The notes beneath the pieces were generated by a model. The model was given only the letters and a program-made list of their open reading frames with translations. It was not told where the DNA came from and did no database searches. This document shows, in pieces, positions 1 through 32,000 of a stretch of DNA of 32,000 nt. Position numbers and translations under genes: made by a program. Positions within the stretch are counted from its first letter, which is position 1, and each line of letters begins with the position of its first letter. Source of the stretch: an uncultured Chloroflexia bacterium. GTDB taxonomy: Bacteria; Chloroflexota; Ktedonobacteria; Ktedonobacterales; JADMIN01. The DNA is taken from assembly GCA_963718915.1 (NCBI GenBank), contig CAVRAI010000009.1, positions 270,001 to 302,000 of the forward strand. Direction: 5' to 3'.

Positions 1-135
1 TGCGAAGGCGCTGAATAACGAGAAGCTGAAGAAGGCAACGGCGATCAGAGAGGCCGTGCAACTGGCGAGGCCGCAGACGAATCCGACAAGAGCGGGGCCA
101 GCGCCCTGGTCACGCTGCGGAACGGGATAACCCAT
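1..135 (-). CDS. N-terminal fragment of a small hydrophobic (membrane) protein, runs off the window
   Basis: ATG at 135-133 on the minus strand reads MGYPVPQRDQGAGPALVGFVCGLASCTASLIAVAFFSFSLFSAFA and stays open to the window edge. It contains a hydrophobic stretch. No family recognised. Confidence 0.3.
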   Translation of the reverse strand, partial: MGYPVPQRDQGAGPALVGFVCGLASCTASLIAVAFFSFSLFSAFA

Positions 136-138
136 CAC

Positions 139-166
139 TTGACCTCCCAATCTGATAGCGGATAAT
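139..166 (+). promoter_or_regulatory. sigma70-like promoter TTGACC-16nt-GATAAT pointing into repeat copy A
   Basis: TTGACC at 139-144, a 16-nt spacer, GATAAT at 161-166. It is divergent from the minus-strand gene starting at 135. No plus-strand CDS lies downstream, only the conserved 86-nt element. Confidence 0.4.
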
Positions 167-209
167 GCCTGGCTATCATAATCTCGCTGTCCCTATGACG
201 GAAAATGAT

Positions 210-295
210 GGCTCTGTTGTTGCCAATTCGCGCACAAGCAGGGATAATAGCAGCCAGCGAGAGCGATGCTCGGCAAACGGCGAATCCAGCCTGGA
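210..295 (+). repeat. copy A of an 86-nt conserved element (candidate structured RNA or leader)
   Basis: Aligns to 2439-2524 in the same orientation. From TGTTGCC onward (217-295) there are only 4 mismatches in 79 nt. The differences are non-synonymous in every frame, so a protein-coding explanation is unlikely. Confidence 0.8.
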
Positions 296-317
296 AACGC
301 TCGCCTGCCCTTTGTTC
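272..317 (+). terminator. weak terminator-like hairpin at the 3' end of repeat copy A
   Basis: GGCA(aac)GGCGA at 272-283 can pair with TCGCCTGCC at 301-309 and is followed by CTTTGTT. The loop is long (17 nt) and the 3' half is not conserved in copy B. Confidence 0.25.
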
Positions 318-339
318 CAAGGCCGCCAGCGGAGGTAGT

Positions 340-1272
340 CTACCGAAGATATTGGGCGAAGAAGGCCAGCACTCGTTGTTGGTATTCGCCTGGATGAGCC
401 GCCAGCGCGCCCGCATGGCCACCACTCGGCGCGATCCACTGCTGCCTTGGCTGGCCAGCGGCCGTATAGAGCTGCGCCTCCCCCGTGAGCGGCGTGGTGG
501 TGTTTCGGTCGTCCGCTGAGTGGATGAGGAAAATGGCACGCGGCGCGATCTTGCCGATGACAGCGCGCGGACTGGTAGCTTCGAGCCGCGCGCCAATCAA
601 TGCGTCCACCAACGCTGGCTCGTAGGGCAGCACTGGCAGTGAAAAACGCCCAACGGGCACGCTGCTCATGCGGTCGAGTTGGGGGCGCTCATCGGCCCAG
701 GCGCTATCGGCCACCACCGCGACCAACGCAGGCTCGCGCGCCGCCGCCAGCAGGACAACGCCCGCCCCTAGCGAGACGCCCAAGGCGCCATAACGCTTGT
801 TCGTGAGGTCGCTACGGCTCTCCAGGTAGCGCACCGCGCCGATGACATCGTTTGGTTCGGTGGCTCCAAGACCAATGCCCCAGCCATCACTCTGGCCGCA
901 GCCACGGTCATCAAAGAGCAGCACGTTATAGCCTGCCGCGTAGAGAAAGCGCGCCCACGGCAGCATGCTTACCCGCGTCGCCTTGAAGCCATGTACCAGG
1001 ATGACCGTCGCCGCGTGTGGGTTAGCGATGGCCAGCCAGCCCCGCAGCCGCACGCCATCACTGGCGGTGAAGCTGACATCTTGCGTCGGGATGCCCGCCT
1101 GGGTGGCTATGGAGGCATTGGGCACACTCCGCGCACTGCCATTGTAGACCAGCGTAAACGCTCGCATCGCTGGCAGCAAGCCCCATGTGAGCAAGGCAAG
1201 CAGCGCTAGCGTTCCCGCAACGACGATAAGTCTGCGCCGCCTATGCGCGAGCAACTTCTCCATGCCAGCCAT
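340..1272 (-). CDS. alpha/beta hydrolase with N-terminal membrane anchor
   Basis: 310-aa ORF with an N-terminal TM helix (LIVVAGTLALLALLTWGLL), an HG oxyanion motif (ILVHGF) and a GxSxG nucleophile elbow (GVSLG). Confidence 0.85.
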   Translation of the reverse strand: MAGMEKLLAHRRRRLIVVAGTLALLALLTWGLLPAMRAFTLVYNGSARSVPNASIATQAGIPTQDVSFTASDGVRLRGWLAIANPHAATVILVHGFKATRVSMLPWARFLYAAGYNVLLFDDRGCGQSDGWGIGLGATEPNDVIGAVRYLESRSDLTNKRYGALGVSLGAGVVLLAAAREPALVAVVADSAWADERPQLDRMSSVPVGRFSLPVLPYEPALVDALIGARLEATSPRAVIGKIAPRAIFLIHSADDRNTTTPLTGEAQLYTAAGQPRQQWIAPSGGHAGALAAHPGEYQQRVLAFFAQYLR

Positions 1273-1490
1273 CCTTCCCGCAATCTCCTACACATTCGAC
1301 GACTCCATCTGAATGACGGATACTGGTGGCTTTTCTGTTGCCCTATTCATTTATTGATGCTGAATGAGTAGCGGATAATCTGCCAAATGTTCAGAAGATG
1401 TTGCGCTGCCGCTCACTACCTTCTATACTAGCATGGTATCGATTGCGGCCAGAGCGAAGTATAGTTGGGAGGATATCCCCTGTGGGACAA

Positions 1491-2288
1491 GGTAATGATA
1501 GCGGTACCTGGCAGACAATTGCCCGCGTAGGCATTGTTCTCGGAATCATCGCGGCAATAATTACTGTGCTTGCCTTTCTTCGGGAAGTTGGCGCCTCCAC
1601 AGCCGGAGCAGTGTCTGTGACGCCCACAACGAATCAGAATACCGTTAGCGGAAATAAGCAACCTGACTCAACGCCCAGTCCCATCATCGCGCCTACAGCG
1701 ATTCCTACAACCGGGCCCGCTGCCCCCGGAACGATCCTCTACTCGGCCAATTGGTCGTCAGGAATGAACGGTTGGACAGGCTCATCTCAGTGGGCGGTAG
1801 TAAATGGCATGCTGCTGGACAATGGGAGCGGTGGCGCAGGTGGTTTCAACGATGTAGCGACGTTTCCACCATATCAACCCAGTAGTCCTGACTATTCGGT
1901 CGAGGCGCGTATCAGATTAGTGGGCGATTCCGGAGTCACAGGAGAGTTCGGTTTATTCGCGCGTATGACTGATGATGGCCTGAGCGCCTATTCAGGCTGT
2001 GTTGATAACATATGGGCGCAAAAGCCATATTCGGGACAAGCAGAAATCCATACGGGCTATGCCGAACCGTATCCATCGGATATCTTGACCGCCCATGCGT
2101 TCACCCCAGCGTCTGACTGGCACATCTACCGTCTCACCGTGAAAGCCAATCATATCGTGCTTTATATAGATGGCAATTCTGTGCTTCAGACTGATAACAA
2201 CACGTATCTTTCAGCGGGTACGTTAGGCATAGAGGCCTGGAATGGACTCCAGGTCGAAGTGAGCAGCTTCCAGGTCATTGCTATGTGA
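1491..2288 (+). CDS. membrane-anchored LamG/DUF1080-like (concanavalin-like fold) protein
   Basis: GTG at 1491 is preceded by GGGAGGA 8 nt upstream. Codons between the tracked start (1398) and 1491 have low GC3, arguing against the longer form. It has a TM helix (IVLGIIAAIITVLAF), a Thr/Pro linker, then NWSSGMNGWTGSSQWAVVNGML...DYSVEARIRL. It is a paralogue of 20463-21216. Confidence 0.7.
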   Translation, partial: GNDSGTWQTIARVGIVLGIIAAIITVLAFLREVGASTAGAVSVTPTTNQNTVSGNKQPDSTPSPIIAPTAIPTTGPAAPGTILYSANWSSGMNGWTGSSQWAVVNGMLLDNGSGGAGGFNDVATFPPYQPSSPDYSVEARIRLVGDSGVTGEFGLFARMTDDGLSAYSGCVDNIWAQKPYSGQAEIHTGYAEPYPSDILTAHAFTPASDWHIYRLTVKANHIVLYIDGNSVLQTDNNTYLSAGTLGIEAWNGLQVEVSSFQVIAM

Positions 2289-2438
2289 CAAGGTTACGTT
2301 TTGGCCACATCAGGTCAGGCTCATCAAAGATTTCATTGCTAGGACGGATTGAGCCAGAAATAAGGGCCAGATGATGACGGCCCTCGAAATACATCGCCTG
2401 GGTTCCAGCGCCTCCGATACCCTCGACTACCTCTGGAC

Positions 2439-2524
2439 GGCTAGAGTGTTGCCAATTCGCTCGCAAGCAGTGATAATAGCAGCCAGCGAGAGCGATGTTC
2501 GGCAAACGGCGAATCCAGCCTGGA
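2439..2524 (+). repeat. copy B of the 86-nt conserved element, immediately upstream of comM
   Basis: Same element as 210-295. It ends 13 nt before the comM ATG (2538), and the comM RBS GGAGAG/GAGG follows directly. Confidence 0.8.
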
Positions 2525-2537
2525 GAGCGAGGCGGCA

Positions 2538-4088
2538 ATGCTGGCGAAGGCGTGTAGTTGCGCGGTTATCGGGCTGGATGGCGCGCTGGTCGAGGTCGAG
2601 GTGGATATCGGACATGGGCTGCCCACCTTCAGCATCGTGGGCCTGCCGGATGCCGCCGTCACCGAGGCCAAGGAGCGTGTGCGCGCCGCCATCAAGAACA
2701 GCGGCGCGATCTTTCCCATGCGCCGCATCACCGTCAACCTGGCCCCCGCCGATCTACGCAAGGCTGGCCCCGCCTACGACCTGCCCATTGCCATCGCCAT
2801 CCTGATGGCCTCGGAACAGGCGCCATTCGCCAGCGCAGTGGGGGTGACAGGTGAGGCGGGTGAGGCATTGTTCCTGGGCGAATTAAGCCTGGATGGCAGC
2901 CTGCGCCACACGCGCGGGATTCTGCCGATGGTGGCGCTGGCGCGTGACCGCAGCATCCCCGCCGTCTACGTCCCGGCTGTCGACGCGGCGGAGGCGGCGC
3001 TGGTCGAGGATATCGCCGTCTACCCAGTCGAGCATCTGGCGCAACTGGTGGCGCACCTGCGCGGCGAGCAGCCAATCGCGCCGTATGTGCCCGACGGCTC
3101 GCCACTGGACTCCGGCGACGACACGATCTATCCCTACGATCTGGCCGACGTGCGCGGGCAGGAACACGTGAAGCGCGCGCTGGAGGTGGCGGCCAGTGGC
3201 GGGCACAATATGCTGATGGTCGGCCCTCCCGGCTCCGGCAAGACGCTGCTGGCGCGCACCGTCCCCTCGATTCTGCCGCCGCTCTCGCTCAACGAGGCGC
3301 TCGAAGTCACCCGGCTCTACAGCGTCAGCGGGATGCTTAGCGCCGATAGGCCGCTGATTACCAGCCGCCCCTTCCGCGCGCCGCATCACACCACCAGCCA
3401 CGCGGGCCTCGTCGGCGGCGGACGCTGGCCGCGTCCCGGCGAAATCAGCCTGGCGCATCGCGGCGTCCTCTTCCTGGACGAGCTGCCAGAGTTCGGCCAG
3501 AATGTGCTGGAGGTGCTGCGCCAGCCGCTCGAAGACCACATCGTCACCATCAGTCGCGCGCAGGGCACCGTCACCTTCCCCGCCAACTTCGTGCTGGTGG
3601 GGGCGATGAATCCCTGTCCCTGCGGCTACGCCACGGACCCGGTGCGCGAGTGTACCTGCTCGCCTTCCACCATCACCCGCTACCAGAAACGCCTCTCTGG
3701 CCCGCTGCTGGACCGCATCGATATCCACGTCGAGGTGCCGCGCGTCGAGTATGAGAAGCTGACCGGCAGGCAGGAGGGCGAGCGGTCAGCGGTGGTGCGG
3801 GCGCGGGTGAACGCGGCGCGAGCGGTGCAGGCGAAGCGGTTCGCGGGTACCGGCATCACCTGTAACGCCGAGATGGGGCCAGCCGAAGTACGCGCCCACT
3901 GCGAGGTGGACGCTGCGGCCCAGCCGATTCTGCGCGCCGCCACCCAGCGCCTCCAACTCTCCGCCCGTGCGTTCCACCGGGTGTTGAAGCTGGCCCGCAC
4001 GATTGCCGATCTGGCGGGCAGCGAGACGATCACCGCGCCGCATGTCGCCGAGGCGCTGCAATATCGCGCACGGGGCGACGTGGGGTGA
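2538..4088 (+). CDS. comM: YifB/ComM family Mg-chelatase-like AAA+ ATPase
   Basis: 516-aa ORF. The N-terminus has a Lon-protease-like domain (AVIGLDGALVEVEVDIGHGLPTFSIVGLPDAAVTEAKERV). It carries Walker A (GPPGSGKT), Walker B (VLFLDE) and the C-terminal ChlI-like region. Confidence 0.95.
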   Translation: MLAKACSCAVIGLDGALVEVEVDIGHGLPTFSIVGLPDAAVTEAKERVRAAIKNSGAIFPMRRITVNLAPADLRKAGPAYDLPIAIAILMASEQAPFASAVGVTGEAGEALFLGELSLDGSLRHTRGILPMVALARDRSIPAVYVPAVDAAEAALVEDIAVYPVEHLAQLVAHLRGEQPIAPYVPDGSPLDSGDDTIYPYDLADVRGQEHVKRALEVAASGGHNMLMVGPPGSGKTLLARTVPSILPPLSLNEALEVTRLYSVSGMLSADRPLITSRPFRAPHHTTSHAGLVGGGRWPRPGEISLAHRGVLFLDELPEFGQNVLEVLRQPLEDHIVTISRAQGTVTFPANFVLVGAMNPCPCGYATDPVRECTCSPSTITRYQKRLSGPLLDRIDIHVEVPRVEYEKLTGRQEGERSAVVRARVNAARAVQAKRFAGTGITCNAEMGPAEVRAHCEVDAAAQPILRAATQRLQLSARAFHRVLKLARTIADLAGSETITAPHVAEALQYRARGDVG

Positions 4089-4115
4089 GGCTCGAAGCGA
4101 AGTCTGTTACGATGC

Positions 4116-4337
4116 CTACTGAACCGCTCTTTTGGCGGTTTGGAGCAGCAACCGTAACGCTTCGTTCACTGCTTCCTCCGTGGGGAAGGCGGCAGCGACA
4201 TCCGGCGCCAGACGCACGACGTTGGAGCCATGCGCAAGGCGTTGTACATATTTGCCGCGAACGCCATCCTTGAGCGTCTTCTCGTCGTATTCCTCGCGCA
4301 GTTCGTCGTCGAGTTGTGCCTCAGCGTCCTGATTCAT
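4116..4337 (-). CDS. small antitoxin-like protein (CopG/BrnA-like C-terminal pattern), orphan
   Basis: 73-aa ORF. The pattern DDELREEYD..KDGVRGKY...VVRLAPDVAAAFPTEEAVNEALRLL resembles small type II antitoxins. No toxin partner is adjacent. A TATACT box sits 6 nt upstream of the ATG. Confidence 0.55.
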   Translation of the reverse strand: MNQDAEAQLDDELREEYDEKTLKDGVRGKYVQRLAHGSNVVRLAPDVAAAFPTEEAVNEALRLLLQTAKRAVQ

Positions 4338-4389
4338 GGGTTCAGTATATCATGCGATTTACAGGTTTCTCGCCCCGCTCTGATGCCAG

Positions 4390-4467
4390 TTGACCGGCCC
4401 TGACACCATCACCGCGCCGCATGTCGCCGAGGCGCTGCAATACCGGGCAAGGGGCGATGTGGGGTAG
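4390..4467 (+). pseudogene. displaced or duplicated 3'-terminal fragment of comM (26 codons plus stop)
   Basis: In-frame reading LTGPDTITAPHVAEALQYRARGDVG-stop matches LAGSETITAPHVAEALQYRARGDVG-stop at the real comM end. It is preceded by an in-frame TGA at 4381-4383. Confidence 0.6.
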
Positions 4468-4503
4468 ATCGCTCCCAGAAATCGGCGAGACGCTGACGCT
4501 GGA

Positions 4504-4686
4504 TTGGAAAAAACGCCAGCAAACCCGCGCGCCCAGGCGCGCCTCGCGGTGGAAGGTGCGCTGGACACTGGCCTGCTTGGCCTCTACTCTCTGGAGGAGT
4601 ACCAGCGCGCCTGCGACGCCGTCTACCAGCGCCTATTTGAGGTTTACGCTGACGCCAGCAACAATTGGTTTGTGGAAGCGAGCTGA
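4504..4686 (+). CDS. hypothetical small protein (60 aa, TTG start), doubtful
   Basis: High GC3 is consistent with coding. The RBS is weak, the start is non-ATG, no family is recognised, and the ORF lies in frame directly after the TAG of the displaced comM fragment. Confidence 0.25.
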   Translation: MEKTPANPRAQARLAVEGALDTGLLGLYSLEEYQRACDAVYQRLFEVYADASNNWFVEAS

Positions 4687-4709
4687 GATAGAAATGACGC
4701 CCTTCGAAG

Positions 4710-6005
4710 TCATGAAGTGCGGACAAAGCCGACGAAAGGAAACGTGTAAGCGTTTGTGGTGAGGACAGTCGCCCGACCATGTCCATCGCTCACGTTCGCG
4801 ACTGCGGTAATCTGGTACGGTCCGCCGTCTATCACGTAGATTTGTTCGCTTGTTAGGATCAGCGGCCCGCCTGCGGGAACCCATCCGGCGGCGTAGGCCT
4901 GATAGGGCAGTGGCTGGGCGAAGTCATGCGAGATGTCGAGCAGCCATGTCTTCAGGTCGCCATTGGCGCGTAATCCCGTCGATGCCGCGACGGTCATCGT
5001 GCCGTCCTGCCAGGCGATGCTCGTGAATCCCGAATAGGATCCCATCGCGTGGGCGATGTTCGGCAGCGGCGTGACCGTCCCCGTCGAGACATCAATCAGT
5101 CGCACATCTGGCACATAGGGATAGCTTCGAAAGAGACGATTGGAGTACAGCGCGAACTTCCCATCGGGCGACGAAACGAACTGGCTTTGCCCCATGGTGG
5201 ATGACGTGATACTGGCGACCTTGTGCACTACTCCAGACGTCACATCCTCGGTTGCCAGCGTCAGCGTCTGCGCCCCAGGCGGGGGATTCACATCCGAATG
5301 GGGTGGCGTAGCGGTTGCGGATGCGCCACCTGCCTGCGCGGGGTCGAAATAGCCAACAACATGCGTATCGTCGACCCACCCAATAATGTCCGAAAGAGTC
5401 CCTGCCGCAATTGCGGGGGTCTTCGTGAGGGACCCGTCCGATACGCGGATGAGATCGACACCTTGCCATGTCGCGCCAGCAACCGCAAGCATCGTGCTGT
5501 CAGGCGACCAGGCGATACTGCGGTAGCTCGCTTCAAGAGGAAAGGTGAACATGCGATGTTGTCCAGTCAGCTCCACGATATTAAGGCCGCTAGTGTTAGG
5601 AATTGCCACCAGGCGCCCGTTGGGTGAGACGCTCGGAGGCTGCAGGCTATAATTCGGCGAAATCCCCAGCAATTCAGGCCCAGCTACAGGCGTCGTCTCG
5701 GTGGGTGAGATAGCCATCAACTGGCCCGTGTCGCCCTGCCCACTAGGCCCATCCACATACGCGACGCGCCAGTCATCGAACAGAGGAAAGGCGGGGTACG
5801 CAACTGCCCCGGTCCCGCCGATCTTGGGCGTGGTAGTGGGCATCAGTGCTGAAGTTCGCGAGCCGACAGCCGACGATGCGGGATCACACGCGGTCATACC
5901 TATAGCGAGGCAAAGAACGAGAGTGGGAAGAATACTGTAGGCCTCGCGTCGCCGCGCGCGCAGTATTTCCCAAGAGCGCCATAGGCGTGTCCATGACCGT
6001 ACCAT
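4710..6005 (-). CDS. secreted or lipoprotein beta-propeller protein (TolB/PD40-like repeats)
   Basis: Signal/lipobox-like N-terminus (ILPTLVLCLAIGMTAC). Repeated WSPDG/SPNG-type motifs (VSPNGRLVAI, IAWSPDSTMLAV, SSPDGKFALYS). The start is ambiguous: ATG at 6005, ATG at 6029 or TTG at 6092. Confidence 0.75.
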   Translation of the reverse strand: MVRSWTRLWRSWEILRARRREAYSILPTLVLCLAIGMTACDPASSAVGSRTSALMPTTTPKIGGTGAVAYPAFPLFDDWRVAYVDGPSGQGDTGQLMAISPTETTPVAGPELLGISPNYSLQPPSVSPNGRLVAIPNTSGLNIVELTGQHRMFTFPLEASYRSIAWSPDSTMLAVAGATWQGVDLIRVSDGSLTKTPAIAAGTLSDIIGWVDDTHVVGYFDPAQAGGASATATPPHSDVNPPPGAQTLTLATEDVTSGVVHKVASITSSTMGQSQFVSSPDGKFALYSNRLFRSYPYVPDVRLIDVSTGTVTPLPNIAHAMGSYSGFTSIAWQDGTMTVAASTGLRANGDLKTWLLDISHDFAQPLPYQAYAAGWVPAGGPLILTSEQIYVIDGGPYQITAVANVSDGHGRATVLTTNAYTFPFVGFVRTS

Positions 6006-6113
6006 ACGCTCTGAACGCCTTTCTCGCATGCAATCTGATCGGGAATCTGGACAGGAGCCGCGAGGCACGAATGCCCATAGCGGCCCTGACAATAAAGATA
6101 CAAGCAGTGGTCG

Positions 6114-7114
6114 TTAGCTGTCCCGCAGCCCGAGCAGGCGCACGGCGTTCTCGGAGTAGACCGCGGCTATGTCTTCGCTGGCAAGACCGGTCGAATCGAT
6201 GTCCGCGACTGTTGCCTCAACCGCGTTGGCGGGGCCAAGCGGCATGTCGGAGCCGAAGAGCACGTGTTGCGGGCCGAAGAAGTCGAGGACGCAGCGGACC
6301 GCGTGTGGCGCGCCGAAGAGCGCCGTATCGACGTAGAACCGCCGGAAGTAGTCGAGCGGCGGCTGGGGCAGGGTGTCTTTGACCTGCCGATAGCCGGGAC
6401 CCATCGCGAGGCGGGCGGAGAAGTGCGGGACCATGCCGCCACCGTGATGCGCGATCACAAGCTGGCGCGGGTGACGCTCCATGTGTCCCGGAATAGACGA
6501 GACGCGCAAGGGCGGCGGCGGTCTCGTAGGGCCAGCCGATGGACCACCACAGGCCATAGTCGGACCTGCTCTCGGCTGGATAGTCGGCCCATGCCGCGCT
6601 CCGAGTCGGGTGCAGCCAGATAGCGCGGCCTGCCTCTTCGAGCCGGGTGAACAGTGATTCAAAGCGTGGATCGTCGAGCGCCACGCCCAGGACGTTCGTG
6701 TAGAACTGTGCGCCTAGCGCGCCAAGCTGCGTCAGGGCACGGTCGAGCTCAATCAAGGCCGCGTCGATGTCGCTCAGCGGCAGCGCCGCCGCGAAGCCGA
6801 CGAAGCGATCTGGAAACCGTCGCACCAGTTCCGCCATCTCGTCATTGGCGATGCGGGCAAACTCCGCCGCGACTTCCGGCGGCCCGACCTCTTCCAGCGG
6901 CGGCACGGCAAGCACCAGCACCTGGGCGTACTCGCCGTATGGCTCGATCTTCCGCCACCGCGCATCCAGGTCGGTCAGCACTCGGATCGAAGGAGAAGAC
7001 GCCCTCGCGGTAGTAGGTGAGCTGGCTCGGAGCCATGGTCTGCTCAAGCCGCCGCTCCAGCCGTTCGAGATACGCGCGAGGCAGGATGTGCGCGAACGCA
7101 TCGATCTTCCGCAT
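6114..7114 (-). pseudogene. amidohydrolase-2 (ACMSD-like metal-dependent hydrolase) family gene split over three frames
   Basis: The N-terminus MRKIDAFAHILP (frame 1) continues as LTDLDARWRKIEPYG...WLHP...WPYETAAALARLVYSG (frame 2). It then continues as HMERHPRQLVIAHHGGG...LFGSDMP (frame 3). The frame switches lie near 6988-6997 and 6484-6492, and both need a +1 correction. Confidence 0.75.
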
Positions 7115-7244
7115 GGTTGACGCCTTCTTCCGCATGGTTGATGTCTAAGCCAGGCTTAGATGGTCTGGTTACAGGTGGCGACACGCTCGCCATCTGTCCT
7201 CTCACCCCTCGCGCCAGTCAAACCAGGTGCGCCGATCTCCAGGT

Positions 7245-8665
7245 CTACTGGTTCGATCCAGCCGATGCGTGTGGTAAGCGGACGAGAAAGCGGGTCTCAC
7301 CCGGAACCGACTCGAACGTTATCTCACCGTGATACCGATCAACGACGATCCTCCACACAATATCAAGGCCGAGTCCCGTTCCCTTGCCCACCTCTTTTGT
7401 GGTAAAGAACGGATCGAAGATGCGAGCGGAAAGGTCACTGGGAATCCCGGATCCCTGGTCAACAATTTCAACCAGAACGGCATCATCCATCATGCTGTGT
7501 CCGAATGCGAAGCTGTCCCTGCCCGCTCATGGCGTCAATCGCATTGTCAATCAGGTTCGTCCACACTTGATTGAGTTCGCTCCCGTCGGCCAGAATACGC
7601 GGCAGATTGCTATCATAGTCACGGATGACCTCGATGCCACCTTTGAGTTTGTATCCAAGGATCACCAGGGTCTTCTCGATGCCCTCATGAATGTCAATCT
7701 CCTGCTCAGGCGCGCGATCCACGTACGAATAGTCCTTGACCACGGAGACCAGCTGAGAAATCCGGATGGTGGCGTCGTCGATCTGATCGAGGAGAGACGT
7801 GGCAAGCAGCGTATCGGCGATCCAGGTCAGCGCGCCGCTCAAGGCCATCAGCGCCCAGCCTGTGCGCCGCGGTCTCCAGCCAGGGACGGTCAAGGCCCGC
7901 GGCGACGAATGAGGGCGCCAGATCCCAGGAGTTCGCCACATCATGCTCCTCCAGCCAGATGGCAACCTCTTCCTCACGTCGTCCTGTTTCTATCGGGCTG
8001 AGCCTCGGCGCACCCACGGACCGTGAAACCGCCTCTACCTGAAGGTCCAGCGCCACCTGGGCCTGCGCTGGCGTAAGCTCACCCGTCGCGAACCTGCCAG
8101 CGAACGCCACCAGTCTGCCCATAACCGCCCGCAGGTCAGTCGCGGTGTGCCTGGCGGCGGCGGCTGGATTGTTCAATTCATGGGTCAACCCGGCGGCAAG
8201 CGTTCCCAGTGAGATCAGGCGACCCCGCTCGCGCACCGCTATCTCGATGGACTCGAGTGTGTGCACGTAGCCATCGAGCAGGTGCTTCGCCATGGGCAGC
8301 CACTCATCCAGCAGACGGCCAAGCGCATCTGAAGGTAGTTGGAAGAACCGGCTCGTGCGTAGTGTCTTTCCGCTGGCGCGATAGCCACCACTTGTGCCAG
8401 ATGTCGCGAAGGCGCGGATGCCGCCAGCGTATTCGCCAGCGTGCGACATCGTATCAAGCACCACCCGCTGACCGCCTACGTGGCGTGTCAGTTCCAATTC
8501 GCCATCGAGTAGCACCCAGAGTGAGTCCGCGAGCTGGCCCTCATGGAAGAGGATCTCTCCCGCGGGGAATGTCATTTCTGTGCCCAGCGCCGCGAGGGTA
8601 TGAAGCTGCTCGTCGGAGAGCTTCTCGAAGAGAAAGGTAGATCGCAGATCGTCGATAAGCATCAC
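7245..8665 (-). pseudogene. cyclic-nucleotide-binding-domain histidine kinase split over three frames
   Basis: N-terminal cNMP-binding domain (FLFEKLSDEQL...FPAGEILFHEGQLADSLWVLLDGELEL), H-box (LTHELNNPAAAA), N-box (NLIDNAIDA) and G-boxes (DQGSGIP, GTGLGL). Frame switches lie near 7845-7865 and 7487-7491, both +1. Start is GTG at 8665 or ATG at 8662, overlapping the upstream stop. Confidence 0.75.
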
Positions 8666-10327
8666 AGGTTGTCCAGATACTTGTGCACAAGGTGCACGGC
8701 CATGGCGCCCTCGCCAACCGCCGAGGCCACCCGCTTCATCGAGGAGCGCCGAACGTCACCAGCGACGAAGACACCCGGCAGACTCGTCTCCAGTGGATAT
8801 GGTTCGCGTGCGCCTATCCATTTAGGGTGGTGAGCGCCATGCGGTAGCTCAGAGCCGGAGAGGATAAAGCCCTGCGCATCCCGTGCTACGACACCATCGA
8901 TCCACTCCGTGTGCGGATAGGCGCCGATAAACACGAAAAGGAAGTTTGACGGCATGACCTCATTGTGTCCAGTGGCGCGATTGGCAATCGTGATCGTCTC
9001 GATGTGCGTGCTCCCGCCGACCGCTACCACCTCACTCCGCAGCCGGAGTTGGATGGTTGGGATCGATGTGATCTGTTCGATCAGGTACTGTGACATGCTC
9101 AATTCGAGTTGTTCGGCGCGCACGAGCAGGGTGACGCTACGCGCGAAACGCGAGAAATAGACAGCCGCCTGGCCAGCGGAGTTGGCGCCGCCGATGATGT
9201 AGATATCCTGCTCGCGCAGACGTTGCGCCTCCGCAACACTGGCGCCATAATACACGCCCCGCCCCGCAAACTCCTCGATGCCTGGGACGTCAAGCTGACG
9301 ATAGGAGACACCCGTGGCGATCAGGACGGCGTGGCTGCTCAACTCGGCGCCGTTGCTCATTCGCACGACCCGGGCCGAACCGCGCGCCTCAAGCGCGCAT
9401 GCCTCCTGCACTGTTATCATCTCAGCGCCAAATCGACGGGCCTGCGTCATCGCGCGCCGGGCCAACTCAGAGCCGCTCACACCAGAGGGAAAGCCGAGAT
9501 AGTTCTCGATACGGGAACTCTGTCCGGCCTGTCCCCCAGGCGCCCGGCGTTCAATCAGCACCGTTCGCAGTCCCTCAGAGGCGCCATAGACCGCGGCGGC
9601 AAGCCCGGCTGGCCCCGCTCCGATGATGGTCAAGTCGTAGAAGGGAAGCTCGGCGTGTGTCACAAGGCCAACCTTCGGCCGCGAGGTCGGCGTCAGTTGG
9701 GGCTTCGAGCACCTCTCCCGACGCAGTCACCACGACGGGCAACCGTTCGGGAGTTGCGCGCGATCCTGCCGCGGCCAGTAGCTGCTGCGCTTCTGTATCA
9801 CTCTCCACGTCCAGCCAGCGAAATGGCACGTGGTTGCCAGTCAGCAGATCCTTCACCTCATGGGAGCGAGCCGACCAGCGATGACCAATCACCCGAACGC
9901 CCTCGAACGGCGGTTCGTAATGAGCGAGCCAATCGTCCAGCAGGTCGTCGAGCACAGGATAGAGCTTCTCGTCTGGCGGATCCCAGGGCTTGAGGAGGTA
10001 GTAGTCGAGGCCAACAATGTTGATGGCGCGAATAGCAGCGTCGATGTCGGCGTAGGCCGTCAGGAGGACGCGCCTGGCGTCGGGGAAAAGCTCGATGGAT
10101 TGTTCGAGCAGGTCAACCCCAGTCATTCCAGGCATACGGTGATCGGCCAGAAGCAGGGCGACCTCATCGCCGCTCAGTTTCAGTTCTCGCAGCGTTTCAA
10201 GGGCAGCGGGGCCAGATTCGGCGCGCAGCACGCGGAAGGTTTGGGCGTAGTGTCGGCGCAGGGTACGTGTAATGGCCTGAGAAACCGCCATGTCATCATC
10301 GACGGTCAGCAGAACCGGCTTATTCAT
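8662..10327 (-). pseudogene. fused response regulator / thioredoxin-reductase-like flavoprotein with one frameshift
   Basis: REC domain (LLLADHRMPGMTG), a linker domain, then a TrxR-like FAD/NAD(P) fold ([27 protein letters not shown]). The two halves are in different frames. Removing one nt near 9674-9679 reads ...[22 protein letters not shown]... The TrxR-like half has no CxxC. Confidence 0.8.
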
Positions 10328-10649
10328 GAATGATTTTCCTGGTGGCGCTCATCTCGAGGATAAGACCTTGCAAAAGAGAGAGCCTTGCTTTGGGAGCAGG
10401 CTCGATCACGCCGAGTATAGCACAGTGTGGCAGGACAACGGTGCGGGGAAAGGCAAGGACAGCCACCTCTCGCTTCTCCTGTATCCCCCTTTATGATCTA
10501 ACGCGAAACCAGCATCGTGCTACAAATAGCCACGAACGTGCGGCGCTATTCGCGCTGATGAGCTATTCTATTCGAGTGCTGCTGAGCATCAGGAGTACGG
10601 ACTGAACAATATCGCTGGCGGCCTGATAGGCGGTGAGGAGGACTACGCG

Positions 10650-11597
10650 ATGGCGGAGGTACGGACGTTTCGGTTTGGCGCCGGAGTCACCGGGGCAGGC
10701 TCACGCGCGGAGTGGATCGCGTTGGCGCGCCGAATCGAAGAGTTGGGGTATGCGGTTTTGCTGGTACCCGACCACTTTGACGAGGTATTTCTGCCCTCGG
10801 TGGCGCTGATGGCCGTGGCGGACGCCGCGCCACACCTGCGCATTGGGAGCTACGTCTATGATAATGACTTCCGCCATCCAGCGCTGCTGGCGAAGGAGGC
10901 CGCGACGCTCGACCTGCTCTCGGATGGCCGCCTGGAGCTTGGGATCGGGGCAGGCTGGAATCTTGCCGACTACGAGCAGACGGGACTGCCCTTCGAGAGC
11001 GCAGGGATACGGATCGAGCGTCTGGCCGAGGCCATCACGCTTGTGCGCCAGTTTTTCACGCAGGAGTCGGTGACGTTCGCGGGGAAATACTACCAGGTGA
11101 CAGCGTTACAAGGCATGCCAAAGCCAGCGCAGCGACCACATCCGCCGATTTTCATTGGAGGGGGCGGGAAGCGGGTGCTCACGCTGGCGGGCCAGGAGGC
11201 GGATATCGTCGGGCTGCACTTCAAGGTCAATGCGAACAACACGGTGGACGCTGAAGAGCGCCTGGAGACGGCGCTGGCTCGGAAGATTGCGTGGGTGCGG
11301 GAGGCGGCAGGTGAGCGATTCGCGGCGATTGAGCTGAACCTGCTGCTCAGCGGCGTGATTGTGACGGATGACCGGCAGCAGGCCGCGGAGGAGCGGGCGC
11401 GCGAGCTACAGGCTGGCGGCAGCACAGTGACCGCCGATGTCTTGCTGGAAAGCCCCTACTGGCTCATCGGCAGCGTGGATGAGATGGTAGAGCGGCTCGT
11501 GCGGCTGCGCGCGACACACGGCATCTCATATGTGGTGGCGCGTGAAGACGCGGTCGAGGCGTTCGCTCCGGTGGTGGCGCGCCTGACGGGAAAGTGA
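10650..11597 (+). CDS. LLM-class (luciferase-like) F420-dependent oxidoreductase
   Basis: 315-aa ORF. The N-terminus FRFG...LGYAVLLVPDHF, plus DLLSDGRLELGIGAGW and PPIFIGGGG, are typical of the luciferase-like monooxygenase fold. RBS GAGGAGG lies upstream. Confidence 0.85.
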   Translation: MAEVRTFRFGAGVTGAGSRAEWIALARRIEELGYAVLLVPDHFDEVFLPSVALMAVADAAPHLRIGSYVYDNDFRHPALLAKEAATLDLLSDGRLELGIGAGWNLADYEQTGLPFESAGIRIERLAEAITLVRQFFTQESVTFAGKYYQVTALQGMPKPAQRPHPPIFIGGGGKRVLTLAGQEADIVGLHFKVNANNTVDAEERLETALARKIAWVREAAGERFAAIELNLLLSGVIVTDDRQQAAEERARELQAGGSTVTADVLLESPYWLIGSVDEMVERLVRLRATHGISYVVAREDAVEAFAPVVARLTGK

Positions 11598-11620
11598 GCG
11601 CTGGCCACCTGACATTGTCC

Positions 11621-12556
11621 TCACGAGATGGGCGGGCAGACGTAGTAGGTGTCCTGGGTGGTCGCGGGGATTCGCGCCTGCATCGCCGGTGTTAGACACG
11701 CGATTCCCGTCCACACGATTGCCGATGGCGCCATGAGGAAAGCCCCATCACTCGGCGTCATCTGCCAGGGCGACGCGCCATCCACGCTCACCCCGAACTT
11801 GAGCGCGTAGGCGCCCTGGCTGGTCAGTCCATTCACGGCAACCACGATCGTGATCGCCTGGTTCGGGCCAATCGTAACAGGCCACGTCGTTCCTGTGACA
11901 GACGCCGAGGCGCCAGTGCTATCGCTGAGCAGCGTAGCCGTGAGCTGGGCGCCCGCGAACCCGCTGCTGCCGCAGCCCGGTGTCGTCTGTTTGGTCGCCG
12001 CATCGTAGGGGCCGCCCTGGCAGATGTGCCAGACGGTTACAGGGCCGCTGCTCGCGCTGAAGCTGGCGATGTTCACGCGCATGCTGGTGAGTGTATGCGA
12101 GGCGCTTGTCTTGTTACAGAACTGGAAGACATATCCACTTGCCAGCTCTGGATTGACGGGCGGGTTCGGGTGAAATGCGCCCACCCACAGAGCCTCGTTC
12201 GGGGTCAAAGAGACCTTGTAGGGCGCGTAGGGCGCGTTGTTGGGCATCAACGCGCTAATAGAAGAGTCGTCCAGTCGCTGGGGAATCGAAACGTCCAGGT
12301 CGCCCACGGCGACATACTTCGGCTGGGTAGGATTGGGGAGTGGTGGACATCCCGGCCACATGGTGATTATTTGATCGATGGGGGCCGTCGGTGCGGTAGG
12401 AAAAGGTGTATCTGTCGCCGCAGTCGTCGCGGTGCTCGCCGCCGCTTTCTGCCCGACTGTAGCGGTGGTCGAGGCGCCACAGCCGCTGAGGATCATGCCA
12501 AGTGTGAGCGCCGCCACGCACATCAAGCCGAGAGTCCTATACCGCACGTGTCGCAT
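11621..12556 (-). CDS. hypothetical lipoprotein
   Basis: 311-aa ORF with a lipobox signal (LTLGMILSGCGAS) and RBS AAGGAG upstream. No family recognised. Confidence 0.7.
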   Translation of the reverse strand: MRHVRYRTLGLMCVAALTLGMILSGCGASTTATVGQKAAASTATTAATDTPFPTAPTAPIDQIITMWPGCPPLPNPTQPKYVAVGDLDVSIPQRLDDSSISALMPNNAPYAPYKVSLTPNEALWVGAFHPNPPVNPELASGYVFQFCNKTSASHTLTSMRVNIASFSASSGPVTVWHICQGGPYDAATKQTTPGCGSSGFAGAQLTATLLSDSTGASASVTGTTWPVTIGPNQAITIVVAVNGLTSQGAYALKFGVSVDGASPWQMTPSDGAFLMAPSAIVWTGIACLTPAMQARIPATTQDTYYVCPPIS

Positions 12557-12612
12557 ATCATCTCCTTACACCTCACAGCATCCACGCCAGCAAGCAGCTG
12601 AACGCACGCCAC

Positions 12613-12641
12613 AGTATAGCAGACGAGGCTGCTATGCCAAA
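12613..12641 (-). promoter_or_regulatory. sigma70-like promoter TTTGGC-17nt-TATACT for the lipoprotein gene
   Basis: On the minus strand the -35 TTTGGC is at 12641-12636, followed by a 17-nt spacer and the -10 TATACT at 12618-12613. It is about 55 nt upstream of the ATG at 12556. Confidence 0.4.
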
Positions 12642-12710
12642 GCCCCCCGCGTAAAAGCCGGGAGCTTGCATCTACCGCACCGAGAGGTACCATTGTTGGC
12701 CAGCTACACG

Positions 12711-13973
12711 CTAGGTCGGGCTGGCTACGGGTGACGGCGTATCCGTCGGCGCGGGAGGTGGCGTATCGGTTGGTGTCGCGACATCTGTCGGGCTGGGCGT
12801 GGGTGTTGGCGGCTGGTAGCCGAAGAGCAACTGTGGCAGGCTCACCGGCGTCAGACCGCGCGCATTCAGTCCGGCGAGGATGTAGGGCAGCGCGGCGAGG
12901 GTCTGCGAGCGGCCGGCGGGGCCATCGTGCATCAGGATGATGGAGCCGGGATGCACATTGGCCAGCACGCGATTGACAATCGTCATCGTCCCCGGCTGCG
13001 ACCAGTCCGCTGGATCGTCATTCCAGATGATCGTCGTAAGGCCAAATGATGCCGCCTGAGACAAAATAGCGCTGTTATAGTCACCATACGGCGGACGCCA
13101 CAGCCAGAGGCAGGCATTCGCGCCCAGGTCGGCATGTAATTGCTGCGCCGTCGCGGCAAACTGCCAGGCGCGCTGTGAGGGGGTGAGCGTCGGCATGTCG
13201 GGATGGTTCCAGGTGTGGATGCCGATGGTGAACCCGTCTGCCGCCTCACGCTGAATCAGCCAGGGATAGGCCTTGGCATACTGGCCGAGCACAAAGAACG
13301 TGGCGGGTGTGTGCGTCTTCTCCAGGTATGAGATGATTGCCGGGGAGTAGGCTGGCGTTGGGCCATCGTCGAAGGTCAGGGCAACGGCGTTGGCGTGTGG
13401 CGCGCCATAGTCGCTCGCGCTACGTATCGCGTGCCCCGCGGGCGCGGGAGCCTGGCCGCCGGGACAGCCCTGCCCGCCAGAGATCGGACCGGTATAGGGA
13501 GGGAATGTGCCCCCCGTCGGCGGTACGCCATCACCTACGATAGCCGGTGTCGCTTTCGGCGTCGCGGTCGCGGTGAACGTAGCGGTTGGGGGCGCCATGG
13601 TCGCGGTGGCGGGCAGATGGGTCGCGCGCGCCGTCGGGCTGGACGCGGTGAACGCCACCAGGAATCCCGCGGCGTTCCCACTGCCGATATACAGTGTGGC
13701 GGCGAGACTCGCCACCAGCAATAGGACGCTCGCTCCCAGCAACGCCGCGCGCACGGGCCGCTTCTTTGTCCGGGCTGGCGGCGCCGTGATTGTCCACGTC
13801 GTCGCGGTCAGCGTCTCCGCCTGGCTATCCACCACCGTCGCAGGCTCAGGAGTTCCTGGTTCAGCGGACGCGCTCTCCACGCCATCCGCTGGCGAATGCT
13901 CCTCGTCTGACTCTTCCACCTGTGCCACCCTCCCCGTCGATACATCACCCTCCTGCGCCTGACGGCGCGACAT
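12711..13973 (-). CDS. membrane-anchored polysaccharide deacetylase (NodB homology domain)
   Basis: VALTFDDGP...TFFVLG...IGIHTWNHP motifs, a TM helix (LLGASVLLLVASLAATLYI) and a Pro/Thr-rich C-terminal tail. The ATG at 13973 is preferred over the tracked 14108, which would overlap the upstream MFS gene. Confidence 0.85.
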   Translation of the reverse strand: MSRRQAQEGDVSTGRVAQVEESDEEHSPADGVESASAEPGTPEPATVVDSQAETLTATTWTITAPPARTKKRPVRAALLGASVLLLVASLAATLYIGSGNAAGFLVAFTASSPTARATHLPATATMAPPTATFTATATPKATPAIVGDGVPPTGGTFPPYTGPISGGQGCPGGQAPAPAGHAIRSASDYGAPHANAVALTFDDGPTPAYSPAIISYLEKTHTPATFFVLGQYAKAYPWLIQREAADGFTIGIHTWNHPDMPTLTPSQRAWQFAATAQQLHADLGANACLWLWRPPYGDYNSAILSQAASFGLTTIIWNDDPADWSQPGTMTIVNRVLANVHPGSIILMHDGPAGRSQTLAALPYILAGLNARGLTPVSLPQLLFGYQPPTPTPSPTDVATPTDTPPPAPTDTPSPVASPT

Positions 13974-14003
13974 TCGGGCAGGGCGCGTACAGGCGACTAT
14001 AAC

Positions 14004-14043
14004 AGACGCCGCTCTCTCTGTATAGTGGCCTGGGATCACAATC
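14004..14043 (-). repeat. conserved intergenic motif, copy 1
   Basis: Minus-sense sequence GATTGTGATCCCAGGCCACTATACAGAGAGAGCGGCGTCT, starting 21 nt after the MFS stop. It is about 80% identical to 16052-16090. Confidence 0.6.
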
Positions 14044-14064
14044 ATGTATCGCGAGGATTGGCTC

Positions 14065-15345
14065 TCAGATGGGCGTCGACACTTTTTCGTCGAGTTCCAC
14101 GTGCGCATCGGCGCGTGGTCGCGCGATCACTCCGAAGGCGGCGCACGCGAGCGCTGTGACGCCCGCGACCAGAAAGGCAAGATCGGTTCCCCCGCGCGCG
14201 GCCAGACTCCCGGCGATCAGCGCGCCGAACGGGCTGGAGCCAGCAAAGATGTAGCTGTAGAGTCCCGCCACCCGCCCCTGCAAATATGCGGGCGCCGATA
14301 ACTGCACCAGCGCGTTGGTTGTCGAGGTATAGATGGTATAGCAGACGCCCGTCACGATCACCAGCGCGACCACGCTGAGCACCGTACGTTGTGGCGCGAG
14401 CAGTAGCTCTCCCAGGCCAAACCCCGCCGCGCTCGCCAGCAATATTGGCCAGCTCACGCGCCCAATGGAGGCCGAGATGAGCGCGCCGACTAACGCGCCC
14501 GCGCCAAAGCATGCGGTAATCAGACCATACACCCTGGCGTCGGCGTGCAGCGTGTCGCTGGCCACCAATGGCAGCAACACGGAGAAGTTGATGCAGACCG
14601 TGGCGATAATGGTGAATATCGTGAGCGCAAGCCTCAAAGAGGGTGTTTGCCGGACAAAGCGTAGCCCTTCGGTCACGCTGGTCCACATCGTTGTGCGCGG
14701 GCCGCGATGCTGCGGCAACAGCTCGTCTATCCGCATGAGCAACAACGCGACAATCACAGCCACATAGCTGAGAGCATCGATGGAGAAACAGATGCCGACG
14801 CCGAACGACGCAATAAGAATACCGCCGATGCCTGGCCCCAGGATGCGTGTGGCGTTCGCCAGGCTGGAGTTGAGCGCGATGGCGTTGGGCAACTCGTCGC
14901 GCCCGACCATCTGGAAGATGAACGCCTGTCGGCTCGGATTGTTGAGGACGAGCGCCAGCCCGCGCATGGCGGCGATAGCGTACACCTCCCATAGGACGAC
15001 GACATGTGTCAGCGTCAGCACGGCGATGACAGTGCTGCAGAGCGCGAGCGCTACCTGCGTCAAGATCAGCGTGATGCGGTGATCCATCCGGTCGGCGAGC
15101 GCGCCGCCAAAGAGGCCGAGCAGCGCGTATGGGCCGAATTGCCAGAAAGCCAGAAGACCGACGGCGAAGGCGGAATGGGTCATCAGGAGGACAAGCCACG
15201 CCATCGCCGCGCTCTGCAGCCAGGTACCCACCTGGGAGAGAAATTGACCTGAGAAATAGAGCCGGTAATTATAGTGGTTGCGCAGGCTCGTAAAGGTGCG
15301 TCCGCCGATGATACCCGCTGCTGAAGCGCGCACGGAGAATCTCAT
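14065..15345 (-). CDS. MFS transporter (DHA3/EntS-like)
   Basis: Multi-TM protein beginning MRFSVRASAAGIIGGRTFTSLRNHYNYRLYFSGQFLSQVGTWLQ. The ATG at 15345 overlaps the marR stop as ATGA. Confidence 0.85.
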   Translation of the reverse strand: MRFSVRASAAGIIGGRTFTSLRNHYNYRLYFSGQFLSQVGTWLQSAAMAWLVLLMTHSAFAVGLLAFWQFGPYALLGLFGGALADRMDHRITLILTQVALALCSTVIAVLTLTHVVVLWEVYAIAAMRGLALVLNNPSRQAFIFQMVGRDELPNAIALNSSLANATRILGPGIGGILIASFGVGICFSIDALSYVAVIVALLLMRIDELLPQHRGPRTTMWTSVTEGLRFVRQTPSLRLALTIFTIIATVCINFSVLLPLVASDTLHADARVYGLITACFGAGALVGALISASIGRVSWPILLASAAGFGLGELLLAPQRTVLSVVALVIVTGVCYTIYTSTTNALVQLSAPAYLQGRVAGLYSYIFAGSSPFGALIAGSLAARGGTDLAFLVAGVTALACAAFGVIARPRADAHVELDEKVSTPI

Positions 15346-15800
15346 GCGTCGCGCCTGACTAGCTGAGACAACGGTTCGATGGCGGCCTCCACGGCGGCCA
15401 GCGCCTCTGGCGCCAGCATCTCCAGGCGCGCGGCGAGCCACGCGGTACGGCGCTCGCGCAATGTCTTGAGCACACCCTCTCCGGCGGGCGTCAGATTCAG
15501 CGAGACACGACGCCGATCGTTGGGGTCACTGCGCGAACGTTCGAGCAAACCGAGCGCCTGGAGCTTGTCGATGTGGCCCACCAGTGTCGGAGCGCTCATG
15601 TGCTCCTGGGAGGCCAGCTCACCCAGACCGATGCCCCCGGCACGCTGTATGGCGCCCAGCAGACTCGCCTGAGTGCTGGTCACGCCAAGTTCGTGCGCCT
15701 CCCCGCGGAGATAGCGATGGATACGCAGCAACGCTGGCCGCAGACGGTTGGCGACCGCCAGCGCATCGACCGCGCCCGCTGATGCCGAGGAATTACCCAT
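15342..15800 (-). CDS. MarR family transcriptional regulator
   Basis: Winged-helix region (TSTQASLLGAIQRAGGIGLGELASQEHMSAPTLVGHIDKLQALGLLER..DRRRV). The ATG at 15800 has GGAGG 5 nt upstream; an alternative ATG lies at 15812. Confidence 0.85.
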   Translation of the reverse strand: MGNSSASAGAVDALAVANRLRPALLRIHRYLRGEAHELGVTSTQASLLGAIQRAGGIGLGELASQEHMSAPTLVGHIDKLQALGLLERSRSDPNDRRRVSLNLTPAGEGVLKTLRERRTAWLAARLEMLAPEALAAVEAAIEPLSQLVRRDA

Positions 15801-15880
15801 GATTGCCTCCATGATAACCGAGAATACCAGGCAAATTAGACCGCTCCGCCGTGACAGTGTGAGGCGCGAAGCCAGATCAT

Positions 15881-15904
15881 TCGTTAGCCTAACGATATAT
15901 TATC
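15881..15904 (-). promoter_or_regulatory. candidate MarR operator (perfect 7-1-7 palindrome) abutting an extended -10
   Basis: TCGTTAGcCTAACGA at 15881-15895. On the minus strand TGtGATAAT (hexamer 15904-15899) lies immediately upstream of the palindrome. The site is about 70-90 nt upstream of marR. Confidence 0.5.
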
Positions 15905-16051
15905 ACAACACGATGAATGCGAGCCATACATTCAGCGCTAAAGTGGCTGGTCAGGGCATGGCGAGGATCGAGACCTGGCGTTGTAGATTTGGTGCAGACG
16001 TCGGTTTTCGGCGCGACAGGGCGATAACAACCCCTCATGAGACAATCGCCG

Positions 16052-16090
16052 AGACGCCTTCTCTCGCTATAGTGGTCTGGGATTTCAATC
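16052..16090 (-). repeat. conserved intergenic motif, copy 2
   Basis: Minus-sense sequence GATTGAAATCCCAGACCACTATAGCGAGAGAAGGCGTCT, starting 44 nt after the esterase stop and about 240 nt upstream of marR. Confidence 0.6.
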
Positions 16091-16134
16091 GTAGCGATGT
16101 CACGCGGCGGATGAAGAGAGCGGGTGAGCGCCTT

Positions 16135-17154
16135 TCACCCGCCAGCAGGCGGGGTGAGGAAGACGACCGCCTGACGCAAAATCTCGCGGACCTGCCCCTC
16201 GTCGAGTCCCGCGAAGACATGACCACCAGCATAGCTGATGTATTGCACCGGCACATGATAGCGTCGCAGAGCCTGCTCGAGCGCGCGCGATTGCGTCTCC
16301 GGCACTTCTGTATCCGTGGCTCCCTGCACAATGAGCATTCTGGCGCTGGATGCCGAAATGGCATAGAGGGGAGATGCTTTATGATAGAGTTCCGGATTAC
16401 TCGCGGGCGTCTGCCTGAGCAGATCGAAGATTTCCGCCTGATTGTCAGAGGATGTCTTTATCCAGGATACGAGATCAACCGGCCCGTAGAAATCCGCGAC
16501 ACAGGCGACCCGCGACGACTGATTGGTATATTGATTGGCGCGATCACCGGGCAATGTCGTCGTGAGGGCTCCGAGAAACACGGCCAGATACGCGCCGGAA
16601 GACATGCCGACCGAGCAAATATATCTGCCGTCAATTCCCAGTTCCTGCGCATGCGCGCGGAGCCAGCGGACAGCCAGTTGCGCGTCCTCCACCTGCGCTG
16701 GCCACGGGTCGGCATGCGCCAGCCGGTAATTGATCGAGGCGACGACAAAGCCTTGCGAGGCGAGACCCATGCAGAGGTCCGTCAGCGTGTCGCCCTGAAC
16801 ATCGAATTCGGCGCGCTTGTCGCCAACGGTCGAGCTACCACCGTGAATCAGTACGATTCCTGGCAAGGGGGCCGTCGGATGGTCAGGCGCGCAGAGATCG
16901 AGCGTCTCCAGCGGCGCGGATCCATAGGCGAGATCAGGGCGCATCGCAACGGAGTAACGTGGCGTAAACAGATGGGCGAAGGTTGCGGTCGGCGTGGATG
17001 CCGGTGTAGATGCAGGCGCAGTGGTTGTCGGCGCCTGTTTCGCCGATGGAGCGCCGCCGCATGCCGCGAGCGCCAGAACCGCGACGCAACCTGCTACGAG
17101 CAGCCAACTCGACCAGCCATGATGTCCATGACGCTCATGATGAATTAACCACAT
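16135..17154 (-). CDS. secreted alpha/beta hydrolase (esterase/lipase-like)
   Basis: Signal/lipobox-like N-terminus (VAVLALAACGG), an HGG motif (LIHGGSS) and a GxSxG elbow (GMSSG). Confidence 0.8.
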   Translation of the reverse strand: MWLIHHERHGHHGWSSWLLVAGCVAVLALAACGGAPSAKQAPTTTAPASTPASTPTATFAHLFTPRYSVAMRPDLAYGSAPLETLDLCAPDHPTAPLPGIVLIHGGSSTVGDKRAEFDVQGDTLTDLCMGLASQGFVVASINYRLAHADPWPAQVEDAQLAVRWLRAHAQELGIDGRYICSVGMSSGAYLAVFLGALTTTLPGDRANQYTNQSSRVACVADFYGPVDLVSWIKTSSDNQAEIFDLLRQTPASNPELYHKASPLYAISASSARMLIVQGATDTEVPETQSRALEQALRRYHVPVQYISYAGGHVFAGLDEGQVREILRQAVVFLTPPAGG

Positions 17155-17238
17155 GCTTTGTCACTCCATTCATTCCAAACCAGAGCAGCTATCGTCTCCG
17201 CGAATTCTCGAAGACGTTCGTGGACTATATAACCGCCA

Positions 17239-17787
17239 TTAGTCGGCGCGGATCGGGCCGCAGGCGGCTGGCAATACTTGATCGTAGGCGCCCTGGTAGT
17301 TGAGTCCGTGAATGAGAACGACATGGCTCGTGAGCGGCACGATGTTGAACGCTTCATCTGGGGTAATGGCCAATCGCTGCGACCACGTGATCCTGCCAGC
17401 GCTGTCTGCGACAGGCGTCGGCTCGAAGGGCATGGCTACTGGTCCGTAGGCGGGCGTGCCAGCCGCAAGGGTGATGATGCCATCGGCGTTTGCGCTGGCG
17501 GGGGTAGGGCAGGTTGCCGTCATGTCGTGCGCGCCGTGGATGTGTTGCATGTGTTCCTGGTTAGGCACAAGTCCAGTGAGCGAGATGGTTACGAGCATCG
17601 TATCGCCCGTGATTGCCAGTTCGACCGTTCCAGTAACGCCCGACGCATTGAGCGGCGCAAGCGTGGCATGGTAGTGTTGCGTCGGGAGGGTGGGAGTGCG
17701 TGTAGCCACGCTATTTGATGACGATGCGCCGCAGCCAGCCAGCGCCAGGGTAAGCGCAATCATAAGCACAGAACAGATGCGTCTCAT
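17239..17787 (-). CDS. lipoprotein, tentatively CHRD-domain-like
   Basis: The ATG at 17787 gives MRRICSVLMIALTLALAGCGAS (lipobox). The pattern HATLAPLNASGVTGTVELAITGDTMLVTISLTGLVPNQEHMQHIHG resembles a CHRD domain. The function call is tentative. Confidence 0.6.
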   Translation of the reverse strand: MRRICSVLMIALTLALAGCGASSSNSVATRTPTLPTQHYHATLAPLNASGVTGTVELAITGDTMLVTISLTGLVPNQEHMQHIHGAHDMTATCPTPASANADGIITLAAGTPAYGPVAMPFEPTPVADSAGRITWSQRLAITPDEAFNIVPLTSHVVLIHGLNYQGAYDQVLPAACGPIRAD

Positions 17788-17844
17788 GGTGTTTTCTCCC
17801 ACGGATGATTTCAGAATGGGGCGGCGATTCTCCGGGATCGCAAC

Positions 17845-17937
17845 GCGCATTGCACAGAACTATGGTCGGAGGCGGCGCACATTGTGCGCATTTATTTGCC
17901 ATGTGCTCAAAGAGTCTCAAATCTATGCGCAATGCGC
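17845..17937. promoter_or_regulatory. three GCGCA-N-TGCGC-type palindromes in the divergent lipoprotein/sigma promoter region
   Basis: GCGCACAtTGTGCGC at 17875-17889 is a perfect 7-1-7 palindrome. GCGCAaTGCGC at 17927-17937 is a perfect 5-1-5 palindrome. GCGCAtTGCAC at 17845-17855 has one mismatch. Confidence 0.35.
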
Positions 17938-18007
17938 GCAAAAGTGATGCGCTGCCAGGCGTCATCAGTTCAGGGACATCGCAAGGCCAGAGAAGCGTCG
18001 AGGTGAG

Positions 18008-19198
18008 ATGCAACCAGCCATTCGGGATACGACATACGCCATAGCGCTTGAAGACACACTTCGCGCTGAGCGAGGACGCCTGGTACGGTGGTGCGCGTAT
18101 TTGAGCGGAAGCGCTGACGCGGCGGAAGACCTCGTACAGGAGACCTGCGCGGCTGCCTGGCGTAGCGCGCGACGACCAGATCATGTCGAGGAGTTACCCG
18201 CGTGGCTTGCGGGCATTGCGCGCAACATCTGTCTATCCTGGAGGCGGCGCCAGCAGCGCGAAACAGCCCATCACGCCAGGCTGTCCGCCAGTCAGGCGCA
18301 TGATGACCGGCAAGCCTCTATGGGTCGCCGCAACGAGGAGCCAGCCGATCCCTTTGATCCCGCGATTCTGCTCGAAAAGGATGAACTGGCGCGCCTGTTG
18401 GATCGCGCACTGGGCCTGCTGCCAGACGAGACCAGGAAAGCGCTTATCGTTAAATATATCGAGGACGTTCCCCTGGCAGAGGGCGCGGCGCGACTGGGTA
18501 TGAGCGAGAGCGCGCTTGCCGCTCGCCTCCATCGTGGGAAGGTGTCGCTCCGTCGTCTGCTCACCGCAGAGCTGCGCGCCGAAGCGACCCTGTATGGACT
18601 GGCGCCGCCGACAGACGATGGCTGGCGAGAGACACGCATCTGGTGTCCGGAGTGCGCGGCATATCATCTCACAGGCAAGTTGATACAGGACCGCGACACA
18701 TTTGCCCTGCGCTGTCCCCAATGTTTTGCGCGTCATCCCGTAGACTTCGCCAGTTGGTATGAACCGGGGCTATTCGCCGGATTATCGAGCCACCGCGCGG
18801 CGCTCACCCGGCTCGCTCACAGCGCCTACGACTTCTACCATCAGGCGCTGCGACACGGCAACGTATCCTGTAGACGATGTGGAGGACGCGCGCTGGTGAG
18901 CCGGGAAAACTCCGACGAGTTGGCGGAAGGCGCTCATGATCCAGTGTGCGTGCGGGTCCATTGCATTGAGTGTCGCGCAACAGCTATGACCACGCTCAGC
19001 GGACTGCTGCTCTGTCACACCCAGACCCAGCGATTCTGGCGCAGCCATCCACGGATGCTGGCGTTGCCCCACCGCAGCATCGAATACCACGGGCGTCCAG
19101 CTATCCTGACCACCTTTGTTAGCCGAGATGGCGTCGGGCGATTGGCGCTGATTTCAGACCAGCGCACACTTGAGACACTCGACACCACCTGCGCGTAA
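18008..19198 (+). CDS. ECF-type sigma-70 family factor with ~200-aa Cys-rich C-terminal extension
   Basis: Region 2 (DLVQETCAAAW, WLAGIARNICLSWRRR) and region 4 (LIVKYIEDVPLAEGAARLGMSESALAARLHRGKVSLRRLL). The extension carries four CxxC pairs (CPEC, CPQC, CRRC, CIEC). Confidence 0.85.
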   Translation: MQPAIRDTTYAIALEDTLRAERGRLVRWCAYLSGSADAAEDLVQETCAAAWRSARRPDHVEELPAWLAGIARNICLSWRRRQQRETAHHARLSASQAHDDRQASMGRRNEEPADPFDPAILLEKDELARLLDRALGLLPDETRKALIVKYIEDVPLAEGAARLGMSESALAARLHRGKVSLRRLLTAELRAEATLYGLAPPTDDGWRETRIWCPECAAYHLTGKLIQDRDTFALRCPQCFARHPVDFASWYEPGLFAGLSSHRAALTRLAHSAYDFYHQALRHGNVSCRRCGGRALVSRENSDELAEGAHDPVCVRVHCIECRATAMTTLSGLLLCHTQTQRFWRSHPRMLALPHRSIEYHGRPAILTTFVSRDGVGRLALISDQRTLETLDTTCA

Positions 19199-19277
19199 GT
19201 CCTTCGCAATTTGAGAGGCATATCGCATATAATAGGCTTATCTCATCCGTCGCTTGCCCGCAGAGGAGGCAGCCCCG

Positions 19278-19970
19278 ATGGCCAGTCCGGTGAAACCGCG
19301 CATCTTTCTCAGCCACAGCCACAAGGATAATCTCTTCTGCCGCCCGTTCGTCGCGCATCTCCGCGCCGCGCTGAACCTGAGCGACCCCGATGACATTTTC
19401 TACGACGAGGCCACGCTACACCTGGGCGATGCCTGGCTTGAGCGCATTCAACACGAGGTGCTCGCGCGTCCGGTCTTTCTCGTGATACTCACACCAAATT
19501 CGGTCGCCGCCGATTACGTGCGTACGGAGACCAATCTTGCGCTGCGCGAGACGATCAGCCATCGCGATGAGCGCTGGATCGTCTCGATACTGGCGGAGGA
19601 GTGCGAGCCGAACCAGCTTGCCCCGCTGCTCGGTAACTACCAGATGGCCAACTTCGCCCGGAAGCCCTACGATGTCGCCTTCGCCGAACTGGTTGCCTTT
19701 CTCACCAGCATAGGTGTTGGTAACGACGAGCGCACCCTTACGGACGACCTGAGGAGTTTGCGGGCGGACCGCGACAAATACTATAAGGAATCCCAGATTA
19801 ATTATGACATGTACGTCAAAATGAAAGTAGACCGAGACAAATTTCATCAAGAACTGGATCGACTGCATGCCGTGCAGCAAAAAACGGTGAGCCGTGACAA
19901 ATACGAAGACCTGATGCGGCGGTATGAGCAAATGCAACAGGAAGTCGAGCAACTTCGCAAAATGCCATGA
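19278..19970 (+). CDS. TIR-domain protein with C-terminal coiled-coil repeat tail
   Basis: The ATG at 19278 has GAGGAGG 7 nt upstream. TIR_2-like pattern: IFLSHSHKD...GDAWLERIQHEV...FLVILTPNSVAADYVRTETNLAL. The tail has three (D/S)RDK(Y/F) repeats and heptad-like charged sequence. A TATAAT box lies at 19228-19233. Confidence 0.8.
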   Translation: MASPVKPRIFLSHSHKDNLFCRPFVAHLRAALNLSDPDDIFYDEATLHLGDAWLERIQHEVLARPVFLVILTPNSVAADYVRTETNLALRETISHRDERWIVSILAEECEPNQLAPLLGNYQMANFARKPYDVAFAELVAFLTSIGVGNDERTLTDDLRSLRADRDKYYKESQINYDMYVKMKVDRDKFHQELDRLHAVQQKTVSRDKYEDLMRRYEQMQQEVEQLRKMP

Positions 19971-20062
19971 ATCCAGATAACGAAACGGCTATCTCAACTG
20001 ACGGATTCTCGCACGAAATCGCTCGATGGATAGCGGGCAAATCGCCATCCGCCAGCCTGCTC

Positions 20063-20344
20063 CTAATGGCCTGTGGCCGGGGGGCGCTTGCCACGCAGCA
20101 GCGCGATAAGCCCCCACAGCGAGACGAGCGCCCAGACGCCCTCCAGTAGCACGAATCCCCATTCGCGTTGCGCGTCGCAAAACGCCAGGACACAGAGGAT
20201 GGCTGAGCCAGCCACATTCGGGAGCAGATACGGCCAGGAATGCTGGCCAAGCAGGCGGAACTGCGCCAGGGCAAAAGGCGCGAGGATGAGCAACGCGCCG
20301 AAGATTTGCACAATACTACTGATCGTCATTGGGTAGGACTCCAT
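20063..20344 (-). CDS. small integral membrane protein (about 3 TM helices)
   Basis: 93-aa ORF with hydrophobic segments IVQIFGALLILAPFALA, LLPNVAGSAILCVLAF and GVWALVSLWGLIALL. No family assigned with confidence. Confidence 0.6.
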   Translation of the reverse strand: MESYPMTISSIVQIFGALLILAPFALAQFRLLGQHSWPYLLPNVAGSAILCVLAFCDAQREWGFVLLEGVWALVSLWGLIALLRGKRPPATGH

Positions 20345-20462
20345 GCGTCGTCTTTGCGGACCGGGTACGGCGCATCTCGTCCGGAGAAAGCCCAGGGCGG
20401 GCTTATTGATACAGTATATCGCGCCGCCACGCTCTTCGTCCGCTTGTCTCGTGCGATAGGCG

Positions 20463-21216
20463 CTAGGCGAGCACAGTCACGCGCGTGACGATCAGGTTGA
20501 CGGCGCGATCATCGATCATCAGGTGCGGCGAGGCGTCCATCGGCGTCGCACTCGACACTGGCGAGACACAGTCACCCGACGAGCAGAAGTTGACGGTGTC
20601 GCCCGCCAGACTGACGCTAAATGACTGCGCCCCACCGTGGACGACGTAGTCCGAGGTAAACAGGCCTGAGGGATACGTCCCGCCGCGCGCGACTACCAGA
20701 ACCGCTCCGACACATCCCCCCAGCGAGGGATTCCACGCGCCCTGGTGCATCGGCGTGCATTGCATCTGCGCCAGATACTGGCGTTCGCCAGCCGCGTTGA
20801 ACGCCGTCAGGCCAAAGTGTCCCCCAATCTCCGCGCGCACAATCTGGTAGTCCATCTCAATCGTGTAATTGCGCGTCGTCGGCGCATAGGGGATCTCGAC
20901 CTCCACCGCCTGGCCGCCGGAGATAGCCAGATGCCCATCGGCAACCTTCACCGTCGCGGGCAAGCGTCCAGCCGTCGGCGCCGTGCGACCAGTCGGACTG
21001 ATAGACCACCCGTGGCGCGGGCGTCGCGGTGGCGCTCGGCGTGGCATGTGTCCCGACCGCAACGCCCGCATTCCCGCGCGTTGCCCCCCAGACAACTGCC
21101 GCGATAATCGCCACAAGCACCACGACCGCCCCAGCAATCGCCAGTGGACGCCGCCAGCGCGGCAGGGTTGCTTTTCCGGCGCTGGCGGTATCTGGCGGCT
21201 GTTGATCAGTCAGCAT
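20463..21216 (-). pseudogene. frameshifted paralogue of the LamG/DUF1080-like membrane-anchored protein
   Basis: The N-terminal part (ATG 21216; TM helix AIAGAVVVLVAIIAAVVW; ...VVYQSDWSHGADGWT) is in one frame. The rest (LPATVKVADGHLAISGG...NYTIEMDYQIV...) is in the +1 frame, with the switch near 20964. Domain order matches 1491-2288. Confidence 0.7.
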
Positions 21217-21272
21217 GTCTCTCGTCCTTGCTCGCTCATGGTCATCCTTGTCGATCACCCGTCGCCCCTGTG

Positions 21273-22343
21273 CTAGTCTTTCGTCCGTGGATTGAAGGCA
21301 TCGCCCACTCCGTCGCCTACGAACGAGAAGCACAGCACCAGCGCGGCCAGCACCAGCACCGGCCAGAGCACCTCGGTCCACTGGATGTAGATCTGCCCCG
21401 ACGCATCCGAGATCATCAGCCCCAGGCTCGATCCCGGCGCCTGCACCCCCAGACCGAGCAGCGAGAGCGTCGCCTCCGCCGTGATGATGCCCACCATATC
21501 CAACGTCGCCGCCGTCAGCACGATGTTGAAGAGATTGGGTACGATGTGGCGCGTGATAACCGCCCGGTCGGTGCCACCGACACTCCGCGCCGCCTCGACA
21601 TATTGCTGCCCTTTGAGCGAAAGCGTCTGGCCGCGTACAAAACGCGCCATCTGTGGCCAGATGGTAAAGCCAAGCGCCAGGGCCACCAGCAGCAAGCGCC
21701 CCGATGGGCCGAAACGGTCGATAAACGCCGGGCCGAGCGTCGCCGCCGCCAGGATCGCGAAGAGCAGGATGGGGAACGCGAACATCAGATCGGTGAAGCG
21801 CGCCAGGAAGGTATCCATCCAGCCGCCGAAGAAGCCCGCAAGCGTCCCAATCACCAGGCCCAGGACAACGTCAAAGGTCACAACCACCGCCGTGATAACG
21901 ATCGAGACCTGAACTCCAGCCATCAGGCGGGCCAGAATGTCACGACCGAGCTGGTCCGTGCCCAGCGGATAGGCTGCGCTCGGTGGCTGATTGAGCTTGG
22001 TCAACTCCTGGTGGGTGGGATCGTGGTAAATCTGCGGGCCGATGTGGTCCTGCAACGACGGGCCGCCGATGATGGTCGGGCCGATGTGCATATAGAGAAT
22101 CGGGCCGAGAAAGCTGATCCCGACGATGCCCACGATGAGCGCCAGGCTAATCATCGCCCGCTTGTCGCGCATGAAGCGCCGCAGCGAGGTCACGAATGGC
22201 GATCTCGACTTCGCCTCAGGATTGTCCATCATCACCTGCGTGTCGAGCATCGCCTGGGTCGGCGTCGCCGAAGTGTCATAGTATGGGCCAACGCCGACCT
22301 GCGTGCCGACGGCCTGCTTGTCAAAGTCACTGTTGATGGTCAT
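21273..22343 (-). CDS. ABC transporter permease (OppC/DppC-like)
   Basis: 356-aa multi-TM ORF with an OppC_N-like N-terminus and the BPD_transp_1 EAA-loop region (YVEAARSVGGTDRAVITRHIVPN). Confidence 0.9.
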   Translation of the reverse strand: MTINSDFDKQAVGTQVGVGPYYDTSATPTQAMLDTQVMMDNPEAKSRSPFVTSLRRFMRDKRAMISLALIVGIVGISFLGPILYMHIGPTIIGGPSLQDHIGPQIYHDPTHQELTKLNQPPSAAYPLGTDQLGRDILARLMAGVQVSIVITAVVVTFDVVLGLVIGTLAGFFGGWMDTFLARFTDLMFAFPILLFAILAAATLGPAFIDRFGPSGRLLLVALALGFTIWPQMARFVRGQTLSLKGQQYVEAARSVGGTDRAVITRHIVPNLFNIVLTAATLDMVGIITAEATLSLLGLGVQAPGSSLGLMISDASGQIYIQWTEVLWPVLVLAALVLCFSFVGDGVGDAFNPRTKD

Positions 22344-22391
22344 AAATCACCAGCCTTCTCGTGCGTATCTCGCATCTCACTCCCGCTCCCA

Positions 22392-23411
22392 CTATTCGGT
22401 CTTGATGCGTGGGTCGGCGAAACCATAGGCTATATCCGTCACCAGATTCATCAGGACGATGGCGACCGCCAGTATGATCACCGTCCCCTGCACAACGGGG
22501 AAGTCGCGCTGGGTAATCGCCGAAATCGTTTCCGCGCCGATGCCGGGGATATTGAACAGCAACTCGACCACAAACACCCCCACCACGGCGAAGGCCAGCG
22601 CTGGGCCGACAGCGGTGAGCAGTGGGATCAGCGCGTTGCGAAAGGCATGGCGCCAGACGACCATGCGCTCGTGGATGCCCTTGGCGCGCGCCGTACGCAC
22701 ATAGTCCTGCCCCAGCACTTCGAGCATGCTCGAACGGGTGAGACGCACGTAGAAGGCGAAGATACTCAGGCTGAAGATGATGATGGGGGCGATCATCGTA
22801 TCGAGCGTTCCCCAGCCAGAGACCGCCAGCGATGGCAGCCCCTGTGAATGCAGCCAGACCATCACGAGGTCAAAGATCGGGATGATAACGAAGGCTGGCA
22901 ACGCAAACAGTACCAGCGCGACCCCCTGCACCGTGCTGTCGACGCGGGTCCGCGCCCGCACCGCCGCGACGACCCCTAATGGCACACCCACCACCACCGC
23001 GAGGACAACGCCCCCGATACCCAGCACTGCCGACGCGGGAACGTAGCGCGCCAGGATCGACCAGACGGTATCCGCGTCACTGATATAGGAGTAGCCCAGG
23101 TCTAAATGCAGCAGACGCCCCAGGAAGTTGAGATACTGCTGATACCAGGGCAGGTCCAGCCCATAGAAGTGGGTCAGTTGATCGTAGGTCTCTTTGCTAT
23201 AGTGTTGTCCCAGTTGCGAATAGACCGCATTGCCGGGAGCAAAATAGCCCATGATGAACGTGATGAACGTCACCCCAATGATCACAAACACCAGCCCGAC
23301 CAGGCGGCGTATCACGAAGCGAATCCCCAGCCGCAGAGCAGCGAACACCAGGAGCGCCAGCACTGCGAGACCAAGGATTATTGGGGCCGCACTCGAAAGC
23401 AAATTATCCAT
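22392..23411 (-). CDS. ABC transporter permease (OppB/DppB-like)
   Basis: 339-aa multi-TM ORF with the typical N-terminus (FVIRRLVGLVFVIIGVTFITF) and EAA loop (DYVRTARAKGIHERMVVWRHAFRNA). Confidence 0.9.
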   Translation of the reverse strand: MDNLLSSAAPIILGLAVLALLVFAALRLGIRFVIRRLVGLVFVIIGVTFITFIMGYFAPGNAVYSQLGQHYSKETYDQLTHFYGLDLPWYQQYLNFLGRLLHLDLGYSYISDADTVWSILARYVPASAVLGIGGVVLAVVVGVPLGVVAAVRARTRVDSTVQGVALVLFALPAFVIIPIFDLVMVWLHSQGLPSLAVSGWGTLDTMIAPIIIFSLSIFAFYVRLTRSSMLEVLGQDYVRTARAKGIHERMVVWRHAFRNALIPLLTAVGPALAFAVVGVFVVELLFNIPGIGAETISAITQRDFPVVQGTVIILAVAIVLMNLVTDIAYGFADPRIKTE

Positions 23412-23540
23412 AAACTCATCTCCCCTGGCGACTTTCGCATGGAATGGTTCAGCGTTGTGCGAGAGGTTTTGCTATGCGCGGGAGCGGAACAGATGGCAAG
23501 GCTGATACGCCCAATCTGGCCGCGCGCCATCGTGAGCGAA

Positions 23541-23578
23541 GGAGAAGGCAGAGCCACACACGCAGCCCTGCTTTCTCC
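23541..23578 (-). terminator. strong intercistronic stem-loop between the SBP and permease genes (attenuator or mRNA stabiliser)
   Basis: GGAGAAGGCAGAGC...GCCCTGCTTTCTCC forms a 14-bp stem (one mismatch, one G-U) with a 10-nt loop, starting 45 nt after the SBP stop. There is no U-tract, so it is probably not a full terminator. Confidence 0.45.
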
Positions 23579-23622
23579 TCCCACCACACGTTCAGACAAG
23601 CGCCTGGGCGCTAGCCTTTGCG

Positions 23623-25356
23623 CTAGCCTTTCATGTAGACATTGCTCTGCCAGTCGACGAGCGATGTGTAGCCAGAGGTCGTCTGGCGATAGCCCGCGAT
23701 CTTGCTGCTGTCGAAGAGCCAGACCGCGATCTGCTGGTTTGTTGAGATCCAGCCAACCTGATCGACCATCATCTGCTCGGCCTGGTTGTACAGTTGGAAG
23801 CGCTTTGCCGAATCCTGCTCAACATCGGCCTGGTTCATCAGGTCGTTGGCTGGCGCATAGTCGATGTTCTGCACGTTCACCGACGAGCCAGGCAGGAATT
23901 GCAGCGAGAGCCAGTCCTGTGGGTCCGGATAGTCCACGATCCAGGCGATGCCGAAGATCTGCGGCGCGCTGCCGGAGTAGACGTCGTTGATGAGCGTCCC
24001 GAAGTCCACATTGCTGATCTGCACCGGATAGCCAGGCAGAGCCGTCTTCCACATCTGGAGCAGCGCCTGCGAGCCAGCGATGTTGCTCGGTGTGTTGCTC
24101 GTCTCATACGTCACCTTGGGGCAGTTGGCAATGACTCCGCCGCACTTGCGGTTAGCGTAGTCGGTAATCAACTGCTTCGCCATCGCATCATCGGCCTTGT
24201 TGGCAGCGGTACCCGTCTTCCCATCAATGTTCTTGAGGTTTTCGTTGTAGCCTGGCTGCCCCTTCGGCACGATATGGTAGGTCGGCGTTCCAGCGCCATT
24301 GGCTACGGCGTTCAAGGCGTCGCGGTCGACGGCCAGCGCGAATGCCTGGCGGGCCGCCACGTCATCGAAGGGGGCTTTCGCCCAGTTCGGAGCGATGTAG
24401 CTGATGGCCAGGTTATCGTTCTGATGGAAGTCACTGCGCGTCTTCATCTGCGGGTAGGTCGCCGTGGGCGGCAGGCCAGCGATACCTACATCAACCTGCC
24501 CGTTCAGGTAGGAGTTGTAGGAGGTGTCGGCGTCTTTGTAGATCTTGAAGTTGATCTGGCGCAGCTTCGGCTTGGTTCCCCAGAAGTTGTCGTTGCGCGT
24601 CAACTGCAGATTGCCCTTGTGATCCCACACGGTGACTTTGAACAGGTTGCCACCAAAGCCGCCATTATCGGTCAGGTGGTCGGTCCAGCTCTTGATGCCG
24701 TACTTCTCAATCAACTGCTTTGGCGAGGCCAGGACGATAGAAACGGCAGCCACAGTTGGAATGAAGAAGGCATACGGCTTCTCGAGCGTGACGGTCAGCG
24801 TCTGCGGGTCGGTCACCACGATTGACTTGCCAATGAGGGTATCGTTCGAGACCGGGTTCGCGGCGTTGGCGTCAGGGCAGGCGCTTTGATTGAAGGCCGC
24901 TGCGCCCTTGATTGGGTACAGATACGAGGCAGCGCCCGAATTGGTGCAGGGATCGAGGCCGCGGTTCCACGAGTACGCGAAGGTGTTGGCGTCGATCGGA
25001 GTACCATCAGACCACTTCAGGCCAGACCGGATCTTGAATGTGTAGGTCAGGCCACCATCACTGACGGTAGGCATCCCATCGGCTGCCCATGGAATGACTT
25101 TGTAGTCGTTGTCATACGTATACAACCCTGGGAAGACCGGCTGGGCCGCCGAGAATGAATACAGGTCAGTGATCCGCTGCGGATCCATCCGGCTAATGTC
25201 GTTAGCCGCTGGCACTAGGCTGACACTGATCACCTGTTTGCTGTCGGGGGCCACGCCGCCAGCGCTGCCGCTGGTGCCGCCACAGGCGGTTAGCACCATG
25301 ACTGCCATGGATGCCATGGTCAGCAGTGTAAACACGATTGCTTTACGTGAGCGCAT
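23623..25356 (-). CDS. ABC transporter substrate-binding lipoprotein, family 5 (peptide/nickel type)
   Basis: The ATG at 25356 has GGAGAA upstream and gives MRSRKAIVFTLLTMASMAVMVLTACGG (lipobox). Its length and motifs are typical of SBP_bac_5. Confidence 0.9.
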   Translation of the reverse strand: MRSRKAIVFTLLTMASMAVMVLTACGGTSGSAGGVAPDSKQVISVSLVPAANDISRMDPQRITDLYSFSAAQPVFPGLYTYDNDYKVIPWAADGMPTVSDGGLTYTFKIRSGLKWSDGTPIDANTFAYSWNRGLDPCTNSGAASYLYPIKGAAAFNQSACPDANAANPVSNDTLIGKSIVVTDPQTLTVTLEKPYAFFIPTVAAVSIVLASPKQLIEKYGIKSWTDHLTDNGGFGGNLFKVTVWDHKGNLQLTRNDNFWGTKPKLRQINFKIYKDADTSYNSYLNGQVDVGIAGLPPTATYPQMKTRSDFHQNDNLAISYIAPNWAKAPFDDVAARQAFALAVDRDALNAVANGAGTPTYHIVPKGQPGYNENLKNIDGKTGTAANKADDAMAKQLITDYANRKCGGVIANCPKVTYETSNTPSNIAGSQALLQMWKTALPGYPVQISNVDFGTLINDVYSGSAPQIFGIAWIVDYPDPQDWLSLQFLPGSSVNVQNIDYAPANDLMNQADVEQDSAKRFQLYNQAEQMMVDQVGWISTNQQIAVWLFDSSKIAGYRQTTSGYTSLVDWQSNVYMKG

Positions 25357-25458
25357 ATCCTGCTTTCTCCTAAGAACTGCGGACGATGCTTGCCTTTGCA
25401 TGCAGTGTGGCAATCAGCAACAACTACGGCATCATACGTGCTGCCATCTCGCCTGTGA

Positions 25459-25551
25459 GCGCAGAAATACAGCGGATTCGCGCAGAGATCCGACGTATTT
25501 GCGCAGAGTTGGAGAGGACGGCGCGCAGACTCATGATCCTTCAGTCTGCGC
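25459..25551. promoter_or_regulatory. four phased GCGCAGA direct repeats plus one inverted copy upstream of the ABC operon
   Basis: GCGCAGA occurs at 25459, 25480, 25501 and 25523 (spacing 21, 21 and 22 bp). The inverted TCTGCGC is at 25545-25551. The last direct copy and the inverted copy form a 9-bp hairpin (25523-25531 with 25543-25551). Confidence 0.4.
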
Positions 25552-25571
25552 CCAGTGGCCCGTGACGCCGA

Positions 25572-27659
25572 TTAGTGGAAATCTTGAGGGTCTGGCTCAG
25601 CAATACTCTCAGGTTCTAGCGGTTTTACACGCCGGTTGAGCACTTCATCCAACGCGATCGACGAGGAAAGCGAACCGCCAGCGATGCCATCTGAGCCATC
25701 GGATGCGCCACTTTCGCCGATAACACTCACCAGATCGTTTGCCTGCAGGCGGAAACCGGGTTCAGGATGCGCGATGAGCTGGCCATCGCGCAGCACCGCG
25801 ATGATGCGGCTCCGGCGGTTCGTCTGCAAACGCACCTCCGACAGCGGCTGATCGATGAGCGTGCTGCCCTCACTGATACAGAACCAGGCGATGCCAAGCG
25901 CGCGACTGGCATTCAGGAGATGATCGAGGGCGCCCCGCTCGTCCGGCGTCGAAACAGTGATATCGTAGCGGTCGCGGCGCACTGCCTCCGCATAGTCTTC
26001 CACGTCGGCGAATGGGAAACCGAGGCGCATGAGGGTATGGCGCATAATTTCGAGTCCGCCCTCCAGTTCCGGCAGGATGACATCCTGCGCGCCCAGACGT
26101 TGTAACCGTTCGACGCCATCCTGTGTTGCCGCGCGCGCAATGATGGGGAGCTGTGGCGTTTGATGCCGCCCCGCGGCGACCACCACCTCACAGGCCGCCT
26201 CGTCTGGCAGGGTCACGACGAGCGCCCGCGCCCGGCTCAATCCCGCATGATCGAGCACCTCCGAGTCGGCGGCGTCGCCATAGAGCGTTGGCACTCCCTG
26301 CTGATCGAGTTCGACGGCCCGGCCAATATCCAGCTCCACCACCAGACGCGGTATCCCCAAACGACCCAGCACGGTGACGATATGCTCGCCAACGCGCCCG
26401 TATCCGACGACGACCACATGCCCGCTCATCTCCTCGGTGGCGGGCTGTGGTGGCGTGCCATGCCGATCCAGGCGACGCCAGAGTCCCGGCGCGCGGCGCA
26501 GCAGCGACTCGGTGGGCGCAATGAGCCGGAACATAAAGGGGTTGACCAGAATCGAGAGAATCGCGACGGCCAGCACCATGGAATACTGTTGCGATGTGAA
26601 AACGCCGACCAGGATGGCCGATTGCGCCAGCAGGAACGAGAACTCGCCGATCTGGTTCCGTCCCGCCGCGACGACCAGTATGGTCTTGGCCGGGGTGGGC
26701 AACGCGAAGCCGGAAAGTAGGGTCAGCACGGCCTTGCCAACCACAACGACGGCCGTGAACGCCAGAATCTCCGCGATGTTCCCTGGCAGGTTGCGCGGGT
26801 TGACGAGCATGCCGATAGAGACGAAGAAGAGCACCGTGAATGTTTCGCGGAAAGGCAACACCTCCGCGCTCACCTGGTGCCTGGTTGACGATTCGCTGAC
26901 GACGACCCCGGCGAGGAATGCTCCCAGCGCCAGCGAAACGCCGAAGAATTCCGCCGCGGCGACGGCCGTGCCGACGGTAATCACTACAACTGTGATAATG
27001 AATAGCTCGCGCGAGCGCATGTGCGCAATCCGCAGCAGCAACCAGGGCACGAAGCGCGTCCCAACGATCAGCATGAGCGCCGCGAAGATTGCCGCTTTCA
27101 GCAGCGCCAGCCCCACCGATTGCCAGATAGGCGCCCCGGTCTTCTCGGTGAATGCGGGCAACAGCACGAGGATGAGAACGGTTGCCAGATCTTCGACGAC
27201 CAGCCAGCCAACGGCGACTCGCCCATGTGAAGTATTGAGCAGGCCATTATCCATCAAGTAGCGCAAGAGGACGACTGTGCTGGAAATCGAGAGCGCCACG
27301 CCAAGTACAAGCCCGGATGCCGTCGACATGCCCCACCAGCTTGCCAGCCCAAACCCGATTGCGGTGATGAGGATCATCTGCGCCAGCGCGCCGGGGATGG
27401 CGACCGCGCGGACCGCCCAGAGGTCGCGCAGCGAGAAATGCAGGCCAACGCCGAACATCAGAAAGATGACGCCGAGTTCCGCCAACTCGCTAATTGTCTC
27501 GGTATCGCCGACAAAGCCCGGCGTGAACGGCCCAATGATGATTCCGGCGACTAGAAAACCGACGAGCGTTGGCAGCCCGATTCGGCGCGCCAGCAAACCT
27601 CCAAGCAGGGCGGCCGTCAGCGCGACAGCCACATTGATCAGCAGTGCGATATCGTGCAT
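25572..27659 (-). CDS. CPA2 cation:proton antiporter with RCK (TrkA-N and TrkA-C) domains, Kef/YbaL-like
   Basis: The ATG at 27659 has GAGGTGAT upstream. A multi-TM Na_H_exchanger core is followed by a Rossmann motif (VVVVGYGRVGEHIV) and a TrkA-C-like tail. Confidence 0.9.
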   Translation of the reverse strand: MHDIALLINVAVALTAALLGGLLARRIGLPTLVGFLVAGIIIGPFTPGFVGDTETISELAELGVIFLMFGVGLHFSLRDLWAVRAVAIPGALAQMILITAIGFGLASWWGMSTASGLVLGVALSISSTVVLLRYLMDNGLLNTSHGRVAVGWLVVEDLATVLILVLLPAFTEKTGAPIWQSVGLALLKAAIFAALMLIVGTRFVPWLLLRIAHMRSRELFIITVVVITVGTAVAAAEFFGVSLALGAFLAGVVVSESSTRHQVSAEVLPFRETFTVLFFVSIGMLVNPRNLPGNIAEILAFTAVVVVGKAVLTLLSGFALPTPAKTILVVAAGRNQIGEFSFLLAQSAILVGVFTSQQYSMVLAVAILSILVNPFMFRLIAPTESLLRRAPGLWRRLDRHGTPPQPATEEMSGHVVVVGYGRVGEHIVTVLGRLGIPRLVVELDIGRAVELDQQGVPTLYGDAADSEVLDHAGLSRARALVVTLPDEAACEVVVAAGRHQTPQLPIIARAATQDGVERLQRLGAQDVILPELEGGLEIMRHTLMRLGFPFADVEDYAEAVRRDRYDITVSTPDERGALDHLLNASRALGIAWFCISEGSTLIDQPLSEVRLQTNRRSRIIAVLRDGQLIAHPEPGFRLQANDLVSVIGESGASDGSDGIAGGSLSSSIALDEVLNRRVKPLEPESIAEPDPQDFH

Positions 27660-27799
27660 GTGGATCACCTCGCCACCAGCATACAATACCACCCACGCAT
27701 TAATACACCGCGAAATGGCTGAATCGAAGCGCGACATCTCGCTGTTTCATTGATGGGCATGGCATATGTATGGCAGTGCGAGAAAGTGACTGGCAAACG

Positions 27800-28267
27800 A
27801 TGAATCGAGAGCAACTCCTTGCCCGGCTGGATAAAGCATGGTCCGCGTTTGGGGAATCATACGCCGGGCTGCCAGAGGCGGCGATGACTGCGCCGGGCGT
27901 CGCGGGCGACTGGTCGGTGAAAGACGTTCTGGCGCATGTCGCCACCTGGGAGGAGGAGGCGCTGAAGTATCTGCCGCTGATTCTCTCGGAAGGCAGGCCG
28001 CCGCGCTACGCCAGCTACGGTGGCATAGATGCGTTCAACGCGCGGATGACGGAGGCGAAACGCCGTCTCTCGCTCGCCGATATCCAGCGGCGCCTGGAGG
28101 AGACGCACCGCGAACTCATCGCGTATCTTCGGCGCGTGCCTGAAGAGCAGTTCGCGACGGAGACGCGCTTCCGCCACCGCCTGCGGCTCGATACGTACAG
28201 CCACTACCCGCTGCACACCAGCATGATCCGCGCATGGCGCGAGCAGACAAACACCGTGCAGCTTTAG
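27800..28267 (+). CDS. DinB/ClbS-like four-helix-bundle protein
   Basis: MNREQLLARLDKAWSAF...WSVKDVLAHVATWEEEAL...YSHYPLH is the pattern typical of the DinB superfamily. The ATG at 27800 is preferred over 27770. Confidence 0.7.
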   Translation: MNREQLLARLDKAWSAFGESYAGLPEAAMTAPGVAGDWSVKDVLAHVATWEEEALKYLPLILSEGRPPRYASYGGIDAFNARMTEAKRRLSLADIQRRLEETHRELIAYLRRVPEEQFATETRFRHRLRLDTYSHYPLHTSMIRAWREQTNTVQL

Positions 28268-28301
28268 CGCATACGCCTGGAAAGTGTGCCACGAACAGGT
28301 C

Positions 28302-28961
28302 TTAACCTTCTGTGCCAGTCTGTCCCGTCCGGCGCTGATATGCTGTGGTTCCCGCCGCGATGTAGGCGCGTAGCATCCGCTTCAACTCCGTGACGGCCTC
28401 CGGGCACACCTGCCCCTCGGCGGTGGTCATCAGCGGCATCAGCGCACGAACCGTCTCGACAATCATCCGCACCGACAACTCACGGCGCTCCGCGGTTAGC
28501 CCGGGCATACGCCGCGCGATTCGCGCATCCAGCCGCCGCACAATCTCCTCCACGAGCGGTTGTCCAGCCTGCGCGCCATCACCCGTTCGCGGCAGCGCCA
28601 CGAACAGCGCGAGCATACGGTAGCCACGCGCATAGAGCGCAATGAGCGGATCGAGCAGGCGATCCAGCAACTCGGCGGGCGATAGTTCATCCCGTGGGTC
28701 GCTGGCGAACACCCCTTCCAGCACCTCACGCATCTGCTCCTGCGAGCGCGCGACGAGTGCCCGCAAGATGGCCTCTTTATTGGGGAAGAACTGGTAGAGC
28801 GAGCCGATGGAGGTGTGGGCCTCCGCCGCGATCTGGTTGGTGCTGGTGGCCTCGTAGCCCGTCACGGCGAAGAGACGCTCCGCCGCGTCGAGGATCGCCT
28901 CGATACGGCGCTGACCGCGCAGTTGCCGCGGGCGTCTGCGTAGTGGGACGTCGGGAATCAT
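28302..28961 (-). CDS. TetR family transcriptional regulator
   Basis: HTH region (ILDAAERLFAVTGYEATSTNQIAAEAHTSIGSLYQFFPNKEAIL). The ATG at 28961 shares one nt with the P450 stop (TGATG). The longer tracked ORF to 29291 is out-of-frame overlap with the P450 gene. Confidence 0.85.
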   Translation of the reverse strand: MIPDVPLRRRPRQLRGQRRIEAILDAAERLFAVTGYEATSTNQIAAEAHTSIGSLYQFFPNKEAILRALVARSQEQMREVLEGVFASDPRDELSPAELLDRLLDPLIALYARGYRMLALFVALPRTGDGAQAGQPLVEEIVRRLDARIARRMPGLTAERRELSVRMIVETVRALMPLMTTAEGQVCPEAVTELKRMLRAYIAAGTTAYQRRTGQTGTEG

Positions 28962-30364
28962 CACACAACCTTTGGCAACGTCGAGGCGGACTTCCGCGTT
29001 CCGGCGGATTCCAGCCGCACGCGCAGACCATTCGCCAGCCGGAGCGTGACGCGCGGGCGTGGTATTGGGCGGAAGCCAGGCACGACGACCGGAGTGACCC
29101 GCTGGAGTATCGTCGCCAGCACGAGCCGCATCTCCATCTCGGCCAGCGGCATGCCGATGCACATTCGCGGCCCCAACCCAAAGGGGAAATACGCGCCGCG
29201 AGGCAGATGCTCTGTGCTGCCATCGAGCCAGCGTTCCGGGCGGAAGACCTCGGCGTCGCCCCAGATAGACGGCTCGCGGTGCAGAATCCACGGGCTGACG
29301 ATCAGTGATGCGCCGACGGGGAAGCTATAGCCATCCAGCGTGATCGGCTCCAGCGGCGTCCGGTTGATAGACCACGCTGGCGGACGCAGGCGCAGGGCTT
29401 CCTGAATCACGGCGTCCAGATAGGGCAGCCGGGAAAGATCGGCGGCGCCGGGCACGCTTCCGCCGAGCACATTGGCCACCTCAGCGCGAAGCCGCGCATA
29501 GGCCTCCGGCCACCGCGAGAGCAGATCGAGCGTCCAGGAGAGCGCGGTAAAGGTGGTTTCGTGTCCCGCGGCGATCAGGGTCATTGCCTGGTCGCGAATC
29601 TCAACATCGCCGAGGGGCTGCTCGTCCTCGTCGCGCGCCTCCAGCAGCATCGAGAGCACGTCGCCGCGATCCACACCCTCGGCCCGGCGGCTGGCGATCA
29701 AGCCGTAGACGAAGGCGTTCAGGTCGGTGGCGGCAGCACGCACCTTTTCGTGCGCCGCGTGTCCCGGCATGAATGGCAGGCCAAGCAGAGCAGGCGGCAG
29801 CATTGAGCCAAACCCGGAGGGCTGGGCGTCCACCACCGCGGCGAATATGCGGCTCAGTCGCGTGCCCTCCTCAGCGAGATCCAGATCGAAGAGCGCCTTG
29901 ATGATAATGCGCAACGTCAGCTCGCGCAACTCGGCGGCAAAATCTATCTCGTCGCCGATACGCCAGCCATGGAGCATCTCGACGGTCTGGCTGGTCATGA
30001 TCTCGGCGTAGCCCTCCACGCGCTTGCGATGGAAGGCAGGCTGGACGAGTCGGCGCTGTCGCCGGTGCATCGAGCCATCGGTGGTGAGCAGCGATATGCC
30101 GAGCCGCGCGCGCAATCCCGGTCGCTCGCCGACGCCAACGCTGCGGGCGCGCTCTACCAGGAGGTCGTAGGCATGCTCCGGGCGGAAGGCGAAGACGATA
30201 GGCTCGCTGAACATGTGGACGGTCGCGATGGGGCCATACGCGCGATGGAGACCATCGAGGAAGGTCAGCGGATCGCGCTGGAACTGTGGAAGGTTGCCGA
30301 AGACCGGGAAGCCCTTCGGCCCCGGCGGATAGGTGGACGTCGTCTCTGTAACTATCGTCGCCAT
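28961..30364 (-). CDS. cytochrome P450
   Basis: Heme loop FPFGLGPRMCIGMPLA, I-helix AAGHETT and ExxR (EALRLRPP). The ATG at 30364 has GGGAGG upstream. Confidence 0.9.
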   Translation of the reverse strand: MATIVTETTSTYPPGPKGFPVFGNLPQFQRDPLTFLDGLHRAYGPIATVHMFSEPIVFAFRPEHAYDLLVERARSVGVGERPGLRARLGISLLTTDGSMHRRQRRLVQPAFHRKRVEGYAEIMTSQTVEMLHGWRIGDEIDFAAELRELTLRIIIKALFDLDLAEEGTRLSRIFAAVVDAQPSGFGSMLPPALLGLPFMPGHAAHEKVRAAATDLNAFVYGLIASRRAEGVDRGDVLSMLLEARDEDEQPLGDVEIRDQAMTLIAAGHETTFTALSWTLDLLSRWPEAYARLRAEVANVLGGSVPGAADLSRLPYLDAVIQEALRLRPPAWSINRTPLEPITLDGYSFPVGASLIVSPWILHREPSIWGDAEVFRPERWLDGSTEHLPRGAYFPFGLGPRMCIGMPLAEMEMRLVLATILQRVTPVVVPGFRPIPRPRVTLRLANGLRVRLESAGTRKSASTLPKVV

Positions 30365-30443
30365 ATCGCCTCCCGATTCTTTCGAGGAAGAGTTAAGAGT
30401 GCCCTGACTCACAGGAGCAGCTTCTATGTCGCCATTCGCATCA

Positions 30444-30463
30444 TACATGAGCGGTTACTCATG
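30444..30463. promoter_or_regulatory. candidate TetR operator, 7-6-7 inverted repeat
   Basis: ACATGAGcggttaCTCATGT lies in the divergent region between the P450-tetR genes and the hydrolase gene, about 80 nt upstream of the P450 ATG. Confidence 0.35.
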
Positions 30464-30612
30464 TTTCAAGAAGCAGACGAGATTACCTCAAGGATCTCAG
30501 GATTCATTAACGTGGCACACGGAGAAGAGGGCATGAAACCTGCGGCGTGCTTCGCATCGTCTGCTCAACAGCATCCCGTAATAGTGCGCTAACAGAAAGA
30601 GATGAACCGCGC

Positions 30613-31467
30613 ATGGCAACGCTTACCACCCACGAACAGCAAGAGATCGACCGCGCCAACGCATCGGGCTTACAGCCTGTTGTCTTCGTTCATGGCCTCT
30701 GGCTTCTCTCCAGCAGCTGGGACAACTGGCGCCAACTATTTGAGGCCAGCGGCTATACCGCCCTCGCGCCCGGCTGGCCCGATGATCCCGAGACCGTCGC
30801 GGAGGCCAATGAGGAACCCGAAGCCTTCGCCCATAAGCGCCTCAGGCAGATCACCGGACACTATCTTGAGGCGATTGGCCAGCTTACGACGAAGCCTGCC
30901 GTGATTGGCCATTCCTTCGGCGGCCTGATCTCGATGATGATCGCCGGGCAGGGCGTTGCCGCGGTGACCGTCGCCATTTCTCCGGCGCCATTCCGGGGCG
31001 TGCTCCCGTTGCCGTTCTCGGCGCTCAAGTCGTCGTCCGCGGTGCTCGCCAATCCCGCCAATTACAACCGCGCGGTTGCGCTCACCTACGAGCAGTTCCA
31101 CTATGGGTTCACCAATGCCGTGGACGAGGACGAGGCTCACAAACTGTACGATGCCTTTGCGGTGCCGGGCGCGGGCGCGCCAATCTTCCAGGCGGCCACT
31201 GCCAACGTCAACCCCTGGACCGAGGATCAGGTGGACACGAACAATCCTGAGCGCGGGCCGCTGCTGATTATCTCCAGCGACCAGGATCACACTGTCCCAT
31301 TTGCGATTGCCGACGCCGCCTACAAGCGGCAGGTCAAGAATCCCGGCATCACCGAGATCAAGGAGATGTCGAATCGCGGTCATTCGCTGACCATCGATCA
31401 CGGGTGGCAGGAAGTCGCCGAGACGGCGCTATCATTCGTCAAGGAGCATACGCCGAAGGATCAGTAG
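30613..31467 (+). CDS. alpha/beta hydrolase
   Basis: VVFVHGLW oxyanion region and a GHSFGG nucleophile elbow. The ATG at 30613 is preferred over the tracked start at 30547. Confidence 0.85.
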   Translation: MATLTTHEQQEIDRANASGLQPVVFVHGLWLLSSSWDNWRQLFEASGYTALAPGWPDDPETVAEANEEPEAFAHKRLRQITGHYLEAIGQLTTKPAVIGHSFGGLISMMIAGQGVAAVTVAISPAPFRGVLPLPFSALKSSSAVLANPANYNRAVALTYEQFHYGFTNAVDEDEAHKLYDAFAVPGAGAPIFQAATANVNPWTEDQVDTNNPERGPLLIISSDQDHTVPFAIADAAYKRQVKNPGITEIKEMSNRGHSLTIDHGWQEVAETALSFVKEHTPKDQ

Positions 31468-31705
31468 CGCGGGCAGTCAGCCCAAAACCTCATCCTGTTG
31501 GCCAGTATCACCTCCGCCTTGAGCCATGGCAGCGGCCAAACTACTCGGTCGCTGCCATCGCCAATTCACCGGCAACCCACACCGCCCTCGGCAAACAACA
31601 ATTCGACCGGCTAAGAGGTTCATGAGGTTCATGAGGTTCGCCGCCCCGCGCTGGAATTGCGATGGAATATGGAACGAACCGAGAGGAAGGACGAAGGAGA
31701 GTGTC

Positions 31706-32000
31706 ATGGACCTGCATCTGACTGGGAAGGTTGCCCTCGTGACGGGAGCAAGCAAGGGCATTGGTCTGGCCGTGGCGCGGGCGCTTGCTGAAGAGGGCGC
31801 GCAGGTTGTCCTCGGCGCCCGCGAACTTTCCGACGACGTGTCCAAACTCGTCGAGCGATTTCAGGCGCGTTTTGTTCCCGTGGATTTGGGTACCTCAGAC
31901 GGTTCCGCCCGGTTGGTCGATGAGGCGGTCGCGACGTATGGTGGGCTTGATATCCTCGTCAATAATGTGGGCGCCACGCATCCACATCCTGGGGGATTTC
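31706..32000 (+). CDS. SDR family oxidoreductase, N-terminal part (runs off the window)
   Basis: The ATG at 31706 has GGAGAG upstream. It reads MDLHLTGKVALVTGASKGIGLAVARALAEEGAQVVLGAR..., containing the TGxxxGIG cofactor motif, and stays open to the window edge. Confidence 0.8.
   Translation, partial: MDLHLTGKVALVTGASKGIGLAVARALAEEGAQVVLGARELSDDVSKLVERFQARFVPVDLGTSDGSARLVDEAVATYGGLDILVNNVGATHPHPGGF

Follow-up and report, generated by a model that had tools for sequence, protein, structure and literature searches.

The AbaR islands of Acinetobacter are Tn7-like transposons that reside inside comM, where they create a short target duplication and inactivate the gene. The CIMEs of Streptococcus and the cargo-only satellites of tycheposon islands are att-flanked elements that lack an integrase, and what defines them is that a cognate element with an integrase occupies the same site. 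In other islands and prophages, exemplified by the dusA-specific islands (PMC4482086) and by SGI1 at the 3′ end of trmE (PMC8409611, PMC2297512), the element supplies a replacement end that leaves the target gene intact, the displaced end persists as a direct repeat, and tandem arrays can form. Such surrogate-end elements encode an integrase themselves, and their att core is fixed.

Toxin-antitoxin genes are also found in islets that contain no mobile-element genes and that can later undergo toxin erosion (Mol Biol Evol 2026, PMC13617665). In the portion of that article available to us, islets are proposed to spread by double homologous recombination in the core genes on either side, which leaves no duplication, and a search of this text for the term “direct repeat” gave no hit. 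It is an open question how such modules reach chromosomal islets this small when no mobile-element genes accompany them. A further precedent is Campbell-type insertion-duplication, wherein single crossover of circularized DNA at E. coli lacZ was found experimentally to duplicate 109 to 950 bp of a gene end (PMC3240628).

Here we describe a locus that shares features with each of these systems. It lies in a 32-kb stretch, referred to below as the window, of a metagenome-assembled contig. An intact comM gene, whose protein returned no record in an exact look-up, is followed by a second copy of its own 3′ end, and the interval between the two copies carries a single small gene (Table 1).

Table 1. 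Features of the comM region, with positions numbered from the first nucleotide of the window.
Feature	Position	Strand	Basis or remark
comM, intact; YifB/ComM-type Mg-chelatase-like AAA+ ATPase, 516 aa	2538..4088	+	Pfam ChlI + Mg_chelatase + Mg_chelatase_C; TIGR00368 (1.6e-183)
Copy 1, functional comM 3′ end; TGA stop, alpha-type downstream sequence into brnA	4012..4088	+	Repeat search
BrnT-associated antitoxin (brnA-like), 73 aa, orphan	4116..4337	-	Gene context in relatives
Leader and promoter of the toxin-antitoxin operon	4338..4356	-	Extended -10 TGATATACT at 4344-4352, 6 nt before the ATG
Spacer between promoter and copy 2	4357..4407	.	Last 17 nt weakly comM-like
Copy 2, displaced 3′ end that lacks an upstream comM body; TAG stop, beta-type	4408..4467	+	
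Beta-type remnant, as after the comM piece in L001/L167	4468..4500	+	Homology fades after about 14-30 nt
ORF60, putative ORF of 60 codons in the frame of copy 2	4504..4686	+	
Beta-propeller protein gene, called product 431 aa	4710..6092	-	Lineage-specific insert between module and amidohydrolase gene
Amidohydro_2 gene, conserved neighbour	6114..7114	-	Two 1-nt insertions split the gene

The last 60 nt of comM (4029–4088) recur at 4408–4467, and a repeat search extends the match to 75 nt (4012–4086 and 4391–4465) at 85% identity with a spacing of 379 nt. The identical core is a 35-mer (4029–4063) that occurs again exactly at 4408–4442 and nowhere else in the 32 kb; two matches were obtained in 0 of 100 shuffles of the window. 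Both 60-nt copies translate as ITAPHVAEALQYRARGDVG followed by a stop, and the six bases that differ between copy 1 and copy 2 (T/C, C/G, C/A, C/T, and the two of TGA/TAG) are all silent. Because six random substitutions preserve the translation with P = 2e-4 (200,000 randomizations), the silent-only differences indicate that the copies evolved separately as working gene ends rather than that one decayed as a duplicate of the other. An initial annotation of this DNA had noted the 60-nt recurrence, the 35-nt identity, and the silent differences and drawn the same conclusion, and the repeat search and randomization bear it out. It had also proposed that weaker in-frame similarity continues upstream of copy 2, which is marginal: the BLAST match to comM begins at 4402, the 17 nt at 4391–4407 agree at 10 positions, and an in-frame TGA is present at 4381. 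The 48-nt spacer, considered as decayed comM, aligned no better than shuffled sequence, with its best chance match inside the amidohydrolase gene.

Identity over the 35-nt core does not alone establish a crossover, because the same 35 nt are found in the functional comM end of locus L170 and, with two differences, in that of L179. Copy 1 is contiguous with brnA in the window, as it is in L170–L179. Copy 2 instead resembles the piece of comM that precedes a kinase gene in other relatives, with 92% identity to L001–L003 over 4402–4477 and 89% identity to L167 over 4402–4481, and the match to L001/L167 includes 10 to 14 nt downstream of the repeat. Thus, the two copies belong to different comM-downstream haplotypes, which occur in reciprocal orders: an alpha unit precedes a beta end in the window, whereas a beta unit precedes an alpha end in L001/L167. 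The silent differences, the separate stop codon, and a downstream type that also follows a comM piece in relatives support the view that copy 2 is a displaced, once-functional comM end. The intervening DNA has the character of an insertion that furnished comM with a surrogate end.

We next consider the cargo. The 73-aa protein had been called antitoxin-like, and it is indeed an antitoxin, one that belongs to a toxin-antitoxin pair of the BrnT type. It has more than 2000 homologs and gave no match in Pfam, NCBIfam, PADLOC, or PDB, nor did a profile of 24 family sequences when compared with PDB and Pfam. Its function was therefore assigned from gene context, and the absence of any matching Pfam, NCBIfam, or PDB entry indicates a separate, unnamed family. 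A BrnT_toxin gene (PF04365) lies directly upstream of the antitoxin gene and overlaps it in L006 (1.7e-29), in L168–L176, and in about 62 of 80 metagenome loci, such that the two genes are partners in more than 60 related loci. This arrangement, with the toxin gene first and a small overlapping antitoxin gene, matches that of BrnT/BrnA type II systems, from which the locus differs in that its antitoxin falls outside the described families and its toxin gene is gone. The antitoxin has the conserved C-terminal motif (V-x-L-x-P-D-V-x-x-x-F-P-T-E-E-A-V-N-x-A-L-R), and comparison of C termini shows that a CAG-to-TAG change leaves the window's protein three residues shorter than its 76-aa relatives. 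The AlphaFold2 model of the monomer is all-helical but of low confidence (pLDDT 66.5).

No adjacent BrnT gene is present in the window, from which brnT is missing precisely from its ATG to the ATG of the antitoxin gene. As a result, the antitoxin gene is now placed on the conserved extended -10 promoter of the pair, and this promoter, which in relatives is located before brnT, is fused directly to the brnA ATG at the deletion junction. The promoter call is based on TGnTATACT, which five lineages conserve immediately ahead of the ATG; the motif is kept in L170, L006, and L088, and the matching 19 to 25 nt precede the brnT ATG in L176/L177. A generic scan of 3950–4750 for sigma-70 (-35/-10) promoters and terminators returned nothing. 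The initial annotation had noted that the interval holds only an antitoxin-like gene; the cassette did not originate in that form, since the unit began as a brnT-brnA pair and lost brnT later.

The order of comM end, brnA, (brnT), promoter, spacer, and second comM end is common to three Ktedonobacterales groups that are about 15% apart. A second comM end follows the module in every relative with enough sequence (L168–L177, with about 20 loci sampled). In L168–L175 it persists as a remnant (ATCACCGCGCC..GGGCGACGTGGGGTGA) preceded by a spacer of similar length and partial similarity to that of the window, and in L176/L177, where this spacer is absent, brnA, brnT, the promoter, and the second comM end follow the same layout. 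No empty site was found among the approximately 20 related loci. The presence of the second end in all of these relatives, across three diverged groups and with no empty site, indicates an old, inherited event rather than a recent mobile insertion. A ComM scan of genome contigs, which doubled as a survey and control of 78 loci, yielded one near relative, the Ktedonobacteraceae MAG L007 (72% identity), which lacks brnTA. A metagenome scan with the antitoxin retrieved mostly distant relatives, which were of no use for empty sites and instead revealed the flanking-repeat pattern described below.

Relatives carry up to three comM-end copies, which separate a kinase gene, a PP2C set, or unknown ORFs, and this supports the 3′ end of comM as a recurrent insertion point in the lineage. 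The earlier suggestion of comM as an insertion target is thus upheld for this lineage, but the accompanying analogy to AbaR is not, since those transposons interrupt comM. The target gene is common to both, whereas comM is intact here and transposition genes are absent. Downstream of copy 2, the window diverges from its relatives: the kinase gene that follows the beta-type sequence elsewhere is absent, and ORF60 has no homolog and no family in Pfam, NCBIfam, or PADLOC. The amidohydrolase gene abuts brnA in L001, L005, and L167. Homologs of the beta-propeller gene were tried as a guide to a layout of comM ending in copy 2, ORF60, and propeller, but they are homologous within the coding sequence alone, and they stand in unrelated contexts.

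We consider that there is about an even chance that the repeat was left as a scar when DNA integrated long ago at the comM 3′ end in an additive, Campbell-type manner through a single crossover, and that a homology-driven event is more likely than the action of a dedicated integrase. The donor would have been a small DNA circle, about 0.65 kb in size, that carried the extended -10 promoter, brnT, and brnA, along with the last 60 to 80 nt of the comM gene of a diverged relative located just past the brnA stop. Crossover with the resident comM end in or near the conserved 35-nt stretch would have made the incoming end (copy 1, with TGA and alpha-type downstream sequence) the working comM end, and would have pushed the resident end (copy 2, with TAG and beta-type sequence) behind the module promoter, where it is now presumably a pseudo-end. 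The deletion of brnT from its ATG to the brnA ATG came later and left an orphan antitoxin gene under the promoter of the operon; the nonsense change that trims three C-terminal residues probably came after it. Further insertions and deletions probably replaced the DNA past copy 2, which now holds ORF60 and the beta-propeller gene. Repeated single-crossover events with different donor haplotypes could have generated the comM-end arrays of the relatives. The predicted empty site would consist of a comM end ...CGGGCAAGGGGCGATGTGGGGTAG followed directly by ATCGCTCCCAG...

Integration is deduced from its scar, as neither an empty site nor a circular form was seen. The sequences themselves show the anatomy of the locus, its homologies, the signature of selection, the loss of the toxin gene, and a structure that is both old and shared. 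From this scar we infer both the circular intermediate and a crossover that general homologous recombination, not a site-specific recombinase, carried out over some 60 nt of homology. The position of the module between separately evolved gene ends argues for an additive single crossover, and not for allelic replacement or the wreck of a large island. In lacZ, as here, a partial gene-end duplication of variable length surrounds the insert, but the lacZ duplications (109–950 bp) arose from plasmid constructs, whereas the repeats at the present loci are natural and span 22 to 100 nt (up to 470 nt in relatives). Points that weigh against a homology-driven single crossover include the short homology, since about 60 nt with a 35-nt identity comes close to the minimum for RecA-dependent recombination, and the model's silence on how the module first gained the end of a neighbouring gene.

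A possible though doubtful alternative is site-specific integration, as had been proposed in the initial annotation. By this account, the brnTA, kinase, and other units are integrase-less, att-flanked cassettes, either CIME- or satellite-like or eroded islands, whose mobilization or original insertion, at an attB in the 3′ end of comM, depended on a tyrosine or serine recombinase gene at another location, with each element bringing a surrogate end. Direct repeats of a target gene end with silent-only differences, an intact comM, and tandem arrays in which cargo and order vary between comM-end copies, as from accretion at an att site, are all as expected for such elements. The repeat of every unit stops at the comM stop codon, and several displaced copies, including those of the window, the L170 group, L091, L176, and, from other phyla, L025 and L066, start about 0 to 17 nt from one Ile codon. 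These starts could mark a preferred breakpoint, and hence a site-specific enzyme, but could equally reflect the start of a conserved motif together with better survival of short repeats. In the accessible part of the islet study, addictive toxin-antitoxin modules are the expected last survivors of eroding islands (PMC13617665).

The features of surrogate-end insertion noted in the initial annotation are retained, but its model of att sites is the less favoured one. The 5′ limits of the displaced comM pieces vary over more than 400 nt (window-equivalent positions 3615, 3987, 4005, about 4012–4029, and 4037), and the module is elsewhere flanked by ends of quite different genes that share no common motif; both observations fit a homology-driven single crossover better than an attP with a dedicated integrase. 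As had been stated earlier, the 73-aa gene is the sole gene in 4089–4407 and the interval holds no integrase; no transposase is present there either. None of the 26 larger ORFs of the window has a recombinase domain, and none was detected when the cargo ORFs of about 20 related loci were scanned against Pfam. An integrase acting in trans may nevertheless be encoded beyond the 32 kb searched in the source genome. The larger integrase-bearing islands and the empty sites that the initial annotation had expected in relatives were both missing from these approximately 20 loci, which goes halfway to the outcome it had named as contrary to its model (a duplication shared by all relatives, with no empty site and no larger element). 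Likewise, no integrase-bearing element was seen at comM in L001–L005, L167–L179, L185, or the 78 comM loci of other taxa. A core 23-mer had no match in IMG/VR, the antitoxin profile found no family member among the viral contigs of IMG/VR, and a search of a plasmid collection gave one match, to a cyanobacterial megaplasmid. Inspection for an att motif shared by the differing flanking repeats, and for dif-like or integron attC-like features, revealed nothing convincing. The locus thus resembles CIMEs and satellites in its cargo between att-like repeats, lack of a recombinase, and arrays of variable order, but differs in that no cognate integrase-bearing element was seen at the comM locus. Its unit of 0.4 to 0.65 kb, its variable repeat limits, and its lack of a detected integrase likewise set it apart from surrogate-end islands.

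A purely local origin is improbable, and for the window it is already disfavoured. In that case, the DNA running from the comM core as far as the brnTA promoter would have been duplicated in tandem by unequal crossing-over at a microhomology, and the second unit would then have decayed, with no horizontal input. As such a duplication predicts, the alpha-type spacer and then the final 55 nt of another brnA come after the second comM end in L176/L177, with the junction at an 8-of-9-nt microhomology (ATCATGCG versus ATCACCGCG). However, copy 2 of the window has a different stop and the beta-type downstream sequence of the L001/L167 kinase unit rather than alpha-type sequence and brnA, silent-only differences are not expected of a decaying unit (P about 2e-4), and even the two units of L176 differ by 17%, as much as separate lineages do. 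Collapse or chimerization of comM-end strain variants during metagenome assembly is hardly credible, because, although the source contig is metagenome-assembled and the two 1-nt insertions in the neighbouring amidohydrolase gene are possible sequencing errors, matching architectures appear in independent assemblies from other samples and assemblers (L168–L175, L176–L179, L001–L005, and L167).

With single-crossover integration as the favoured reading, the comM scar illustrates well a type of event that is for the most part already known. As far as the available text of the islet study allows a comparison (PMC13617665), the locus is like those islets in being a tiny spot beside core genes that holds only toxin-antitoxin genes and has lost its toxin, and is unlike them in its duplicated gene end, which is a sign of additive insertion by a single crossover. 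It also records the next steps in the life cycle of such a module, namely precise toxin deletion, placement of the antitoxin gene on the operon promoter, and the addition of more units at one gene end.

In unrelated lineages, the same antitoxin family is bracketed by 22- to 93-nt duplications of the end of a neighbouring gene. L105/L108 have a duplicated thiD-like 5′ end, L110 has an epimerase-like 5′ end with synonymous differences that include a TCC/AGT pair of Ser codons, and L116 has a gene start. Flanking gene-end duplications were found in five independent cases among approximately 58 loci, compared with 2 of 608 random positions. We speculate, while regarding it as unlikely, that the brnTA family is a minimal mobile cassette of 0.65 to 0.95 kb, comprising the promoter, brnT, brnA, and a short end of the conserved neighbour on the brnA side. 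This judgement applies jointly to a cassette that has no recombinase of its own, leaves by looping out at the repeats on its two sides, and enters the homologous gene end of a new genome. If true, the borrowed gene end would serve as a portable attachment site, and toxin-antitoxin modules would have a general means, hitherto undescribed, of settling on chromosomes beside core genes without disrupting them. If the pattern in unrelated lineages holds in a systematic survey, duplicated gene ends could offer a simple genome-wide marker of insertion.

Gene-end duplications occur at 3 of the 78 comM loci surveyed and at 4 of about 330 other long genes, numbers too small to claim enrichment. Duplications of the comM end around small, integrase-less cargo were also observed in other phyla.

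A repeat search of the window recovers a direct repeat in two copies (4012-4086 and 4391-4465; 75 nt, 85% identity, spacing 379). The gene ending at 4088 encodes a YifB/ComM-type AAA+ ATPase (Pfam ChlI, Mg_chelatase and Mg_chelatase_C; TIGR00368, 1.6e-183). The 35-mer at 4029-4063 is matched exactly at 4408-4442 and at no other place in the window, and none of 100 shuffled controls gave two matches. Thus, the duplicated comM 3′ end described in the initial annotation is real. Translation of either 60-nt copy yields ITAPHVAEALQYRARGDVG and then a stop. Indeed, all six bases that differ between copy 1 (the functional end) and copy 2 (the displaced end) are silent when TGA and TAG are counted stop to stop, as had been proposed, and six random substitutions leave the translation unchanged with P = 2e-4 (200,000 randomisations). 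Both copies must therefore have evolved as working comM ends. The in-frame similarity said to extend upstream of copy 2 is marginal: 10 of 17 nt match comM at 4391-4407, but an in-frame stop lies at 4381, and in the 48 nt further upstream comM-likeness is not above that of shuffled sequence. The 35-nt identity is not by itself the mark of a crossover: functional comM ends of other lineages carry this stretch unchanged or nearly so.

The 73-aa ORF between the copies (brnA) has no relative in Pfam, NCBIfam, PADLOC or PDB, whether searched as a single protein or as a 24-sequence profile. Its more than 2000 homologs are nearly all 76 aa long, the closest coming from Ktedonobacterales MAGs. In L006, one of the loci from other genomes compared with the window, a 91-aa ORF overlapping the antitoxin start is a BrnT toxin (PF04365, 1.7e-29). 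The gene called directly upstream is likewise BrnT_toxin in L168, L169, L171 and L173-L176, and a BrnT-like ORF occupies this position in ~62 of 80 metagenome loci. This gene context identifies the 73-aa protein, correctly described as antitoxin-like, as the antitoxin of a BrnT-type pair, from a family as yet without a name.

In the window, the toxin gene brnT is missing. The 19 nt upstream of the antitoxin ATG (CGCATGATATACTGAACCC, minus strand, 4338-4356) stand before the brnT ATG in L176/L177 (ATGGATTTCGAC...), and in the window this leader continues directly into ATGAATCAGGAC.... Thus, brnT was deleted exactly, from its own ATG to that of brnA. The leader holds TGATATACT, 6 nt before the antitoxin ATG, and a TGnTATACT motif recurs 6-7 nt from the ATG in L170, L176, L006 and L088. 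This putative extended -10 promoter would yield a leaderless or nearly leaderless mRNA; a generic -35/-10 scan found nothing. The window antitoxin is also 3 residues short, because a CAG has become TAG. Since brnT was lost differently in L001/L005, the toxin has been lost at least twice independently. Thus, the cassette holds only an antitoxin in the window, as first described, but it was originally a toxin-antitoxin pair. In L001 (5976-6001) and L005 (1635-1656), brnA lies 20 nt after the amidohydrolase stop, with a Shine-Dalgarno-like sequence.

The 3′ end of comM is a recurrent junction in this lineage. In L001-L003, a 470-nt comM piece that starts at the equivalent of window position 3615, adjoining an IS630-like remnant, is followed by beta sequence (that downstream of the kinase-unit comM piece), a Ser/Thr kinase gene, a 95-nt comM piece, alpha sequence (that leading from a comM end into brnA), brnA and an amidohydrolase gene. 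L167 carries three comM-end copies, in the order working end, three genes including a PP2C phosphatase gene, a deleted beta piece with the kinase, and a third piece with brnA. In L005, two copies flank three unknown ORFs, and in L091 an unrelated gene cluster is followed by a comM piece starting at ATCACC and then brnA. Taken together with the 10-14 nt that follow, copy 2 of the window matches the beta piece before the kinase at 92% (L001) and 89% (L167) identity; copy 1 and its downstream sequence are of the alpha type, which leads into brnA everywhere. The window therefore joins the ends of two comM-downstream haplotypes, with the alpha unit preceding the beta end, the reverse of their order in L001 and L167. 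A remnant/comM junction common to three loci (Table) suggests that an insertion sequence once interrupted one copy of comM, and that the resulting piece was later inherited or moved.

The layout of the window recurs in three groups of relatives, each with a DNA identity to it of ~85-88%. In L168-L175, comM is followed by convergent brnA and brnT, the promoter, a 52-nt spacer and ATCACCGCGCCAA joined to GGGCGACGTGGGGTGA, which is the comM end minus ~33 nt from its middle; the spacer is about equal in length to that of the window, with the same end points and partial similarity. In L176/L177, the promoter abuts a second comM end, the two meeting at a microhomology of 8 of 9 nt (ATCATGCG versus ATCACCGCG); beyond this end lie an alpha-type spacer and then the final 55 nt of another brnA. 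The search for empty sites (comM without adjoining brnA) that had been proposed found none among these loci. The comM-end insertion is thus ancient and inherited, not recent in the window genome. In the more distant L185, whose antitoxin is 79% identical, comM and brnTA still stand together, with a vapBC-like pair separating comM from brnA, and brnT is cut short by an IS630-type element. In this clade, the DNA past the end of comM seems to gather toxin-antitoxin genes.

Every unit consists of a comM end up to the stop codon and then unit-specific DNA, which is the topology of additive single-crossover integration by a circle carrying a comM end. In such an event, the incoming end would remain on the gene and the resident end would be displaced. 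Greater decay in units farther from the comM body, as predicted for accretion next to the gene body, is seen in L167 (stop codon lost from copy 3, internal deletion in copy 2) and L176/L177 (brnA remnant in L176). A crossover driven by homology, and not by a dedicated integrase, has experimental precedent: when one-sided recombination was selected for in Escherichia coli, most of the events proved to be single crossovers in which circularised DNA had integrated and 109-950 bp from the end of lacZ had become duplicated (PMC3240628). We give this non-specific route an even chance of having made the duplication.

Site-specific integration in trans, or erosion of an island, is a less probable origin that we entertain tentatively. 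For several displaced copies, including those in an Anaerolineaceae MAG (L025) and an AT-rich bacterium (L066), the start falls 0-17 nt from a single Ile codon, and the arrays of units look like the product of accretion at an att site. The clustering of starts is explicable without an enzyme, however, as the conserved motif begins at that codon and short repeats outlast long ones. Moreover, the 5′ limits of displaced pieces vary (window coordinates 3615, 3987, 4005, about 4012-4029 and 4037). No recombinase was found in the 26 larger ORFs of the window, in the called genes of ~20 related loci or in separately scanned cargo ORFs; IMG/VR holds nothing that matches the comM core, and viral contigs lack the antitoxin family. 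The occurrence of the same toxin-antitoxin family between other genes' ends in unrelated lineages also speaks against a dedicated integrase. Tandem duplication in place is improbable, and an assembly artefact would be very surprising.

The central idea of the initial annotation, a resident gene end displaced by an insertion bringing a surrogate end, was right. Assignment of the locus to integrative elements is unsupported, since neither an integrase nor an empty site was found, although it possibly works like such an element. Active mobility likewise has no support from an integrase or an empty site, and the evidence leans to homology-driven insertion.

Table. Coordinates of duplicated gene ends and other features
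Feature	Locus	Position (strand)	Description
brnA, 73-aa ORF	window	4116-4337 (-)	between comM-end copies
comM-end duplication	L010	9518 / 11047-11141	cargo: 430-aa membrane protein; displaced end then hicAB
comM-end duplication	L025	8722 / 10830-10873	cargo: SDR and DUF6512 protein
comM-end duplication	L066	9542 / 11625-11692	cargo: two unknown proteins
Bracketed module	L105; L108 (also L111)	6425-7260; 1126-1744	32-41 nt of thiD-like start
Bracketed module	L110	about 930-1720	93 nt of epimerase-like start, ~80% identical; many synonymous differences including TCC/AGT (Ser)
Bracketed module	L116	6422-7276	30-38 nt from ATG of next gene
Bracketed module	L123	1513-2291	22-28-nt AT-rich repeat
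IS630-like (DDE_3) remnant/comM junction, window-equivalent ~3615	L001; L177; L167	8822-9467; 1516-1640; 2776-2838	
vapBC-like pair	L185	9231-10059	by sequence inspection only
Direct repeat	window	207-295 / 2436-2524	89 nt, 90% identity by repeat search; best local alignment 78 nt
296-aa gene	window	1398-2288	
Amidohydro_2 gene	window	6114-7114 (-)	three frames
Sigma-70/DUF7351 protein	window	18008-19198	
TIR_2 ORF	window	19254-19970 (+)	domain 2e-14
Guanidine-III riboswitch RF01763	window	20342-20408 (-)	54.9 bits, E 6.4e-09

In other taxa, 3 of 78 comM loci carry a second comM-end copy 1.5-2.1 kb downstream, with small cargo between that contains no recombinase. In L010, the displaced end takes the form of a comM piece several hundred nt long, within a 132-codon ORF (10762-11160) and ahead of hicA-hicB. 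Similar 3′-end repeats occur in 4 of ~330 further long genes from these loci, so comM is not clearly special in this respect.

The most interesting lead is that, in unrelated bacteria with no comM nearby, the brnT-brnA module of this antitoxin family is repeatedly flanked by duplicated neighbour-gene ends. The direct repeats of 22-93 nt, copies of the start of the gene next to the brnA stop (thiD-like, epimerase-like or unknown), make up five independent cases in ~58 loci, versus 2 of 608 random positions with the same geometry. In all five, the working gene copy lies 0-28 nt from the brnA stop and the pseudo-copy 50-285 nt upstream of the promoter.

Among the nearest concepts to the comM locus are islands that carry a surrogate target-gene end (dusA, trmE/SGI1) and integrase-less att-flanked elements (CIMEs, satellites). 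The analogy drawn with AbaR fails, AbaR being transposons that interrupt comM. Equally near are the islets holding only toxin-antitoxin genes, with later toxin erosion, that have been described for Photorhabdus (PMC13617665). In the passages searched, that study attributes their spread to double recombination in the core genes on either side, a process that leaves no duplication. Compared with the islets as described there, the comM locus adds a gene-end duplication, the footprint of additive insertion.

Elsewhere in the window, a second direct repeat (Table) looks like the comM promoter and 5′ UTR (TTGCCA, 18 nt, GATAAT, ~45 nt). One copy directly precedes the comM ATG and the other lies beyond the stop of an S15-type hydrolase gene, so that they bracket this gene and the 296-aa gene, which L170 lacks at this position; in L005 the repeat is single-copy. 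It has no Rfam match at gathering score, and Rfam matches nothing in the window but the guanidine-III riboswitch. By comparison with the intact L001 ortholog, the Amidohydro_2 gene is split by two 1-nt insertions, either as a pseudogene or through sequencing errors. The TIR_2 ORF, which adjoins the sigma-70/DUF7351 protein, could be a defence or signalling gene.
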